This document shows positions 1 through 57,661 of a stretch of DNA of 57,661 bases, in pieces; the first letter of the stretch is position 1, and the number at the start of each line of letters is the position of its first letter. Under the pieces are notes generated by a model. The model was not told the origin of the DNA. It made no database searches and saw only the letters and a list, made by a program, of their open reading frames with translations. Made by a program: the position numbers and the translations under genes. The stretch is taken from NCBI GenBank assembly GCA_963736115.1, contig CAVTNR010000013.1, forward strand, positions 1 to 57,661, read 5' to 3'. This stretch comes from an uncultured bacterium. GTDB taxonomy: Bacteria > Zhuqueibacterota > QNDG01 > DTFT01.

Positions 1-71
1 CGGCCGTTTTCGTGTCTTTGGTCGTTGTCATGGCGACGGTCACCGGGTTGATTTATGGATGGCTTTTCTGA
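1..71 (+). CDS. 3' end of a membrane permease (DUF318/ArsP-like), truncated by the window edge
   Basis: Frame starting at 3 reads AVFVSLVVVMATVTGLIYGWLF then TGA (69-71) TAG. Hydrophobic terminal helix; sits before a small redox-disulfide protein, as in ars operons. Confidence 0.6.
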   Translation, partial: AVFVSLVVVMATVTGLIYGWLF

Positions 72-86
72 TAGGTGGAGCTCACG

Positions 87-108
87 GTAGCCGCGGGTTC
101 AGCCCGCG
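87..108 (+). repeat. GTAG-type REP-like palindrome
   Basis: Intergenic GTAG-C-CGCGGG-TTCAG-CCCGCG; same architecture as the element at 36088-36111. Confidence 0.5.
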
Positions 109-131
109 CATCCATAGCAGGAGGAATCAAA

Positions 132-371
132 ATGAAAATTGAAGTTCTGGGCTCGGGATGCCCGAAATGCAATGCCACCGTTGAAAACGTAAAAAAAGCG
201 CTGGAAGAGCTCGGCCGCACGGCTGAAATCGTAAAGGTGACGGACATCAATGCCATGATCGAGCGCGGCGTCATGTCCACGCCCGCACTGATATTGGACG
301 GACAGCTCATGGTTCAGGGCAAAATGCCCAATGTCGGTCAGATCAAGGAATGGATCGAAAAAGGCGCCTGA
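132..371 (+). CDS. Small redox-active disulfide protein (MTH895/TM0996 thioredoxin-like)
   Basis: MKIEVLGSGCPKC...GVMSTPALILDG; AGGAGG RBS before ATG 132. Confidence 0.9.
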   Translation: MKIEVLGSGCPKCNATVENVKKALEELGRTAEIVKVTDINAMIERGVMSTPALILDGQLMVQGKMPNVGQIKEWIEKGA

Positions 372-374
372 ACC

Positions 375-650
375 ATGCAGAAGGTATACGGATTCTGGAA
401 AGGCACGGCCAGGGAGAAAATCCCCTGGAACCCGACCGTGGAAGAGGACAAATGCGTCGGTTGCAGGGCCTGTTACGAATTCTGCGGTCACAGTGTCTAT
501 GCGTGGAATGATGAAACAAACAAACCCGTCGTAGCCGAACCGTTCCAGTGTGTGGTCGGTTGCAGTTCGTGTAAAAACCAGTGCGGAACCGAGGCGATTT
601 CCTTTCCGCCGCTGTCCGTTCTGAAGCCGTTTCTTCGCGAAACGTCCTGA
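375..650 (+). CDS. 4Fe-4S dicluster-type ferredoxin family protein
   Basis: CVGCRACYEFC and CVVGCSSCKNQC motifs. Confidence 0.88.
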   Translation: MQKVYGFWKGTAREKIPWNPTVEEDKCVGCRACYEFCGHSVYAWNDETNKPVVAEPFQCVVGCSSCKNQCGTEAISFPPLSVLKPFLRETS

Positions 651-670
651 CCGGGAGAATCGAAACGGAT

Positions 671-1567
671 ATGGCGCACACGCATTCAAAAACTGCCGCG
701 GACGGCCGTCTGGAGAAGAAGCTGATTCTGACGATCATCCTGAACCTGTTCATCACGCTGGTTCAGATCGCAGGCGGAATCATTTCAGGAAGCCTGGCCC
801 TTCTTTCCGACGCGGCGCACAATCTGGGAGACAGCCTCGCGCTGGTCCTCAGTACGGTCGCGGTGCGGATGAGCCGGAGACCCAAGACGCCGAAACACAC
901 ATTCGGATGGAAGCGCGCGGAACTGCTGGCGGCTCTCATCAATGCGAGCGTTCTGGTCGTGATCTGCGTTTTTCTGATCCGGGAAGCGATCGGCCGATTC
1001 TCGCACCCGAACCCGATCTCGGGAGCATTGATGCTGGTTGTCGCGGCCGCGGGTTTTCTCGCGAATTTCGCCGGGATGGCCCTGCTGAAACGCGATTCCA
1101 GGAAAAACATCAACGTCCGGTCCGCTTATGTCCATCTGATGGGCGACGCGGTTTCCAGCCTGGCCGTCATAGCAGGCGCGGTTGCCATCGTGCTCTTTAA
1201 GTTCGCATGGATCGATCCGGTTCTCACTATTCTCATCTCCCTGTACATTTTGAAGGAAACCGTCGGAATCCTGAAGGAATCCGCGGACATGGTCCTCATG
1301 ACTTCTCCCGCTGAGATCGACCTGGGGGAGGTTCAGCGTTCCATCGAATCCGTACCGGGCGTGAAGAACGTTCACCACGGCCATCTGTGGAAGCTGAGTG
1401 ACGCGGACGTCCATTTCGAGGCTCATCTCGACGTGGACGACATGCCGGTGAGCCGGACGGAACGAATACAGAAGCGAATCGAGAAAATGCTTCGGAGCCG
1501 GTTCGGCGTCACGCATACAACGCTTCAGTTCGAATGTGACAAGTGCAAGACGAAAAGGTTTATTTGA
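671..1567 (+). CDS. Cation diffusion facilitator (CzcD/ZitB-like Zn/Co/Cd exporter)
   Basis: SLALLSDAAHNLGD, TFGWKRAELLAAL, SAYVHLMGD and HTTLQFE motifs. Confidence 0.93.
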   Translation: MAHTHSKTAADGRLEKKLILTIILNLFITLVQIAGGIISGSLALLSDAAHNLGDSLALVLSTVAVRMSRRPKTPKHTFGWKRAELLAALINASVLVVICVFLIREAIGRFSHPNPISGALMLVVAAAGFLANFAGMALLKRDSRKNINVRSAYVHLMGDAVSSLAVIAGAVAIVLFKFAWIDPVLTILISLYILKETVGILKESADMVLMTSPAEIDLGEVQRSIESVPGVKNVHHGHLWKLSDADVHFEAHLDVDDMPVSRTERIQKRIEKMLRSRFGVTHTTLQFECDKCKTKRFI

Positions 1568-1635
1568 GAACAGAAAGAATGGCCGGGTTGGATCGCCGGG
1601 ATCATCCGGTCCGGAGGAATGAACAGGAGGATACA

Positions 1636-2043
1636 ATGATGAAGATCATTCGCGCGATTCTGATCATCGGACTGTTGGTTGTGGCGGCGAACGGTTGTTC
1701 AGGCGACGATCGGAAACAAAACACTGGAGGCCCGAAGCCGGTCTCCGCGCAGGTCTCGAAAAAGAAAGTCACGTTCGTCGAACTCGGATCAGTCAAGTGC
1801 ATTCCATGCAAAATGATGCAGCCGATCATGGAGGATATTGAGAAGGAGTACGGCGATCAGGTGGATGTGGTCTTTTACGATGTCTGGACCGACGCGGGCC
1901 GGCCGTACGCGGAAAAGTACGGCATACGCGCCATCCCGACCCAGGTCTTCCTGGACGAGAACGGAGCGGAATACCACCGCCACCAGGGATTTTTCCCGAA
2001 GGAAGAACTGGTCAAGATCCTCAAGATGAAGGGCGTGCAGTAA
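1636..2043 (+). CDS. Exported thioredoxin-family lipoprotein
   Basis: Lipobox-like VAANGC; ELGSVKCIPCKMM CxxC; IPTQVF; AGGAGG RBS. Confidence 0.88.
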   Translation: MMKIIRAILIIGLLVVAANGCSGDDRKQNTGGPKPVSAQVSKKKVTFVELGSVKCIPCKMMQPIMEDIEKEYGDQVDVVFYDVWTDAGRPYAEKYGIRAIPTQVFLDENGAEYHRHQGFFPKEELVKILKMKGVQ

Positions 2044-2147
2044 TCACCGTCCACACGGACCATTCGCTTGCCGCGTCCCCGAACTGAAAGGGGGCGAGGC
2101 GTCCGTGAATAAAGTACGAAACCCATAGGTCAATCCGGAGCTTCTGA

Positions 2148-2840
2148 ATGGAAAACCTGTTCGTCTGGCTCACCCAGAGCCTGACCGGCTCGGCCTGGCT
2201 GGCCCTGGCCGCTTCTTTCGCGTGGGGCATTCTGAGCATTCTGCTCAGCCCGTGCCACCTGTCCTCCATACCCCTGATCGTCGGCTTCATCGGCGGCCAG
2301 GGGATTGTCACGAAAAAACGCGCCTTCGTTCTGGCCGGACTGTTCTCGGTCGGCATTCTTATCACCATCGGTGTCATCGGACTGATCACGGGTCTGATGG
2401 GACGCATCATGGGCGACGTGGGGAAAACCGGCAATTACTTCGTAGCCGTGATCTTCTTCGTCATCGGCCTGCATCTTTTGGACGTCATTCGCATCCCGTT
2501 TCTTGGGGTCACCGGTCAGCCGAAAATGAAAAAAAAAGGCGCTTGGGCCGCCTTCATCATCGGTCTGTTGTTCGGTGTAGCCCTGGGGCCCTGCACGTTC
2601 GCCTTCATGGCGCCCATGCTGGGGATCGCGTTCCAGGCCGCTTCCACAAACCTGCCCTTTGCCGTTTCTCTGGTGCTGCTCTACGCGATCGGGCACTGCT
2701 CGGTTATCGTGCTGGCCGGAACTTTCACCAGCATGGTTCAGAAATACCTGCATTGGAACGAACGCTCGAAGGGGGCGGTGATCCTTAAAAAAATCTGCGG
2801 GGTGCTGGTGATTCTGGCCGGGCTGTATCTGATTTTATAA
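2148..2840 (+). CDS. ccdA: CcdA/DsbD-family thiol:disulfide transmembrane electron transporter
   Basis: LLSPCHLSSIP and LGPCTFAF cysteine motifs in a ~6-TM protein. Confidence 0.9.
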   Translation: MENLFVWLTQSLTGSAWLALAASFAWGILSILLSPCHLSSIPLIVGFIGGQGIVTKKRAFVLAGLFSVGILITIGVIGLITGLMGRIMGDVGKTGNYFVAVIFFVIGLHLLDVIRIPFLGVTGQPKMKKKGAWAAFIIGLLFGVALGPCTFAFMAPMLGIAFQAASTNLPFAVSLVLLYAIGHCSVIVLAGTFTSMVQKYLHWNERSKGAVILKKICGVLVILAGLYLIL

Positions 2841-2869
2841 TCAATTTGGACCCTTGACTAGGAGTGGAT

Positions 2870-3913
2870 ATGGGTTCGGAAACCGGTAAAAAACTGTCTT
2901 TTATCGACCGTTTCCTGACACTTTGGATCTTTCTGGCGATGGGTTTCGGCATTTTTCTCGGCACCGCGTTTCCGTCCGTGACGCAGTGGATCACCCGCCT
3001 GCAGGTTGGAACCACGTCAATTCCCATCGCGGCGGGTTTGATATTGATGATGATTCCGCCCCTGGCCAAGGTCAAGTACGAAGAACTCGGTGATGTGTTT
3101 AAAAACTGGAAAATACTGGGCCTGTCCATGGTTCAAAACTGGGTGATCGGGCCTATTTTAATGTTTCTGCTGGCGATCGTCTTTTTACCGGCGACTCCCG
3201 AGTACATGACAGGACTGATTTTAATCGGCCTGGCCCGTTGCATTGCCATGGTCATCGTATGGAACGAATTGGCCGGGGGGGATACGGAATATGCGGCCGG
3301 ACTGGTTGCGTTCAACAGCGTCTTTCAGGTTCTGTTCTATTCCGTTTACGCGTGGATTTTCATCACGCTCCTTCCGCCGGTGTTCGGGATGAAGGGCGTC
3401 GCCGTGAATGTCACCATCAGCCAGATTGCCGTCAGCGTATTCATCTATCTCGGCATTCCATTCATCGCGGGAATACTCATGCGGCTGTTTCTGGTGAAAG
3501 CCAAAGGCCGGGACTGGTATCATTCCAGGTTCATCCCGGCGATCAGTCCGATCACCTTAATCGCCCTGCTTTTTACCATCATGGTCATGTTCAGTCTGAA
3601 GGGCGAGGTGATTCTGAAAATCCCCATGGATGTGATACGGATCGCCATTCCGTTGCTCATCTATTTTGTGTTGATGTTTCTGGTGAGCTTTTTCATGGGC
3701 AGGAGAATCAAAGCGGGGTACGGCCGGTCAGCGACTCTGGCGTTTACCGCGGCCAGCAACAATTTCGAACTGGCAATCGCCGTGGCGATAGCGGTTTTCG
3801 GGATCCATTCGGGTCAGGCGTTTGCCGCAGTGATCGGGCCTTTGGTCGAGGTTCCAGTGATGATCGGGCTGGTGAACGTGGCGCTCAGGCTGAAGAAGAA
3901 GTTTGTCTGGTGA
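2870..3913 (+). CDS. acr3: Acr3-family arsenite efflux transporter
   Basis: [36 protein letters not shown] and GPLVEVPV. Confidence 0.96.
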
Positions 3914-3976
3914 ATTTCCGGGACACCGATGGTCCAATCTCCGAAGCGTCAATGAAATCCGGAGGGAATCCGAATC

Positions 3977-4425
3977 ATGGAAAAACTGAAGATTCTCTTT
4001 CTCTGCACCGGAAATTCCTGCAGAAGCCAGATGGCCGAAGGATGGGCGAGGCATCTCAAGGGGGATCAAATAGAGTCATATTCGGCGGGCATCGAGATAC
4101 ATGGATTGAATCCGTCTGCCGTCAAGGTGATGGCAGAGGCGGGCGTGGACCTCTCAGGTCACAGGTCCAAGCACCTGAATGAGCTGAAGGATCAAACGTT
4201 CGATTATGTGATCACCGTGTGTGACGCGGCGAACGAGTCCTGCCCGTTCTTCCCGGAAAGACTGTTCGGATCCACAAGGGGTTCGATGATCCGCCCAGGC
4301 TCGCGAAATCCGCTGCAACGGAAGAGGAGGCGTTCAGCCATTACAGGCGGGTCCGGGATGAAATCCGGGCATTTGTGGAGGGGATGCCGGAGAATCTGAT
4401 GGAATCCGCAAAAGCATCCGGCTGA
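3977..4425 (+). CDS. arsC: Thioredoxin-coupled arsenate reductase (LMW-PTP fold) with an apparent 1-nt frameshift near 4252-4256
   Basis: ILFLCTGNSCRSQMAEG...TVCD...CPFFP; adding one base restores GKTVRIHKGFDDP...YRRVRDEI, ending TGA 4423-4425. Confidence 0.9.
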
Positions 4426-4475
4426 TCCCGGCAAGCGAATCATGCGGGTCGGAGTCTGTGGACTCCAGCCAGAAC

Positions 4476-4512
4476 AGCCTGAAGGGATAAGCAATCTTCA
4501 GGCTTTTTTTTT
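4476..4512 (+). terminator. Rho-independent terminator of the ars operon
   Basis: AGCCTGAAG/CTTCAGGCT stem followed by a T-tract. Confidence 0.8.
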
Positions 4513-4631
4513 CATCGGGGCAGAACCCCGATGAAGATGCGCCCCGGGGCGGAACCTCGGGGTGATCAGGATCCCGATCAAGAATCCGCCCCGGTCCGTG
4601 GCCGTAAAACCGTAGGTACGGATCCGGCCTC

Positions 4632-6437
4632 TCAGAACGCCTGTCCCATGTTGAAAATCACCTGCATGCCAGGCTCGTGGTCCCTGCGGTGCACAATGAA
4701 GCCCAGATCCAGCCGGAGCACACCCACGGGTGTCGATGCCCTGGCGCCGAACCCGGCTGTATGCCGGATCTCGTCCAGGCTGGCGGAGGACGCATCGGTC
4801 CAGACATTGCCGATATCCCAGAAAATCGCGGCGGAAACCATCCGGTAAACAGGCACACGCCATTCCGCGGCGTTCCAGACGAATTTGAATTTTCCTCCCA
4901 GCGGGACGCGATTGCGGTCCAGGGGCCCGGCGGTTCTGTACGGAAAACCCCTGAGCGCGGACGCATCTCCGGCGTAGAAGCGTTCGTTCAGGGGGATGTC
5001 CCGGTCCGGGTTCAAAGCGCCGATCCACCCGATCTCCACGGCGGAAGCCAGCACGGTGCGGCCGGCCGTCGGCACATAGAACCGCGCGATCAGATTCGAA
5101 CGGCCGAAGGACGCCGATTCCTTCGACAGCCCGCCCGCCAGTTCATTGCGCAGTTCCACGGTGGAACCCCGGCCTGGATTGAACGGGTTGTCCCGGGTGT
5201 CGCGGCCGGCCGTCAGGCCGATGCTGTGGATGTAGCTGGTCAGGGCCGTGGGCACGGGATCGATGCGGACGCGGACCAGGCGGGAGGCTTCGTTGATATA
5301 CTGGCCGGACAACCGGATTCCATTCCGCCACTGTCTTCCGACGGTCACGCGGCCGCCGAAGCGTTCGACGCCGTAGCCGGGCTCCTCCGTCCGGTCCGCC
5401 CGGACGATGATGTCCGTGCGCCACGGCCTTCCGAATGTCCAGGGTTCGGAGAATGAGCACTCGGAGCCCCAGTACTTGAAGCTCCCCTTCAGCGAAACGC
5501 CGAACTTTCTCGCGGTTCCGGCCGCATTGGTGTTGAACAGCTCCATGCCGCCCCTGACTTTTTCCCAGTATCCGTATCCAACGGAAACATTGAACTCTCC
5601 GGATTTCTTTTCCTTCAATTCCAGGACCATGTCCCGTTCCGACGCGTCCGCAGCGGTCGAGTCCGCCGGGCGGATGAACACGCTCTCGAACAGGCCTGTC
5701 AGGTACAGTTTTCTCTGCGATTCCAGCAGGTCCCGGACCCGCACCGTGTCGCCTTCCTGAAAAGTCAGTTCGCGGAGCACCACGGACGCACGGGTTTTCT
5801 CCAGCGGGGGAAGCCGTATGGCGCCGATCCGGGCCGGAAACCCTTCCTTGATCCGGATGCTCACGAACGCTTCGGCCGTTTCAGCGTTGATCTGGGACTC
5901 GATGTCCGCTCGGCCGTCAATGTAACCGCGGTCCGAGAGGTTCCTGAGAATCGCATTCCGCGACTCGTCGAGCAGCGGCCGTTTCAAAAGGCTGCCGCGC
6001 GAGATCGGGAGCCAGCCGAGGATCAGAGAGTCACGGAACGCGACGTTTCCTGCGAGAGAGATCATGCCGATCGGTGAAGGACGGCCCTCGGAGACCCGTA
6101 TCGAAATGCGAACCTTTTTTTTCAGGGAATCGATCCGGACTTCCGCGTTCCCGACCGCGGCCTCCCAGTACCCGTGGTCGTGGTAGCAGTCCACAAGGCT
6201 CCGGAGGTCACCCTCGAGTATCCGGGCGACGTACGGGGCCTTTCTGAAACTGGAGGAGGGCCGGGTGATCATGCACCGTCTCAATTTCGATTCGGGAACG
6301 GCCCTGGCGCCGGCTATTTCCAGACCGGCGACGGAGTATCCCCGGGGCGCGTCCGGGAGCGCGTCAACAGCCGCGGCCGGCCGAACCGACAGGCCGATCC
6401 AGACCATGGCAGGAAGAAGAAGTCGATGTCCGCTCAT
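4632..6437 (-). CDS. tamA: Omp85-family outer membrane protein, TamA/BamA-like (~3 POTRA domains plus barrel)
   Basis: Signal peptide; POTRA repeats (YHDHGYWEA, DRGYIDG, LYLTGLFESV); ERFYAGDASALRGF; ends FNMGQAF; directly downstream of tamB. Confidence 0.8.
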   Translation of the reverse strand: MSGHRLLLPAMVWIGLSVRPAAAVDALPDAPRGYSVAGLEIAGARAVPESKLRRCMITRPSSSFRKAPYVARILEGDLRSLVDCYHDHGYWEAAVGNAEVRIDSLKKKVRISIRVSEGRPSPIGMISLAGNVAFRDSLILGWLPISRGSLLKRPLLDESRNAILRNLSDRGYIDGRADIESQINAETAEAFVSIRIKEGFPARIGAIRLPPLEKTRASVVLRELTFQEGDTVRVRDLLESQRKLYLTGLFESVFIRPADSTAADASERDMVLELKEKKSGEFNVSVGYGYWEKVRGGMELFNTNAAGTARKFGVSLKGSFKYWGSECSFSEPWTFGRPWRTDIIVRADRTEEPGYGVERFGGRVTVGRQWRNGIRLSGQYINEASRLVRVRIDPVPTALTSYIHSIGLTAGRDTRDNPFNPGRGSTVELRNELAGGLSKESASFGRSNLIARFYVPTAGRTVLASAVEIGWIGALNPDRDIPLNERFYAGDASALRGFPYRTAGPLDRNRVPLGGKFKFVWNAAEWRVPVYRMVSAAIFWDIGNVWTDASSASLDEIRHTAGFGARASTPVGVLRLDLGFIVHRRDHEPGMQVIFNMGQAF

Positions 6438-6465
6438 CGGCGGATCTCCCGGAGTTGGGGCTTGT

Positions 6466-9400
6466 TCATTGAAACTTGATTTTATACTTGAGGTCGATGC
6501 CGGACCGGCCGATACGGTCCACGTGGCCTTCAACCGAGAGACGGCGGTCAATCCACACATTCAAACGCACGGATTCCTCGTTCATGTGTCCGACTGTTGT
6601 CGAATAATTGAGGGCGACGCGGCGTGAAACCCGTTTTGAGGCCTGGAGGCGCGGGCCCCACTCCTTGTCGAACCGGAACAGGTTCCCCTCAATGGACATG
6701 GAATCGAGCCGGAACAAGGTTCCCATATAATTTTCCGCCGTGGAGGCAACCCGCCGGCTGGAGAGCGATTTGGCTCTTTCCATGAGCACATCGGACATGC
6801 CTCCATTCCTGTCGGATGCGGGAAGGTTCCGGTTGAGCTCGTCCCGCGTGGCGCCGAACGTGAGCAGGGTGAGGATGTTCGTCCTGGATGCCTGGGGTAC
6901 GGAGGCGAGGTCGAAATCCGCCTGGTCCAGCGGGCCCCGGAGCGTCAGGGTCACGACATAGGGCGTTCCTGAATAGGTCTGGTAATTTTTCAACCGGGCT
7001 TCGGCCTCGATGTCCAGAATGGGATTGATCCGGCCGGCAGTGGCGAAATCCGCGGTGCCTTTTTTCAGCGTGAAAGCATGATCCAGATACTGCACCGTTC
7101 CCTCGTGCGTGGTCAGACGGCCAGTTAATTCGGGGTGTGAGACGCGGCCGGACACAGCCAGTTCCGGCTGGAAACGGACCCGTGCGAGGTTGTTGTCGAT
7201 CCAGACATCGCGGCCGCCGGTGATTCGGACATTCAGTTCCATGCCGGCAAGTTCATCCGGAAGCGGCGATGCGGTCCGGGCCTGAGACAGGGTCATGGAC
7301 AGGAAATCGGAAGCTTTCATGGTCTGCTGATAGCGGCATTCGCCGAGCTTGATCTCGCCGGTCAGCCGGTTCGCGTTCCCGTCCCGCACCAGACTCAGGC
7401 GGCTCCTGTCCACGGTACAGGTCAGGCGGCCCGGTTCCCGGATCCGGATGTTCCGGAGTTCGGCGTTCAGGTTCCAGGCGATGAGCCTGCCGCTTTCGTG
7501 CCGGAGACGGCCCCGGACATCCGCCGACCCGCCCAGAACGGGCATGGACAGGGTGTCGACAGCAATCGCGTCCCCTTCAAATGTCATGGAGAAACGGCCG
7601 TTTCCCGCGCCCAGGTCGGTCCCGGCGACGGGAAAATTGATGCCGCTCCCCGACAAACGACCGGTCAGGAGCGGTGATCCGGGCCGGCCGGAGAAATCGA
7701 GATCGACCCGGATCACGCCGCTCATGTTTTTCACCGGGGACGATCCGGGAAACAGAGAGTCCAGAACGGCCAGGTGGAGCGAATCCACGTTCAAGGAGCC
7801 CCGCATGGAATCGGATGCGAAAAAGAAACCGGAGCGGATGCCGGCCGGCCGGAGGAACAAGGCGGTCCCGCGCATGCAGGGCTTCTCTCCGAGTGAGTAT
7901 CGGATGTCCGAGGAGAGAGCCAGGGGGATACCGTTGACGCGGCCCGCCAGGCTTTCGATACGTAACGTGGAATCCAGAAAGACAGCGGCCCAGGAGACCG
8001 AGTCGATTTTTGGCAGTCCGCTCCCGCGGAACGAAGCGCGGGAAACGGACCACCGTCCCTCCAAACCGGGATCAGCGGGCGTTCCCGTCATCCGCAGATC
8101 GAATGTCGACCGTCCGCTGATCAAAGGAGACCCGGCCAGGAATGGACGGATCAGTTCCAGGCGTATGTCCTGTCCGGTCAGGCGCAGGTCAAAGGGGTTT
8201 GCCGCGTCGGGCTTCCATGAACCGTTACGGTCCGGGACGACCGGGATCGATCCGGCCAGTACAATTGCATTCGAGTCCGGCGTGAAGGAAAAACGGTTGA
8301 TCCTGAGCATGCGCTGTTCCAGCCCCGCGTCCAGAAAGACGGAGTCCGCGGTCATCTCTCCGATCCGAAACGGCCGGACGGCCATGCGAAGAGACCCAGC
8401 GGGATCACCGTCTCCGGGATTCAGAGACGCGGTCATGCGGATGCGGCCGCCCATTTTCAGCGTGTCTTCCGGCCCGAAGGCCCGGGCCGCGCATTGAACC
8501 TCTCCGCTTTCCGCGGACCAGCACCGTTTGCGGATTTCCAGGAGCACGCGGAAGGGGCCGGCCAGGGAGTCCAGCGCCCAGGTGCGGGCCTGAATCCGGG
8601 CGAGCGTGAAATCGGCTTCCGCTTCAGCGGAGTCCCCATGAACCCGGTAAAGACCGGTGACGCTGATCGGTCCCGCGGTGCTCAATCCCGTCGGCAGAAA
8701 AAGAGCCGGGAAAGAATCGTCCAGACGGACGGAAAATGCGCCGTTGGAAGAAATGGGAGATCCGGAAATTCCGGATGATCCGGAAAGCCAGGCACCGTCC
8801 AGACTTGCGGAAAGGCCTTTGCCCGTGATCCGGGCATCCGCCCTGCCGTTTCCGATGTCCAGGTCGATCCGAAGCGGATCGAGCGGCCTGCCGCTGATTT
8901 TCAGGTTCTCCGCCGAGATCGTCGCGGCTGCGGAGAGATGACCCAGGTCATCCGGGAATGCGTCGATCCGGATGTCGCCTGAAAGAGTGCCCCGGACCGG
9001 AGCGGGTGAAGTCATGAACCATCCGGAGAGAAAAGGGATGTCCATCCGACGGAAAGAGGCGTGAAACCGGGCATGCCGGCCGCCGCGGAATGTCCACGCG
9101 CCGGATCCGGAAACAGATCCGGCGCCGCCTCTCATCATCAATGAATCCAAAATGACGGAATCCCCCGTCCAGGCGCCGCTGATACGGACATTCCGGATGT
9201 CTCCGCTCCGGAAGGACAGGTTGTCGGCTTCAATGCTCCAGGCCGCCGAAGGCCGGCTCAGGCCGCAGTCCGCATTCAGCCGTCCTTCCACGATACCGGA
9301 TACCGGCAGCCGTCCGCCCGCGTTCTGAAAAAGTCGGCGCGGCCAGAATTCGACGGCCGTCCGGAGCGCAAGGCCGCCCTGTATGCGCCAGTCATTGCCG

Positions 9401-10112
9401 ACAGGCGCGATCTTTCCCTCTGCTGTCATCCGGCCGCCGGGGATTTCCGCTTCGCAGGACCGGATCGTGACCGCAGAGGAGTCCACGATTCCGGTCAGGA
9501 CCGGCTGATGAATACCGATGGCCGCGTCGTTCAGGAAATACCGGACTGAATCCGCGGATACCCGGAACAGCACTGAGGGATCGGATGCCGGCCGGGCCGC
9601 CTGCAGAACCATGCGGTCGATCGAAGCCACGGTGGAATCCGACCGGTTTTCATAAGCAGTTAGAAAACGCAGGCGGATTTCGGTGTTTATCGGAAAACGT
9701 CCGCCGATGGCAGGCAGTGATGCCCCGGATTTTGGCCGGTCGTCATTATCGATCAGACGGCCGATGCGGCGGACATCGACCGAAACCGTGTCCACTCGGA
9801 TGGAAACGAAAAAGCGGCCGCTCCGCAGCCATTCCGGCAGGGGTGAATGAAGCTGGATGCGGGAAATTGCGAGCAACAGGGGGAATCCGCCCCCGCTTCG
9901 GAGATCCGGACGGATTCCATCCGGATTCCGCGGATCAGGCCGATGCGCAGGACACCGATCGAACAGTCGGCTCCCGCGTCCCGGCGCACGGCGGAGATGA
10001 TCTGTTTTTCAAGCCAGGCGGATGCGATGCCGCAGGATGTACGAATCGCGGCGATGGATGCGATCAGCAGGACAGCGAACAGCAGGAGGATTCTGGCGGG
10101 TCTGGAAATCAC
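6466..10112 (-). CDS. tamB: Translocation and assembly module TamB (DUF490) with an apparent frameshift in the G5 run at 9879-9883
   Basis: N-terminal TM (ARILLLFAVLLIASIAA) in ORF 9753..10112 joins ORF 6466..9876 if one base is added; C-terminus INPILDIEAE...SGIDLKYKIKFQ is TamB-like. Start uncertain. Confidence 0.8.
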
Positions 10113-10185
10113 GGCGTACCGGCGTTCGCGTTTCGGCCCGTCCGGCCGGGCGGTCGGACTCCGGGGGCTGTCCGGCGCATGCGGC

Positions 10186-10944
10186 TCACTGGATTTCCTT
10201 CAGTCTCCCGGCGGCGAGCCGCGCTTCTTCCGTTCCAGGGAATTCCCGCACGATTTTCTCCAGGTCGACCCTGGCGCCGGCCGTGTCGTTGAGATGGAGG
10301 CGGCAGTAAGCCGCCTTGAGACGGGCCGCGCGGACCTTTCCGCTCTTCGGATATGCTTCGATGACTTTCCGGAATTCCGCGAGCGCGGCCGCGTAATCCT
10401 TTTTCACGTAAATAATCTCGGCGATCCAGTACTGCGCATTTCCCGAGTATTCGCTGGCCGGATACAGCCGGAGGTATTCGCGGAATTCTCCGGCCGCGAG
10501 GTCGTAGTTTTTTCTGGAAAGGTCGAGATAGGCCGCGTCGTAAAGCGTTTTGGCGCTTTCCGGGGACGGCGGGGATCCGGAATCGCCGGCGGCCGCATCC
10601 CCTGCGCCGGCCGGTCTGTCGAAATTCTGCATCATCCGCGACATCCGGCTACCGGTGTCGTCGAGCAGGTTGCGCAGATACGCCGTCTCCTCCCGCAGGG
10701 TGGACATTTCGGAAAGCAGGTCCGCTTTAACGGAAGCGTTGGAGTCGCGGAGGGACTGGATGGAACGGTTGATTTCCTTGAGCTGTTCCCGCATCTGCTC
10801 ATTGTCCTTCTGCAGGCCCGTGAGGCGGTCCTGGATGGCGGCCGTATCTTCCTGAAAGCGGACGATCTCCTTTCGCGAGGCGCAGCCCGCGATCAGGCCC
10901 GCAACGAGCAGAAGTATCGGGAATAAACCGGTCTGTTCTTTCAA
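10186..10944 (-). CDS. cpoB: Tol-Pal system protein CpoB/YbgF (coiled coil plus TPR), lipoprotein-type signal
   Basis: LIAGC lipobox, coiled coil, LYDAAYLD...YPASEYSGNAQYWIAE TPR; TTG start with GGAG RBS (alternative ATG 10986). Confidence 0.88.
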   Translation of the reverse strand: MKEQTGLFPILLLVAGLIAGCASRKEIVRFQEDTAAIQDRLTGLQKDNEQMREQLKEINRSIQSLRDSNASVKADLLSEMSTLREETAYLRNLLDDTGSRMSRMMQNFDRPAGAGDAAAGDSGSPPSPESAKTLYDAAYLDLSRKNYDLAAGEFREYLRLYPASEYSGNAQYWIAEIIYVKKDYAAALAEFRKVIEAYPKSGKVRAARLKAAYCRLHLNDTAGARVDLEKIVREFPGTEEARLAAGRLKEIQ

Positions 10945-10998
10945 GGGCCACTCCGGATTATGATAAGATAACGAAAAGCAGGCCATGAATCAACCCTC

Positions 10999-12261
10999 TT
11001 ATGGACGGGAGGGGAAGGGCGACCAGGCAGGCGACAGGTTTCCGCCCCCGCGGGTGACCTGGAAAAGGCCCGTTCCGTCATGCCGCATGAGAAAGATATC
11101 CCAGCGTCCCCCCGGATTGGCCGAAAACGCGATGTGCAGGCCGTTCGGAGACCAGCAGGGATCCTCGTGCGAATACGGATCGTCCGTCAGCTGCACGCGG
11201 TTCTCGCCGTTCACGTCGATGACGCAGACCTGAAAACCGCTCCGGTCCCGGGTCACATAGGCGATGCGGTCGCCTTTCGGCGACCACGCGGGCGAATCGT
11301 TGTACCCGCCCTCCCAGGTCAGGCGTCTCACGTTGCCGCCCGAGGCGTCCATCAGGTAGATCTGGGGCGAGCCGCTGCGGTCCGAGGTGAAGGCGATCTC
11401 GCGTCCGTCCGGGGACCAGGCGGGCGAGCAGTCGATGGCCGGATTGTCGGTGAGCCTGCGGAGCGCGCCGCCGGTCCCGTCCGCGCAGAACAGGTCCGGG
11501 TTGCCGTTCGTGGTGAGGGTGAATGCGATCTGATTCCCGTCCGGTGACCAGGCCGGCGAAGTCTGCATGCCCCCGGCCGCGGTGAACCGGGCCGGACGCC
11601 CGGCTTCCAGGTCGAATACAGCCAGCCTCGGCCGGCCGGACGCGTAACTCGTATAGCAGAGCCGTCTTCCGTCCGGGGACCAGCAGGGCGACAGATTCAG
11701 CGAGTCGTCCAGGGATACGCGGCGGATGTCCTCTCCGTCCATGTCCGAAACGAAGACCGTGCCGGCCCGTCGGCGCTTGCCGACATAGGCGATGCGGGTC
11801 GATGCGATTCCCCGCTCTCCCGTGAGATGCAGGAGTACGGCGTCGGCCCATTCATGCGCCCGCACGCGGAAATCCGCGTCTGTGGCGCGGAACACGCTTT
11901 CGAGGATCACGGATTTGGTTGAGGCGTCCTTCAGCCTGGCGCGTATCTCCACACCGCCGTCCTTCGCGGAACACCGGGTTTCGAGAAAAGCCGATGCCTC
12001 CCGGGGCACGGCGCCGGACGGCGCGGGCAGAACACGGATCAGTCCGCTGAAGTCCAGATCGGCGATGAGGATGTCCCGCATCCGCGGGATCCATGCGGCA
12101 TGGCGCACGGATTCGAAAGGGGGAACGGCGACCGGGATGGCGGTGAAAGCGCCGGTCTGGACCTTCAGATAATAATCCTTCTGTCCGGCCGCGGCGGGCA
12201 GGACCGTTATCAACAGCAGGCAGACAGCGGCCCGTATCACAGAGAACATGCGGTTTCTCAC
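10999..12261 (-). CDS. tolB: TolB beta-propeller protein
   Basis: IPVAVPPF, ADLDFSG, LTGERGIASTRIAYV and repeated SPAWSPDG (PD40) motifs. Confidence 0.93.
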   Translation of the reverse strand: MRNRMFSVIRAAVCLLLITVLPAAAGQKDYYLKVQTGAFTAIPVAVPPFESVRHAAWIPRMRDILIADLDFSGLIRVLPAPSGAVPREASAFLETRCSAKDGGVEIRARLKDASTKSVILESVFRATDADFRVRAHEWADAVLLHLTGERGIASTRIAYVGKRRRAGTVFVSDMDGEDIRRVSLDDSLNLSPCWSPDGRRLCYTSYASGRPRLAVFDLEAGRPARFTAAGGMQTSPAWSPDGNQIAFTLTTNGNPDLFCADGTGGALRRLTDNPAIDCSPAWSPDGREIAFTSDRSGSPQIYLMDASGGNVRRLTWEGGYNDSPAWSPKGDRIAYVTRDRSGFQVCVIDVNGENRVQLTDDPYSHEDPCWSPNGLHIAFSANPGGRWDIFLMRHDGTGLFQVTRGGGNLSPAWSPFPSRP

Positions 12262-12884
12262 GGAAGCGCCTCGAATGTGACATGTATTTTCAGAAGGTCC
12301 TGCGCCATGCCGCCGGGCGGTGGAGGAAACCGGCCCGCGTTCATGACCGCCCTGAGCGCTGCCTGATCAAAAAGGTAGAAACCGGTCTGGGCCTCGAGTT
12401 CCACGTCCGATACGCGGCCGTCCCGGTGAATGGTGAAACCGACCTGCGCCGTCCGGGACTCCAGGCCCCCGGTCCGTCTGTGCGGAGGGGACCAGTTTTC
12501 CTGTATCCGGAGACGGATCAGATTCAGGTAGTAGGCATAGGGAAACGATCCGCCTTCGACGCGCACGGTCGGCTCGGACGCGGGTCCGGGCTTCCGGTCC
12601 CCGGAAACGGACGGCTTTCTGTCCGCGCGGGAGGGTGACGGTTCCGGCGGCTTCTCGACGGGCCGCTTTTTCTCGGGTTCAGGCGAATTCTCCTGCGGGA
12701 CAACAGACGCGGCCGGCGCCGCATCCGGTTCCGGCCCTGCTTCTTCCTCAGGGGCAGGCGCCATATGGAGAGAAACGCGCAGGAACGGCGCCGGTTCCGG
12801 ATGGAAGGGCGTCCAGCGGCCGAGAAAAAGCGACCCGAAAAAACATGCATGCAAACCGAAGGAGAGCGTCAACCAGCGTTTCAT
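12258..12884 (-). CDS. tolA: Short TolA/TonB-family energy transducer
   Basis: TM with SxxLH (LSFGLHA), Pro/Glu-rich linker, C-domain YLNLIRLRIQENW...FDQAALRAV; between tolR and tolB. Confidence 0.75.
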   Translation of the reverse strand: MKRWLTLSFGLHACFFGSLFLGRWTPFHPEPAPFLRVSLHMAPAPEEEAGPEPDAAPAASVVPQENSPEPEKKRPVEKPPEPSPSRADRKPSVSGDRKPGPASEPTVRVEGGSFPYAYYLNLIRLRIQENWSPPHRRTGGLESRTAQVGFTIHRDGRVSDVELEAQTGFYLFDQAALRAVMNAGRFPPPPGGMAQDLLKIHVTFEALP

Positions 12885-13282
12885 GGGACAGGTCCGGGCG
12901 AAACCACGAGCCCCACGTCCGGTATGTCCGCCCGGCGGATGCGGTCCATCACCTCAATGACCCGGCCGTACGGGAGTGCCTGATCCGCTTCCAGCAGAAC
13001 CGGCCGACCCGGAGACTCGATACGGATGCGGACGAGAACGGCGCGCAGATCGTCCGGGGGCACGGGTTTTTGATCCACGAACAGGCCGCCCTCCGCATCC
13101 AGTGTCACGAGAACCGGGCTGCCGGCCGGCACGGGCGGAGCTGAGGCCCTGGGCAGGCGGACCGGAATGCCGCCTTTGAACGCGGGCGCCGCGATGATGA
13201 AGACAATCAGCAGAACCAGCGCCACGTCCACCAGATTGGTGACATTGATGTCCGCGATCGGCGCGATCCGCTCCCGTCTCAT
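12881..13282 (-). CDS. tolR: TolR/ExbD family protein
   Basis: DINVTNLVDVALVLLIVFII; ADQALPYGRVIEVMD. Confidence 0.88.
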   Translation of the reverse strand: MRRERIAPIADINVTNLVDVALVLLIVFIIAAPAFKGGIPVRLPRASAPPVPAGSPVLVTLDAEGGLFVDQKPVPPDDLRAVLVRIRIESPGRPVLLEADQALPYGRVIEVMDRIRRADIPDVGLVVSPGPVP

Positions 13283-13956
13283 GCCGCGCCTTCCCCGTCG
13301 AACCGTTTTTTCGATTCATCCGAGAAAATGTCGAGCTTGTCCTCGATTCTCCTCAGTTCCGCGGCTGTCCAGTTGTGGGCCGCGAGCGCCGGTATCGCGA
13401 CGGCCAGTCCCGCGGCTGTGGTGATGAGCGCCTCGGCGATGCCCGGGCCGACGGCCGAGAGCTCAGCCGTTCCCTGGAGGCCGATCTGAATGAAGGATTC
13501 CATGACACCCCAGACAGTTCCGAAAAGCCCGAGAAAAGGGCTGATCCCCACGATCGTGGAAAGCAATGTCAGGTTTCGCGACGGAAAGTCCAACGCCTCG
13601 GAGAGCGTGGAACGCACCAGGAGCGCCGTATCCGGCGCGATCGGCGCGGACACGCTACGTTCTGCGGCGGCCGCCTGCCGTTTCTGCCGGAATGCATGGT
13701 ACTCCCGGTATGCCCGCATGTAGAAAACAGCCGAGGCGCAATGCGGGTATTCTCGGCTCAGCCTGTACAGGTCCGCACTGCCGGGATTTTTCCGGACGAC
13801 CGCATCGAAGGCTTTTGACTGGACGCGGATTTTCCTGAATGCGAAGATTTTTTCAAGGATCACGGCCCATGAAATGACGGACAGAATACCCAGTACGATC
13901 AGTACCGATCGTGCAACCCAGCCTGTATTGAGGATGAGGCTGATGATGTTTCCCAT
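13279..13956 (-). CDS. tolQ: TolQ (MotA/TolQ/ExbB proton channel)
   Basis: SPFLGLFGTVWGVM; VGPGIAEALITTAAGLAVAIPA. Confidence 0.92.
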   Translation of the reverse strand: MGNIISLILNTGWVARSVLIVLGILSVISWAVILEKIFAFRKIRVQSKAFDAVVRKNPGSADLYRLSREYPHCASAVFYMRAYREYHAFRQKRQAAAAERSVSAPIAPDTALLVRSTLSEALDFPSRNLTLLSTIVGISPFLGLFGTVWGVMESFIQIGLQGTAELSAVGPGIAEALITTAAGLAVAIPALAAHNWTAAELRRIEDKLDIFSDESKKRFDGEGAA

Positions 13957-14008
13957 GGCGGATGAACCTCCAGACGGTTATGTGGAACGGGCCTTGCCAC
14001 AATAATGG

Positions 14009-14023
14009 GCAAATGAAATGCCA
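14009..14023 (-). promoter_or_regulatory. Putative sigma54 (-24/-12) promoter for the tolQ operon
   Basis: Minus strand TGGCATTTCATTTGC = TGGCA-N6-TTGC with exact GG-N10-GC spacing, ~50 nt upstream of the tolQ ATG. Confidence 0.7.
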
Positions 14024-14126
14024 TTTCAGCCATCTTGCCGTAAACGGTTGTATTTTTCCGGATAAGTGTTTATCTTTCCGATGGTTCAAGGGACGTTAAT
14101 TCGATGTTTATTCAAGGGGATAACCC

Positions 14127-15614
14127 GTGAAGTGGAATATCAGGCCCAGGATGATAGCCGGTTTCGTCAGCATGAGCCTGTTATTCATTATATTCGGGGC
14201 TGTGGCCATATTATATACAGACCGCATGCTGGGGAAGACGCGGGACATGTTCAAGGAGAATGTTTCCAGCCTCAAGGCTGCTGAAGAACTGGAAATCGCG
14301 CTCCTCGACATGAAAGGGATTGCGGCCAATTATCTTCTGGACGGGCAGACGCAATGGCTGAACATTTTCAGGGAAAAGGACAGGATATTCCGCAGATGGT
14401 TCGGCGTGGCCTGGGCGCAGGCCCGCACCGAAGAGGAAAGACAGCTCCTGTCGGAAACAGAAGCACTGTTCGGCCGCTATCAGAGTCAGTACCGGTCCAT
14501 GCGCAGGCTCCACCAGGAGGGGGATGCGGCGGCCGCGCGACTGATTCTGACCGGCCCCATGCGGGACACGTTCAGCGCGATCTACGAGAAATGCGAGAAT
14601 TACCTCTTCATCAACGAAAAGATCATGCACCGCACCCGCGAACAAATGGAGCGGGAGAACCGCATTGTCAGAACCGTCATGATCGTTTTTGCGGTTGGAA
14701 GCATCCTGCTGGGCCTCGTCTTCGGCGTTCTATTCGCGAGGAGCATCACCCAGCCGCTGTACCGTCTGATCGTGAACGTCAAAAGCGCGACGGAGGAAAA
14801 TGTCCTGGAAGAAATGGACATTTCCGACGAATCCGAGTTTGACAAGCTGGATAAGCACATCCGCATGCTGATTGAACGGATCCATCGGACGAACCGCGAT
14901 CTGAGCCAGAGCCGCCGCCTGCTGATCCACTCGGAGAAGCTGGCCATGCTCGGATCCGTGGCCGCGGGGCTCGCGCACGAGATACGCAACCCCCTGACGT
15001 CCATCAAGATGCTGATCTACTCCCTCCGGGACAAGGCCGGGGGGCATACCCGGATCAGCCGGGATTACGAGGTCATTCTCCAGCAGATCACGCGCATGGA
15101 GTCCTTTCTGCAGAGTTTTCTCGACTTTGCCCGGCCTCCGGAACCGGAATTCAAGGATGTCCGGCTCAGGGAGACGCTCGATCAGGCCCTGCACCTGATG
15201 CGGCCGCAGATCGAGGGCGCCCGCATCAGGCTGAAAACGCAATGGATCGAGCCGGATCCGGTCGTATGCGCGGATCCCGGCCAGTTGAAGCAGGTCGTGG
15301 CCAATCTGATACTCAATGCCTTACAGTCGATGGCCGGCGGCGGCCGGCTGTCGATCGAAACCGCAGTGACCGGGGGTCAGGGCGGTCAGGCCGAAATCCG
15401 AATTTCGGACAACGGTCCCGGGATTCCGGAGGAATTACTGCCGTCCGTTTTCGAGCCCTTCACCACCACCAAAGAGAGTGGAACCGGTCTCGGCCTGGCG
15501 ATCAGCCAGCAGATTGTCAAGAATCACGGGGGGATCGTGCGGGCAGAAAACATCAGGCCCCGAGGCGCCCGGTTCATCGTTCAATTGCCGTTAGCGGAGA
15601 GGCCTGCCGAATGA
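14127..15614 (+). CDS. Membrane sensor histidine kinase (periplasmic four-helix-bundle sensor, HisKA, HATPase)
   Basis: Two TMs flanking a helical domain; AHEIRNPL, NLILNALQ, DNGPGI and GTGLGL boxes. Confidence 0.93.
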   Translation: MKWNIRPRMIAGFVSMSLLFIIFGAVAILYTDRMLGKTRDMFKENVSSLKAAEELEIALLDMKGIAANYLLDGQTQWLNIFREKDRIFRRWFGVAWAQARTEEERQLLSETEALFGRYQSQYRSMRRLHQEGDAAAARLILTGPMRDTFSAIYEKCENYLFINEKIMHRTREQMERENRIVRTVMIVFAVGSILLGLVFGVLFARSITQPLYRLIVNVKSATEENVLEEMDISDESEFDKLDKHIRMLIERIHRTNRDLSQSRRLLIHSEKLAMLGSVAAGLAHEIRNPLTSIKMLIYSLRDKAGGHTRISRDYEVILQQITRMESFLQSFLDFARPPEPEFKDVRLRETLDQALHLMRPQIEGARIRLKTQWIEPDPVVCADPGQLKQVVANLILNALQSMAGGGRLSIETAVTGGQGGQAEIRISDNGPGIPEELLPSVFEPFTTTKESGTGLGLAISQQIVKNHGGIVRAENIRPRGARFIVQLPLAERPAE

Positions 15615-17035
15615 AAAGCCAGATACTCATTGTTGACGACGAGGAAAGCGTCCGGTATTCCTTCATGCGTTTTCTCCAGGACCAGCCGTTCGAGGTCATC
15701 GAGGCGGCCAGCGGGGAGGAGGCGCTGAGCCGGTGCACAGGCCGCATTTTCGACCTCATCTTCCTCGACATCAAACTTCCCGATCGGTCCGGTCTCGATG
15801 TGCTCAAAGAGATCCGGGAAAAGGATCCCAAGGCGACGGTCATCGTCATGACGGCCTTCGGCACGACCGATACGGCCATACAGGCCACCAAATACGGCGC
15901 CTATGACTATGTGCTCAAGCCTTTTGATATGCCGGCCATCGAGAGTCTCATCCGCAACGGCCTGAAGAACAACTATATCCTGCGCAGAAAGGTTACCTTT
16001 CGGCCGCAGGAAACGGCGGCAGAGGCCGGCGCGGACCGCATCATCGGGCGGTCCGCGCCCATGCAGAACCTCTACAAGATCATCGGCAAAGTGGCGGAAA
16101 GCAACGTCACCGTGCTTCTGCGGGGGGAGAGCGGAACCGGAAAGGAACTGATCGCCAGGGCCGTTTACCAGCACAGCGGAAGGGCGGACCGGTCCTTCCT
16201 GGCCGTGAACTGCGCCGCCATCCCCGAGACGCTTCTCGAGAGCGAACTGTTCGGCTACGAGAAGGGGGCGTTTACCGGAGCGGTCCGCCGCAGGATCGGC
16301 AAATTCGAACAGGCCGACCGGGGCACGCTTTTTCTGGACGAAATCGGTGATATGTCGCTTTCCACGCAGGCCAAGATACTCCGGGTGCTCCAAGAGGGAC
16401 GGTTCGAGCCCCTGGGGAGCGAAAAAACAGTGACGGTCGACGTCCGCGTCATCGCCGCGACGAACCGGAATCTTGAGAAGGGAATCCGCGAAGGCGGATT
16501 CCGAGAGGATCTGTATTACCGGATCAAGGTGGTCTCCATCCAACTGCCCCCCTTGCGCGAGCGGATACAGGACCTGGAGGAGCTGACCGGCTATTTTCTG
16601 GACAAATACGGAAACGCATACCGGAATGAGGTCATGAAGCTCGCCCCCGGACTTCTGGAGGAGATGCGGAATTATCCCTGGCCCGGGAACATCCGGGAAC
16701 TGGAGAATGTCCTGAAGCGGGCGGTTCTGCTCAGCAAGACCAGCGTCATTCCGAAGGAACTGATGCAGGAGGAACTGGAGCATCGTGCCGCGCAAGCGGA
16801 GGCGGACACCGATCCTGCGGACCCCGATGAGGCCGTCGAACCGGGAGAGAACGGGCCGCGACCGGAAGGCATCACTCTTTATGAAGCCGTGATGTCCAGG
16901 ACGGAGAAAAAGCTTATTTCACGGGTACTGAAAGAGACGAGGGGCAATCAGGTGCAGACAGCGAAAATACTGGGCATTTCCCGTATGACTCTGCGTAAAA
17001 AAATCAAAAAATATGGAATGGAGGATACGCCATAA
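15611..17035 (+). CDS. NtrC/AtoC-family sigma54-dependent response regulator
   Basis: Receiver (ILIVDDE, LDIKLPD), GESGTGKE, GAFTGA, FLDEIG, WPGNIREL, Fis-type HTH; overlaps the kinase stop (ATGA). Confidence 0.96.
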   Translation: MKSQILIVDDEESVRYSFMRFLQDQPFEVIEAASGEEALSRCTGRIFDLIFLDIKLPDRSGLDVLKEIREKDPKATVIVMTAFGTTDTAIQATKYGAYDYVLKPFDMPAIESLIRNGLKNNYILRRKVTFRPQETAAEAGADRIIGRSAPMQNLYKIIGKVAESNVTVLLRGESGTGKELIARAVYQHSGRADRSFLAVNCAAIPETLLESELFGYEKGAFTGAVRRRIGKFEQADRGTLFLDEIGDMSLSTQAKILRVLQEGRFEPLGSEKTVTVDVRVIAATNRNLEKGIREGGFREDLYYRIKVVSIQLPPLRERIQDLEELTGYFLDKYGNAYRNEVMKLAPGLLEEMRNYPWPGNIRELENVLKRAVLLSKTSVIPKELMQEELEHRAAQAEADTDPADPDEAVEPGENGPRPEGITLYEAVMSRTEKKLISRVLKETRGNQVQTAKILGISRMTLRKKIKKYGMEDTP

Positions 17036-17041
17036 ACAAAT

Positions 17042-17078
17042 TGTATAGATCATGGACAATCTGTAAATAGATTGGACA
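17042..17078. promoter_or_regulatory. Tandem candidate enhancer (UAS) sites for a sigma54 activator
   Basis: TGTATAGATCATGGACA (17042-17058) and TGTAAATAGATTGGACA (17062-17078): both TGTA-N8-GGACA, 20 bp apart, 80-115 bp upstream of a sigma54-like site. Confidence 0.5.
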
Positions 17079-17156
17079 TCCACTTTTCATAGCCCTCCAG
17101 AATTCCGCAAAATACAAATATTTAATAATATTAGATTTGTGCATTATGCCGGGTTT

Positions 17157-17171
17157 CGGCACAAAAATTGT
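17157..17171 (+). promoter_or_regulatory. Putative sigma54 promoter for the lipoprotein-pal operon
   Basis: CGGCACAAAAATTGT (GG-N10-GT, one deviation at -12); IHF-like TATTAAATATTTG on the minus strand at 17115-17127. Confidence 0.5.
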
Positions 17172-17219
17172 TTTAATCCTGCTGAAAGGGGCGCGCCCCC
17201 TCCTGCATGGAAAGGCGAT

Positions 17220-17744
17220 ATGAACCGATTGTTTCCACTCATTTGTGCAGTGCTGATGGGAATGAGTTGCGGCTCTATCCATGAAACTCCGCAATCGGAC
17301 CCTGTTCTGGATGACTGCTCCCTGGATGCGGTTCTTGAAAAATCAACGCATATCCAGTCCCTGCTCGAAGGGGCTGTGCGTTACGAAAAGAACGGAAACG
17401 CAGTGGCCGCGTCGAGAAACTGGCGTCAGGCCAGGGCTGAGTATTATCCTTTTCATTACTTTTATCTGCCTCTGGGCAATGCAAAAATCCGCATTTCCCA
17501 GGCGGCGAGATGCCATGCCATGCATGATCCTGCGGGCGCCGAGGCGGAACTCACCCGTACTCGGCTGATTCTGCTTGAGGTCCGGTCGAAAATGACCGGT
17601 CATAATATCCGGGGAATTGACCAGCTGTTGACGGATACGGAGAGCCTGGAAAAGGATATCCGGACCTTGAAGCAGGGAAGTGAACGTTTCGTCTCCCTGG
17701 CGTCGGAGATCAATGACCTGGTTTCCATTCAAACAATCAGATAG
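17220..17744 (+). CDS. Hypothetical alpha-helical lipoprotein
   Basis: MNRLFPLICAVLMGMSC lipobox; AAAGG RBS; 19 nt before pal. Confidence 0.7.
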   Translation: MNRLFPLICAVLMGMSCGSIHETPQSDPVLDDCSLDAVLEKSTHIQSLLEGAVRYEKNGNAVAASRNWRQARAEYYPFHYFYLPLGNAKIRISQAARCHAMHDPAGAEAELTRTRLILLEVRSKMTGHNIRGIDQLLTDTESLEKDIRTLKQGSERFVSLASEINDLVSIQTIR

Positions 17745-17763
17745 ATAGAACGGGGGCGGTTAA

Positions 17764-18273
17764 ATGAAAAACTGGATTCTTACGGTCTTGGCGGCATCCG
17801 TCCTGATGGCGGGATGCAGTAAACAGGTTCAGAAAAATCCGGACGGTGAAGGCAGCATTACGGAGGAGAAAGTGAAGGCGCCCGCGGAACCGCGTCAGGA
17901 GAGGCAGGCGGAACCCAGGCCGGAAAAGAGCGGCGCCGGAATCATACTGGACAACGTGTACTTCGACTATGACCAGCATTCGCTGACGTCCCAGACCCGC
18001 GGCATACTCGCCGGGCACAGCCGGACGCTCAGGGAAAATCCGGATCTCCGGATCCGGATCGAGGGGCATTGTGACGAACGCGGCACCATCGAATACAACC
18101 TGGCTCTCGGGGAGCGCCGTGCGGTTTCCGTGAAGCGGTATCTGACGGACGCCGGAGTGGACGAAAGGCGCATCTCGACCATCAGCTACGGCAAGGAGCG
18201 TCTTGCGGATCCCGGGCAGAACGAGCAGGCATGGGCTCTGAACCGGCGTGCGGTATTCATCATCACCCGCTGA
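17764..18273 (+). CDS. pal: Peptidoglycan-associated lipoprotein Pal
   Basis: LMAGC lipobox; VYFDYD, IEGHCDERGTIEYNLALGERRA, SYGKE, NRRA. Confidence 0.96.
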   Translation: MKNWILTVLAASVLMAGCSKQVQKNPDGEGSITEEKVKAPAEPRQERQAEPRPEKSGAGIILDNVYFDYDQHSLTSQTRGILAGHSRTLRENPDLRIRIEGHCDERGTIEYNLALGERRAVSVKRYLTDAGVDERRISTISYGKERLADPGQNEQAWALNRRAVFIITR

Positions 18274-18328
18274 CGACCGGGGCGGTTTTCTTCAACATCA
18301 TCACATCTTCACCTCTTCACCGTTTGGC

Positions 18329-18364
18329 AGGCCATCCGAGGCGCAACCCGGATGGCCTTTTTTT
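18329..18364 (+). terminator. Rho-independent terminator after pal
   Basis: AGGCCATCCG/CGGATGGCCT stem followed by a T-tract. Confidence 0.82.
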
Positions 18365-18366
18365 AT

Positions 18367-18396
18367 TGAGTGACGCACCTTAAGGTGCGTCGCTCA
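18367..18396. repeat. Intergenic palindrome (perfect 20-bp core)
   Basis: GACGCACCTTAAGGTGCGTC (18372-18391), extendable to 30 bp with one mismatch. Confidence 0.75.
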
Positions 18397-18579
18397 TCGG
18401 GGGATCGTAACCGGAGATATCCGGAAAGGAAAAGACGCCTGAGAATCAAAAAAAGTAGAAATAGGCATGTTAAAAACTGACATATTTCTCATGATTTCCT
18501 AACAGGCGGGGCGTACATTGTTCTCCTGAGAGCGGCGGACGGTCATGTCCGCGGCGGAATGAAAACCAAGGGAGAACAC

Positions 18580-18795
18580 ATGGCCCACCTGTTCATTGAC
18601 GACGGAACCATCGATTCCGAAGAGTACGCGAGCAATTACATCCATTTCGACGGGAGTGATCCGGATTGCGTCAGGCGTATGCAGTCGCTCGCCAGGCATC
18701 TGTCCGAATCTACTCCCGAGAAAAGGCAGGACATCATGGACCGGGTGCAGTCGCGAAAGCGGAAAATGTGGGGGTGTCCAAAAAGGCCATTTTAG
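18580..18795 (+). CDS. Small hypothetical protein whose last codons lie within the MITE end
   Basis: AGGGAGA RBS then MAHLFIDDGTIDSEEYASNYIHF...; no family recognised. Confidence 0.4.
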   Translation: MAHLFIDDGTIDSEEYASNYIHFDGSDPDCVRRMQSLARHLSESTPEKRQDIMDRVQSRKRKMWGCPKRPF

Positions 18796-18927
18796 CGATA
18801 ATCCGCTCGCCGAGCGGAGTCGAGGCGAGCTGTAAATCCGCCATTTAGCGCTCTTCGATGGAGTTTACCCCTCGACTTGATCGAGGGGCTCAGGGCGCGG
18901 GTAGATGGACTTTTTGGACAGCCCCAC
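18768..18927. mobile_element. Putative 160-bp MITE with 23-bp terminal inverted repeats
   Basis: Left GTGGGGGTGTCCAAAAAGGCCAT versus reverse complement of right GTGGGGCTGTCCAAAAAGTCCAT (21/23); no transposase; internal hairpins. Confidence 0.65.
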
Positions 18928-18938
18928 GGTCCTGACCT

Positions 18939-19493
18939 TCAGTGCCCGCGCCAGACCAGAACGGCGGCCGCGATACCGAGGCCGTCCGCTGCCAGGTCCC
19001 GCCAGCTGAACCCGTCCCCGCCCCAGAAACCGAACCGCTCCCAGGGAATCACCGCATCCTTCGCCTCCCACAGAACGCCTGATGAAAACACGGCGGATGC
19101 CGAAGGCCCCTCTTTGGCCTCATAAACCCTCAGAATCGAATACAGGCAGGCCGAAGCGGCGAAATGCTCGAGTTTGTCGCGGCGGAGTCCGCCCGAGGGC
19201 TTGAAGAACGAGTCCCGCGCCCATCTCCAGACCGGCCTGCCCGAAGCGCCGGGTCCGGCGTGATTGGCGTCAGTCCCGTCCTGTGAAAAACGATAAAAGA
19301 TGGGGAAAAAGACCTGCGGACGGTTCAAGCCCGGCGAGGTACGGATCAGGGCCCGGGTTCCGTCCCAGTTCGTACCGGCATGGAAATTCCGCCCGAAGGC
19401 CCGTTCGAAGCAGGGTAGCAGGAGTAACATTCCGCAGAGAACGATGCGGCCGGATAATCGGTGGGATATGGGCGTCCTCAGGGATGCCGGCAT
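18939..19493 (-). CDS. Hypothetical membrane protein with a YfiM/DUF2279-like C-terminus
   Basis: DKLEHFAAS...GVLWEAKD...GFSWRDLAADGLG pattern; GGAG RBS before ATG 19493. Confidence 0.65.
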   Translation of the reverse strand: MPASLRTPISHRLSGRIVLCGMLLLLPCFERAFGRNFHAGTNWDGTRALIRTSPGLNRPQVFFPIFYRFSQDGTDANHAGPGASGRPVWRWARDSFFKPSGGLRRDKLEHFAASACLYSILRVYEAKEGPSASAVFSSGVLWEAKDAVIPWERFGFWGGDGFSWRDLAADGLGIAAAVLVWRGH

Positions 19494-19575
19494 GGTATCT
19501 CCGTTTCGAGCGGAAAGCCGGGACCGATTCGACGAACCTTCCACCGGATTGCTTCTTTTTGTGTGGGCTGCGGGG

Positions 19576-19607
19576 AACTATGAACTATGAACCATGAACC
19601 ATGAACT
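19576..19607. repeat. Heptamer tandem array (ATGAACY)n, 32 nt
   Basis: AACTATGAACTATGAACCATGAACCATGAACT; near-identical copies at 33523-33554 (inverted) and 33605-33636. Confidence 0.85.
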
Positions 19608-20949
19608 CGTCGATCACCGCCCGTCCCTGGCGCATCATGTTGTGGAAATGCGTGTATTTGAACAGGCTGTTCCGGCCGATGAGCCTCAGGTTCCGGAACG
19701 ATTCCAGGTAATTCAGGATACGGCTGACTTTCTTTTCGTGTCCGGTCTCGAGAATCGGATAGGCGTGTTCCAGCCGTTCGACATGCGTTTCAATGACGTC
19801 GCTTTCACGTATCCATCCGATCCCCGCCAGTTTTTCAATGACGGTCCGGACCGGATCATCCGGCCGGTCTCCGAACGAGGAGCCGTTCCCGCCGCAGGGG
19901 ATTTCAGCCATGAGCGAGGTCCGTCCGGCCGGCGACATCCGGGGGCTCCGGTTTCTCGGCTCGGACACGCGGTTGAACGGGAATTCGGGATCCGGAAAGT
20001 AAACCGTTCCGGCCCGCGTGACGGATGCGCGGTTCAGGAGGAGCATGACCAGAATCAGTCCCCTGTAGGACAGGCCCCGGGACAGGGCGGCGATTTCCGG
20101 AGGGCAGGGCGGGTCGAGCATGGACAGAAAAATCGGAAGGGGCAGAGTGCTGATCACCCGGTCCGTTTCAACCGTCCCGCGGCCCTCGATGCCGACAGCC
20201 GTGATGCGGCCCCCCCGGTGCATCACCCGCGTCACACGGCTGCCGGTTTGTATGCGTTCCGTTCCGATGACTTCGGCGAGAGCATCGGTGATTTCGCCGA
20301 AACCAGAAACCGGATAGTAGAAGGCGCCGTCGAGATGACGCGTTTTGATACGGCCCGAGGCAAACGTTTCCATCAGAAAAGTGGTGAGCGACAGGCCTTT
20401 GAGTCTTTTTCCGGAAACGTCCAGGGACAGCCGGTTACAGGGCAGGCCCCAAAGCTTCTCGGAATAGTTCAGAAGGAACCGCTCCGCGATGGGCCGGCCG
20501 TACTTGTACACGGAAAACCGCTCGAAATCATCCGTCGCGTTCCTGCGGCCCGCGAGTCGTGCGCCGATCAGGTGGAGTCCCGCGCGGACCGCGCCGAGGG
20601 GGCCGATGTTCCGGATCAGGTTGAAAGGGGACAGGGGGAAGTCGATTAGGCGGCCTGCCGAATAAATCTGACTTCCGATTTCGATGACAGGCAGTCTTTC
20701 CCTGAGCAGTTCCTTCATCTCGGCAGTCAGCCGGCTGTCCTGATCGTGAAAACGGTGGGCGCCCAGGTCAAATCGGAAATCCCCGAAGGACAGGGTGCGG
20801 CACATGCCGCCGGGCCGGTCCTCCGCTTCGATTACCGTAAAATCATGACCTTTTCTGCGAGCGTAGAAACCGGCGGCCAGGCCGGCGGCACCGCCGCCCA
20901 GTATTGATATCCGGCCATTCCGAGGACCGGGGCTCCCGTGCTCGTTCAT
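19585..20949 (-). CDS. FAD-dependent oxidoreductase (amine oxidase/UDP-galactopyranose mutase-like)
   Basis: ILGGGAAGLAAG, GGMCRT, FDLGAHRF, YSEKLWG, AYP, GRNSLFKY. Confidence 0.85.
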   Translation of the reverse strand: MNEHGSPGPRNGRISILGGGAAGLAAGFYARRKGHDFTVIEAEDRPGGMCRTLSFGDFRFDLGAHRFHDQDSRLTAEMKELLRERLPVIEIGSQIYSAGRLIDFPLSPFNLIRNIGPLGAVRAGLHLIGARLAGRRNATDDFERFSVYKYGRPIAERFLLNYSEKLWGLPCNRLSLDVSGKRLKGLSLTTFLMETFASGRIKTRHLDGAFYYPVSGFGEITDALAEVIGTERIQTGSRVTRVMHRGGRITAVGIEGRGTVETDRVISTLPLPIFLSMLDPPCPPEIAALSRGLSYRGLILVMLLLNRASVTRAGTVYFPDPEFPFNRVSEPRNRSPRMSPAGRTSLMAEIPCGGNGSSFGDRPDDPVRTVIEKLAGIGWIRESDVIETHVERLEHAYPILETGHEKKVSRILNYLESFRNLRLIGRNSLFKYTHFHNMMRQGRAVIDEFMVHGS

Positions 20950-21935
20950 GAGGTCCCTGTAAAAGCGGAACGGACGAGGGCCCGTTCCTTTCCATGCCCT
21001 CTTGAAATATACAACCCAGCACCGAGTAATGCAAACGCCCACAGGAACAGAAGCCGGATGACTCCGAAAACCGCGGCCGAGCCCGCCGGGACGCCGAACC
21101 ATCCAAGGAAAAGGATGAATCCGGCCTCCCGCACGCCGTACCCCCCGATGGACGGCAGAAGTGTCGAGACGAAACTCAGCGGCATCACCACTAGAAAAAC
21201 GGAAATTGGAGCGTTCAATCCGGGTACAGCGAACGACAGCAGCCAGCTGCTGGCGATCGGAGCGATCTGATTGGCGGCGCTCCACCCGACGGCGGCGACC
21301 ATGGCCCGGGGATTGTCGCGACAGGCGTCCAGGACGCGGACGGCCTGCCGGGCGCCGTCGTGAAAAGCGGGCAGGGGGACGATCCGGAGCCCGGTTTTAA
21401 GAAGGTTGCGGAACTTCCGGGAAACCAGAAGGGCGGCTCCGGCCGCCAGGACCAGCAGAAGCGCCGCCGCGGAGATCAGGACGTTCCCCGGCACAAGGGA
21501 CTCCGACAGGAAGGCGAGGCCCCCAATGAGGACGAAACCGAGGGAAACGGCCATCCCGATCATCCTTTCCGTCAGTATGGTCCCCAGCATTACACCGAGG
21601 GGATGTCCGTACCGCCGGGACGCGAGTACGCCGCGGACGACGTCGCCTCCGTTCCCTGTGGGAAGAAACGTGTTGAAGAACGATCCGATGACATAGAAGC
21701 GCACAGAATCCCGGAACCGGAGCGCATGGCCGGAAAGCCGCGCGACGCCCAGCCAGCGCATGGCGGAGGGGCCGACCCACAGGGCGTTGACGAGAAAGGC
21801 CGGAAATACGATCCACCAGCGAACCTGGCTCAGGCGGTCCGCCAGGGATACCGGCTGCACACCCCGGATGAACCAGGCCAGCGTGCCCGCCGTGACGAGA
21901 ATCCGAAAGGCCAGCCGGACAGCGGATCGGGTCAT
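20946..21935 (-). CDS. LPG-synthase TM domain / flippase-like protein (UPF0104)
   Basis: RW, FFNTFLPTGNGGDVVR, ER and LPSIGGYGVRE motifs; multi-TM. Confidence 0.88.
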   Translation of the reverse strand: MTRSAVRLAFRILVTAGTLAWFIRGVQPVSLADRLSQVRWWIVFPAFLVNALWVGPSAMRWLGVARLSGHALRFRDSVRFYVIGSFFNTFLPTGNGGDVVRGVLASRRYGHPLGVMLGTILTERMIGMAVSLGFVLIGGLAFLSESLVPGNVLISAAALLLVLAAGAALLVSRKFRNLLKTGLRIVPLPAFHDGARQAVRVLDACRDNPRAMVAAVGWSAANQIAPIASSWLLSFAVPGLNAPISVFLVVMPLSFVSTLLPSIGGYGVREAGFILFLGWFGVPAGSAAVFGVIRLLFLWAFALLGAGLYISRGHGKERALVRSAFTGTS

Positions 21936-23248
21936 GACGCCGCGGCTCCCTTCAGCCGGCTGATCACGAACTTGAATTTTCTTCCGGACCTGAAGGGGAG
22001 CTCCTCCACGAGATGGATTCGGATCTCCATGGCTTCGCCCAGCTCCGCCCGCAGGTCGGACACCACCCGGTTCTCGACCGCGGGACCGTACCCCTCGTTC
22101 GGGACGATGTACACGTCCAGGGATCCTGCCCGCTCCTGGATGATCTGAGTGCCGCGGATGCCGTGGACGAACTTGACGGCGCGGTGCAGGCTGGACACCC
22201 ACCGCCCTTTGGCGCTGAGCACGCGGTCGCCCAACCGTCCTGAAAGTGACTGGACGACCGGCAGGGTGCGTCTGCAGGCGCAGGGGCCGGTTGCGGGGAC
22301 GGCCAGGTCACCGGTATCGTACCGGATCAGCGGAAAAGCCCGGTTGTGGAGGCCCGTGGTGACGATTCGGCCCTCCTCCCCCGGTTCCGCCGGGGTTCCG
22401 TCCTCCCGGAGAATTTCTACAATGCCGTATTCCGAAGCGGCGTGGTAATGGCCCGCCGGACACTGGCCCATGGTCGCCGTGTGCTCGTTCAGCCCGTAGG
22501 AATCGCCCACGACCGCGCCCGACCAGCGTTCGAGGATCTCCCTCTGGGATTCCAGCAGGGCTTCCCCGACGGGGATGATCTGCCGCGGCCGGATGTCCCG
22601 GATGCCCGCTTCCTCGAAACTTTGGGCCAGCTGGGAAAGAGCGAGCGGGTTGCCGCGCCAGAGGCGGATGCGCCGCTTTTTCAGCATGTCCGCGCATTCG
22701 GCCGCGTTCGACGCGTCCCAGAAGAAAATGGCGGTTTCGAGACCGCGGCACTTCCAGTTCCACGCCCACTTGTCCTTCATGTGCGTGTGATAGTTCCGGA
22801 TGTCCAGAAAGGGCGTTCCGATCCTGTAGCCGAACCAGGAATAGTGCCGCCACTGGCAGAGAAGCTCCATCACGTTGCTGCGCAGATCCCAGTACACCGT
22901 CATCGGGGATCCCGTGGTGCCCGACGTCGGCACGGCTTTCGGTTTGTACCGGTCGAAGCGGTCCGCCTTGAATCGGTCGCCGTGGTGAAACACCTCGGCT
23001 TTTCCGATCACCGGCATGAGCCGGAGGTCGTCCAAGGAACGGAAATCGGAACGGCGGATGCCTGATTGCGGCAGGATGTCCCGATAATACGGCACCTCCG
23101 AGAAGCAGTGGTCCAGCAGGGACGACAGCAGTTTCCACTGCAGCCCGCGCTGTCTGTCGAGGGGCCAGTACTGGCTTCGCCAGAGCACGCTTCGCCAGTA
23201 TGCCAGGCGATGGACGGACATGAAATCGGAGAAATTGAATCGGACCAT
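21932..23248 (-). CDS. Phenylacetate-CoA ligase family / CapK-like adenylate-forming enzyme
   Basis: VPYY, TSGTTGSP, YGLNE, PLIRYDTGD, CACRR...GR, SGRKFK. Confidence 0.88.
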   Translation of the reverse strand: MVRFNFSDFMSVHRLAYWRSVLWRSQYWPLDRQRGLQWKLLSSLLDHCFSEVPYYRDILPQSGIRRSDFRSLDDLRLMPVIGKAEVFHHGDRFKADRFDRYKPKAVPTSGTTGSPMTVYWDLRSNVMELLCQWRHYSWFGYRIGTPFLDIRNYHTHMKDKWAWNWKCRGLETAIFFWDASNAAECADMLKKRRIRLWRGNPLALSQLAQSFEEAGIRDIRPRQIIPVGEALLESQREILERWSGAVVGDSYGLNEHTATMGQCPAGHYHAASEYGIVEILREDGTPAEPGEEGRIVTTGLHNRAFPLIRYDTGDLAVPATGPCACRRTLPVVQSLSGRLGDRVLSAKGRWVSSLHRAVKFVHGIRGTQIIQERAGSLDVYIVPNEGYGPAVENRVVSDLRAELGEAMEIRIHLVEELPFRSGRKFKFVISRLKGAAAS

Positions 23249-24874
23249 TCAGTTTTCTTTCGGTTTGCGAAGCACGCCGGTCCGGTCGTTCCGCACCCAG
23301 TACTCGATCTGCCGGACCGGGACGAGAGTGTAATGCGACTCGAGATACCGACTCAACTCCACGGTCTCAGAGTCCGGAAGAACGCCCCGCCGCCTGAGGC
23401 GTTCCGTAAAGTCCCCGCCTTCGGGCCAGGTGAGGAAGCGGTTGATGATCACGGAGGGCCGCCGGTCCCGGATGTCCGCGCCGATGCCTCTCAGCCTGGA
23501 ACGGACCTGCGGGTTCGACAGGCAGAACACGTACTGCCATCCGGAGCTGATGTAAGAGGCATTGCGCACCGTCACAGGGTGTTCGGGAGTCGTGCAGATC
23601 ACATCCCCGTCTCCGGCGAGCGTCTTCAGGGTCCGTATGCTGCCGGCCACCTGCCGGTAGAGCCCGAGGCGCATATACCGCTGGGCCGTGTGAACGCCGC
23701 TCCACAGAATGACGCCTGCGAGCAGACCCGCCAGAACCGTACGCCGGTCCGCGGCCCAGTACCTGAAAAGGGAAGCCAGCGGGCCCGCGGCCGCGATGCA
23801 GGCGGTCAGCACGAACATCTGCTGATAATACTCGTAGTGCGTCCGGGCCGGCTTCAGGTAAACAAGCGCCGACAGTACGGCGAATACGGCCAGCAGGCGG
23901 CCCGATCTCGCCATGGTTCCGGCTTCCTCCCCGCACTCAGGACCGGCTTCCGGCCTCCGGCCGGAACGAAGCAGGCGCAGGCACCCCCACAGGCCGAAAA
24001 CCGCGGGGATCACCTGAATCGCGCCGCCGAACATCACAGCGCCTGTGGTGATCCGACGGCTGTTGAAACCGAAAACCCATTGCCTGAAGGGTTCCAGGAG
24101 TCCGTTCGCGGTCAGCCAGATGAAAAGCGGAAGCAGTCCGGCCGCGATTCCGGCCGCATGGATCGGAATCAGCCGGACAGTCGACTTCCATTGACGACGG
24201 TCGGCGAGCATCAGGCCCGGCATTAGAAGAAGGAATGGCGCGTACTTCGGCGAGAAAGCGAGGCTGAGGCCGAGAAGGAATCCGGCAAAGCCGAAATCCC
24301 CCGCTTTCCCGCGGCGCAGGAGAATCCACAGGGCGGTCAGGTTGCACAGTGCGGCCGGAAGGTCCGGTCTCATATTGAACAACTGGAGATTCAAAAAATT
24401 ACCCAGAAAAAGGATCACCACGGGCCAGACGGTTCCCGAATCCTTCCAGACCGTTTTCGCCATCCGGACCAGCAGGACCAGCAGGCCCAGGCTTATTAAT
24501 CCGGAGATCAGGCGAACGCTTTCCACGGGATAGGCGGTCACAACGGGGATGGCGTACAAAGGAGCGTACAGGATATACAGCATAGGGCTGTGATGCTGAA
24601 AAAAATCATCAAAGGGCAGCAATCCCTGAGAAACATGCCAGGCTGCGCTGGCATGTTCGATCTCGTCATGATCCGGGGGATAAGTGAACAGGAAAATCGC
24701 GAAACAGAGGGCAGCTGCGGCCGCGGCACTGACTTTAAAGACCAGCCGGAACCGCCTGGAGCCACGGAACATGTTCCAAGCCAGGCCCAGCAGGCCGCAG
24801 AGGCAGAGGAACAGGATGCCCATCAGCACGGCGCGCGGATACAGTAATTCCTTATGAATCAAGAAATTAAGCAT
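23249..24874 (-). CDS. GT-C superfamily (ArnT/GT39-like) membrane glycosyltransferase
   Basis: DHDEIEH...LPFDDFFQHHSPM, RPD motif, many TMs and a soluble C-terminal domain. Confidence 0.7.
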   Translation of the reverse strand: MLNFLIHKELLYPRAVLMGILFLCLCGLLGLAWNMFRGSRRFRLVFKVSAAAAAALCFAIFLFTYPPDHDEIEHASAAWHVSQGLLPFDDFFQHHSPMLYILYAPLYAIPVVTAYPVESVRLISGLISLGLLVLLVRMAKTVWKDSGTVWPVVILFLGNFLNLQLFNMRPDLPAALCNLTALWILLRRGKAGDFGFAGFLLGLSLAFSPKYAPFLLLMPGLMLADRRQWKSTVRLIPIHAAGIAAGLLPLFIWLTANGLLEPFRQWVFGFNSRRITTGAVMFGGAIQVIPAVFGLWGCLRLLRSGRRPEAGPECGEEAGTMARSGRLLAVFAVLSALVYLKPARTHYEYYQQMFVLTACIAAAGPLASLFRYWAADRRTVLAGLLAGVILWSGVHTAQRYMRLGLYRQVAGSIRTLKTLAGDGDVICTTPEHPVTVRNASYISSGWQYVFCLSNPQVRSRLRGIGADIRDRRPSVIINRFLTWPEGGDFTERLRRRGVLPDSETVELSRYLESHYTLVPVRQIEYWVRNDRTGVLRKPKEN

Positions 24875-25411
24875 GGAATTGATCTGTTCTTTCTGGTACA
24901 GCCGGCTGTTGGGTGGGTAAGGTTTCGGTTAACGGCTTGTATCGGTTAAAGGATTTAATTTATGATGTTTGATTGGAAAAACAAGTAAAATTGTGTCAAT
25001 TCTGAAATTTTTGAGCTTTTCGTTTTTAAAGTAATTTTCCGGCTTTTAAAGAGGACGTGATGTCCGGCATGTCAGACAGTAAAAACACGGCGTCCGCGGA
25101 AGAGTGCCGCAGTTTTTCATTGATTCATAATCGATTCCGGCTTAAATTTCAAAGGATTCGGAACCGGAAGGAACAATGCCGGATAAAATGGGATCGGCCG
25201 TTCAGGGCCGTTAACGACCGGCCCGGCCTTATCCCCCCAATTCCAACAGTCACGGGACTATGCATCCAGAACCCGCACGCATCCAAAACCCTCGGCAGGA
25301 TCACATGTTTACAGCCGCAGCCTGCATCCGGTTGGGACCGGATGGCGTTCACGGGATTTTAACATTTCGTGTTGATGAAAACAGAACGAGACGAGTGCCG
25401 GGAGGCAGGTC

Positions 25412-28400
25412 ATGACCATCCGTCCATCGGAACATGCTCTTGAGCCTGAAGTTCCGGGCGACAACCGGCCGGCGGAACAGTCTTTTTTCGGGAAGGAAGA
25501 CGGGTTCCGAAGTCTGTTCAGGGAATCGCGCGATTTTCTCTTTCTGTCCGATCCGGACGGCCGTATTCTGGAAATCAACGACGCGGCCAGCGCGCTTTCC
25601 GGATACACGGCTGAAGAGCTGAAAAGCCTCCATGTCCGGGACCTGTACGATCGGGCGGAGGACCGGGAAACCCTTCTGAGCGTTCTGACGGCGCAGGGAT
25701 ACATCGAAAATTTCGAGACCCGGGGACGGAAAAAGGATGGAACGGCCATCGACGTTCTGGTCAACGCTTCGATTGTCCGGGATCAGGCCGGGAGCATTAT
25801 CGGGTTTCAGGGCAGTCTGAGGGACATTTCCGAACGCAAGCGGGCGGAACAGGCACTGAAGGCGAGCGAAGAGCGTTTCCGCAGTCTGTACGAGAACGCG
25901 ACCATCGGCATTTACCGGACCGCTCCGGACGGCCGCATTCTTCTGGCCAATCCGGCCCTGGTCCGCATGCTGGGCTATTCCAGCTTCGAAGAACTGGCTG
26001 AACGCAATCTCAACCAGGTGGGTTTCGAACCGGGGTACGAGCGCCGTGAATTCAAGGAGCGGATCGAGCGGGATGGCGCAGTCGTGGGACTTGAATCGAT
26101 CTGGAAGCGCATGGACGGAACCGTCATTCATGTCCGGGAATCGGCGCGGCTGATCCAAGATGAGGGCGGCCGGCCCCTGTTCTACGACGGCGTCGCGGAG
26201 GACATCACCGATCGCGTGAGGACCGAGGAGGCGCTGAAGCGGACCGAGGCCCGCCTGACGGGATTCATGAATTCAGCCGTCGAAAGCATCTACCTGCTGG
26301 ATCGGGATCTCAATTTCATCGACGTCAACCCGCGGGCGGAACAACTTTTGAACCGGAAGCGGCAGGACGTCATCGGCAGGAATCTGACCGACCTGCTTCC
26401 GAATATCCGGGAAACCTCCCGGTTTGCGGAGTACCTGGACGTGATCCGCACCGGAGAACCGATCGAGTTCGAGGATTTCGTCTCCCATCCGGTGTTCGGC
26501 GAACTGGTTTTCATCGTCAAGGCCTTCAAGGTCGGAGACGGCCTGGGCCTGATCGCGCACGAAATCACCGGCCGAATCGAGGCGGAAAAGGCCCTCCAGC
26601 AGAGTGAAAAACGTTTCCGCGCCCTGATCGAAAACAGTTCGGACGCCATTGCCCTGCTCGATCCCTCCGGAGTCGTCCAGTACCACAGCCCGTCGTATGA
26701 GCGCGTCATGGGGTACCGCGTGGGCGAGCGGACGGGAAAGAACACGTTCGATCTGATCCATCCGGAGGACAGGCCCCGGGTTACGGAACTGCTGTCCGGA
26801 ATTCTCCGGGAAGGCGGACGCGCGGCAGTGCCGCCCGTCCGCGTCCGGCACGCGGACGGCGCGTGGCACTGGATCGAGGGCGTGGCCAATAACCTGCTCC
26901 GGGAACCGGCCGTGGCCGCGTTGGTGGTCAATTTCCGGGACATCACCGAACGCAAGGAAGCGGAAAAGGCGCTGGCCCATTCGCACGACCTGATGCGCTA
27001 CATCATTGAGCACAACCGAAGCGCGGTCGCGGTCCACGACAGGGAGATGAAATACATCTATGTCAGCCAGCGGTACCTGGACGATTACAGAATCAAGAAA
27101 CAGGATGTGATCGGAAAGCATCATTACGAGGTGTTCCCCGACTTACCGCAGAAATGGCGAGACGTTCATCAAGCCGTGCTGAGGGGCGAGGTGAGAAGCG
27201 CCGAGGACGACCCCTATGTCCGTGAGGACGGGTCTCTGGACTGGACCCGATGGGAATGCCGTCCCTGGTATGAGGCTGACGGATCCATCGGTGGTCTGAT
27301 CGTCTACACCGAGGTCATCACCGAACGGAAGCAGGCGGAGACCGAACTCCGGCTCGCCCATATGCGCAACGCGACTCTGCTCGCAGCGGTTCCGGACATT
27401 ATCATGGAAGTGGACAATCGCAAGGTCTACACCTGGGTTAACCGGGCGGGTCTGGATTTCTTCGGTGAGAACGTGGTTGGGAAGGAAGTGTCGGAATATT
27501 TCATCGGGGAGCAGGACGTTTACCGGACCGTGCGGCCGGTCTTTGAAGGCCGGGAGGAAACCGTCTACGTGGAGTCGTGGCAGAAACGGAAGGACGGCGA
27601 GAAGCGTCTGCTGGCCTGGTGGTGCCGGTCGCTCCGGGACGCGGACGGGAAGGTGACCGGCGCGCTCTCCTCCGCGCGGGACATCACCGACCGGAAGCGG
27701 ATGGAAAACGAACTCATGCAGAGCGAGGCCCTTCTACAGGCGTCCCAGAAGACGGCGCGCATGGGGCATTTCATCTGGGACATCGGAGCGGACCGCGTCA
27801 CCGTGTCCAGAACCCTGGAGGAGGTCCTGGGAATCGACGACCAATATCCCCGCTCACTGGAGGGCTGGCTCCGGCTCGTGCACCCGGAAGACCGTCCCCG
27901 GTTCCAGAATAGCCTGACGCCGGCCGGCATGCGGGAACTCCGGTCGTTTGACACGCTCTGCCGCATCCGGAGGCCGAAGGGCCGGAAGATCCTGTGGGTG
28001 CAGATCATCGGACATGTCGAGACCGACGCGTACGGAACCCCGGTGCAGTTTTTCGGGACGATTCAGGACGTCACGGAACGCAAGCTCTCCGAAGAGCGGA
28101 TACAGGCCGATCTCCGGGAGAAGGAGATCCTGCTCAAGGAAATCCACCATCGGGTGAAGAACAACCTGCAGGTGATCAGCAGTATGCTGGCGCTTCAGTC
28201 GAAGTCGATCGGGGACCCGGAAATTCAGTCGGTTTTCCAGTCGTGCCGCGACCGTGTTCATTCGATCGGCCTGGTCCACGAGAAGCTGTACCGATCCAAG
28301 TCGCTGACCTCCGTCGATTTCAGCGAATACGCGAGGACCATGATCCGCGAGATGATGATTCATTATGACGCCGGGAGCCGCATCGACGTCAAAATCAGCA

Positions 28401-28762
28401 TGCGGCCGGTTCAGCTCGACATCGAGACCGCGATACCCGTCGGACTCATCCTGAGCGAGCTGGTGACGAACGCGCTGAAGCATGCCTTTCCGGCGGACCG
28501 CAAGGGCGCGCTCCGGGTGGATTTCCGCACCTTCCGCAGGCGTTTCTGGCGCATGACGGTGTCCGATGACGGGGTGGGCCTGCCCCGGCGGAAAACCGGT
28601 CCGGGCGCCGAGGGATTCGGAATGGAGCTGATCCGGATCCTGACGGAGCAGCTCGAAGGGAAGCTTCAGGTCCGACGGGCGAAGGGCACGACCTTCACGG
28701 TCACGTTTCCTGCGGCCGAAGAGCCGCCGGAAAGGAAAAAAACAGTCCAGCGAAAGGATTGA
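25412..28762 (+). CDS. Cytoplasmic multi-PAS sensor histidine kinase (HisKA_2/HWE type)
   Basis: About seven PAS/PAC units ending in DI(S/T)ERK-like motifs; EIHHRVKNNLQ; ELVTNALKHAF; DDGVGLP. Confidence 0.93.
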   Translation: MTIRPSEHALEPEVPGDNRPAEQSFFGKEDGFRSLFRESRDFLFLSDPDGRILEINDAASALSGYTAEELKSLHVRDLYDRAEDRETLLSVLTAQGYIENFETRGRKKDGTAIDVLVNASIVRDQAGSIIGFQGSLRDISERKRAEQALKASEERFRSLYENATIGIYRTAPDGRILLANPALVRMLGYSSFEELAERNLNQVGFEPGYERREFKERIERDGAVVGLESIWKRMDGTVIHVRESARLIQDEGGRPLFYDGVAEDITDRVRTEEALKRTEARLTGFMNSAVESIYLLDRDLNFIDVNPRAEQLLNRKRQDVIGRNLTDLLPNIRETSRFAEYLDVIRTGEPIEFEDFVSHPVFGELVFIVKAFKVGDGLGLIAHEITGRIEAEKALQQSEKRFRALIENSSDAIALLDPSGVVQYHSPSYERVMGYRVGERTGKNTFDLIHPEDRPRVTELLSGILREGGRAAVPPVRVRHADGAWHWIEGVANNLLREPAVAALVVNFRDITERKEAEKALAHSHDLMRYIIEHNRSAVAVHDREMKYIYVSQRYLDDYRIKKQDVIGKHHYEVFPDLPQKWRDVHQAVLRGEVRSAEDDPYVREDGSLDWTRWECRPWYEADGSIGGLIVYTEVITERKQAETELRLAHMRNATLLAAVPDIIMEVDNRKVYTWVNRAGLDFFGENVVGKEVSEYFIGEQDVYRTVRPVFEGREETVYVESWQKRKDGEKRLLAWWCRSLRDADGKVTGALSSARDITDRKRMENELMQSEALLQASQKTARMGHFIWDIGADRVTVSRTLEEVLGIDDQYPRSLEGWLRLVHPEDRPRFQNSLTPAGMRELRSFDTLCRIRRPKGRKILWVQIIGHVETDAYGTPVQFFGTIQDVTERKLSEERIQADLREKEILLKEIHHRVKNNLQVISSMLALQSKSIGDPEIQSVFQSCRDRVHSIGLVHEKLYRSKSLTSVDFSEYARTMIREMMIHYDAGSRIDVKISMRPVQLDIETAIPVGLILSELVTNALKHAFPADRKGALRVDFRTFRRRFWRMTVSDDGVGLPRRKTGPGAEGFGMELIRILTEQLEGKLQVRRAKGTTFTVTFPAAEEPPERKKTVQRKD

Positions 28763-28763
28763 C

Positions 28764-30092
28764 ATGCAAACCATCGAACAGGCGCTCGCGGCCGCGGCCA
28801 ATTGGGTCTGGGGCATCCCCCTGCTCGTTCTTCTGTTCGGGACGCACCTGTTTCTGACGGTACGGCTCCGTTTCATCCAGCGGTACATCGGCAAGGCGAT
28901 CCGGTTGTCCTTCAGCCGCGAGCGGGAGGGAGCCGGCGACATCAGCCACTTCGGCGCGCTGACCACGGCGCTGGCGGCCACGATCGGTACCGGCAATATC
29001 GTGGGTGTGTCCACGGCCGTCGCTGCGGGTGGGCCGGGCGCGGTGCTCTGGATGTGGCTGACGGGCGTGTTCGGAATCGCCACCAAATACGCGGAAGCGG
29101 TGCTGTCCGTGAAGTACCGCGTCACCGCCCCGAACGGCACCATGGCCGGCGGACCGATGTATGTTCTCGAGCGGGGCATGGGGAAGAAATGGCTGGCCGT
29201 CCTGTTCGCGGCGCTGACCGCGGTCACGGCCTTCGGCATCGGCAATATGGTTCAGGCCAACTCGATTTCGACCCTGGTGCATGACTCGTTCCGCGTGCCG
29301 CCCTGGGTGACGGGCGCCGTCCTGACGCTCTTCACCGCGATCGTCATCCTGGGCGGGATCCGGAGCATCGCCGGGGTCTGCGAACGGCTCGTGCCCTTCA
29401 TGGCCGTGTTCTACATACTCGGCTGCGCGGTTCTGCTGGTGATGCACGCGGACGCCGTGCCGGAAACCCTTCGGGTCATTTTCCAAAGCGCGTTTTCGGG
29501 GCATGCCGCGGTCGGCGGATTCATCGGCGCGGCCGCCCGGGAGGCGATGCGCTACGGCATCGCGCGCGGATTGTTCTCGAACGAGTCGGGTCTGGGCAGC
29601 GCGCCCATTGTCGCGGCCGCGGCACAGACGAAGAATCCCGTGCGGCAGGCGCTTGTCTCCTCGACCGGCACGTTCTGGGACACCGTGGTCGTGTGCGCGT
29701 TGACCGGCATTGTCGTGGTCAATTCGGGAGAATGGATGAACGGACTCAACGGAGCGCGGCTCACCAAGGCGGCGTTCTCCGATATCCCGGTCATCGGCCC
29801 CGCCATTCTGACGGTCGGACTCCTGACCTTCGTTTTTTCCACGATACTGGGATGGTCCTATTACGGGGAGAAAGCCGCGGAATACCTGCTGGGCGGCAGA
29901 ATCATTCTGCCCTACCGCATCGCCTGGGTGGCGTTCGTCATGATCGGGTCGGTGGCGACCATGCCCATGGTCTGGTCCTTCGCGGATATCGCAAACGGGT
30001 TCATGGCGATTCCGAATCTGATCTCCCTGCTGGTCCTGAACGGTGTCATCGTGAAGGAGACGAAAACGTTCCTGTGGGAGAAGCGGTTGTGA
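28764..30092 (+). CDS. Alanine/glycine:cation symporter (AGCS family)
   Basis: ATIGTGNIVGV, GGPGAVLWMW, GGPMY, RGLFSNESGLGS, GWSYYGE. Confidence 0.95.
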   Translation: MQTIEQALAAAANWVWGIPLLVLLFGTHLFLTVRLRFIQRYIGKAIRLSFSREREGAGDISHFGALTTALAATIGTGNIVGVSTAVAAGGPGAVLWMWLTGVFGIATKYAEAVLSVKYRVTAPNGTMAGGPMYVLERGMGKKWLAVLFAALTAVTAFGIGNMVQANSISTLVHDSFRVPPWVTGAVLTLFTAIVILGGIRSIAGVCERLVPFMAVFYILGCAVLLVMHADAVPETLRVIFQSAFSGHAAVGGFIGAAAREAMRYGIARGLFSNESGLGSAPIVAAAAQTKNPVRQALVSSTGTFWDTVVVCALTGIVVVNSGEWMNGLNGARLTKAAFSDIPVIGPAILTVGLLTFVFSTILGWSYYGEKAAEYLLGGRIILPYRIAWVAFVMIGSVATMPMVWSFADIANGFMAIPNLISLLVLNGVIVKETKTFLWEKRL

Positions 30093-30123
30093 TTTGTTCA
30101 TGGGATTATACAAGGAGGTCTCC

Positions 30124-30909
30124 ATGAAGAACAGGTTATCCCGAAAAGTGACGGCCCTCGCCATCCTCGGTGTTGCGGCGGCCATGTGCCAGGACCTGAA
30201 ACCCCTGACCCTTCCGCCTCCGGCCAGGACCGGAGGCATGCCGCTGATGGAGGCGTTGAACAAGCGGCAGACAATTCGCACCATATCCGGGGAAAAACTG
30301 GAGACACAGACCGTCTCCAATCTGCTTTGGGCCGCTTTCGGCGTGAACCGGGAAAACGGGCCCCGGGGCAAGACCGGCCGGACCGCGCCATCCGCCATGA
30401 ACCTGCAGGAGATAGATATATACATCGCCATGCCCGAGGGTGTTTATCTGTACGAACCGGTCCCGCACAGTCTGAAACCGGTGGTCGCAAAGGATGTCCG
30501 CTCCCTGGCAAACCGGCGTTCCGAGGCGGCGAAGGCGCCCATGATGTTGATCTACGTCATTGACACGGAAAAGAAACCGGGTCCTCCTTCGGGAGGTCCT
30601 CCGCCGCAACCGGGCGTCCCGTCGCAGAAACCCGCACTTCAGGGACAGAAGGCTCCGGAAGGGACTGCTCCTCCGCCGGCCGTGCCGCAGGGTCCGCCGG
30701 CAGGAGCGACTTCCGGCGGCATCCCCGGCTTCGGCGAGGTGGACACGGGGTTCATCGGTCAGAACGTGTACCTGTTCTGCGCCTCCGAGGGGCTGGCCGC
30801 CTGGTTCCACGGCACGAACAAGGAAGGCCTGGCCGAGGCTTTGAATCTGCCGGATACGAAAAAGGTGCTTTGGGCCCAGACCGTCGGGGTTCCGGAAAAA
30901 ATCCAGTAG
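30124..30909 (+). CDS. Nitroreductase family (SagB/ThcOx-like) protein with a signal peptide and Pro-rich insertion
   Basis: GGMPLMEALNKRQTIR, LLWAAFGVNR, RTAPSAMNLQ, DTGFIGQNVYLFCASEGL; AAGGAGG RBS. Confidence 0.88.
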   Translation: MKNRLSRKVTALAILGVAAAMCQDLKPLTLPPPARTGGMPLMEALNKRQTIRTISGEKLETQTVSNLLWAAFGVNRENGPRGKTGRTAPSAMNLQEIDIYIAMPEGVYLYEPVPHSLKPVVAKDVRSLANRRSEAAKAPMMLIYVIDTEKKPGPPSGGPPPQPGVPSQKPALQGQKAPEGTAPPPAVPQGPPAGATSGGIPGFGEVDTGFIGQNVYLFCASEGLAAWFHGTNKEGLAEALNLPDTKKVLWAQTVGVPEKIQ

Positions 30910-30967
30910 AATCGATCCAGGCATTATCCGGACACGGGTCCGTCACGGTGACCGAAAGGAGCAAGGC

Positions 30968-32203
30968 ATGAGTCCCATGATCACGGCCGGTATCGGGTTC
31001 TGTTCAGTCTGTCTGTTCTGCATGTCCCTGGCGGGAGGAACGCCGTCCGCGGACGTCAAAGCCCTCGCCAAGGAAGTCAACGCGGACATCCGGAAGGCCG
31101 ATAATATGCTGGACAAGGCCGCGGCCAAAGCCCTGGTCGCCGGGATCCGTGTCAAGATAGACCGGATCCGGTCCATGGATCCCGATTACGTCGAACTCCG
31201 CGCCTTCGAGACAAAATACAAGAGACTGGCCGGATTGTACGGCGGTCCAGCCCCATCCGCGCCTCCGGCATCCCCGCAAACTCCGGCCCCGTCCGGAATC
31301 GACGCGGCGACAAAGGACTGGGAAGCCCTCGCGGCCCTGCATCAGGGTTTCATCGGCCGGCTGGAGGAAATCATTCCGACCCACGTGAAAAGTGTCATCT
31401 ATACCGAGGCCGGCGTAGACGCCGTGATCGCCAAAATCGCCGATCTGCGGCGGGAGGCGCCTTCCGTGAAGGCCGGGGTGGAGGCGTTCGCGAAGAAATA
31501 CGGCCGCGACCGAAACGCGATCGACGACAAGATGGAGACGCTCAGGGATCCCAAAAACCGGAGGCCCTCTCCGCCGGCGGGGGAGTGCCTGCAGGAGCTG
31601 ACCGACGGCCTGACCAACCTCGACGAGGCGCCCCGGCTGGAGGCGAAGAAAATTCTCACCGACGCGCTCCGGGCCCTTGACCGCATCGAAGGATTCGTCG
31701 CGGACACCGAGCGGGACAAGCGATACGCACAGGTGGACGCGAAGCTCAGGCTCGGGTTGAAATTCAATCCCGCGGATGCGGAAATCAGGGATTGGGTCGC
31801 GAAAGTCGCGGCCCTGCGGCAGAAATCGAAGGCCGATATCGAAAAGTCCATGGACGAGGCCCGGTTCCCGGGACCCTTCGCCGGATTCACCGGACCCGGC
31901 ACACCGGCCGATCTGGAGGCCTCCTGCATCCGGTATTTCAACCAGAGCGATCCCTCGCAGACCACGGTGAAAGTCTCCGTCGCGGGCAACTGGGTCGTCG
32001 CCAAGAAAAACATTTTCGGCGAACCCGTTCAGTGGGGTCTGCCCATCTGGGCCGCGGGATCGCATCACGACGACCCGTCGACGGCCCGCGTCTTCAAGAT
32101 GACCATGATCACGGGCGAGGGCCTCGGTATCGCCAAGAGCCCGCCCTGGACCGGAGCCTGGGTGGGCGATTCGTTCCGCATGCGCGCGAAGAACATCCGC
32201 TGA
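30968..32203 (+). CDS. Hypothetical exported protein
   Basis: 411-aa ORF with AAGGAG RBS, signal-peptide-like N-terminus and genome-typical codon usage. Confidence 0.8.
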   Translation: MSPMITAGIGFCSVCLFCMSLAGGTPSADVKALAKEVNADIRKADNMLDKAAAKALVAGIRVKIDRIRSMDPDYVELRAFETKYKRLAGLYGGPAPSAPPASPQTPAPSGIDAATKDWEALAALHQGFIGRLEEIIPTHVKSVIYTEAGVDAVIAKIADLRREAPSVKAGVEAFAKKYGRDRNAIDDKMETLRDPKNRRPSPPAGECLQELTDGLTNLDEAPRLEAKKILTDALRALDRIEGFVADTERDKRYAQVDAKLRLGLKFNPADAEIRDWVAKVAALRQKSKADIEKSMDEARFPGPFAGFTGPGTPADLEASCIRYFNQSDPSQTTVKVSVAGNWVVAKKNIFGEPVQWGLPIWAAGSHHDDPSTARVFKMTMITGEGLGIAKSPPWTGAWVGDSFRMRAKNIR

Positions 32204-32342
32204 CTTTTTCCGATGCGGCGCGTATTTTATTATCCCTTTCACGGGCCTTCCAGATCCGCGGGAGGCCCTGTCCTGGTCCGGCAGAAATCCGTGACCGAGC
32301 GGATGATCCCATTAATGAACCATCCCGAACAGGAGTCCATAC

Positions 32343-33521
32343 ATGACGCGTACCATCCGTTTGCACGGGAAAGCCGTCTTTTTCGTTGTTCTAGCCTGGT
32401 TCGGTACCGCCGCGGCCCAGAACCGGCCCGAACCCACACCCAATGACACGTTGACATCCATCCGCATACAGCCGGACGGACGGGTATGCTTCAGCGTCTA
32501 TGCGCCCAAAGCCTCGTCCGTCAGTCTGGGCGGGACGGACATCCCGGATGTCGGGCCCGCTTCCGTCATGAACCGGAAGGAAAACGGAGTATGGGAGACC
32601 ACGGTCGGTCCGGTTCCCGCGGGCGCCTACAGGTACGTCTTTATCATTGACGGGGTTTCCGTTATGGATCCCAGGAACCCGGCGACCAGCGAATCGAACG
32701 CCAACACCTGGAGCCTTTTTCATGTCCCCGGGGCGGATTTCATGGATGTCCGGGACGTTCCGCACGGCGCGGTGTCTGAGGTTTTCTACCAATCGAAGTC
32801 GCTCGGCCGGGTCAGGCGTATGCATGTTTACACGCCGCCCGGGTACGAGAAGGGGAAGGGGGACTTCCCGGTTTTCTATCTCCTGCATGGCGCCTACGAC
32901 TGCGACGACTCATGGAGTTCGGTGGGCCGGGCCGGAATCATCCTCGACAATCTCATCGCGGAGAAGAAGGCCGTTCCCATGGTCGTGGTCATGCCCGCAG
33001 GGCACACCGGGCCGTTCCGTATCAACGCTGCGGGCGGCACGTCGAGACCTCCCGTGGACGAATTCATCGCGGATTTCACGGACGACATCATGCCCCTTGT
33101 CGAGAGCCGCTATCGCATACGGCCGGGACGGGAAAACCGCGCCATCGCGGGCCTGTCCATGGGCGGCGCGCACACGCTGGCTATCGGTTTCAGCCGTCTG
33201 GACCGTTTCGCCTTTCTCGGTGTGTTCAGCTCAGGCGCATTCAGCACGTCGCCCGGCGCCTTCGGCCGCCAGGAAGGACCGACCTGGGAGGAAAATCACC
33301 GCGCCGCGCTCGATGATCCGTCTTTGAAAAAGGGCCTCCGGCTCGTGTGGCTCGCGACCGGAAAGGACGATTTTCTCCTTCAGATTTCGCGGGACACCGT
33401 GGGAATGCTGAAGAAGCACGGATTCGATGTGGATTACCGGGAAACCGCGGGCGGGCACACGTGGATCAACTGGAGGGAGTATCTGGAGGAGTTCAGTCAG
33501 AGGCTGTTTAAACAACAATAA
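32343..33521 (+). CDS. Secreted CE1-like esterase (Ig/CBM48-like N-domain plus alpha/beta hydrolase)
   Basis: DPRNP, VPHG, VYTPPGY, YLLHG, nucleophile GLSMGG, GGHTWINWR. Confidence 0.9.
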   Translation: MTRTIRLHGKAVFFVVLAWFGTAAAQNRPEPTPNDTLTSIRIQPDGRVCFSVYAPKASSVSLGGTDIPDVGPASVMNRKENGVWETTVGPVPAGAYRYVFIIDGVSVMDPRNPATSESNANTWSLFHVPGADFMDVRDVPHGAVSEVFYQSKSLGRVRRMHVYTPPGYEKGKGDFPVFYLLHGAYDCDDSWSSVGRAGIILDNLIAEKKAVPMVVVMPAGHTGPFRINAAGGTSRPPVDEFIADFTDDIMPLVESRYRIRPGRENRAIAGLSMGGAHTLAIGFSRLDRFAFLGVFSSGAFSTSPGAFGRQEGPTWEENHRAALDDPSLKKGLRLVWLATGKDDFLLQISRDTVGMLKKHGFDVDYRETAGGHTWINWREYLEEFSQRLFKQQ

Positions 33522-33522
33522 A

Positions 33523-33636
33523 AGTTCATAGTTCATGGTTCATAGTTCATAGTTTAAAAAAAAAGGAAAAAGAGAGATTGGATCGGCTTCCTGTTATCTC
33601 CATTAACTATAAACAATGAACCATGAACTATGAACT
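33523..33636. repeat. Inverted pair of 32-nt heptamer arrays
   Basis: (RGTTCAT)n at 33523-33554 and its complement at 33605-33636 (30/32 complementary), with a 50-nt spacer. Confidence 0.85.
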
Positions 33637-33639
33637 GTA

Positions 33640-33683
33640 AAGAAAGCCTTCCGCGGGTCAATCATGCCACGGAAGGCTTTCTT
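33640..33683. terminator. Bidirectional terminator between the esterase and trxA
   Basis: AAGAAAGCCTTCCG / CGGAAGGCTTTCTT perfect 14-bp stem between convergent genes. Confidence 0.8.
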
Positions 33684-33707
33684 GTTTGGAGAAGATCGAG
33701 AAAGAAG

Positions 33708-34016
33708 TTATTTCAGCGCTTCCAGATAATCCGCCTCGGACTGCACGCCGACCATTTCCTTTTCCACCTTTCCGTTCCGGAAAATCAGAACCGTGGGAAT
33801 GCCCGTGATTCCGTATTCGGCCGCGGACTTCGGGTTCTCGTCCACATTCAGTTTGAAGACCTTCGCCTTTCCCTCAGTCTTCGTCGCAACGGATTCGATG
33901 ATGGGTCCGGCCATGCGGCATGGACCGCACCAGGGCGCCCAGAAATCAACGAGCACGGGAAGATCCCCTTTCAGAACGTCTTCCGAGAAAGTGGCGTCTG
34001 TCGTCTGGAGTTCCAT
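33708..34016 (-). CDS. trxA: Thioredoxin
   Basis: VLVDFWAPWCGPCRM; YGITGIPT. Confidence 0.96.
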   Translation of the reverse strand: MELQTTDATFSEDVLKGDLPVLVDFWAPWCGPCRMAGPIIESVATKTEGKAKVFKLNVDENPKSAAEYGITGIPTVLIFRNGKVEKEMVGVQSEADYLEALK

Positions 34017-34097
34017 TTCGATTCTCCTTCGGATTGAATGATTCTTTCAGTTGATTGATGCCGGTCACGCGGGAACCTTCGACCGTATCACGATGTT

Positions 34098-34310
34098 TTA
34101 TGCCGCGTTTGTACGGGGCGCGTCCACCAGCCGGAGCGCGCCGGGAAAGCATTTTAGAACGCATTTGCCGCATCCCGTGCACAGTTCGGAATTGACTTCG
34201 GGCGCGGCGTATCCCTTCTGGGTCAGTGCGCCGGTCGGGCACACCCTCACCGCCGGGCAGGGATGGTTCTGGGGACAGAAGTTTTTCCTCACTTCGAGTG
34301 TTTTATTCAT
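34098..34310 (-). CDS. Small 4Fe-4S binding protein
   Basis: CPQNHPCPAVRVCP and CTGCGKCVLKC. Confidence 0.88.
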   Translation of the reverse strand: MNKTLEVRKNFCPQNHPCPAVRVCPTGALTQKGYAAPEVNSELCTGCGKCVLKCFPGALRLVDAPRTNAA

Positions 34311-34336
34311 GATGGATTTTTCCCCGGATAAGTCGA

Positions 34337-34510
34337 TTATTGCTTATTGAATGCGCCCGAGATCAAAGCGCCCATGACAGCTCCGTATATCGTGCTCCGA
34401 ACGGGGTGGCTGGTCAGCGGGCAGGCGCCGGTCGAGCATCCGATGAAACGGTAATAGGCGTATCCTGCCGCAGCGCCGATGACAATGCCGACTATCAGTC
34501 TGATGGTCAT
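34337..34510 (-). CDS. 57-aa membrane protein (DUF6132-like), absent from the ORF track
   Basis: Hand translation MTIRLIVGIVIGAAAGYAYYRFIGCSTGACPLTSHPVRSTIYGAVMGALISGAFNKQ; AAAGGG RBS; GCxxGxCP motif. Confidence 0.85.
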   Translation of the reverse strand: MTIRLIVGIVIGAAAGYAYYRFIGCSTGACPLTSHPVRSTIYGAVMGALISGAFNKQ

Positions 34511-34537
34511 GAATCAATCCCTTTCGATGTGTTTATA

Positions 34538-34555
34538 ATTGAATATACCGATATT
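34538..34555. promoter_or_regulatory. Candidate ArsR operator, downstream copy
   Basis: ATTGAATAT-ACCG-ATATT; matches the copy at 34842-34859. Confidence 0.55.
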
Positions 34556-34576
34556 CGAATAAACATAGCAAAAAAA

Positions 34577-34840
34577 TTATTTCAGAGATTCCACGATTTT
34601 TCTGGCTTCAGAATTGATCACGGAATAATGCATCTCATTGCCGACTCGCTGAACCTCCAATATGCCGGCTGATTTCAGTATCTGCAGATGCCGCGAAACA
34701 GTCGGCTGGGGAAGGCTCAGGCAGTTCATGATGGAGCCGACATTTTTTTCCCCGGAAATAAGGCCTTCCACGATGCAGTAACGCACCGGGTGGCCGAGGG
34801 CCTTGAGTATTTCGGATTTTTTTTTCTGGTCCTGATTCAT
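34577..34840 (-). CDS. ArsR/SmtB family transcriptional regulator
   Basis: LKALGHPVRYCIV...LPQPTVSRHLQILKSAGIL winged HTH. Confidence 0.93.
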   Translation of the reverse strand: MNQDQKKKSEILKALGHPVRYCIVEGLISGEKNVGSIMNCLSLPQPTVSRHLQILKSAGILEVQRVGNEMHYSVINSEARKIVESLK

Positions 34841-34841
34841 G

Positions 34842-34896
34842 ATTGAATATCCGTATATTTATATATAAATATAGTCGATTTATCTGGAAAATGCAA
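34842..34896 (-). promoter_or_regulatory. sigma70 promoter plus candidate ArsR operator
   Basis: Minus strand TTGCAT-N17-TATATT (34896-34868); dyad ATTGAATAT-CCGT-ATATT at 34842-34859 abutting the ATG. Confidence 0.6.
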
Positions 34897-35103
34897 GTGT
34901 TTTTTTTAAAAAAACGAAATAACCGACAAAACCTTAATTATCAACAAGTAAGGTCGCAACTCCAGTCCCGGATGTGCCTTATGAACCGTGACCGTTCATT
35001 CCATCCGCTTCCATCCTGCGCTTGATATATTGAAATGTTATTTTTACATTAAGAATAACTCGAAGCCTTTCTGAACCTTGATGATCGAAAGGAGAATGGA
35101 TTA

Positions 35104-35913
35104 ATGAAAGCAAATACATCCGAAGAGCAGTTGAAGAAAGCCGTAAAATCCGGCAAAAGGAGATGGATCCCGGCGATTCTAGTGGCGCCGGTTCTTCTCA
35201 TTGTCATTCTGCTGCTTTGCGTTTTCTCGAATCTCGACGGGATCGTGAAGTCCGGAATCGAAAAATACGGGTCCCGCGCCGTCGGAACGGCTGTCACCGT
35301 GAAATCGGTGCGCATCGGGCTGAAAGAGGGCCGGGCCGCGGTTCGCGGGCTGACCGTCGCGAATCCGGATGGATTCAGGCTTAAAAACGCGTTTTCCCTG
35401 GGTGAGATCGGCGCGGGCATCGATATCCGCTCCATCACGGAGGACGTTAAAATAATAGACTCGATCACGGTTCTTGAGCCTGAGATACTGGTGGAGATGA
35501 ACGGGGACAGGACTTTCAATCTGAATGTGATTCTCGGGAATCTCTCCCGGTCCGCTCCTTCTTCAAAGGAGAAAACAGGAGCGCAGAGAACGGAAGATGC
35601 GGATCAGAAACGTAAAACGAAAGAAGAACCTCTGCTGATCATCCGAAATGTTCTGTTCAGAAACGGCGTCATCCGCGGCCGACTCGAGTTCGGGGGAGAT
35701 CGCGAGACGGTCCTGAGGCTGCCTGCTGTTCAAATGCGCAATCTCGGGGCGCCGGACGGGGCGACACCCACGGAGCTCACCAGACAGATCCTCGGTGAAC
35801 TGAGCCGCAGAGCCCTGGCGGAAGTCCGAAAAAAGGCGGTCTCCGCTGCGACGGATAAAGTGAAAAATGAAGCGGAATCAGAGATCCGGAAGAAGATCCT
35901 GAAGGGATTCTGA
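35104..35913 (+). CDS. AsmA/DUF748-like membrane-anchored protein
   Basis: N-terminal TM, then NLDGIVKSGIEKYGS...GLTVANPDGF beta-rich pattern; AAGGAG RBS. Confidence 0.75.
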   Translation: MKANTSEEQLKKAVKSGKRRWIPAILVAPVLLIVILLLCVFSNLDGIVKSGIEKYGSRAVGTAVTVKSVRIGLKEGRAAVRGLTVANPDGFRLKNAFSLGEIGAGIDIRSITEDVKIIDSITVLEPEILVEMNGDRTFNLNVILGNLSRSAPSSKEKTGAQRTEDADQKRKTKEEPLLIIRNVLFRNGVIRGRLEFGGDRETVLRLPAVQMRNLGAPDGATPTELTRQILGELSRRALAEVRKKAVSAATDKVKNEAESEIRKKILKGF

Positions 35914-35944
35914 AGTGACCTGCCTCGGGGAAGCGGGGTCGTTG

Positions 35945-36022
35945 GAACGTGAGAACGTTTACACGTTTAGACGTTTTTTTTCAACCCGGAACTCGGAACC
36001 CGGAACCCGGAATTCTGAACTC
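35945..36022. repeat. Adjacent octamer and heptamer tandem arrays
   Basis: GAACGTGA GAACGTTT ACACGTTT AGACGTTT, then AACCCGG AACTCGG AACCCGG AACCCGG AATTCTG AACTC. Confidence 0.7.
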
Positions 36023-36087
36023 ATATCGTCCGAAAGGCCCGCGAAAAGATACGGGCCATTTCGGACCTACAAGCCTGGTTATTTGAA

Positions 36088-36111
36088 CCCACGGCTGAAG
36101 CCGTGGGCTAC
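36088..36111 (-). repeat. GTAG-type REP palindrome
   Basis: Minus strand GTAG-CCCACGGC-TTCA-GCCGTGGG, perfect 8-bp stem. Confidence 0.7.
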
Positions 36112-36133
36112 TTTAAACCCTGAACGATGAACC

Positions 36134-37654
36134 ATGAATTTAATTAACCGCCGAATTTTTTATGTCGTGTTTCTCGCCTCCGGCCTTATCGCAGGCGATG
36201 TTCCGAACACCCTGGCCCTGCGAAAGTCGACGCCCTTTCAAGCGGTTCTTTTCCCGCCTGCGGATCCCTATTTTTCCTCTCTCCGCGATGTCATCGTGCT
36301 CCTGCAGAAGGCGAATGCCGGCGATCCGCTGGCCCAGCATGAGTTGGGCATCCGGTTTCTGACAGGCCGCAGTTTTTCCGCGGACACGGTCAAGGCCGCT
36401 TACTGGATACGGAAAGCCGCGGAGCAGAAAGTCCTGTCGGCCCGGTACAATCTCGGCCTCCTCGCCAACAACGGCTGGGGCACGGACTGGAACCCGTTCG
36501 AGGCGTACCGGCATTTCCAGGTTGCGGCACAGGAGGGCATGAAAGAGGCGCGGTACGTGTACGGGCTTCTGTTCACCGACGGCCTGGTCGTGGAGCGCGA
36601 TTTCAAGGAGGCGGTTCGATGGGTAGGCCTGGCCGCGGATTCGGGATACGCGCCCGCGAATGAGGCAATGGAGGAATTCAGGCGCAGGGGAATGGCGCCG
36701 GACGCGAAGCTACAGGAACAGAAACCGGATCACTCAGGAAGCGGTACTGTTTCAGCCGAACCGGATTCCCTGAAAGCGGCGGGACAGGCGCGGGAATTTC
36801 CGGAAGCGGATGAAAACGACGTTCGGACGGCACCCAGCCGGGAGCCGGTCGATGCGCTTCTGCCGGGTCATCCGGGAACCGCTTCTGGGGATTCGACAAC
36901 CCTGAAAATGCAGGCCGAGATCGTCCGCATCCTCCGCGAGGCTGAGGCCGGTAGTCCCGAAGCCCTGACGCTGGTCGGCCGATGGCATGAAACCCTGGAC
37001 GGCCCCGCGCGGGACCGTGTGCTTGCGGCCGCCTACTATATGAGAGCCATACGGACGGATTCCCCATGGGCGCCTGAATTGCTGTGGAAGCTGATCCGGA
37101 GGGAGGGATTTTTCGAGGAACTCGGAAGCCGCGCCTTGTCCGGCGACCCGGCCGCGAAATTTGCATGGGCCAATCTGAATGCCTACGGTTATGACCGTCA
37201 ATTGACGGAAGATCGCATCGTATCCTATCTGGAAGAAGCGGCCTCGGCCGGTTACGCTCCGGCTTCGGTTCAGTTCGGCCTGATGGTTCTGTCCGGCCGG
37301 GGTGTGACTCGTGATCCGGATCGAGGGAAGTCTCTGCTTCTCAGAGCCGCTGAGGCGGGCAGTCGAGAGGCGCGGATCCGGCTGTGGATGATGGATCTGG
37401 CGCTGGGCGGAGCAACACCGAATCCGGCCCTGATCGACAGCCTGAGAAAAGCATCGGATGCAGGGTCCATGCTCAGCCAGGAAATACTCGGGGCCTGTTA
37501 CAGGGACGGCATCGGCACTGCCGCCAGTGTGCCGCTTTCCGTGCAGAATTACAGGAAAGCCCTGCAGAGGGGCAGCCGATCCGCTTTCGCGGCACTGAAG
37601 GAAATGTATGACGACCTGCGGCCCGGGGATAAGGAGTTCCGGATCACGGAATAA
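36134..37654 (+). CDS. Sel1-like repeat exported protein
   Basis: AQHELG...AAYWIRKAAEQ, ARYNLG, AVRWVGLAADSG repeats in two blocks. Confidence 0.88.
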   Translation: MNLINRRIFYVVFLASGLIAGDVPNTLALRKSTPFQAVLFPPADPYFSSLRDVIVLLQKANAGDPLAQHELGIRFLTGRSFSADTVKAAYWIRKAAEQKVLSARYNLGLLANNGWGTDWNPFEAYRHFQVAAQEGMKEARYVYGLLFTDGLVVERDFKEAVRWVGLAADSGYAPANEAMEEFRRRGMAPDAKLQEQKPDHSGSGTVSAEPDSLKAAGQAREFPEADENDVRTAPSREPVDALLPGHPGTASGDSTTLKMQAEIVRILREAEAGSPEALTLVGRWHETLDGPARDRVLAAAYYMRAIRTDSPWAPELLWKLIRREGFFEELGSRALSGDPAAKFAWANLNAYGYDRQLTEDRIVSYLEEAASAGYAPASVQFGLMVLSGRGVTRDPDRGKSLLLRAAEAGSREARIRLWMMDLALGGATPNPALIDSLRKASDAGSMLSQEILGACYRDGIGTAASVPLSVQNYRKALQRGSRSAFAALKEMYDDLRPGDKEFRITE

Positions 37655-37802
37655 ACACGTCCGGCCGAACCGTCCGGTTCCGAGTACATCAGGTCCGGAA
37701 TGAAGAATTGACTTGCGGAACCGTCCGGATTCCGGCCCGGCTGAACCGCCTTTCATTCCTCCGAAATCCCGATCCTGCCTACAATTTATGACAGGAAAAT
37801 CC

Positions 37803-37831
37803 TTGACATTGACGGCCGGTTCGGATATCTT
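37803..37831 (+). promoter_or_regulatory. sigma70 promoter for the RND operon
   Basis: TTGACA-N17-TATCTT, 33 nt before ATG 37865. Confidence 0.6.
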
Positions 37832-37864
37832 TAACCACAACCAGTCTGCCTCCGGAAAGACCCC

Positions 37865-39338
37865 ATGAAAGCCAGCTTTGCCGCGATTCTCGCCCTGATT
37901 CCCCTGTTGTCCGGCTGCGGCCATCTGATCCCGCCTGCAGGCGGCGTTTCCGCTGTTTCCTCTTCTCATTCCGTCCCTTGGACGCCCCCCAAACCGGACC
38001 GGGCGGAACCCGGACTGATGACGCCTTTGCCGGTTCCGGATACGGTTCGCGTTCGCATGAACCGGCTCACGCTTGCGGATGCCGTGGATATCAGTCTCGC
38101 GAATGACCCGGATACGCGTGCCGCCTGGCTGACGGCCCGATCGGCCGCCGCGGCCTGGGCCGGAACGCTCGGTTCTCTCTGGCTGCCGGACCTCTCACTG
38201 AACGCGGCCGCGACCCGCTTGTGGTCTTTCCCGGACGGTTTCAACAGCCGGGAGGCAAGGGATTCTCTGACCGTTTACCGGGCTGAGGCCGGGCTCTCTT
38301 TCCTGCTCTTCGATTTCGGGGGACGTGCCTCTTTTACGGCCATGGCCCGGGAGGCCCTGCTGGCAGCGGACTGGACGCACAACCAGGCCATCCAGAATGC
38401 CGTTCTTGAAACCGAAACCGCGTTTTTCAACTACTGCGCGGCTCAATCCCTCCTGCAAGCCAACCGGACTTCCATGGCGGAAGCGGAGGAAAACCTCCGG
38501 GCGGCGGAGGAAAAGCACCGCGTGGGACTCGCCACGCTTGCGGACGTGCTTCAGGCTAGAACCGCCCATTCCGAAGTGCGGCTCGCGGTTCTGGCGGTGG
38601 AAGGCCAGGTCCGGATCACCCGGGGCGGCCTCGCGGATGCCATGGGATATCCGGCCCACGCGTTTCAGGACATCGGCGCAGTCGATCCGGGTCCGCCGAC
38701 TCCGGGCGCGGCGCAGACCGTGGACAGTCTGGTGAACCGGGCGCTTGCCGCAAGGCCGGACCTGCAGGCCGTCCGGGCCGCGGGCCGCGCCGCTTCAGCC
38801 GCGGCGGACGCAGCCCTGTCCCGCATGCTGCCGACCCTGTCGCTTTCAGGCACGGCCTCGCGCACCCGCATGGACGGGGTTCCGGGGCACATGGACGACG
38901 CGTCCGGCCGGCTGGTCCTGCAAATCCCCCCTGTTCGGCGGATTCTCCCGTCAGGCCGATTATACCGCGGCAAGAGCCTCGGCCGAGGCGGCCTCGGAAC
39001 GCACCCGTTCCGCGGAGCAGACCGTCATTCTGCAAGTGGTCGTGGCGCACAGCGACTGGCTCACGGCTGAGGGCCGTATTCAAGCCGCGGAAGACCTGGT
39101 CGCCGCAGCGGAGCAGTCCGAGGCCGTGGCGGCAGGCCGTTACAGGGAAGGCGCGGGGAGCATGCTCGATCTTCTCACGGCCCAGCGGGCCCTGGCTTCG
39201 GCGCGCGCTGAAAAGATCAATGCCCGCTTGGGCTGGTTCACCGCGCTGGCCCGGCTCAGCCATGCCGCCGGAACGCTTGAAAAAACCGGACGCATTTCCC
39301 ATGCACCCGAAGCTCCTCCACTTGAGGTGAAACCATGA
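37865..39338 (+). CDS. TolC-family outer membrane efflux lipoprotein with an apparent extra base in the C6 run at 38926-38931
   Basis: LLSGC lipobox; LTLADAV, LFDFGGR; removing one C gives LQIPLFGGF...RYREGAGSMLDLLTAQ. Confidence 0.88.
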
Positions 39339-40585
39339 TGGGTCCGAAGATGGCTGTTTCCCGCGCCGGTTTCGTTTTTTTCCGGCGGTCGTTCCGGCAC
39401 TACCGGACCGCCGTCCTGTGCGGCCTGTCCGTGTGCCTCATCTGCACCGCGGGATGCGGCGGAAAGAAAAGGCCGCCGAGGCAGGCCGTGCCCGTGAAAA
39501 CCGGGAAGGTTGCTGTTCAGCCGCGGCCGGTGTCGCTCTTTTCCGTGGGAACCGTGGAACCTGTTGAAACCGCGGCCGTACGGCCGCAGGTGGGAGGCGT
39601 GATCACGCATGTGGCCTTTTCCGAAGGCCAGGACGTGCGTCAGGGCCAGCTCCTGTTCCGGATCGACTCCCGGCCGTTCGAGGCCAGCCTGGCAGCGGCC
39701 CGCGCGCAGTTCAGCCGCGACAGCAGTCAGGCGGCCAACGCCGCCCTGCAGGCCGGCCGGTACGCAGATCTGGTTCAGAAGGATTATGTGACGGCCGAGC
39801 AGTACGATGCCATGCGGACGCAGGCGGAGATGCTCCGGTCCGTCGTCCGGCAGGACGAGGCCTCGATCGAGCAGGCGGAGCTGAATCTGGCGTATGCCTC
39901 GGTCCTGGCCCCGATTTCCGGACGGACAGGCGGCCTGCTTGTGAAAAAAGGAAACGTGGTGCGCGCCAATGACGCGGCGCTCGTGGTCATTCACCAGATG
40001 CGGCCCATACGCGTCCGGTTCGCGGTTCCCGAGAATCAGCTCGGCCGGATACGCCGGTACGCGGCGGCCGCGCCGCTTGAAGCGGCCGTGCGTCCGGAGC
40101 GCGGCGCGGCCGGCCCTGAGATCAAGGGCCGTCTGCTCTTCATGGACAACGAAGTGGACGCGGGAACCGGCACGGTCACGCTGAAGGCTGAATTTGCGAA
40201 CACGGACATGGCCCTGTGGCCCGGCCAGTTCGTGGACGTCGCACTGGTACTGACGGTTGAGCGGAACGCCCTGACCGTGCCGGACGCGGCCGTGGTCACG
40301 GGACAGGAGGGGACGTTCGTGTACGTCGTGACGCCTGAGGGCAAGGCGGAAAAGCGGACCGTCCGGGTCGACCGCATCGATGGCGATACGGCGGTGATCA
40401 CGGAGGGCCTGAAGGACGGGGAAACCGTGGTGACGGACGGCCAGATGCGTCTGGTGCCCGGCGCCGCGGTGGAAGCGCTTCCGGATGCGCCGTCCGGCCC
40501 AGGGCCCGCGCCGTCCGACGGAAAAATACCGCTCTCCGGGGAAAAACGTCCCGGCCCGGCCGCACGGGAGAAATCCGGCCGATGA
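39335..40585 (+). CDS. RND efflux periplasmic adaptor (MdtA-like)
   Basis: VRPQVGG, GQLLFRID, APISGRTG, DNEVDAGTGTV, LWPGQFV. Confidence 0.93.
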   Translation: MMGPKMAVSRAGFVFFRRSFRHYRTAVLCGLSVCLICTAGCGGKKRPPRQAVPVKTGKVAVQPRPVSLFSVGTVEPVETAAVRPQVGGVITHVAFSEGQDVRQGQLLFRIDSRPFEASLAAARAQFSRDSSQAANAALQAGRYADLVQKDYVTAEQYDAMRTQAEMLRSVVRQDEASIEQAELNLAYASVLAPISGRTGGLLVKKGNVVRANDAALVVIHQMRPIRVRFAVPENQLGRIRRYAAAAPLEAAVRPERGAAGPEIKGRLLFMDNEVDAGTGTVTLKAEFANTDMALWPGQFVDVALVLTVERNALTVPDAAVVTGQEGTFVYVVTPEGKAEKRTVRVDRIDGDTAVITEGLKDGETVVTDGQMRLVPGAAVEALPDAPSGPGPAPSDGKIPLSGEKRPGPAAREKSGR

Positions 40586-43500
40586 ACATATTCATCCGGA
40601 GGCCGGTCATGACGACCCTGGTCATGGCCGCCGTCATCATCGCCGGGATTCTCGGCTACCGGCAGCTACCCGTGAGCGACCTGCCCACCGTCGATTTTCC
40701 CACGATTTCCGTGTCCGCCAGCCTGCCCGGCGCCAGCCCGGAGACCATGGCCGCGGCAGTGGCCACGCCGCTCGAGAAGCAGTTCACCACGATCGCCGGC
40801 ATCGACAACATGACCAGCACGAGCAGCCTGGGCTCGACGAACATCACCATCCAGTTCAGCCTGGATCGGGACATCGACGCGGCGGCCCAGGACGTGCAGG
40901 CCGCCATTGCCGCGGTTTCGCGACAGCTTCCCCGCGACATGCCCACGCCGCCCTCGTACCGGAAAGTGAACCCGGCCGACCAGCCCATCCTTTTCATCGC
41001 GCTCCGCTCGTCGACGTTGCCGTTGTACACGCTGAACGAGTACGCCGAAACCCAGACCGCCCAGCGGATTTCCATGGTCAGCGGCGTGGCGCAGGTGATG
41101 ATTTACGGCGCCCAGCGCTACGCGGTCCGCATTCAGGTCGATCCCCAGCGCTCTGGCCAGCCGCGGAATCGGGATCGACCAGATCACCTCGGCGGTGTCC
41201 GCCAACAACGTCAATTTGCCGACCGGCATCCTGTGGGGGCCGGAAAAAACCTACACGGTCAAGGCTGACGGCCAGCTCAACACCGCGGACCGGTACCGTC
41301 CCATTGTCGTGGCCTACAAAAACGGCGCGCCGGTGCGGCTCGGGGATCTGGGCCGTGTTTTCGACAGCGTGCAGAACAACAAGGTCGCCGCCTGGTTCGA
41401 CGACGAGCGGTGCATTCTCCTCGCGGTCCAGCGCCAGCCGGGCACGAACACGGTCGCGGTCTCGAAGGCCGTGCAGGCTCTCCTGCCCGGCATCCGCGAG
41501 AAAATGCCGGCCTCCGCGGACCTGTCCATCCACTTCGACAAGGCCGTACCCATACAGGAATCGGTCGATGACGTGAAGTTCACGCTCCTGCTCACGCTGT
41601 TTCTCGTGGTCGCGGTGATTTTTTTCTTTCTCCGGAACGCGTCGGCCACGCTGATTCCGAGCCTGGCCCTGCCGCTGTCCGTGGTCGGCACGTTCGCGGC
41701 CATGGCCCTGTTCCATTTCAACCTCGACAACCTGTCACTGATGGCCCTCACGCTCGCGGTCGGGTTCGTGGTGGACGACGCCGTGGTCATGCTCGAGAAT
41801 ATTTTCCGTCACCTGGAGCAGGGGAAAGCGCCCCTGCAGGCGGCCGTGGACGGATCGCGCGAAGTGGGATTCACCATCGTGTCCATGACGCTTTCCCTGG
41901 TCGCGGTTTTCATCCCGATCCTCTTTCTCGGCGGCATCATGGGCCGGCTGTTCCGCGAATTCGCGGTCACCATCATGGTCGCCATCCTGATATCCGGATT
42001 CGTCTCACTGTCTCTGACGCCCATGATGTGCAGCCGGTTTCTCAAGCACCAGGCGGAATCAAGGCACGGCCGCTTTTTCAACGCAATCGAGACGTTCTGG
42101 AACCGCACGCTGGCCGCGTACGAGAAGAGCCTCGCATGGGTGGTGCCGCCGCAGGCGTCTGACCCTGGTTTTCTCGGCCGTCATCCTGGTCGCCACGATT
42201 CTGCTGTTCGCCGTCATGCCCAAGGGTTTCATTCCCAGCGAGGACACGGGATTCATCAATGCCTCCACGGAGGGCGCCGAGGGCACCTCGTTCGACGCCA
42301 TGGTCCGCCGGCAGAAAGCCGCGGCGGCCGTCGTCGCGGCCGATCCGAACGTACAGGGTCTCACGTCGAACGTGGGCGGCATGGGCGGGGGCAGCAGCAA
42401 TTCCGGCCGAATGTTCATCCGCCTGAAACCGCGTCATGAACGTCAAATGAGCGCCGACGAGGTCGTGGCCTCGCTCCGCGCCAGGCTGTCCGGTATCCCC
42501 GGCATACGCGTCTTTGTCTCGAATCCGCCCGCCATCAATGTCGGGGGACGGTTTTCCTCGGGTCTCTACCAGTTCACCCTGCAGGCGACGGACCTCCAGG
42601 CTCTGTATGCGGCGGCGCCCGTCCTCGAGGCTCGGCTCCGGAGCGACCCCCTGCTCCAGGACGTGAACAGCGACCTACGAATCAGCAATCCCGAGCTGAG
42701 GCTGACCATTGACCGCGATCGGGCGGCGTCGCTCGGCGTCACGCCTGAAGCCGTCGAAAGCGCGCTCTTTTCGGCTTTCGGCACGCGGCAGATTTCCACC
42801 ATTCTCGCGCCGAACAACCAGTACTACGTGATGCTGGAACTGCTCCCCGAATACCAGCGGGACCCCACGGCCCTCGAGTTCCTCTACGTCCGGTCGGGTT
42901 CGGGCGCGCTGGTTCCAATCACGGCCCTGACCACGGCCACAACCGGAGCGGGACCGCTCACCGTCAACCATTCGGGTCAGCTTCCCTCGGTGACGATCTC
43001 GTTCAACCTCAGCGAGGGTGTCTCCCTGAGCCAGGCCGTCACGGCCGTGAACCGGGCGGCCGCCGAAACCCTGCCGTCATCCATTGTCACGAGCTTCTCC
43101 GGAACGGCGCAGGCTTTCCAATCCTCTCAGTCCAGCCTGGTCGGGCTCCTGCTCCTGTCCATTCTGGTCATCTACATGATTCTGGGCATCCTCTATGAGA
43201 GCTTCATCCACCCGATCACCATTCTGTCCGGCATTCCCTTCGCCGGGTTCGGGGGCCTGCTGACGCTGATGCTGTTCAAAACGGACCTGAATATTTACAG
43301 CTTCGTGGGCCTGATCATGCTCATCGGCGTGGTCAAGAAGAACGCAATCATGATGATCGATTTCGCGATCGACGGCCGGAAACGGGGGCTCGACTCCCGT
43401 ACGGCCATTCTCCAGGCCAGTTCCGTCCGGTTCCGGCCCATCATGATGACCACGGTCGCGGCCCTCATGGCCACTCTGCCCATCGCCCTGGGCATGGGCG

Positions 43501-43706
43501 CGGGCGCCGAGGCCCGGCGGCCGCTGGGCCTGTGCGTGGTGGGCGGACTCCTGTTCTCGCAGATCGTGACGCTGTATGTCACGCCGGTTTTCTACATCTA
43601 CCTTGACCGCCTGCAGGAGAAGCTGGCTGGATTCTTCGGGGCGCGGCGGAATAACGGCCACACGCTGAAATCCGTGAAAGCCGGACGCCGCGGGGCGGGG
43701 ACCTGA
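40582..43706 (+). CDS. RND efflux permease (MdtB/MdtC-like) split by two apparent 1-nt insertions (~41143-41146 and ~42146)
   Basis: FIRRPVMTTL, PVSDLPTVDFPTI, GFVVDDAVV, GVVKKNAIMMIDFA and RFRPIMMTT lie across three ORFs that join on removing one C at each site. Confidence 0.92.
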
Positions 43707-43856
43707 GCGCGCCGGGGCCGCCCGCCTTTCATGCCGGCGCGGCCCCGATCAGGCACACTCCGGGGACTGCAGATTAAACGAAGAACATCCGGCCGCTCTC
43801 AAGCGGCTGCCCGTCCAGCCTGTTTATCTCCGGATCTTAATAGGATGAGGTACCCA

Positions 43857-46130
43857 ATGAAAAAGTCCGCATGGATTCTCCTGGGATTGCTGACCGCCCC
43901 GGCCGTCTTCTCACAGTCCATTATCGCGGATCACACCTGCATCGACATTTTTCAAATTCCGGTCACGGCAATACAGGCGGCCAAAGAGCAGCTCCACATC
44001 GGCTACGGCCATACGTCGCACGGCAGTCAAATCATAGGCGGCATGGCCGGGCTGGTGGATTTCATGAACGCCAAGGGGGTCGAACACGATCTGTACGACT
44101 TCAACGGTGACGGCTCCGGCGGCGCACTGCATCTCACCTCCGGGGACGGGGCCGACCAACTCGAGAACGACGCCGGGTATTATCCCGCCTGGGTGAATGA
44201 AACGCGCGCTTTCCTCGGCGCTCCGGACGCCGAGGGCCGGGGCTCCTCCCGCCCGCAGTTCAATGTCATCATGTGGGCGTGGTGCGGCCAGCTGTCCGGT
44301 TACTCTACTTCGGATGTGTACAACCAGTATCTGAACGACATGAACCAGCTGGAGCAGGACTACCCGGCTGTGACTTTCGTCTACATGACCGGACACGCGG
44401 ACGGGTCCGGACTCGAGGGCGATCTGCACCGGAACAACCAGACCATCCGGAATTACTGCATCGGGAACGGCAAGGTACTGTTTGATTTCTACGACATCGA
44501 GTGTTATAACCCGGACGGGAATTATTTTGGAGACCGGCATGTCGACGACGCCTGCAGTTACGACGGCGGCAACTGGGCGCAGGCGTGGCAGAACGCGCAC
44601 ACCGAGGGCGTCGACTGGTATTATTGCGACGCGGCGCACACGGAACCCGTGAACGGGAACATGAAGGCCTATGCGGTCTGGTGGCTGTGGGCGCGCCTGG
44701 CCGGTTGGGCCGGATCCGAGCCGGATCCGAGCCCGCCTTCGATTCCGGCCGGGCTCAGGGCCGAATCGGTCAGCGAAACGAGAGTCGACTTGTCCTGGAA
44801 TCCCTCCGTGGATCCCGAATCAGGCGTAGGCCGCTACCGTGTATTCAGGAATGACGTTTTTATCGCGTCGACCTCGTCCACATCCCATTCCGACGTGACG
44901 TGCGTTCCGGGTGAGACCTACCTCTACCGGGTGAGCGCGGTCAATGGCGCGGGCACGGAATCGGAGCGCAGCAGCCCGGCGTCCGTGACCCTGCCTTCGG
45001 ACGATCAGCCGCCCTCGATCCCGGAAGGGCTTTCCGCGGATCCCGTGTCGTCGACGCAGATCGACCTGTCCTGGGATCCGTCTTCGGACAATTCAACCGT
45101 CAGCGGGTACCGTGTGTACCGCAACGGCGAATTCACGGCCGAGACGCCCGAAACCGGATTCTCGGACACGGGCCTGACTCCTTTGACCTCCTATCAATAC
45201 CGGGTCTCGGCTCTGGACGCGGCCGGTAACGAGTCCGGGCTTTCAGATCCCGCAACCGCGACGACTTTGGATCCGAATCTGACGCCCGAAACGGTCCGGC
45301 TGGAAAACACGGATGAGGTGGATGACACGTTCATCTTCGCGGATGATCCGTCCTCCAATTTCGGCGGGGAGCAGTACTTCAGCGACATCGACCGGTTCCT
45401 GGTCCGGTTCAGCCTGCCTGCCGGATTGAACGGCAAGCGCATCCTGTCCGCGGACCTGGGTTTCTATGTCTGGAACCAGTCGGATTACCATTCGGACGAA
45501 TTTCTGGACGTTTTCGCGCTCACGCGGTCCTGGTCGGAATACGGGGCCACCTGGCTCAACGCCTCGGACGGAGTCACATGGCTGACCCCGGGCGGAGACG
45601 CGGACCTTTACGCGCCGGTCGCCCGCATCCCGCATCTGCCCGATGCCTCGGACTGGGACCATACCTTTTATCCGGCCGCGGACATCACGAGCCTGGTCCA
45701 GGGATGGGTGGACGGTCTCACGCCCAATCACGGCCTGCTGGTGATGAACAGCGGCCAAACCGGAATCGGACTCAAGGCCAGCGAGTACGGAGAAGGAAGC
45801 CGGCCCTTTCTGGAAATCGTCTATGCGGACAAGACCACACCGGGAGCGGTTGAATCCCGTGCTGCGGACGGCTTCCGGCTGATCGGCAACTGGCCCAATC
45901 CCTTTAATCCGGGAACGGTCATCCGGTTCGGTCTGGATGAGGCCGCGGACGTGGAAATCCGGGTGTTCGACATGCAGGGCCGTGAGGTGAGGGCCCTGCG
46001 GCCCGGCCGCCTCGGCAGGGGCGAACACCGCGTGCATTTTTCCGCGGATGGCCTGGCCTCAGGCGTGTATCTCTATTCGGTTCAGACCGGCGGACAGAAG
46101 CGGTTGGGGAAAATGCTGCTGGCGCGTTGA
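43857..46130 (+). CDS. Secreted multidomain protein: SGNH-like N-domain, 2x FN3, DNRLRE (CBM96-like) and T9SS/FlgD-type CTD
   Basis: Signal peptide; GHTSHG...DAAH; FN3 repeats (LSWNPS...YRVSAV); DDTFI...TRSWSE..ATW...DITSLVQGW; NWPNPFNP...LASGVYLY. Confidence 0.85.
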   Translation: MKKSAWILLGLLTAPAVFSQSIIADHTCIDIFQIPVTAIQAAKEQLHIGYGHTSHGSQIIGGMAGLVDFMNAKGVEHDLYDFNGDGSGGALHLTSGDGADQLENDAGYYPAWVNETRAFLGAPDAEGRGSSRPQFNVIMWAWCGQLSGYSTSDVYNQYLNDMNQLEQDYPAVTFVYMTGHADGSGLEGDLHRNNQTIRNYCIGNGKVLFDFYDIECYNPDGNYFGDRHVDDACSYDGGNWAQAWQNAHTEGVDWYYCDAAHTEPVNGNMKAYAVWWLWARLAGWAGSEPDPSPPSIPAGLRAESVSETRVDLSWNPSVDPESGVGRYRVFRNDVFIASTSSTSHSDVTCVPGETYLYRVSAVNGAGTESERSSPASVTLPSDDQPPSIPEGLSADPVSSTQIDLSWDPSSDNSTVSGYRVYRNGEFTAETPETGFSDTGLTPLTSYQYRVSALDAAGNESGLSDPATATTLDPNLTPETVRLENTDEVDDTFIFADDPSSNFGGEQYFSDIDRFLVRFSLPAGLNGKRILSADLGFYVWNQSDYHSDEFLDVFALTRSWSEYGATWLNASDGVTWLTPGGDADLYAPVARIPHLPDASDWDHTFYPAADITSLVQGWVDGLTPNHGLLVMNSGQTGIGLKASEYGEGSRPFLEIVYADKTTPGAVESRAADGFRLIGNWPNPFNPGTVIRFGLDEAADVEIRVFDMQGREVRALRPGRLGRGEHRVHFSADGLASGVYLYSVQTGGQKRLGKMLLAR

Positions 46131-46239
46131 GCCAGGCCGGCCGAATCGCATCCGTCGGGCGCGTCCGGTTTTTACCAGCGGACTGATGCGGCTCTACGAC
46201 GGGTCCGGATCATCAGAAAATCAATGAAGGAAGTGTCTC

Positions 46240-47787
46240 ATGAACCCTTTCCTGAATTATGGCCGCCTCACGGCCCGCAGCTGCGCCGCTGTTGCCGTGA
46301 CGGTTCTCTGCCTGCTCCCCGGTTTCCGCGGGCTCATGGCCCAGGCGGACAACGAAACGATCGTGTACACGGACAGCCTCCGGCAGGTGATACGCGGATT
46401 TGGAGCGGCGAACATAGTGGGCTGGCGGCCCGACATGACAGCGGATCAGGCGGAAAAAGCCTTTGGAACGGAGGATGGACAGATCGGATTCTCCATTCTG
46501 CGGCTCAAGGTCCCCAGCGTTTCCACCCGGCAGGAATTCAGCGCCCAGGTTGCGACCGCGAAGCGCGCTCAGTCGTACGGCGCCATTGTCATCGCGTCGC
46601 CCTGGTCGCCCCCGGCCGGGATGAAAACCAACAGCAACATCGTGGGCGGTTCGCTCGAGGAAAGCGCGTACCCGGACTTCGCGGATCACCTGAACGCCTT
46701 CGCCGATTACATGGCCGACAATGACGCGCCGTTGTACGCGATTTCCGTTCAGAACGAGCCGGACATCACGGTCAATTACGAATCCTGCGACTGGAACGCC
46801 TCCCAGATGCTGAAGTTCGTGAAAGAGCAGGGCGCTTCCATCGGTACGCGTCTCATCGTTCCGGAATCCTTCAATTTCAACAAGACCATTTCGAACGCCA
46901 TCCTGAACGATCCGGACGCCGCGGCCCACGTGGACATCATCGGCGGCCATTTGTACGGCGGCGGGCTCGAGGCGTATCCCCTGGCGGAGCGCATGGGCAA
47001 GGAATTGTGGATGACGGAGTATCTCAATACCGATACGACCTGGAACGCGGTTCTGTCCACGGGCCGGCAGATGCACGACTGCATGAATGCCGGCATGAAC
47101 GCCTATATCTGGTGGTACATCGTCCGGTACTACGGTCCCATACACGAAAGCGGAAATGTGACGAAACGCGGGTATGTCATGTCCCAGTACGCCCGGTTCA
47201 TCCGCCCCGGATTCTTCAGGGTGCGCACGGCCTCGGGACGGGGTCCGGCCCTGTCGATCACCGCCTACAAGGGCGGATCCAGGCTGGTCCTTGTGGTGGT
47301 CAATACGCGCACCACTGAAACCACCCGGACGTTCAGGATCGAAGGCGCCCCGGCCGGAACCTCGGTTTTCACTCCGTATGTCACATCCGAAACCAGGAAT
47401 TGCGTGCAGGAGAGCGGCCTGACCGTCGTGGACGGGGTTTTCACCGCGACGCTCGCGCCGTCGAGTGTCACCACGTTCCATGCGGACATCCTTTCCGGCC
47501 TGGACGGATCCTCCGTTCTTCCCGGAGAACTGCGGCTCAATCCGAATTTTCCGAATCCCTTCAATCCGCGGACGGCCGTCACCGTTGAACTCCCCCGCGC
47601 CTGCGCCGCCTCATTGAAAGTCTACAACCTGCTCGGCGTCGAGATCGCGACCCTGCTGGACGGTAGACACAGCGCGGGCCGGTACGATCTGGACTTCGAC
47701 GCGTCCGGCCTGGCGAGCGGCACCTACGTGCTCCGGCTTGAAGCGGACGGCGCGGTCCAGACGCGGAAAATGACCCTGCTGCGTTGA
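46240..47787 (+). CDS. GH30_8-like glucuronoxylanase with T9SS/FlgD-type CTD
   Basis: QVIRGFG, ASPWSPP, QNEPD (acid/base), WMTEY (nucleophile), WWYIVRYYG; NFPNPFNP tail. Confidence 0.9.
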   Translation: MNPFLNYGRLTARSCAAVAVTVLCLLPGFRGLMAQADNETIVYTDSLRQVIRGFGAANIVGWRPDMTADQAEKAFGTEDGQIGFSILRLKVPSVSTRQEFSAQVATAKRAQSYGAIVIASPWSPPAGMKTNSNIVGGSLEESAYPDFADHLNAFADYMADNDAPLYAISVQNEPDITVNYESCDWNASQMLKFVKEQGASIGTRLIVPESFNFNKTISNAILNDPDAAAHVDIIGGHLYGGGLEAYPLAERMGKELWMTEYLNTDTTWNAVLSTGRQMHDCMNAGMNAYIWWYIVRYYGPIHESGNVTKRGYVMSQYARFIRPGFFRVRTASGRGPALSITAYKGGSRLVLVVVNTRTTETTRTFRIEGAPAGTSVFTPYVTSETRNCVQESGLTVVDGVFTATLAPSSVTTFHADILSGLDGSSVLPGELRLNPNFPNPFNPRTAVTVELPRACAASLKVYNLLGVEIATLLDGRHSAGRYDLDFDASGLASGTYVLRLEADGAVQTRKMTLLR

Positions 47788-47872
47788 AAGGCATCGCGTC
47801 CGTTCTCGAGAGCCGAATGCGGGTTCCAGTCCAGAGCGTTTTGTTCCGTCCCACTCATCCAGGAGGAAAGAA

Positions 47873-48574
47873 ATGAAACACCCGACTGTCCGGATGTTCC
47901 GGATCCTGAGCGGATCCACGCTGGCGTTGTTCATCGCCGGCTGCTGCTCCATGAACCAGCTCCAGGGGCAGAAATTCGACGAGCGGACCGCGTCGTCGCA
48001 TCTCCAGCCGCCGCCGCCGGCCCAGGTTTTCTCGAACGGATGGACGGACACGGGTTCCGGCAATCCCATCGAAGCGGTGCTTCGCATCGGAACCGGCATC
48101 GCCCGTGAGATCGAAATGGGCAAGACGCGCGACAAGATGGACAGCGCCATGGGCATGGTGGACATTCCGGCCATTCTGGAGGAGGAGACGCTCGAACGGG
48201 GTGCGAAAACATTTGGTTTCCGGACCGTCGGGGAGACCCGCGACGCGGATTTCACGTTCGACATCGAAATCGAGAAATACGGCATTGAGGCAAAGACCTG
48301 GACATCGGGCGTGGATTTCAAGATGGAAGTCAAAATCGCCCTGATCGAGAACGCGAAAAACCGTCAGGTGTGGCGGCGCTGTTTCGATGAGGAAATCGCG
48401 GTTTCCAGCGACCTGTTCGGTCTTCCCGGAGCCGCGAACAACGTCTTCACCATGGTCTCACTCTCGCGCCTCACGGCTGACGAGATCGCGGACGGCCTGG
48501 AAAAACTGGCTGTCCGCACCTCTGACCGCATTGTCCGAGGGCTGCAGGAAGATTTTTCGAATAAAAACCGGTAA
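47873..48574 (+). CDS. Hypothetical lipoprotein
   Basis: AGGAGG RBS; FIAGC lipobox; 233 aa. Confidence 0.8.
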   Translation: MKHPTVRMFRILSGSTLALFIAGCCSMNQLQGQKFDERTASSHLQPPPPAQVFSNGWTDTGSGNPIEAVLRIGTGIAREIEMGKTRDKMDSAMGMVDIPAILEEETLERGAKTFGFRTVGETRDADFTFDIEIEKYGIEAKTWTSGVDFKMEVKIALIENAKNRQVWRRCFDEEIAVSSDLFGLPGAANNVFTMVSLSRLTADEIADGLEKLAVRTSDRIVRGLQEDFSNKNR

Positions 48575-48643
48575 CCGGGACCGGACCGCCCGGAGAACGC
48601 CCGGGCGCGATCCGCGGACGGGAAACAACGGATAGAGCCGGAA

Positions 48644-49225
48644 ATGCGCGATCGAATCGAACTTTCTCCTGCCGTCCGAAGGACGGTTTCCGCTGTCGGC
48701 CGGCGCTGGCTGGCCCAGGCACTCACGCTTTTCATGGCCGGAATTCCGGCCATCCAGGCGGGTGACGGCATCGAGTCCGCGGGCGACGCACTACGGCTCG
48801 TCCTGCCGGCGACCGCGGCCGGCGCGGCCCTCCTGCACCGGGACCAGCGGGGCGCGGTTCAATTCTTCGAAGCCGCGGCCATGACGGGTGTAATCACGGA
48901 AGCGCTCAAGGTAATCGTCGATGAGAAGCGGCCGAACGGCAACCGGTACAGCTTCCCCTCGGGTCACACATCGATCTCCTTCTGTTCGGCTGAATTTTTG
49001 CGGAAGCGGTACGGGTGGCGGTATGGGGCTCCGGCTTACGCGGCCGCGGTTTTTGTCGGTTATTCCCGGGTCCAGGCCCGCAAGCACTATATTCACGACG
49101 TCGCCGCCGGCGCCGCGATCGGAACCGCGTTGAGCGCGTGGCGCACCCGGTCCGGCGGGGCATGCCGGGTCGAGGCCTTTTCGGGAAACGGATGCGCCGG
49201 CATTCGGCTCCGCTGGGCGGGATGA
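48644..49225 (+). CDS. PAP2 family phosphatase
   Basis: K-x6-RP, SFPSGHT and SR-x5-H motifs. Confidence 0.9.
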   Translation: MRDRIELSPAVRRTVSAVGRRWLAQALTLFMAGIPAIQAGDGIESAGDALRLVLPATAAGAALLHRDQRGAVQFFEAAAMTGVITEALKVIVDEKRPNGNRYSFPSGHTSISFCSAEFLRKRYGWRYGAPAYAAAVFVGYSRVQARKHYIHDVAAGAAIGTALSAWRTRSGGACRVEAFSGNGCAGIRLRWAG

Positions 49226-49373
49226 CCGCCGCAACGGTTTCGCGTCGTCCGCTGCCCGGCGCGGAGCGCTCCCGCGGTTTTGCCGGAAAAGCCGTCCGGC
49301 CCGGCGAAAGATTCCGGGGCTGGACGGTGTTCCATGAACGAGAGGCCATCATCCCCATTCAGGCGGAAAAAAC

Positions 49374-50714
49374 ATGAAACGAAAACGGTTGATTTGGGCG
49401 GGCTCAATCGCGGGGCTCGCCGTGCTGGCGGTTCTGGCCGCGGTGATCGTCCGGAGCTGCGGACGGAAAGGCCAGAACGGCCGGTTCCAGACCGCGGAGG
49501 TCACGCGGGGCGACATCGAGAACACGGTGTCCAGCACCGGGACCATTGAGTCGACGGTCACCATCGACGTGGGCACCCAGGTGTCGGGCATCATCTCCCG
49601 GATCTACGCGGATTTCAACGACCCCGTGCAGCGGGGTCAGGTGCTGGCCCTGCTGGACACCGTTCCGCTGTACACCCAGGTCCTGGACGCGGAGGCGCGG
49701 CTCGAGCAGGACAATGCCCAGCTCGAGCAGGCCCGAATGAACTACGACCGGAACACGCCGCTCTATGAAAAACGGCTGATCTCGCAGGAGGAATACCTCC
49801 CTTTCAAGTTCAACCTGCAGGTGCAGCAGGCGGTCGTGAAGTCGTCCCGTGCCGCGCTCACCCGGGCGAGGCAGAACCTCGATTACGCCGTCATCCGGTC
49901 GCCCATACGCGGCACGGTCATTCAGCGCGCCGTCGAGGTCGGGCAAACGGTCGCCGCCAGCTTCAACACGCCGACCCTGTTTGTCATCGCGCAGGATCTA
50001 TCCAAGATGGAAATCAACGCCCTGGTGGACGAGAGCGACATCGGCCTGATCAAGACCGGACAGAATGCCCGGTTCACCGTGGAGGCGTATTCGGACCGGA
50101 CGTTCGAGGGCCGCGTGCGCCAGGTGCGGCTGCAGCCCACCACGGTGCAGAACGTCGTCAACTACACCGTGATCGTGGACGTGGAGAACCGGGAAAAGCT
50201 TCTGCTCCCGGGAATGACCGCCACGCTTGATTTTGTGGTGGAGGAGCGCCGTCAGGTTCTGCTCGTCCCCTCGGCCGCGCTGAAATTTCAGCCGCCCGAA
50301 GATGTGCTGAAGGCGGCTTTTTCGGAGATGCGCAGGCGCCCGGAGGGCCCGCGAGACTCGACGCAGGGATCTCCGGGTTTTCCGGCCGGCGGACCGCTTC
50401 CGGGTTCGCGTCCAGGTTTCGGATCCAGGACCGGCGCGGGTTCCGGGTTCCCGGCGGGCGCGGCCGGCGGCTTCGCCATGCCCGCGGACCGGGGCGCCGT
50501 CTGGGTACTGGACGGGCAGGGCCGTCCGAGAATGGAATTCGTCCAGACCGGCGCCACTGACGGAAAGAACACCGAGATCGTCCGGTCGCGCGGCCTCGAG
50601 GAAGGCGTGGAGGTCATCACCGGACTGACCGAGAAGGCCAATCCGGCGGCGACTCCGGCCGCGGCCGGTTCGCGCCAGCGTGGATTCGGCGGCGGGCCGC
50701 CGAGGATGTTCTGA
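49374..50714 (+). CDS. MacA-like periplasmic adaptor
   Basis: VGTQVSG, IRSPIRG, GQTVAASFNTPTLF, VDESDIG, LLPGMTA. Confidence 0.92.
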   Translation: MKRKRLIWAGSIAGLAVLAVLAAVIVRSCGRKGQNGRFQTAEVTRGDIENTVSSTGTIESTVTIDVGTQVSGIISRIYADFNDPVQRGQVLALLDTVPLYTQVLDAEARLEQDNAQLEQARMNYDRNTPLYEKRLISQEEYLPFKFNLQVQQAVVKSSRAALTRARQNLDYAVIRSPIRGTVIQRAVEVGQTVAASFNTPTLFVIAQDLSKMEINALVDESDIGLIKTGQNARFTVEAYSDRTFEGRVRQVRLQPTTVQNVVNYTVIVDVENREKLLLPGMTATLDFVVEERRQVLLVPSAALKFQPPEDVLKAAFSEMRRRPEGPRDSTQGSPGFPAGGPLPGSRPGFGSRTGAGSGFPAGAAGGFAMPADRGAVWVLDGQGRPRMEFVQTGATDGKNTEIVRSRGLEEGVEVITGLTEKANPAATPAAAGSRQRGFGGGPPRMF

Positions 50715-50730
50715 TGGGACCGGCCGCGTC

Positions 50731-51483
50731 ATGAAACCCATCATCGAAACTCGGAAACTCGAGAAGACCTATGTCATGGGAGACGTCCGCGTGAACGCGC
50801 TCCGCGGCGTGGATCTGACCGTACAGCCGGGTGAAATGGCGGCCATTATCGGCGCCTCCGGTTCCGGCAAGTCGACGCTGATGAACCTGCTGGGCTGTCT
50901 CGACACGCCCACTTCCGGGGAATACCTGCTCGAGGGGCACCGGGTGAGCCGGCTGGCCGCGGACGCGTACGCGGACATCCGGAACGAGAAGATCGGATTC
51001 GTTTTTCAGGGATTCAATCTGCTGGCGCGCACGACGGCGCTCGAAAATGTCGAACTGCCGCTCCTCTACGACCGCGGGAAGCGGATTCCGGATCCGCTGG
51101 GTGAAGCCGAGCGGGCCCTGCGGCGCGTGGGTCTCGGCGACCGGCTCGACCACGAGCCCAACCGGCTGTCGGGCGGCGAACAGCAGCGCGTCGCCATCGC
51201 GCGCGCCCTGGTCAACCGGCCCAGCCTCCTGCTGGCGGACGAGCCCACCGGCAATCTCGATACGCGGACATCCATGGAGATCATGGCCCTGTTTCAGGAG
51301 CTGAACGACCAGGGGCTCACCGTGGTGCTGGTCACCCACGAGACGGACATCGCGAACTGCGCGAAGCGTATCATCGAGATGCGCGACGGCCAGGTGCGGT
51401 CCGACCGTCCGGTGAAGGACAGAATCGAGGCGCCGCGGCCCTCTGCCGGCGCGAACCGGGGAAAGGCGGGCCGGACGGCATGA
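50731..51483 (+). CDS. MacB/LolD-type ABC ATPase
   Basis: [34 protein letters not shown]. Confidence 0.95.
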
Positions 51484-52703
51484 ACCTGCAGTTCCGCAAT
51501 CTCGTCAAGGTTTCCATGAAGGGCATTCTAAAGAACCGGATGCGCAGTTTTCTGACCTCGCTCGGCATCATCATCGGCGTGGCCGCGGTCATTGTCATGG
51601 TGGGCGTGGGCCAGGGCGCCTCCCAGCGGATACAGAATTCGATCGCCTCGATGGGGACGAACCTGCTGATCGTGTTCCCCGGAGCGAGCCAGGCGGGGGG
51701 AGTCAACCGGGGCGCGGGCAGCTGGAACCGGTTCACGATGGACGACGCGGACCGCATCCGGGAACAGTGCAAGCTGATATCGGCCGTGTCTCCCATCGTC
51801 CGATCCGGCGACCAGATCATCGGCGGGGGCAACAACTGGAACACCTCGATTTACGGCGTCACGCCCGACTATTTCACCATCCGGACCTGGACCTGCGAGA
51901 AGGGCGAGCTGTTCACGGACAGGGACGTGGCGTCGAGCCGCAAGGTCGCGGTGCTCGGCAAGACAACGGCCGAGACTCTTTTCCCGGGTCAGAATCCCGT
52001 GGGGGAGCGCATCCGCATCCGGAACACGCCGTTCATCGTGACCGGCGTCCTGAAGCGGAAGGGGCAGACGGCCATGGGGCCGGACCAGGACGACGTCGTT
52101 CTCGCGCCGGCCACCACGGTGCTCTACCGTCTCAAGGGAGGGCGGTATGTGGACATGCTGAACGCCAGCGCGGCCTCAACGGAACAGATGGCCGAGGCGC
52201 AGGAGGAACTGCGCGCCGTCCTGCGGGCGGCCCACCGCCTCCGGGCCGGGGACGACGACGACTTCACCATCCGCAGCCAGGCGGAGATCACGGAAATGGC
52301 GACGTCCACGACGAAAACCATGACCCTTCTGCTCGGCGCGATCGCGGCTGTATCCCTGCTGGTGGGGGGCATCGGCATCATGAACATCATGCTGGTTTCC
52401 GTGACCGAGCGGACGCGGGAGATCGGCATCCGCATGTCCGTGGGCGCCCGGGGCCGGGACGTGATGATGCAGTTTCTGACCGAAGCGGTCGTCCTGAGCC
52501 TGACCGGGGGATTGCTCGGGATTCTCCTCGCCTTTCTCGTCTCCCTGGTCCTGAATCGGTTCACGTCCATGCAGACCGTCATACGGCCGGACATCGTCCT
52601 GCTCGCCTTCAGTTTCGCCGGAGCGGTTGGGGTTTTCTTCGGCCTGCACCCGGCGCGGAAAGCGGCGGGGCTGAATCCGATCGAGGCGCTGAGATATGAG
52701 TGA
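51480..52703 (+). CDS. MacB-type ABC permease
   Basis: RSFLTSLGIIIGV; GGIGIMNIMLVSVTERTREIGIR; PIEALRYE. Confidence 0.95.
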   Translation: MNLQFRNLVKVSMKGILKNRMRSFLTSLGIIIGVAAVIVMVGVGQGASQRIQNSIASMGTNLLIVFPGASQAGGVNRGAGSWNRFTMDDADRIREQCKLISAVSPIVRSGDQIIGGGNNWNTSIYGVTPDYFTIRTWTCEKGELFTDRDVASSRKVAVLGKTTAETLFPGQNPVGERIRIRNTPFIVTGVLKRKGQTAMGPDQDDVVLAPATTVLYRLKGGRYVDMLNASAASTEQMAEAQEELRAVLRAAHRLRAGDDDDFTIRSQAEITEMATSTTKTMTLLLGAIAAVSLLVGGIGIMNIMLVSVTERTREIGIRMSVGARGRDVMMQFLTEAVVLSLTGGLLGILLAFLVSLVLNRFTSMQTVIRPDIVLLAFSFAGAVGVFFGLHPARKAAGLNPIEALRYE

Positions 52704-52716
52704 GGCTCCAAGGCTC

Positions 52717-52864
52717 ATTGACGATGGCCGATTGACGGTTTGCGATTGACGATCGGCCAGATCAATCCCCGGGTGTAGGTGTGGGGACTATTTCTGCGGT
52801 GCCCTGAGGGTTATCTGCAACTGGACATTCGAAAATCGGCAATAGGCAATCGTCATTCGAAAAT
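52717..52864. repeat. Degenerate inverted pair of heptamer arrays
   Basis: (ATTGACG-like)x6 at 52717-52758 and (CGKCAAT-like)x6 at ~52823-52864. Confidence 0.6.
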
Positions 52865-52895
52865 AAAAAAGCCTCCCTGGCGCGGGAGGCTTTTT
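52865..52895. terminator. Bidirectional terminator
   Basis: A6-GCCTCCC-N6-GGGAGGC-T5 between convergent genes. Confidence 0.85.
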
Positions 52896-52912
52896 CGTTT
52901 GTCGTGCCGGGG

Positions 52913-55411
52913 TCAGAAATCTCCGCCCGTGTCATACACCCCTTCCTGCGCCTCGCCCTCGCCGTTTCCGTTTCGTTCCCCGTTCTCCCTCTGCCGGTCC
53001 CGCTTGTAGTTGTTGATATTGTACGTCAGGGTGAGCATGTAAATCGGCGCTTCTCGCGTCATGCGGCCATGCGTCGAGAAGCCCGGCGCGTCCGTCTTGA
53101 ATTCGAATTTGCCCGTCCGGAAGGCGTCCCGGATTTGAAGCGTGGCGGACAGGGACCGGTTCAGGAATTCCTGGCGGAGGCTGAATCCGCTGTCGAAATG
53201 ACCTTCACGGCTGCCCTGGGAGGACACGGAGGGGCTGCTGTAGCGCAGGTTGGCCTGCAGACGGGTCGTGGGCGTGATCCGATACGTGTTGTTGAACCGG
53301 ACGTTCCAGTTGAAACTTTCCTTCGAGAACGGCTCGCCCAGGAGTTCGCCTTCGACCCGGTACTGGTAGAGACTGCCCATGAGATTGACGTTCCACGGCT
53401 TGAGCGGGTTCACGTTCAGCATGATCTCGCTGCCCAGTGAATAGTCCCGGCCCACGTTGTCCATGGTATGCAGGGTGATGCGCGGCGCGTAGAGGGACTG
53501 GATGCGCTCGATCTTGTTGTGCGTCACGCGGTAGTATGCCTCGACGGAAAAGAGGCTCTGGCCCGCGGTCGACTGGAAGGTCGTCTCGTATGAATCGATG
53601 AACTCGGGCTCGAGGTCCGGGTTCCCGCGGCGGACGTTGTAGGCGTCCATCCAGGTCTCGAAAGGCTCGAGGTCCCAGTCGCGGGGACGCTGGACGCGGC
53701 GCGTGTAGCTCGTCATCAACTGCCGGCCCTCGACGAATGTATACGAGAAGTGCGCCGTCGGGAACACGTCCCAACGGTCGATGGTGAAATTGTCCCCCGT
53801 GTCCTCGAGTTCGATGTCGCGGCCTGTGTATTCGCCCCGGACGCCGGCCTGCAGCCCCAGTTTTCCGTACGCGTTGGAATAGGTGGAATACAGGGAATGA
53901 ATGGTGTGCGACGCGTCAATGGTGTGGCTGTAGGGCTGCTGGAACACGTAGGTGCCGGCGGCCGGGTCGTAGATGAAGCGTTCCGTTTTTTCCTCGCCGG
54001 ACGAAATGCGGGTTTGGGCTCCAGCCTGTATCTTCTCCTCGGCCCGGAGGGGCAGGATGTAGTCGAGCTTCAGCCGCAGGTCCTTGGACGGTCCGGATTC
54101 CGTCGCCCGCTGGGCCTCGGCGATGCCGCCGGCTGCGTCGAAGAGGCGGTTGGTGTCCTCGTCGTCGCCGTCATGGCCGCCCAAAATGGCCTCGGCCTGG
54201 AGTTCATGCCCGGTTTTCGCGAAATCGTGCTTGTAGCCGAGGTTCAGGGAATAGAAGTCGCCGCCGTGCGAGTTCTCGTCCAGGCTCCGGTAGAGTGCAT
54301 GGATGCCGCCCGGTTCGCTCCACTCGTCGTAACGGTTTTGCGAATTCCCCTCGGAGGAATGGCGGCCGACGCGCAATCCGACGCTCAGCAGATCCCGGGC
54401 CGTGGCCGAGAAATCCATGCCGACGCGTATCCCGAAATTGCCGCCGCCCCGGTCGTTGTCGCCCCGTGAGATCCGGAACAGGGTCGTGTCGCCGAGCAAT
54501 GTGCGCTGTTCGATCCTGGACGTGCCGATCCTGGACCGCTGGTTGTAATCGATCCCGGCGTACACGGTCGTCCGCGACCCCCTGCGGCTCAGGAGCATGT
54601 CCCCGCCCGACCGGCCGGAGATGTCGTTGAGGCCCAGGTTGGCGTTGAATATGCCGGAGACGCCGCCCTGTTTCTCCTTTTTCAGCTTCAGATTGATGAT
54701 GCCGGCCGTGCCGTCCGGATCGTATTTCGCCGAAGGGTTCGTGATGATTTCGATCTGTTCGATGATGCTGGCCGGCGTCTGCTGGAGCGCGGTGTTCGCG
54801 TCGAGCGGCGTGGGCCGGTTGTCGATGAGCACGGTGAAACTCGAGCTGCCCCGGAGCTGGACGTTGTTTTCCTCGTCCACGGTGATCGAGGGTACGTTCT
54901 CGAGCACGTCCACGGCCGTTCCCGCGAGAGCCGTCTGCTGCTGGCCGACATTAATCACGCGGCGGTCGATCTTGTACTCGAATTCGGGACGGTCGGCCTG
55001 GATGTCCACGCCCTGGCCGGGCAGAACGGCGGGCTTGAGCCGTATGGTGCCGACGTCATGCGAGACACTTCCCCGTCTGGGCGAGACGTCCCCGATGGTT
55101 TGGGCGTGGTATCCCATGTAATTGACCGTCATGCGGAACTGGCCGGGAAAGAGGTCCTTCAGTTCAAAGGTGCCGTCCGGTGCCGTGACGATGCCTGTGA
55201 CCTGCCGTCCGTCCCTTTTGGCGAACAGAACGATCGTGGCATACTCGAGCGGTTTTCCCGTGGACGCATCGAGCACCTTGCCCGTGATGGTGACTCTGGG
55301 TGCGGCCTGGGCTCCAGGGGGCCTTCCGGCCGCCGGTCCGTCCTGAGCCTGGGCGGTCACGAACAGAGAAAAACCAATCAGAATGAACATTTTCCTGACC
55401 TGACGAATCAT
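52913..55411 (-). CDS. TonB-dependent receptor / outer membrane beta-barrel protein with N-terminal CarboxypepD_reg-like domain
   Basis: ITGKVLD...PLEYATI; plug DVLENVPSITVD...IEIITNPSAKYDPDGTAGIIN; GNPDLEPE; aromatic C-terminal strands. Confidence 0.9.
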   Translation of the reverse strand: MIRQVRKMFILIGFSLFVTAQAQDGPAAGRPPGAQAAPRVTITGKVLDASTGKPLEYATIVLFAKRDGRQVTGIVTAPDGTFELKDLFPGQFRMTVNYMGYHAQTIGDVSPRRGSVSHDVGTIRLKPAVLPGQGVDIQADRPEFEYKIDRRVINVGQQQTALAGTAVDVLENVPSITVDEENNVQLRGSSSFTVLIDNRPTPLDANTALQQTPASIIEQIEIITNPSAKYDPDGTAGIINLKLKKEKQGGVSGIFNANLGLNDISGRSGGDMLLSRRGSRTTVYAGIDYNQRSRIGTSRIEQRTLLGDTTLFRISRGDNDRGGGNFGIRVGMDFSATARDLLSVGLRVGRHSSEGNSQNRYDEWSEPGGIHALYRSLDENSHGGDFYSLNLGYKHDFAKTGHELQAEAILGGHDGDDEDTNRLFDAAGGIAEAQRATESGPSKDLRLKLDYILPLRAEEKIQAGAQTRISSGEEKTERFIYDPAAGTYVFQQPYSHTIDASHTIHSLYSTYSNAYGKLGLQAGVRGEYTGRDIELEDTGDNFTIDRWDVFPTAHFSYTFVEGRQLMTSYTRRVQRPRDWDLEPFETWMDAYNVRRGNPDLEPEFIDSYETTFQSTAGQSLFSVEAYYRVTHNKIERIQSLYAPRITLHTMDNVGRDYSLGSEIMLNVNPLKPWNVNLMGSLYQYRVEGELLGEPFSKESFNWNVRFNNTYRITPTTRLQANLRYSSPSVSSQGSREGHFDSGFSLRQEFLNRSLSATLQIRDAFRTGKFEFKTDAPGFSTHGRMTREAPIYMLTLTYNINNYKRDRQRENGERNGNGEGEAQEGVYDTGGDF

Positions 55412-55571
55412 ACGTGTACTCCTGTGAGTGATGGTGCTTTGCGATGTCTATTGTTTCATACAAACGACATTAAATATAACACCAAACCCGGTAAAAAGTT
55501 TTGTTATTTTTGGCTTTGGTGACAGGATAAATCGAAGGGTGACAACTTATTACAGGGATTCGGATTTTTCC

Positions 55572-55600
55572 TTGATTTTCGTATTACATTGTATTACCTT
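55572..55600 (+). promoter_or_regulatory. sigma70 promoter overlapped by a GTATTAC-N3-GTATTAC candidate operator
   Basis: TTGATT (55572-77)-N17-TACCTT (55595-600); repeat at 55581-55597. Confidence 0.55.
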
Positions 55601-55641
55601 ATCCTGCTATCAGTCTGTTTTAGAGAAATCCGGAGTATCCA

Positions 55642-55965
55642 ATGGCTGGACAAAAGGCCAAATGTGATGTGATTACTTTCAAGGTGGATGCGGCGCTCCG
55701 CGAGGCCATGAAAGGCGTTCCGAACCGTTCCGAGTTCATACGCTCAGCCATTCTGTCCGCATCCGGGAATATATGCCCCCTTTGCAAGGGACAGGGTCTT
55801 CTCTCTCCGGACCAGCTCGAACACTGGCGGTCCTTCAGCCGCGGGCATCATGTCACAGAATGCGCGGATTGCCATGCCCTGCATCTGGTCTGCTCAGGGG
55901 AGTTTGGCGCGTCTACGCACTCGGAACGGCGGGAAGATCCGGGCGGGAATGGAAGCCGGAAATGA
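55642..55965 (+). CDS. Ribbon-helix-helix (CopG-like) regulator with a Cys/His-rich C-terminal domain
   Basis: ITFKVD strand and NRSEFIRSAI helix; CPLC...HH...CADCH..H..C; GGAG RBS; stop overlaps the znuA start. Confidence 0.8.
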   Translation: MAGQKAKCDVITFKVDAALREAMKGVPNRSEFIRSAILSASGNICPLCKGQGLLSPDQLEHWRSFSRGHHVTECADCHALHLVCSGEFGASTHSERREDPGGNGSRK

Positions 55966-56909
55966 AGACTGTTTCAGGCATGCCTCACGGATTTCATTTC
56001 ACGCGGATCTTCTCCACGGCCATGGTTTGCCTCCTTCTGATTGTGCGGTTCCCCTGTCAAGGAGCGGAACGGCCGTTGCGGCTTTTCACCGGAATCCCGC
56101 CGATCGCCGGCCTGGCTGAGAAAATCGGCGGCGATCGGGTGGAGGTGGAAACCCTGCTCAGGCCGGGTGACAATCCGCATCTCTTCGAACCCAGACCGCG
56201 CCAGGCCGCGGCGCTCGGCCGGTCCGATTTGTTTCTCTCCTGCGGGTTCCCTTTCGAGGAGAAGCTGGCCCGGAATCTTAAAGGACGGTCTTCGGGCCCG
56301 GTCGTGGCCGACCTTGGCGCGGACCTGCTGACGGCGCCGGAACCGGAAAGCGGTGTGTCTTCCCGTCACCGGGATCATGACCATGATCATGGGGGAACGG
56401 ATCCGCATGTCTGGCTGTCGCCGGCCCTGCTCCGCGTTCTCAGCCTCAATCTGTTTGATGCGTTGAAAGCGCAGGATCCCGCGTCCGGATCCTTTTTTCA
56501 GGAACGCCTGAACCGCCTGCTTGCTGAAATCGACTCTCTCGACCGCGGCATCGGACAATCGCTCGCTCCCTTTCGGGGCCGGTCTTTTCTCGCGGCCCAT
56601 CCCTCCTTCGGCCGGTTCGCCGAGGCTTACGGCCTGAAGCAGATGTCCGTGGAATCGGAGGGGAAGAGCCCGTCGGCTCGGGGCCTCGCGGCCATTGTCC
56701 GCGAGGCGAGAAAGGAGCGCGTCTCGATCGTGTTCATCGAGCCGCAATTTGATCCGTCCGGAGCGGAAGCCGTGGCGAAAGCGATCGGCGGAACCGTCGC
56801 GGCCGTGGATCCCCTGGGCCGGGACGCATTGGCGACGATTCGTGTTTTTTCGGATTTGCTGGTCCGGTCTTTCCGCGATGCGGACGCAGCCGGGGGACGG
56901 AAGCCGTGA
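55962..56909 (+). CDS. znuA: Zn/Mn ABC transporter substrate-binding protein
   Basis: NPHLFEP, His-rich loop HRDHDHDH, DPHVWLSP, AHPSFG, VDPL. Confidence 0.9.
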   Translation: MKTVSGMPHGFHFTRIFSTAMVCLLLIVRFPCQGAERPLRLFTGIPPIAGLAEKIGGDRVEVETLLRPGDNPHLFEPRPRQAAALGRSDLFLSCGFPFEEKLARNLKGRSSGPVVADLGADLLTAPEPESGVSSRHRDHDHDHGGTDPHVWLSPALLRVLSLNLFDALKAQDPASGSFFQERLNRLLAEIDSLDRGIGQSLAPFRGRSFLAAHPSFGRFAEAYGLKQMSVESEGKSPSARGLAAIVREARKERVSIVFIEPQFDPSGAEAVAKAIGGTVAAVDPLGRDALATIRVFSDLLVRSFRDADAAGGRKP

Positions 56910-57658
56910 AACAACCGGATGCGATCCGCCTGAAGAGCGTGACCTGCAGTCTCGGCGGGAGCGTTGTTCTCGCGAACGTCTCGTTCTCCGTGAGCCGGGG
57001 CGAATTCACCTACATGATCGGCCCGAACGGAGGCGGCAAGACCACCTTGCTCCGGCTTCTTCTCGGTCTGGAAAAGCCGGATTCCGGCCGGATTTCGGTT
57101 CTGGGCCTGACCCCGCCGGCCGCCAACCGGCGCATCGGATACCTTCCCCAGCATCAGTTTTACGATCCCCAGTTTCCCATCACGGCGCTGGAAGCGGTTC
57201 AGACCGGCCTGTCCTTCGCGCCTTTTGCTTCCGGCCGTTTTCGGGAAAAGGCGGCATCGGCTCTCGATGAAATGGGGCTCGGGGACGAAGCCGCAAGGCC
57301 TTACGCCGTTCTATCGGGCGGCCAGCGCCAGCGCGTGCTCATCGCCAGGGCCTTGGTCGGGGATCCCGAACTGCTTCTGCTGGACGAGCCCACCGCCAAC
57401 GTCGACCCCGCCGTTGAAGAGGCCCTGTTCGACCGGCTGACCCGGCTTCGCCGGAAGCTGACCATTCTCATGGTGACACACGACACGGGCGTCGTGCCGG
57501 TCGGTGTGGAGCGGGTGATCTGCGTCAACCGGGCCGTGGCCGTTCACCCGACCCGGCGGCTGACGGGCCGTGTGCTCCAGGAACTGTACCACCAGAACCT
57601 GAACCGCGTCAGTCATGACCGCGTCATCAAAAGGCCATCCGGGGGAAAACATGGCTGA
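56906..57658 (+). CDS. znuC: Zn/Mn ABC transporter ATPase
   Basis: GPNGGGKTT, IGYLPQ, LSGGQRQRVLIARAL, VTHD, VICVN; an overlapping ATG at 57651 probably starts the permease. Confidence 0.9.
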   Translation: MKQPDAIRLKSVTCSLGGSVVLANVSFSVSRGEFTYMIGPNGGGKTTLLRLLLGLEKPDSGRISVLGLTPPAANRRIGYLPQHQFYDPQFPITALEAVQTGLSFAPFASGRFREKAASALDEMGLGDEAARPYAVLSGGQRQRVLIARALVGDPELLLLDEPTANVDPAVEEALFDRLTRLRRKLTILMVTHDTGVVPVGVERVICVNRAVAVHPTRRLTGRVLQELYHQNLNRVSHDRVIKRPSGGKHG

Positions 57659-57661
57659 GTT

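Follow-up and report, generated by a model that had tools for sequence, protein, structure and literature searches.

The window analysed here, a contiguous stretch of 57,661 nucleotides from the genome of an uncultured bacterium, carries a full set of Tol-Pal genes (tolQ, tolR, tolA, tolB, pal and cpoB), arranged as two divergent arms around a two-component system (Table 1). The leftward genes lie in the map order tamA/tamB-cpoB-tolB-tolA-tolR-tolQ, and the rightward genes are a sensor histidine kinase, a GAFTGA-containing activator, a lipoprotein gene and pal. The gene calls, which were home-made in this analysis, and the Pfam assignments agree with a preliminary description of this DNA in placing the kinase and the activator between tolQ and lipoprotein-pal. 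The genome also has rpoN (425 bits, over the cut-off). The tolQRAB genes of the window are the sole copy in the genome, which contains one other tolQ match only (27% identity); the tolA-like protein scores 46.8 bits with TIGR02794, under the cut-off of 59.45. The leftward same-strand run ends with a TAM pair, in which a TamB with its DUF490-type domain is followed by an Omp85/POTRA partner, the TamA-like gene, whose start is uncertain (6437 or 6560). In this assembly tamB is split over two frames, 10112-9753 for the N-terminal membrane part and 9876-6466 for the rest, while in two sister species of the same genus (G001 and G003) it is a single frame beginning GVISRP..., and the window frame shifts near 9880. 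Its GTG (10112) lies 74 nt past the cpoB stop and no terminator was found between the two genes; on these two features TAM is probably co-transcribed with tol, and its place in the regulon first proposed depends on them.

Table 1. Genes and putative regulatory features of the Tol-Pal locus (positions in the window).
Feature	Position	Strand	Basis
TamA-like Omp85/POTRA protein	4632..6560	-	Pfam Omp85 1.3e-42, POTRA 8.7e-22
tamB	6466..10112	-	Pfam TamB (PF04357) 3.9e-45, 155 bits
cpoB/ybgF	10186..10986	-	TIGR02795, 103.8 bits vs cut-off 90.1
tolB	10999..12261	-	TolB_N and five PD40 repeats (Pfam)
tolA-like, TonB_2 C-terminal domain	12258..12884	-	PF13103 2.1e-14
tolR	12881..13282	-	ExbD/TolR 3.2e-25
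tolQ	13279..13956	-	MotA_ExbB 8.6e-30
Predicted canonical sigma-54 promoter facing tolQ, TGGCAT-N5-TTGC	14009..14023	-	TGGCATTTCATTTGC, GG-N10-GC
Conserved block of about 40 nt, sigma-70-like TTGTAT(14048-53)-17-TATCTT(14071-76) aimed at kinase	14036..14078	+	three-species alignment
Sensor histidine kinase	14127..15614	+	Pfam 4HB_MCP_1, HisKA, HATPase_c
Single box-like site TGTATATAATATGGCCA, low-confidence candidate activator site	14203..14219	-	box matrix 14.4, inside kinase gene
NtrC-class response regulator/enhancer-binding protein	15611..17035	+	REC, AAA+ with GAFTGA, HTH_8 (Pfam, translation)
Tandem candidate activator sites, two TGT-N11-ACA dyads	17042..17078	+	20 bp start to start
AT-rich IHF-like tract between candidate activator sites and right promoter	17115..17129		one mismatch to WATCAANNNNTTR
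Predicted sigma-54 promoter facing lipoprotein-pal, CGGCAC-N5-TTGT	17157..17171	+	CGGCACAAAAATTGT, GG-N10-GT
Helical-bundle lipoprotein, right-arm gene 1	17220..17744	+	ATG at 17220
pal	17764..18273	+	TIGR02802, 132 bits vs cut-off 125.35

The kinase comprises a first membrane span, a periplasmic four-helix-bundle sensor, a second membrane span, and the HisKA and HATPase_c domains, and its sensor domain has invariant residues over 13 orthologues. The activator (PF00072; PF00158, 5.8e-73; PF02954) contains the sequence EKGAFTGA, the Walker A sequence GESGTGKE and an acidic pocket (DD...D), and combines the REC, GAFTGA-containing AAA+ and Fis-type HTH domains of an NtrC-class enhancer-binding response regulator. 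At E<=1e-60 the genome encodes 13 activator-like proteins counting this one, i.e. about a dozen paralogues. The lipoprotein has no match in Pfam or NCBIfam; its AlphaFold2 model is an all-helical, generic helical bundle (pLDDT 83), and relatives with 24-26% identity lie directly before pal in two other genomes. Assignment as a ZraP/CpxP/Spy-type accessory protein was rejected, with no family profile match and nothing from Foldseek against the PDB at E<=0.001. Since no terminator was found in the window between the activator and lipoprotein genes, read-through could add to pal expression.

Orthologues of the activator (at least 54% identity) are present in 15 of the 167 genomes of the phylum, the next matches having at most 50% identity, and together kinase and activator make up an orthologous group whose neighbours are almost always Pal, OmpA-family, Tol or outer-membrane genes. 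At 10/14 loci the same-strand genes that follow the activator include one of the OmpA/Pal family, and the remaining four include one with a PG_binding_1 gene and one with a divergent outer-membrane barrel gene; tol genes adjoin the activator in 6/14. The divergent arrangement of the tolQ arm and the kinase side is kept in all three genus members. In G022, the activator-adjacent promoter heads a 341-aa gene, a REC-only gene, tolQRAB, a 499-aa gene, pal and cpoB. A sigma-54 promoter belonging to the kinase-activator operon itself was not seen in 12/13 loci.

A sigma-54 matrix was built from 40 other sites of the window's genome, chosen by consensus. Over the whole genome, 50 matches score at least 16; of these, 37 lie in intergenic DNA ahead of a gene and 7 overlap called genes. 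Of the 41 near-consensus matches, 22 have the same intergenic position ahead of a gene; promoter positions in this genome are strongly enriched in sigma-54 sites. With this RpoN matrix, a check put forward in the preliminary description, the left site scores 21.2 (genome rank 13) and the right site 16.2 (rank 46), and the motifs which that description listed (both -24/-12 sites, the tandem boxes and a weak box at 14049-64) are all present where it had placed them.

The right arm, consisting of dyads, AT-rich tract and -24/-12 promoter, is well supported as a putative activator-responsive unit. Its tandem boxes (TGTATAGATCATGGACA at 17042-17058 and TGTAAATAGATTGGACA at 17062-17078) begin 116 nt before the -24 GG, in the range of an enhancer-dependent architecture, where dyads precede the promoter by about 80-150 nt. 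The pattern TGTA-N8-GGACA occurs twice in the window vs 0.06 expected, two being reached in 1/100 shuffles, and among six genome matches to the strict tandem-dyad pattern the window's pair alone is fully intergenic. A tandem-dyad matrix trained solely on seven loci of other genera gives scores of 30.9 (the window), 31.5 and 22.0 at loci outside the training set, vs a maximum of 12.6 over 27 paralogue loci. Tandem dyads are found 115-135 nt before the GG in 10/13 downstream regions and are absent in 3/13; the count becomes 11/14 loci with G051, likewise outside the training set, where they lie in the divergent spacer (score 36.4) and serve a divergent promoter. The AT-rich tract, previously described as an IHF-like site, has one mismatch to WATCAANNNNTTR, the IHF consensus used for comparison, at 17117-17129 on the minus strand, but the sister species keep the AT-richness only. 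The two HU/IHF-family genes of the genome are both under the IHF cut-offs, and IHF sites with at most one mismatch precede 10/38 sigma-54 sites vs 792/9289 control windows, with differing GC (41% vs 51%).

Downstream of the activator gene, 12/13 orthologous loci have a -24/-12 promoter and the other lacks a clear one; the best forward site scores at least 11.6 in 10/13 (chance 0.021 per random 900 nt), and the right promoters of the other two genus members, which score 7.9 and 9.6, both align with the window site, CGGCACA..AATTGT being invariant in the three species. The layout of dyads, AT-rich tract and -24/-12 site is thus kept far beyond the genus, and the footprinting proposed earlier bears out the right arm. 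The right promoter has GT in place of the consensus GC at -12; the 12 orthologous promoters carry GT (7), GG (3) or GA (2) and none the consensus C, which is present in about three quarters of the genome's other sigma-54 sites. On its GG, spacing, TTG, dyads and adjacent activator, the right site is predicted to act as a sigma-54-type promoter whose -12 element is atypical, with a transcript start near 17183. According to PMC4551910, promoters without the -12 C may leak, the idea being that this base restrains basal sigma-54 transcription. The earlier expectation of silence without activator may thus not hold at the right promoter, where TTGT lacks the -12 C.

On the left arm, TGGCATTTCATTTGC shows the GG (-24) and GC (-12) elements separated by 10 nt and lies 52 nt upstream of the tolQ ATG in a genome with rpoN, giving a predicted transcript start near 13997. 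It is the sole recognisable tolQ-facing promoter in the 170-bp spacer between tolQ and the kinase gene: a simple scanner (threshold 9/12) found no sigma-70-type match facing tolQ in this spacer, and no upstream gene lies on the same strand as a source of read-through. The 15-mer is identical in the three species of the genus while its upstream flank varies, so that footprinting agrees with the left site within this one genus, where the spacer is 87% identical overall. The bare motif TGGCA-N6-TTGC (1 in the window vs 0.40 expected) is not significant alone, because at least one match occurs in 33/100 shuffles. The weak box at 14049-14064, TGTATTTTTCCGGATA, fared less well as an activator site, its TGT...ACA dyad not being kept in the two sister species. 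It falls within the conserved block 14036..14078, whose sequence suggests a sigma-70-like promoter of the kinase (8/12, under the scanner threshold of 9/12) rather than an activator box. The 320 nt around the left promoter contain no tandem dyad, and none therefore occupies the region about 80-150 nt upstream; the architecture in which dyads and an AT-rich tract precede a -24/-12 promoter accordingly stands for the right arm, where it is kept beyond the genus, but not for the left. The single box TGTATATAATATGGCCA, outscored in the 57.6-kb window only by the two boxes at 17042-78, lies 197 nt upstream of the tolQ GG; it encodes AILYTD, a protein motif conserved across the phylum, so coding constraint can explain it. 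Outside the genus, 5/27 tolQ loci have a sigma-54-like site scoring at least 12 within 450 nt upstream and the other 22 score below 8, so that across the phylum tolQ is not generally under sigma-54 control. In G024, TGGCTT-N5-TTGC lies 73 nt upstream of tolQRAB-pal-cpoB and GGACAATCTGTCC about 125 nt upstream; the 11-mer GGACAATCTGT of the latter occurs elsewhere, among 96 loci, only in the window's activator sites. No activator orthologue was found in G024 at E<=1e-135, and its sigma-54 tolQ promoter is without this pair nearby.

The segment probably encodes an envelope two-component system whose sigma-54 activator drives lipoprotein-pal, with the tolQ arm also activator-dependent; the genes, the motifs and the conservation, specificity and geometry of these motifs are direct observations, from which activator binding, transcript starts, signal and operon extents are inferred. 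It would pair a periplasmic four-helix-bundle kinase with an NtrC-class sigma-54 activator, their orthologues being kept by outer-membrane-to-cell-wall tether genes in an uncultured Bacteroidota-related phylum. The two 20-bp-phased dyads past the activator's own stop codon are the most likely binding sites of its phosphorylated form, which would then loop across the AT-rich tract and open the sigma-54 promoter at 17157-17171, raising lipoprotein-pal expression, to which the lack of the -12 C may add some activator-independent basal expression. The left arm, tolQRAB-cpoB and probably tamB-tamA, would start at the canonical site 14023-14009, and is predicted to be activator-dependent because this is the sole recognisable promoter in the spacer. 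The local activator is the first candidate for this promoter, its binding there being a prediction. The normally always-on Tol-Pal may in this bacterium be signal-switched.

How far the local activator reaches is less clear-cut. It is conceivable, if tentative, that a single regulator governs the two arms together, making Tol-Pal and TAM one signal-switched regulon, and acts on the tolQ promoter from 17042-78 (about 3 kb away) or from 14203-14219. The sigma-54 promoters on each arm adjoin the only local activator, a single activator-adjacent promoter heads the G022 operon with tolQRAB, the G051 dyads serve a divergent promoter, G024 shares the 11-mer, and tamB follows cpoB closely with no terminator between; against this, the left promoter lacks a nearby tandem dyad, the single box is accounted for by conserved codons, no activator orthologue reaches E<=1e-135 in G024, and TAM co-transcription is deduced from spacing. 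NtrC-type activation from 3 kb is possible in principle, and with no tandem activator site near the tolQ promoter, control of both arms by one regulator has the standing of a deduction; the regulon with its own sensor, as first proposed, is partly supported, by the conserved layout of the right arm and by the left -24/-12 site. It is rather doubtful that the local pair controls lipoprotein-pal only and that another sigma-54 activator of the genome serves the tolQ promoter: the dozen or so paralogues, the lack of dyads on the left arm, the G024 promoter without this pair and the differing promoter kinds (TTGC left, TTGT right) point that way, but the divergent arrangement is kept in 3/3 genus members, and the spacer has no other conserved dyad, its 40-nt block being better read as the kinase's own promoter. 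It is improbable that the left -24/-12 match arose by chance or marks a silent or repressive sigma-54 site, with tol constitutive from an unrecognised housekeeping promoter, since despite the shuffle result, the weak value of one-genus conservation at such spacer identity, the 22/27 tolQ loci without such a site, a housekeeping promoter type of the phylum that may escape recognition, and sigma-54 sites without promoter function described in E. coli (PMC4591121), the site ranks 13th, is correctly oriented close to the ATG, forms an invariant 15-mer amid varying flank, and has neither a sigma-70-type match nor a same-strand upstream gene as competitor.

The predicted sigma-54 system, in which the activator drives lipoprotein-pal and the tolQ arm is also activator-dependent, bears on a core machine of the envelope and cell division, Tol-Pal, whose regulation is little studied. 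A literature search turned up no report of sigma-54, activator or two-component control of Tol-Pal, and the main texts of the sigma-54 regulon papers PMC4641369, PMC12316311, PMC3162934 and PMC2725144 do not mention tol/pal under sigma-54. No dedicated signal-transduction system for Tol-Pal was found in print, and the conserved pair is a candidate for one. A broader and speculative reading, on balance unlikely, is that the phylum handed control of the Pal (often Tol) tether to a periplasmic sensor and sigma-54 activator dedicated to it, avoiding the -12 C to give leaky-but-boostable promoters, and that tolQRAB needs sigma-54. If so, the leak would suffice for housekeeping and the activator would boost tether expression on demand. 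In this genus, where no other promoter would precede the single tolQRAB operon, envelope integrity and cell division would then depend on sigma-54 and an activator. The locus offers a clonable handle on an outer-membrane tethering cue, with a defined DNA site, two promoters and a well-conserved periplasmic sensor domain. The window pair would add a clear case to the proposal, made in PMC3162934, that sigma-54 governs mainly the cell exterior, and the uniform loss of the -12 C provides a natural test set for the restraint of basal sigma-54 transcription by this base as presented in PMC4551910.

Among known systems, NtrBC and AtoSC are the best-scoring families for the activator and kinase, and share the REC-AAA+(GAFTGA)-HTH_8 architecture and activator sites about 100-140 nt upstream of -24/-12, with an AT-rich or IHF-type tract between. 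Orthology was rejected, however, with the activator under the cut-offs of NtrC (TIGR01818, 473.7 vs 558.6) and AtoC (NF008469, 472.8 vs 714), and the kinase under that of AtoS (218.4 vs 646). The window kinase has a periplasmic sensor whereas NtrB is cytoplasmic, and the predicted regulon consists of envelope genes, not of nitrogen or acetoacetate metabolism. ZraPSR of E. coli and Salmonella similarly joins an envelope-stress membrane kinase to an NtrC-class response regulator, ZraS being the second-best NCBIfam match of the window kinase, and the sigma-54 promoters that ZraR is described as driving at its own locus are divergent, a small helical protein of the periplasm being made from one of them (PMC4987338). 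By contrast, the window pair is not orthologous (ZraS 169.2 vs 479; ZraR, NF007689, 363.3 vs 760 bits), its sensor is a four-helix bundle, its predicted targets are Pal and Tol genes in place of the ZraP chaperone, its lipoprotein has no Pfam family, and zraSR is autoregulated, unlike the kinase-activator operon here. The genes themselves (tolQ, tolR, tolA, tolB, pal and cpoB) are those of proteobacterial tol-pal. In E. coli, tol-pal has sigma-70 promoters before ybgC/tolQ and tolB/pal, and an influence of RcsC on tolQRA has been reported. The window cluster differs in being cut by a dedicated kinase-activator pair into two divergent arms, both beginning with predicted -24/-12 promoters, in having an extra helical lipoprotein before pal, and in the position of tamB-tamA after cpoB. 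Elsewhere in the phylum, Tol-Pal operons with sigma-54 promoters were also seen in G022 and G024.

The sigma-54 two-component pair and its motifs within the Tol-Pal locus are confirmed, since the motif coordinates of the preliminary description were right when re-read directly in the sequence, and its gene map, with Tol genes leftward and kinase, activator, lipoprotein and pal rightward, agrees with the annotation. The products of cpoB and pal lie above the TIGR02795 and TIGR02802 cut-offs, respectively, the activator has a REC-AAA+-HTH_8 domain order with GAFTGA present, and rpoN is present in the window's genome. Judged by tblastn, this Tol-Pal system is the organism's only one and not an accessory copy, because no second tolR or tolA was found in the genome (assembly 87% complete) and the sole other tolQ-like match has merely 27% identity.

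Features of the Tol-Pal locus in the window and of related loci in the phylum
Feature	Position	Strand	Description
Left -24/-12 site TGGCATTTCATTTGC	14023->14009	minus	direct reading
Right -24/-12 site CGGCACAAAAATTGT	17157-17171		direct reading
Box 1 TGTATAGATCATGGACA	17042-17058		TGT-N11-ACA dyad
Box 2 TGTAAATAGATTGGACA	17062-17078		TGT-N11-ACA dyad
Kinase-directed site TGGAACGGGCCTTGC	13983-13997	plus	TGGAAC-N5-TTGC, GG-N10-GC
Weak box	14049-64		
Single box-like site	14203-14219		codes for AILYTD
AATACAA-N4-TTA, left copy	14041-14054	minus	17 nt to -24 element
AATACAA-N4-TTA, right copy	17112-17125	plus	31 nt to -24 element
tamB, N-terminal membrane segment	10112-9753	minus	
tamB, remainder	9876-6466	minus	different frame
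Lipoprotein leader repeat	17190-17202		equivalents in L031, L032
Lipoprotein start codon	17220		ATG
Leftward genes			tolQ, tolR, TolA-like protein, tolB, cpoB, tamB, TamA-like Omp85
Rightward genes			histidine kinase (periplasmic four-helix-bundle sensor), activator, lipoprotein, pal
L097 (G024:C62)	about 6640-11431		tolQRAB-pal-cpoB operon, canonical sigma-54 promoter
L051 (G051:C164)	4117-4424		barrel gene, TGGCATGTAATTTGA, tandem dyads (4270-4306), kinase; resembles window's left arm
G001, G003 (same genus)			layout as in window
G022		single strand	kinase, activator, 341-aa gene, REC-only gene, tolQ, tolR, tolA, tolB, 499-aa gene, pal, cpoB
G079			kinase, activator, tolA, tolB, 205-aa gene, pal, cpoB
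G116			activator, REC-only gene, tolA, tolB, relative of window's lipoprotein
G093			glycosyltransferase, lipoprotein relative, partial pal and cpoB matches
G026, G161, G149, G166			OmpA/Pal-family gene
G160			PG_binding_1 protein, outer-membrane barrel
G051			outer-membrane barrel gene divergent from kinase

At window scale, the left motif taken alone is no rarity (1 match against 0.40 expected, with at least one match in 33 of 100 shuffles); the box pair is rare (2 matches against 0.06 expected). Across the 3.34 Mb of genome scanned, with genes called by a codon-usage model (2554 genes, 85% coding), TGGCAC-N5-TTGCW with at most one mismatch has 41 matches, 22 of them intergenic and no more than 300 nt upstream of a same-strand gene, clearly indicating that sigma-54 promoters are in use in this organism. 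The RpoN matrix scoring proposed in the preliminary description, carried out with 40 genome sites and the window's contig excluded, ranks the left site 13th genome-wide, with 21.2, and the right site 46th, with 16.2; these ranks are partly circular because the training sites were chosen by consensus. The 50 matches scoring at least 16 include 37 in promoter position and 7 overlapping called genes.

Comparative evidence gives good support to the predicted right arm, and footprinting of orthologous regions, also proposed earlier, showed that its architecture is kept well outside the genus. Of the 13 loci whose downstream sequence is long enough, 12 have their best forward -24/-12 match after the activator gene, and 10 of those 12 sites score at least 11.6, a level with a chance of 0.021 in a random 900 nt of the window's genome; G166 has no clear -24/-12 site downstream of its activator gene. 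The right promoters of the two sister species score 7.9 and 9.6 and align with the window's site, with CGGCACA..AATTGT invariant. Two 20-bp-phased dyads (20 bp start to start for TGTATAGATCATGGACA and TGTAAATAGATTGGACA) lie 115-135 nt from the GG, measured from box start, in 10 of 13 loci, and are missing in G079, G116 and G166. A box matrix trained on seven loci outside the genus only gives 30.9 for the window, 31.5 for G003 and 22.0 for G001, and at best 12.6 on 27 loci with paralogous activators (at most 48% identity). This matrix favours AT-rich sequence and also gives hits on the AT-rich contig C21, and the strict pattern TGT-N11-NCA-N3-NNT-N11-ACA was therefore used for uniqueness; among its 6 matches in the genome, the tandem boxes of the window (17042-17078) are the only fully intergenic one, and no other match is followed by a sigma-54 site at 30-250 nt. 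The first ~10 kb of C21 form an AT-rich stretch with many false box-matrix matches.

The related locus in G051, outside the training set, carries dyads scoring 36.4 in the spacer upstream of the kinase, and TGGCATGTAATTTGA, read by eye, lies on the opposite strand ~90-127 nt from the dyads and 49 nt before the divergent barrel gene. This layout shows that candidate divergent promoters would also be served by this activator family. In G160 and G161 (L053, L054), the hairpin and T-run of an intrinsic terminator extend right up to the -24 element TTTTGGCAT and are predicted to insulate the target operon from the activator operon; the window has no such terminator upstream of its right -24 element.

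An unusual feature of the right promoter is the base at -12: C is found there in 0 of 12 orthologous promoters (the dinucleotide is GT in 7, GG in 3 and GA in 2), a count from related loci that overstates their independence, yet spans nine families of the phylum. When the window's genome was rescored without the -12 column, 35 of 46 promoter-position sites (score at least 14) had C. According to PMC4551910, 96% of sigma-54 promoters retain C at -12, a base that helps to restrain basal transcription (citing Barrios 1999; Wang, Guo and Gralla 1999). Because that C checks basal transcription, its absence may make the right arm leaky without activator, a property that, if real, would fit the housekeeping role of a gene like pal.

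The left promoter is a credible one. All three genus members share the 15-mer facing tolQ without any change and differ in the 13 nt immediately upstream of it, a footprint that is shallow because the whole tolQ-kinase spacer is 87% identical among them. The spacer contains no sigma-70-type match facing tolQ, and the nearest minus-strand gene upstream of tolQ is 5 kb off, past four plus-strand genes. Searching genome contigs with the kinase gave the two sister species, four unrelated kinases and nothing else, and the single locus obtained from metagenomes with TolQ, at 36% identity, has no sigma-54 site. The proposal of one regulator for both arms is well supported for the right arm, where dyads and promoter are conserved; its link to the left arm is a putative one, and no tandem dyads were found within 320 nt of the left promoter. 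The weak box there is discarded as an activator site: its dyad is not kept in the sister species (TGTA becomes TGAA, and GGATA becomes GTATA or GAATA), and it sits inside a 40-nt conserved block fitting a sigma-70-like TTGTAT-17-TATCTT toward the kinase. The single box-like site has a box-matrix score of 14.4, and the protein motif that it encodes is conserved across the phylum. The kinase-directed site within the tolQ leader is conserved in the three genus members, has a matrix score below 8, and has its -12 end 11 bp from that of the tolQ promoter; the site could represent another sigma-54 promoter interleaved with that one, or simply conserved tolQ leader. Sigma-54 autoregulation of the kinase operon was rejected, with a best site of at least 10 in just 1 of 13 loci. 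Both arms also contain AATACAA-N4-TTA, between the promoter and the farther conserved elements.

Elsewhere in the phylum, 5 of 27 tolQ loci outside the genus have a sigma-54-like site of at least 12 within 450 nt, and the remaining 22 score below 8. The clearest case is G024, with TGGCTTGACTTTTGC 73 nt upstream of a classical tolQRAB-pal-cpoB operon that has no kinase or activator within 16 kb. About 125 nt upstream of this promoter lies the palindrome GGACAATCTGTCC; elsewhere in the 96 loci fetched, its 11-mer GGACAATCTGT is confined to the point where the two boxes of the window meet. Because of these counts and of G024, sigma-54 control of Tol appears to recur in the phylum, yet not to be the rule.

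Of 167 genomes of the phylum, 15 encode an activator match with 54-89% identity, the next ones being at most 50% identical; 14 loci were examined, G162 being among the 15 genomes but outside the locus analysis. An OmpA/Pal-family gene lies in the same run in 10 of the 14 loci, and tol genes adjoin in 6; G118 has no such envelope gene within the stretch in view. The periplasmic domain of the kinase, spanning about residues 34-180, has residues invariant across 13 orthologues, suggesting that these kinases sense a common cue. Type-IX-secretion sorting domains are present in related loci and point to a position of this uncultured bacterium among Bacteroidota-related phyla. The first genes after the activator-adjacent promoter in six loci (L033, L034, L049, L052-L054) encode a family-less 333-341-aa protein (the G022 and G026 versions share 47% identity), a stand-alone REC protein or both, neither of which is present in the window's genus; these genes hint at an extra phosphorelay or feedback branch.

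In the most likely working, a periplasmic cue would make the kinase phosphorylate itself and pass the phosphate to the aspartate of the REC domain; bound as an assembly to the tandem dyads, the activator would loop the DNA and use ATP hydrolysis to open the right promoter, giving more lipoprotein-Pal. A second activator-dependent promoter would drive TolQRAB-CpoB and, probably, TamBA. In its logic, ZraPSR is the nearest system described: PMC4987338 presents it as a kinase and a sigma-54 activator that respond to envelope stress and whose own locus has divergent sigma-54 promoters. By contrast, the orthologous kinase operons here are not sigma-54-driven in 12 of 13 loci, and the window's proteins fall below the cut-offs of ZraS/ZraR, AtoS/AtoC and NtrC. 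The literature searched contained no description of tol-pal being controlled by sigma-54 or by a two-component system, and look-ups of tol and pal gave no case in the main text of PMC4641369, PMC12316311, PMC3162934 and PMC2725144, whose supplementary regulon tables could hold one. The system appears to be a sigma-54 two-component envelope regulon whose target is new and whose promoter has an unusual feature.

The 74-nt cpoB-tamB gap has no terminator-like site and no sigma-54 match of at least 8, and co-transcription of TAM with the left arm is plausible. In G001 and G003, tamB is a single frame with a GTG start shortly after cpoB; the change of frame in the window, near 9880, reflects either a genuine frameshift or a mistake in the assembly. 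No family could be assigned to the lipoprotein, a generic helical bundle: it has no Pfam or NCBIfam family, its Atlas matches are all below 0.9, Foldseek against the PDB gave nothing at E<=0.001, and a word-based search found 7 homologous proteins, all at least 55% identical. Its leader and the equivalents in L031 and L032 each carry a different GC-rich inverted repeat (GGGGCG/CGCCCC, GCTCC/GGAGC and GGAGC/GCTCC) ~10-20 nt before a conserved ribosome-binding site, and RNAalifold, applied to these leaders to look for a hairpin common to them, gave -5.4 kcal/mol with 2 compensatory pairs.

Follow-up and report, generated by a model that had tools for sequence, protein, structure and literature searches.

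The window, that is, the whole 57,661-nucleotide stretch of DNA analysed here, ends in genes for a zinc-type ABC transporter, and these are headed by a gene for a small protein in which a candidate ribbon-helix-helix (RHH) domain precedes a tail with conserved cysteines and histidines. This arrangement raises the question of whether the small protein controls zinc import at its own locus and whether it responds to the metal itself. Our analysis makes it likely that the protein is a local zinc-sensing autorepressor, which would act through two RHH dimers on tandem palindromic heptads over the promoter core. With the same degree of confidence we regard the 107-aa protein of this window as the first example of a family of local repressors that respond to metal and have so far gone uncharacterised.

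Gene order at the locus and its recurrence

The candidate repressor gene (55642..55965, plus strand) encodes 107 residues with an RHH N-terminus and a Cys/His tail and is preceded by a Shine-Dalgarno sequence, GGAG (55632..55635, plus strand), 6 nt 5' of its ATG. Its TGA (55963-55965) overlaps the ATG (55962-55964) of znuA as ATGA. The znuA gene (55962..56909, plus strand; Pfam ZnuA, 8.3e-57) encodes a substrate-binding protein, of the zinc type and with a loop rich in His and Asp (HRDHDHDHGGTDPH), and is joined by a GTGA overlap to znuC, the gene of the ABC ATPase (56906..57658, plus strand; ABC_tran, 3.8e-32). The coupling of an RHH-Cys/His protein to znuA-znuC that the first-pass annotation had reported was thus confirmed from the open reading frames and the sequence. 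The start of the permease gene znuB (57651..57661, plus strand) is cut by the contig end; at locus L003 the znuC/znuB overlap is also 8 nt and the 278-aa znuB product is AztB/ZnuB-like.

A divergent gene for a TonB-dependent receptor (52913..55411, minus strand) has a 230-bp intergenic region in common with the regulator operon. The receptor is kept at loci L002-L004 and is the upstream neighbour in 3 of 74 loci overall, and the shared intergenic region is confined to the window's own clade; whether the receptor belongs to the regulon is uncertain. Phylogenetic footprinting of the window and L002-L004 gave 85% identity over the whole intergenic region, so that these four close relatives are too alike to resolve a second operator for the receptor. 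Scans of the window for Rfam families (at gathering thresholds) and for tRNAs came out empty, which leaves a riboswitch explanation without support. A search of sequencing runs listed no RNA data for the locus, only six DNA runs with small word shares (0.05-0.08).

Homologs of the regulator occur at more than 500 genomic loci in many phyla, nearly all from metagenome-assembled genomes, with labels that include Planctomycetota, Lentisphaerota, Spirochaetota, Thermodesulfobacteriota, Zixibacteria, Hydrogenedentota and others. One homolog (L137) comes from a metagenome-assembled genome labelled Victivallis vadensis. Linkage to znuABC, a point on which the first-pass annotation had placed weight, was counted over the best 80 of these loci. 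In 71 of them znu genes follow directly downstream on the same strand (61 with the order RHH-znuA-znuC-znuB, 4 with znuA-znuC, 2 at contig ends with znuA only and 4 with znuC-znuB), the first downstream gene being znuA in 67. Three more loci have znu genes that are convergent (L021, L080) or upstream (L023), which brings the linked loci to 74 of 80; in the other six no znu gene was present in the fetched flank. At the exception loci L010, L020, L022, L052 and L081 the downstream open reading frames matched no Pfam family, the one exception being a TPR protein at L010. Outside the four-gene block the commonest neighbour family was found at only 5 of 74 loci upstream and 5 of 66 downstream. Judged from these comparisons of sequence, the cassette is a self-contained unit that moves. 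There is also a related paralogous subfamily that keeps the cysteine knuckle and a similar box and has neither the histidine ligands nor znu linkage, and the scaffold is therefore not always tied to zinc. This sister subfamily adjoins a MerC-like gene, a hint that the scaffold is reused for other metals.

By sequence, the linked transporters belong to the zinc type. Among the 15 solved proteins closest to ZnuA are such named zinc binders as Synechocystis ZnuA (1pq4, the best at 1e-41), AdcA and E. coli ZnuA, and none of these 15 entries is named for Mn, Mn binders appearing at 8e-18 or weaker. Of 68 linked ZnuA proteins, 58, 67 and 66 have His at the three ligand positions, respectively, and 57 have at least two histidines in the loop. 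These features bear on the idea that what the regulator senses with its Cys/His domain is a different signal (Mn, Fe, Co, Ni or Cd, or the release of zinc on thiol oxidation). Binding proteins of cluster A-I can carry Mn or Fe, and Zn-Cys4 redox switches such as Hsp33 and RsrA are known, Hsp33 chains being among the non-significant rows of our Foldseek searches. Against this stand the three histidines and His-rich loop of the linked ZnuA proteins, their closest solved relatives, which are named zinc binders and not Mn binders, and the neighbourhoods of the cassette, among whose gene families no redox or Mn/Fe genes recur. We consider a signal other than zinc quite improbable, and zinc is the signal that we propose.

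The putative operator box and the reach of the regulon

The predicted binding site consists of two palindromic heptads, GTATTAC, at 55581-55587 and 55591-55597 (whole operator 55581..55597, plus strand), with their centres 10 bp apart and the box lying 44 nt 5' of the regulator start codon. The GTATTAC-ATT-GTATTAC repeat of 10-bp period was accordingly found as first described, and this site is the sole exact match to GTAWTACNNNGTAWTAH in the window. With up to two mismatches allowed, the window holds three matches (the operator on both strands and one weak site) versus 0.22 expected.

The pattern is also kept upstream of the homologs, as had been envisaged for GTAWTAC-N3-GTAWTAC, and it is highly specific: of 81 upstream regions, 74 match GTAWTAC-N3-GTAWTAM in no fewer than 12 of its 14 positions, and 69 of them in 13 or more, versus 19 of 1620 shuffles at the former level. 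Tandem short repeats at the regulator's own promoter, which are characteristic of the RHH superfamily, are a feature of these 74 regions, and 73 of the 74 boxes are oriented as the regulator gene. With a cut-off of 15 bits, a position weight matrix built from the same sites on which it was then scored gave 76 matches no more than 260 nt upstream of the regulator; elsewhere in 849,888 nt it gave four. Three of these four lie directly upstream of znuA at loci with altered gene order; where the order changes, the box stays with the regulator or with znuA. It is still present at L020, L022, L060 and L081, where the regulator has no znu gene nearby, and is absent from the entire fetched locus in 4 of 80 cases.

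Only one strong matrix site, the operator itself, was found in the window's own 3.34-Mb genome. Three weak sites there (C3, C21 and C26; scores 19-21) were considered as additional regulon members; they are intergenic, in AT-rich DNA where no zinc-related gene is seen beside them, and were taken as chance matches. In each of five genomes of 3.6-8.3 Mb the RHH-znu promoter holds a single site, which is exact in four of them and has one mismatch in the fifth; further one-mismatch sites in these genomes occur at about the control rate. The regulon thus appears to be small, apparently a single operon, with the predicted box present about once per genome.

As to the promoter, a weak -35-like hexamer, TTGATT (55572..55577, plus strand), lies just 5' of the first heptad. 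A simple sigma-70 scan of 55380-55680 returned no promoter, so that the -35/-10 assignment in the window rests on this hexamer only. Among the 74 box-carrying regions, 17 have TTGACA (5/6 or 6/6) at 16-18 nt before the TAWTAM of the second heptad. This spacing indicates that the box overlaps the spacer and the -10 element, and we have revised the initial placement between -35 and -10 in this sense. Apart from the box, no element of these promoters is conserved.

Could these operons be under the control of Zur instead? The window protein has no match to the FUR domain (PF01475), and the only FUR-domain gene of its genome, located elsewhere (C24), resembles PerR most. A Fur-family gene is absent from 8 of 55 other carrier genomes, in which Zur consequently cannot act, and at least one is present in the other 47, so that a Zur could coexist in most carriers; at least two were found in 22 of 50 carrier genomes of one survey. 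In a sample of 151 genomes of the phylum, Fur-family genes are absent from 4 of 11 strong carriers versus 14 of 140 others, a contrast that has p = 0.09 without the seed genome and that is drawn from relatives that are not independent. A search for znuA, znuC or znuB within about 1.5 kb of 35 Fur-family loci in relatives gave no match and was uninformative. The anti-correlation with zur that the first-pass annotation had looked to did not emerge clearly.

The lack of a clear anti-correlation and the many carriers with Fur-family genes speak for the alternative that the protein is a metal-independent RHH autoregulator that binds the box and sets the level of the operon, with a purely structural zinc ribbon and a zinc response, if any, supplied by another factor such as Zur or by control at the level of the transporter. 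Carriers devoid of any Fur-family gene argue against this, as do the standing of the box as the sole conserved promoter element and the movement of the cassette as a self-contained unit; in the window's phylum it was found in 4 of 167 genomes, all of the window's genus. We return to this alternative with the ligands of the Cys/His domain below.

The RHH and Cys/His domains of the regulator

The RHH domain was placed at about residues 8-43 (55663..55770, plus strand) from an AF2 model, structural neighbours and sub-threshold profiles. Helices are predicted at 17-23 and 29-42, with pLDDT 92-93 for residues 11-30; the strand segment, ITFKV, is not formed in the monomer model. The turn before helix 2 reads G25-V-P-N28-R-S30, and N28, R29 and S30 are kept in 101-106 of 106 family members. 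Taken together, the predicted strand, two helices and turn are consistent with the architecture of the RHH superfamily. In Pfam, RHH_1 did not match the window protein at E values as high as 1, and it scored below threshold (E of 0.05 or less) in 67 of 106 members, with a best value of 1e-4; the NCBIfam aCcr1 RHH model matched the window protein at 5.1e-05 with 23 bits, the cut-off being 60. Foldseek of the whole model against the PDB returned no match at E of 0.001 or less.

Most of the 50 VIA neighbours listed for residues 6-45 are RHH proteins (Arc, PutA, NikR, omega and antitoxins), all at Z of 3.1 or less, low values being expected for 40 residues. Many of the top neighbours, at these same low scores, are antitoxins or CopG/ParG-like proteins, and one may ask whether the window protein is an unrelated antitoxin, plasmid copy-control or partition protein that adjoins znu by chance. 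This we regard as extremely improbable, given that there is no toxin-like partner, that no toxin family recurs among the neighbours, that znuACB synteny holds across loci of many phylum labels and that the box tracks znuA when the gene order changes. A predicted complex of two copies with four Zn scored 0.41 (mark, 0.42; controls, 0.00) and weighs neither way on dimerisation. A natural 185-aa protein, P0121, carries two complete RHH-Cys/His units in tandem, an arrangement that gives a hint on RHH dimerisation.

The C-terminal part is modelled by AF2 as a Cys/His domain of about 45 residues followed by a disordered tail; conservation and the model place the domain at residues 44-85 (55771..55896, plus strand), and modelled alone it has pLDDT 87. 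Its order is a knuckle, C45-P-L-C48-K-G-Q-G, a helix with H61 and W62, and a hairpin with H69, C74, C77, H81 and C84. Conservation among the 106 members is 105 for C45, 106 for C48, 105 for C74, 104 for C77 and 102 for C84; 100 each for H61 and W62; and 103 for H69, 83 for H81 and 79 for H78. Judging by these counts H78 and H81 are replaceable. Twelve columns are invariant across 79 genome-derived domains. The first-pass pattern for the tail stands as regards its near-invariant ligands, whereas the spacing from CPLC to HH is 20 residues and not 21. The invariant H61/W62 pair did not figure in that description.

Several zinc-binding models gave sub-threshold matches: DnaJ_CXXCXGXG in 90 of 106 members, the Lar zinc ribbon in 73 and Anti-TRAP in 22. 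A sequence search of the PDB with the family profile found only Anti-TRAP, weakly (E 0.0075). With the C-terminal domain, Foldseek gave no match at E of 0.001 or less and VIA no chain at Z of 2 or above, empty searches which for a 50-residue domain indicate neither novelty nor identity of the fold.

Cys4 zinc ribbons are usually structural, which suits the metal-independent autoregulator introduced above, and so does the paralogous subfamily without histidines and znu. H61, H69 and C84, however, are kept in 100-103 of 106 members, more than a single Cys4 site needs, and we judge the metal-independent reading rather unlikely. Our preferred model, a regulator that itself senses zinc, would use these residues as a second site. 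The division of ligands between two sites is read from secondary structure in AF2 models, not from coordinates.

Proposed mechanism and comparison with known systems

The autoregulatory repressor deduced in the first-pass annotation is supported by the znu linkage, the box at its own promoter and the near-invariant Cys/His residues. We propose that the RHH domain dimerises and that each dimer would read one GTAWTAC heptad via its two-stranded ribbon, with the conserved T12 and K14 and with N28-R29-S30 at the N-terminus of helix 2. Two dimers on two heptads, one helical turn apart, would cover the shared promoter of the regulator gene and znuA-znuC-znuB at its spacer and -10 region, with repression rather than activation as the proposed effect. 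The Cys4 site of C45, C48, C74 and C77 is probably structural, and H61, H69 and C84, with H81/H78 in most members, may form an exchangeable Zn(II) sensing site. When zinc is sufficient, the holo-protein would occupy the operator and switch the operon off; when it is scarce, the sensing site would empty, binding or dimer-dimer cooperativity would be lost and the transporter would be made. Derepression would also yield more repressor, that is, negative feedback.

We know of no RHH zinc sensor. The first-pass annotation did not know the family to be characterised, and this has held up: no Pfam or NCBIfam model at threshold and no solved structure covering it was found, nor, in a literature search of the main texts of open-access papers and preprints, a paper on an RHH regulator of znu. 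The 'CopG family' mention with znuA in the passage concerned of PMC5387054 refers to a Paracoccus locus in a differential-expression table and is not tied to the RHH-Cys/His family. In the searched part of the 2024 review Bacterial Metallostasis (PMC11672702), 'ribbon-helix-helix' occurs once, in the NikR section. The family may have been overlooked because it is nearly exclusive to metagenome-assembled genomes.

We lean towards the view, with moderate confidence, that the family is a new structural class of bacterial metal sensor: a minimal RHH repressor of about 90-107 aa in which the zinc-ribbon-like domain itself senses Zn(II). Its gene would open a self-contained four-gene cassette for zinc acquisition (regulator, 17-bp operator, znuACB) that is horizontally mobile, and the repressor would do the job of Zur locally in many mostly uncultured lineages. 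If confirmed, the RHH-Cys/His family would be a new sensor architecture and would account for the control of high-affinity zinc import in carriers without any Fur-family gene. It would then also mean that zinc uptake can pass from phylum to phylum as a plug-in module that brings a switch of its own. A small protein with a 17-bp operator would also be an attractive zinc-responsive part for reporters.

Among known proteins, the DnaJ-type CxxCxGxG domains and Anti-TRAP resemble the first knuckle of the window protein, in which G50 and G52 complete the motif. They differ from it in that its second knuckle, C74-A-D-C77-H, lacks GxG and in its extra invariant His/Trp and terminal Cys, and no family threshold was reached. 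The proposed mode of action, with a small RHH protein on adjacent short repeats, a dimer of dimers and autoregulation, resembles that of Arc, MetJ, CopG and omega, and the VIA neighbours include chains of Arc, of omega (heptad repeats, 2bnw/1irq) and of CopA/CopG-like proteins. All of these lack a metal-binding domain, Arc, CopG and omega having no effector and MetJ having S-adenosylmethionine, whereas the window heptads are individually palindromic with the stated 10-bp period. AdcR, of the MarR family, is a non-Fur zinc-dependent repressor of zinc uptake genes. So is the zinc-finger protein Loz1 of fission yeast, in which the fingers are themselves the sensor (PMC11761706), as we propose for the domain of the window protein. 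AdcR and Loz1 are like the window protein in logic only, their folds and lineages being unrelated.

NikR likewise fuses an RHH domain to a C-terminal metal-binding part, for which the window protein has a candidate, and, once activated by its metal, represses an uptake ABC transporter (nikABCDE), a role that for the window protein is a proposal. NikR 2bj1_A is a structural neighbour of residues 6-45 (rmsd 1.8 over 40 residues, Z 2.7). The operator of NikR has two widely spaced half-sites, whereas that of the window has two adjacent heptads. The family is linked to zinc-type znuACB in the loci counted above and not to nickel uptake or nickel enzymes. In NikR, Ni is bound by the sensor part, an ACT-like tetramerisation domain of about 80-90 residues (PMC11672702, in section 3.2.8). 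In contrast, the C-terminal part of the window protein is the knuckle-helix-hairpin domain, with no detectable similarity; as the first-pass annotation had held, no ACT-like domain was detected, the NikR C-terminal family being absent from the Pfam matches of the window protein (E up to 1) and from the 25 commonest families of the 106 members.

A parallel in proposed logic and ligand scheme is Zur, whose sites comprise a structural Cys4 of two CxxC pairs and sensing His/Cys ligands. Zur is a zinc-loaded repressor of znuABC with a box that overlaps the promoter (PMC6103462, PMC11077047). Its fold is unrelated, and the window protein is smaller and without the FUR domain. Whereas Zur governs a global zinc regulon, the window regulator would govern apparently one operon, of which it is itself encoded as the first gene.

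Gene order around the regulator and distribution of the family

In the window, the gene for the 107-aa regulator (an ORF call at 55642-55965, + strand, with GGAG at 55632-55635 ahead of the start) is followed on the same strand by znuA (55962-56909; Pfam ZnuA, 8.3e-57) and znuC (56906-57658; ABC_tran, 3.8e-32). The regulator stop overlaps the znuA start in the sequence ATGA and the znuA stop overlaps znuC in GTGA, so the gene layout given in the first-pass annotation is confirmed. An ATG at 57651 (+) opens a further frame that is interrupted by the contig end; its counterpart in the closely related locus L003 specifies an AztB/ZnuB-like permease of 278 aa. A TonB-dependent receptor gene (52913-55411, - strand; OMP_b-brl_3, Plug and CarboxypepD_reg) is divergent from the regulator, and this sharing of the intergenic region was seen only in the window's clade (its own locus and L002-L004). 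Within 43731-52703, two genes encode secreted proteins that end in T9SS sorting tails (Por_Secre_tail; fn3/CBM96 and GH30-like), alongside a MacAB-type efflux set (HlyD, ABC ATPase, MacB/FtsX). No zinc-related genes were found in it.

Linkage of the homologs to znuABC, which had been proposed as a check, was assessed for the best 80 of at least 506 confirmed genomic loci, counting genes directly downstream on the same strand. The RHH gene is followed by znuA-znuC-znuB at 61 loci, by znuA-znuC at four, by znuA only at two where the contig ends, and by znuC-znuB at four (L015, L016, L045 and L054) that have no znuA homolog in between, giving 71/80 loci with znu directly downstream. At three further loci znu is adjacent in a convergent (L021, L080) or upstream (L023) position. 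Neighbors beyond this block vary, the commonest family reaching 5/74 upstream and 5/66 downstream, so the conserved unit is exactly the regulator plus znuACB. The commonest downstream neighbor of the cassette is a histone-deacetylase-family gene (5/66 loci). This family comprises zinc-dependent enzymes, and its presence here may be lineage-specific. This synteny is at odds with a role as an antitoxin or plasmid protein.

The family comprises 421 clusters at 90% identity. Among representatives at 50% identity, 260 reach E <= 0.001 and 81 reach <= 1e-10, and the ESM Atlas adds 30 unnamed clusters. The records are labelled as Planctomycetota (under many names), Spirochaetota, Hydrogenedentota, Thermodesulfobacteriota, Nitrospiraceae, Zixibacteria, Lentisphaerae/Victivallales, Verrucomicrobiota, Ignavibacteriales, Gemmatimonadales, Fibrobacteraceae, Bacillota, Sumerlaeota, TA06 and others. 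Of the 160 loci among the matches listed (L002-L081, L130-L209), nearly all stem from MAGs or uncultured assemblies; L137 belongs to a MAG labelled Victivallis vadensis, a species whose type strain is in culture. Within a sample of the window's phylum the regulator occurs in 4/167 genomes, all of the window's genus, which suggests that the whole cassette arrived there by horizontal transfer. A sample of the phylum of another carrier genome, G002, gave strong matches in 11/151 genomes. Seven of these 151 genomes encode a paralogous subfamily (L210-L216, E 1e-17 to 1e-20) that keeps the RHH domain and the CPxCxGxG knuckle and is missing H61, W62 and H69. No znu genes lie within about 4 kb of its members. 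Two of them have box-like sites about 45 nt upstream (L211, GTATTACATTGTCATTC; L212, GTATTACCATGTAATGC) and a multihaem cytochrome/TPR gene upstream, and the next gene at L211 is MerC-like (2.3e-15).

A predicted ribbon-helix-helix domain joined to a Cys/His domain

The regulator matched no Pfam or NCBIfam model at threshold, and its relatives are annotated as 'CopG family transcriptional regulator', 'metal-responsive CopG/Arc/MetJ family transcriptional regulator' or 'hypothetical protein'. Its N-terminal part behaves as a ribbon-helix-helix domain, as had been read from the sequence. The aCcr1 RHH model gives a sub-threshold match of 5.1e-05 with the window protein, and RHH_1 matches 67/106 family members at E <= 0.05. 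The AF2 model has helices at 17-23 and 29-42, with a pLDDT of 92-93 over residues 11-30. In a structure scan independent of Foldseek the top list was mostly RHH proteins (PutA, Arc, AmrZ, NikR, omega and many antitoxins); Z was 3.1 or lower throughout, as expected for a query of 40 residues. One natural homolog, P0121 (185 aa), is a single-chain pseudo-dimer in which the entire RHH-plus-Cys/His unit occurs twice in tandem, an architecture that fits a dimer as the functional unit.

The Cys/His tail of the first-pass annotation is present, although its CPLC-to-HH spacing is 20 rather than 21 residues and the invariant H61/W62 had been missed. Among 106 members, C48 is conserved in all, C45 and C74 in 105 each, C77 in 104, H69 in 103, C84 in 102, H61 and W62 in 100 each, H81 in 83 and H78 in 79. 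In 79 genome-derived domains C45, P46, C48, G50, G52, H61, W62, F65, H69, C74, C77 and C84 are invariant. The first CxxC pair forms a CxxCxGxG knuckle, with a sub-threshold DnaJ_CXXCXGXG match in 90/106 members, and the two CxxC pairs would fit a Cys4 zinc center. This assignment leaves H61, H69 and C84 as three near-invariant putative ligands. Residues 44-85 modelled alone (pLDDT 87) give a knuckle, a helix and a beta-hairpin whose first strand begins at H69 and whose second ends at C84. From these strand positions H69 and C84 should be cross-strand neighbors, with H61 on the preceding helix, and a split of the ligands into two sites is our working hypothesis. The main rival to a zinc-loaded repressor concerns this domain: in a metal-blind autoregulator the zinc center would be purely structural.

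The candidate operator

The box GTATTAC-ATT-GTATTAC (55581-55597, +) lies 44 nt ahead of the regulator start codon, and a lone heptad-like TTATTAC (55547-55553) lies 34 bp further upstream. The proposed conservation of the box was borne out: within 200 nt upstream of the regulator in the window and the 80 loci, at least 12 of the 14 positions of GTAWTACNNNGTAWTAM are matched in 74/81 regions and at least 13 in 69/81, against 19/1620 shuffled control regions reaching 12/14. A PWM at 15 bits or more gave 76 sites in the 260 nt ahead of the regulator gene and four in the remainder of the 849,888 nt retrieved; as it was trained on these same sites, what is informative is how few lie outside the regulator's upstream region. 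Three of these four lie directly ahead of znuA in L021, L080 and L023, where the regulator does not precede znuA, and the box is also present at the regulator in loci without nearby znu (L020, L022, L060, L081). Hence the box goes with the regulator and its target and is not tied to one lineage.

The exact pattern occurs once in the window, and the same box is the sole strong PWM site in the genome (3.34 Mb, 87% complete). A weak box-like site with two mismatches lies at 34085-34101 (GTATCACGATGTTTTAT). Of five genomes (3.6-8.3 Mb), four have a single exact copy of the pattern, at the RHH-znu promoter, and the fifth has it there with one mismatch; other one-mismatch sites occurred at about the control rate. 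In essence, the predicted regulon is this one operon.

Each heptad is its own reverse complement except for the central W, which suits a two-fold symmetric RHH dimer, and with centers 10 bp apart two dimers would occupy one helix face, as do those of Arc and its relatives. Box and gene share their orientation in 73/74 cases; the reason is the last base, where C gives way to A or T. The promoters of L065 and L077, and also of L051 and L073, contain a second box next to the first, making four heptads, and this hints at binding of a higher order in these lineages. The repeat had been placed between a -35 and a -10 element; the repeat itself is there, but a simple sigma-70 scan of the window's intergenic region found no promoter, only TTGATT just upstream of the box. 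In 17/74 box-carrying regions, TTGACA (5/6 or 6/6) stands 16-18 nt ahead of the TAWTAM of the second heptad. At this spacing the second heptad would also serve as the -10 element, an arrangement that favors repression through promoter occlusion. The regulator very probably binds the box and controls znu.

The signal, the Zur question and known systems

The window's ZnuA has, among its 15 closest relatives of solved structure (all at E 3.4e-19 or better), named zinc binders that include Synechocystis ZnuA (1pq4, 1e-41), YcdH, AdcA and the E. coli and Salmonella ZnuA proteins. Another is 5w56, titled 'periplasmic solute binding protein', which we take to be an AztC-type binding protein. No Mn-named entry is among the 15, and manganese binders scored 8e-18 or worse. 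The PH, DPH and HPS histidines, presumably the metal ligands of ZnuA, line up with those of 1pq4, and a His-rich loop is present in both. Among linked ZnuAs these three positions are His in 58/68, 67/68 and 66/68, and the loop has at least two His in 57/68. Zinc is thus the probable signal; another metal or a redox state is less likely, since the associated transporter is of the zinc type.

A single Fur-family gene is present in the window's genome, far from the cassette on another contig; in NCBIfam it scores best against PerR models, in every case below cut-off. Each of the four genomes of the genus has just one such gene, and the 27 non-carriers of the same order have one (8 genomes) or two or more (19), a comparison without statistical weight because it involves a single lineage. 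Among 55 other carriers, of unstated completeness, eight had no Fur-family match (2/5 and 6/50 in two sets), so Zur cannot explain regulation in that subset; the Fur-family genes of three carriers are closest to PerR or Fur. In the 151-genome sample such genes are absent from 4/11 strong carriers versus 14/140 other genomes (p = 0.028), or from 3/10 without the seed genome (p = 0.088), and inclusion of weak regulator matches left no signal. The general anti-correlation with zur suggested earlier was not demonstrated.

In the best-supported model, the regulator would be a local, autoregulated, zinc-loaded repressor of its own znu operon. No description of an RHH regulator of znu was found among open-access papers and preprints, which together with the missing profile match upholds the earlier view of the family as uncharacterized; in the accessible portions of a 2024 review (PMC11672702), 'ribbon-helix-helix' is confined to the NikR section. 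The family would be structurally new, and a metal-responsive repressor of an uptake operon is an already known type of system. The likeness to Zur is functional, whereas the regulator has no FUR domain. With NikR it shares the architecture of RHH plus metal domain, but it has no nickel linkage and, as the first-pass annotation had claimed, no ACT-like domain, its C-terminal part being the Cys/His domain. With Arc, MetJ and omega it would share the tandem-repeat operator.
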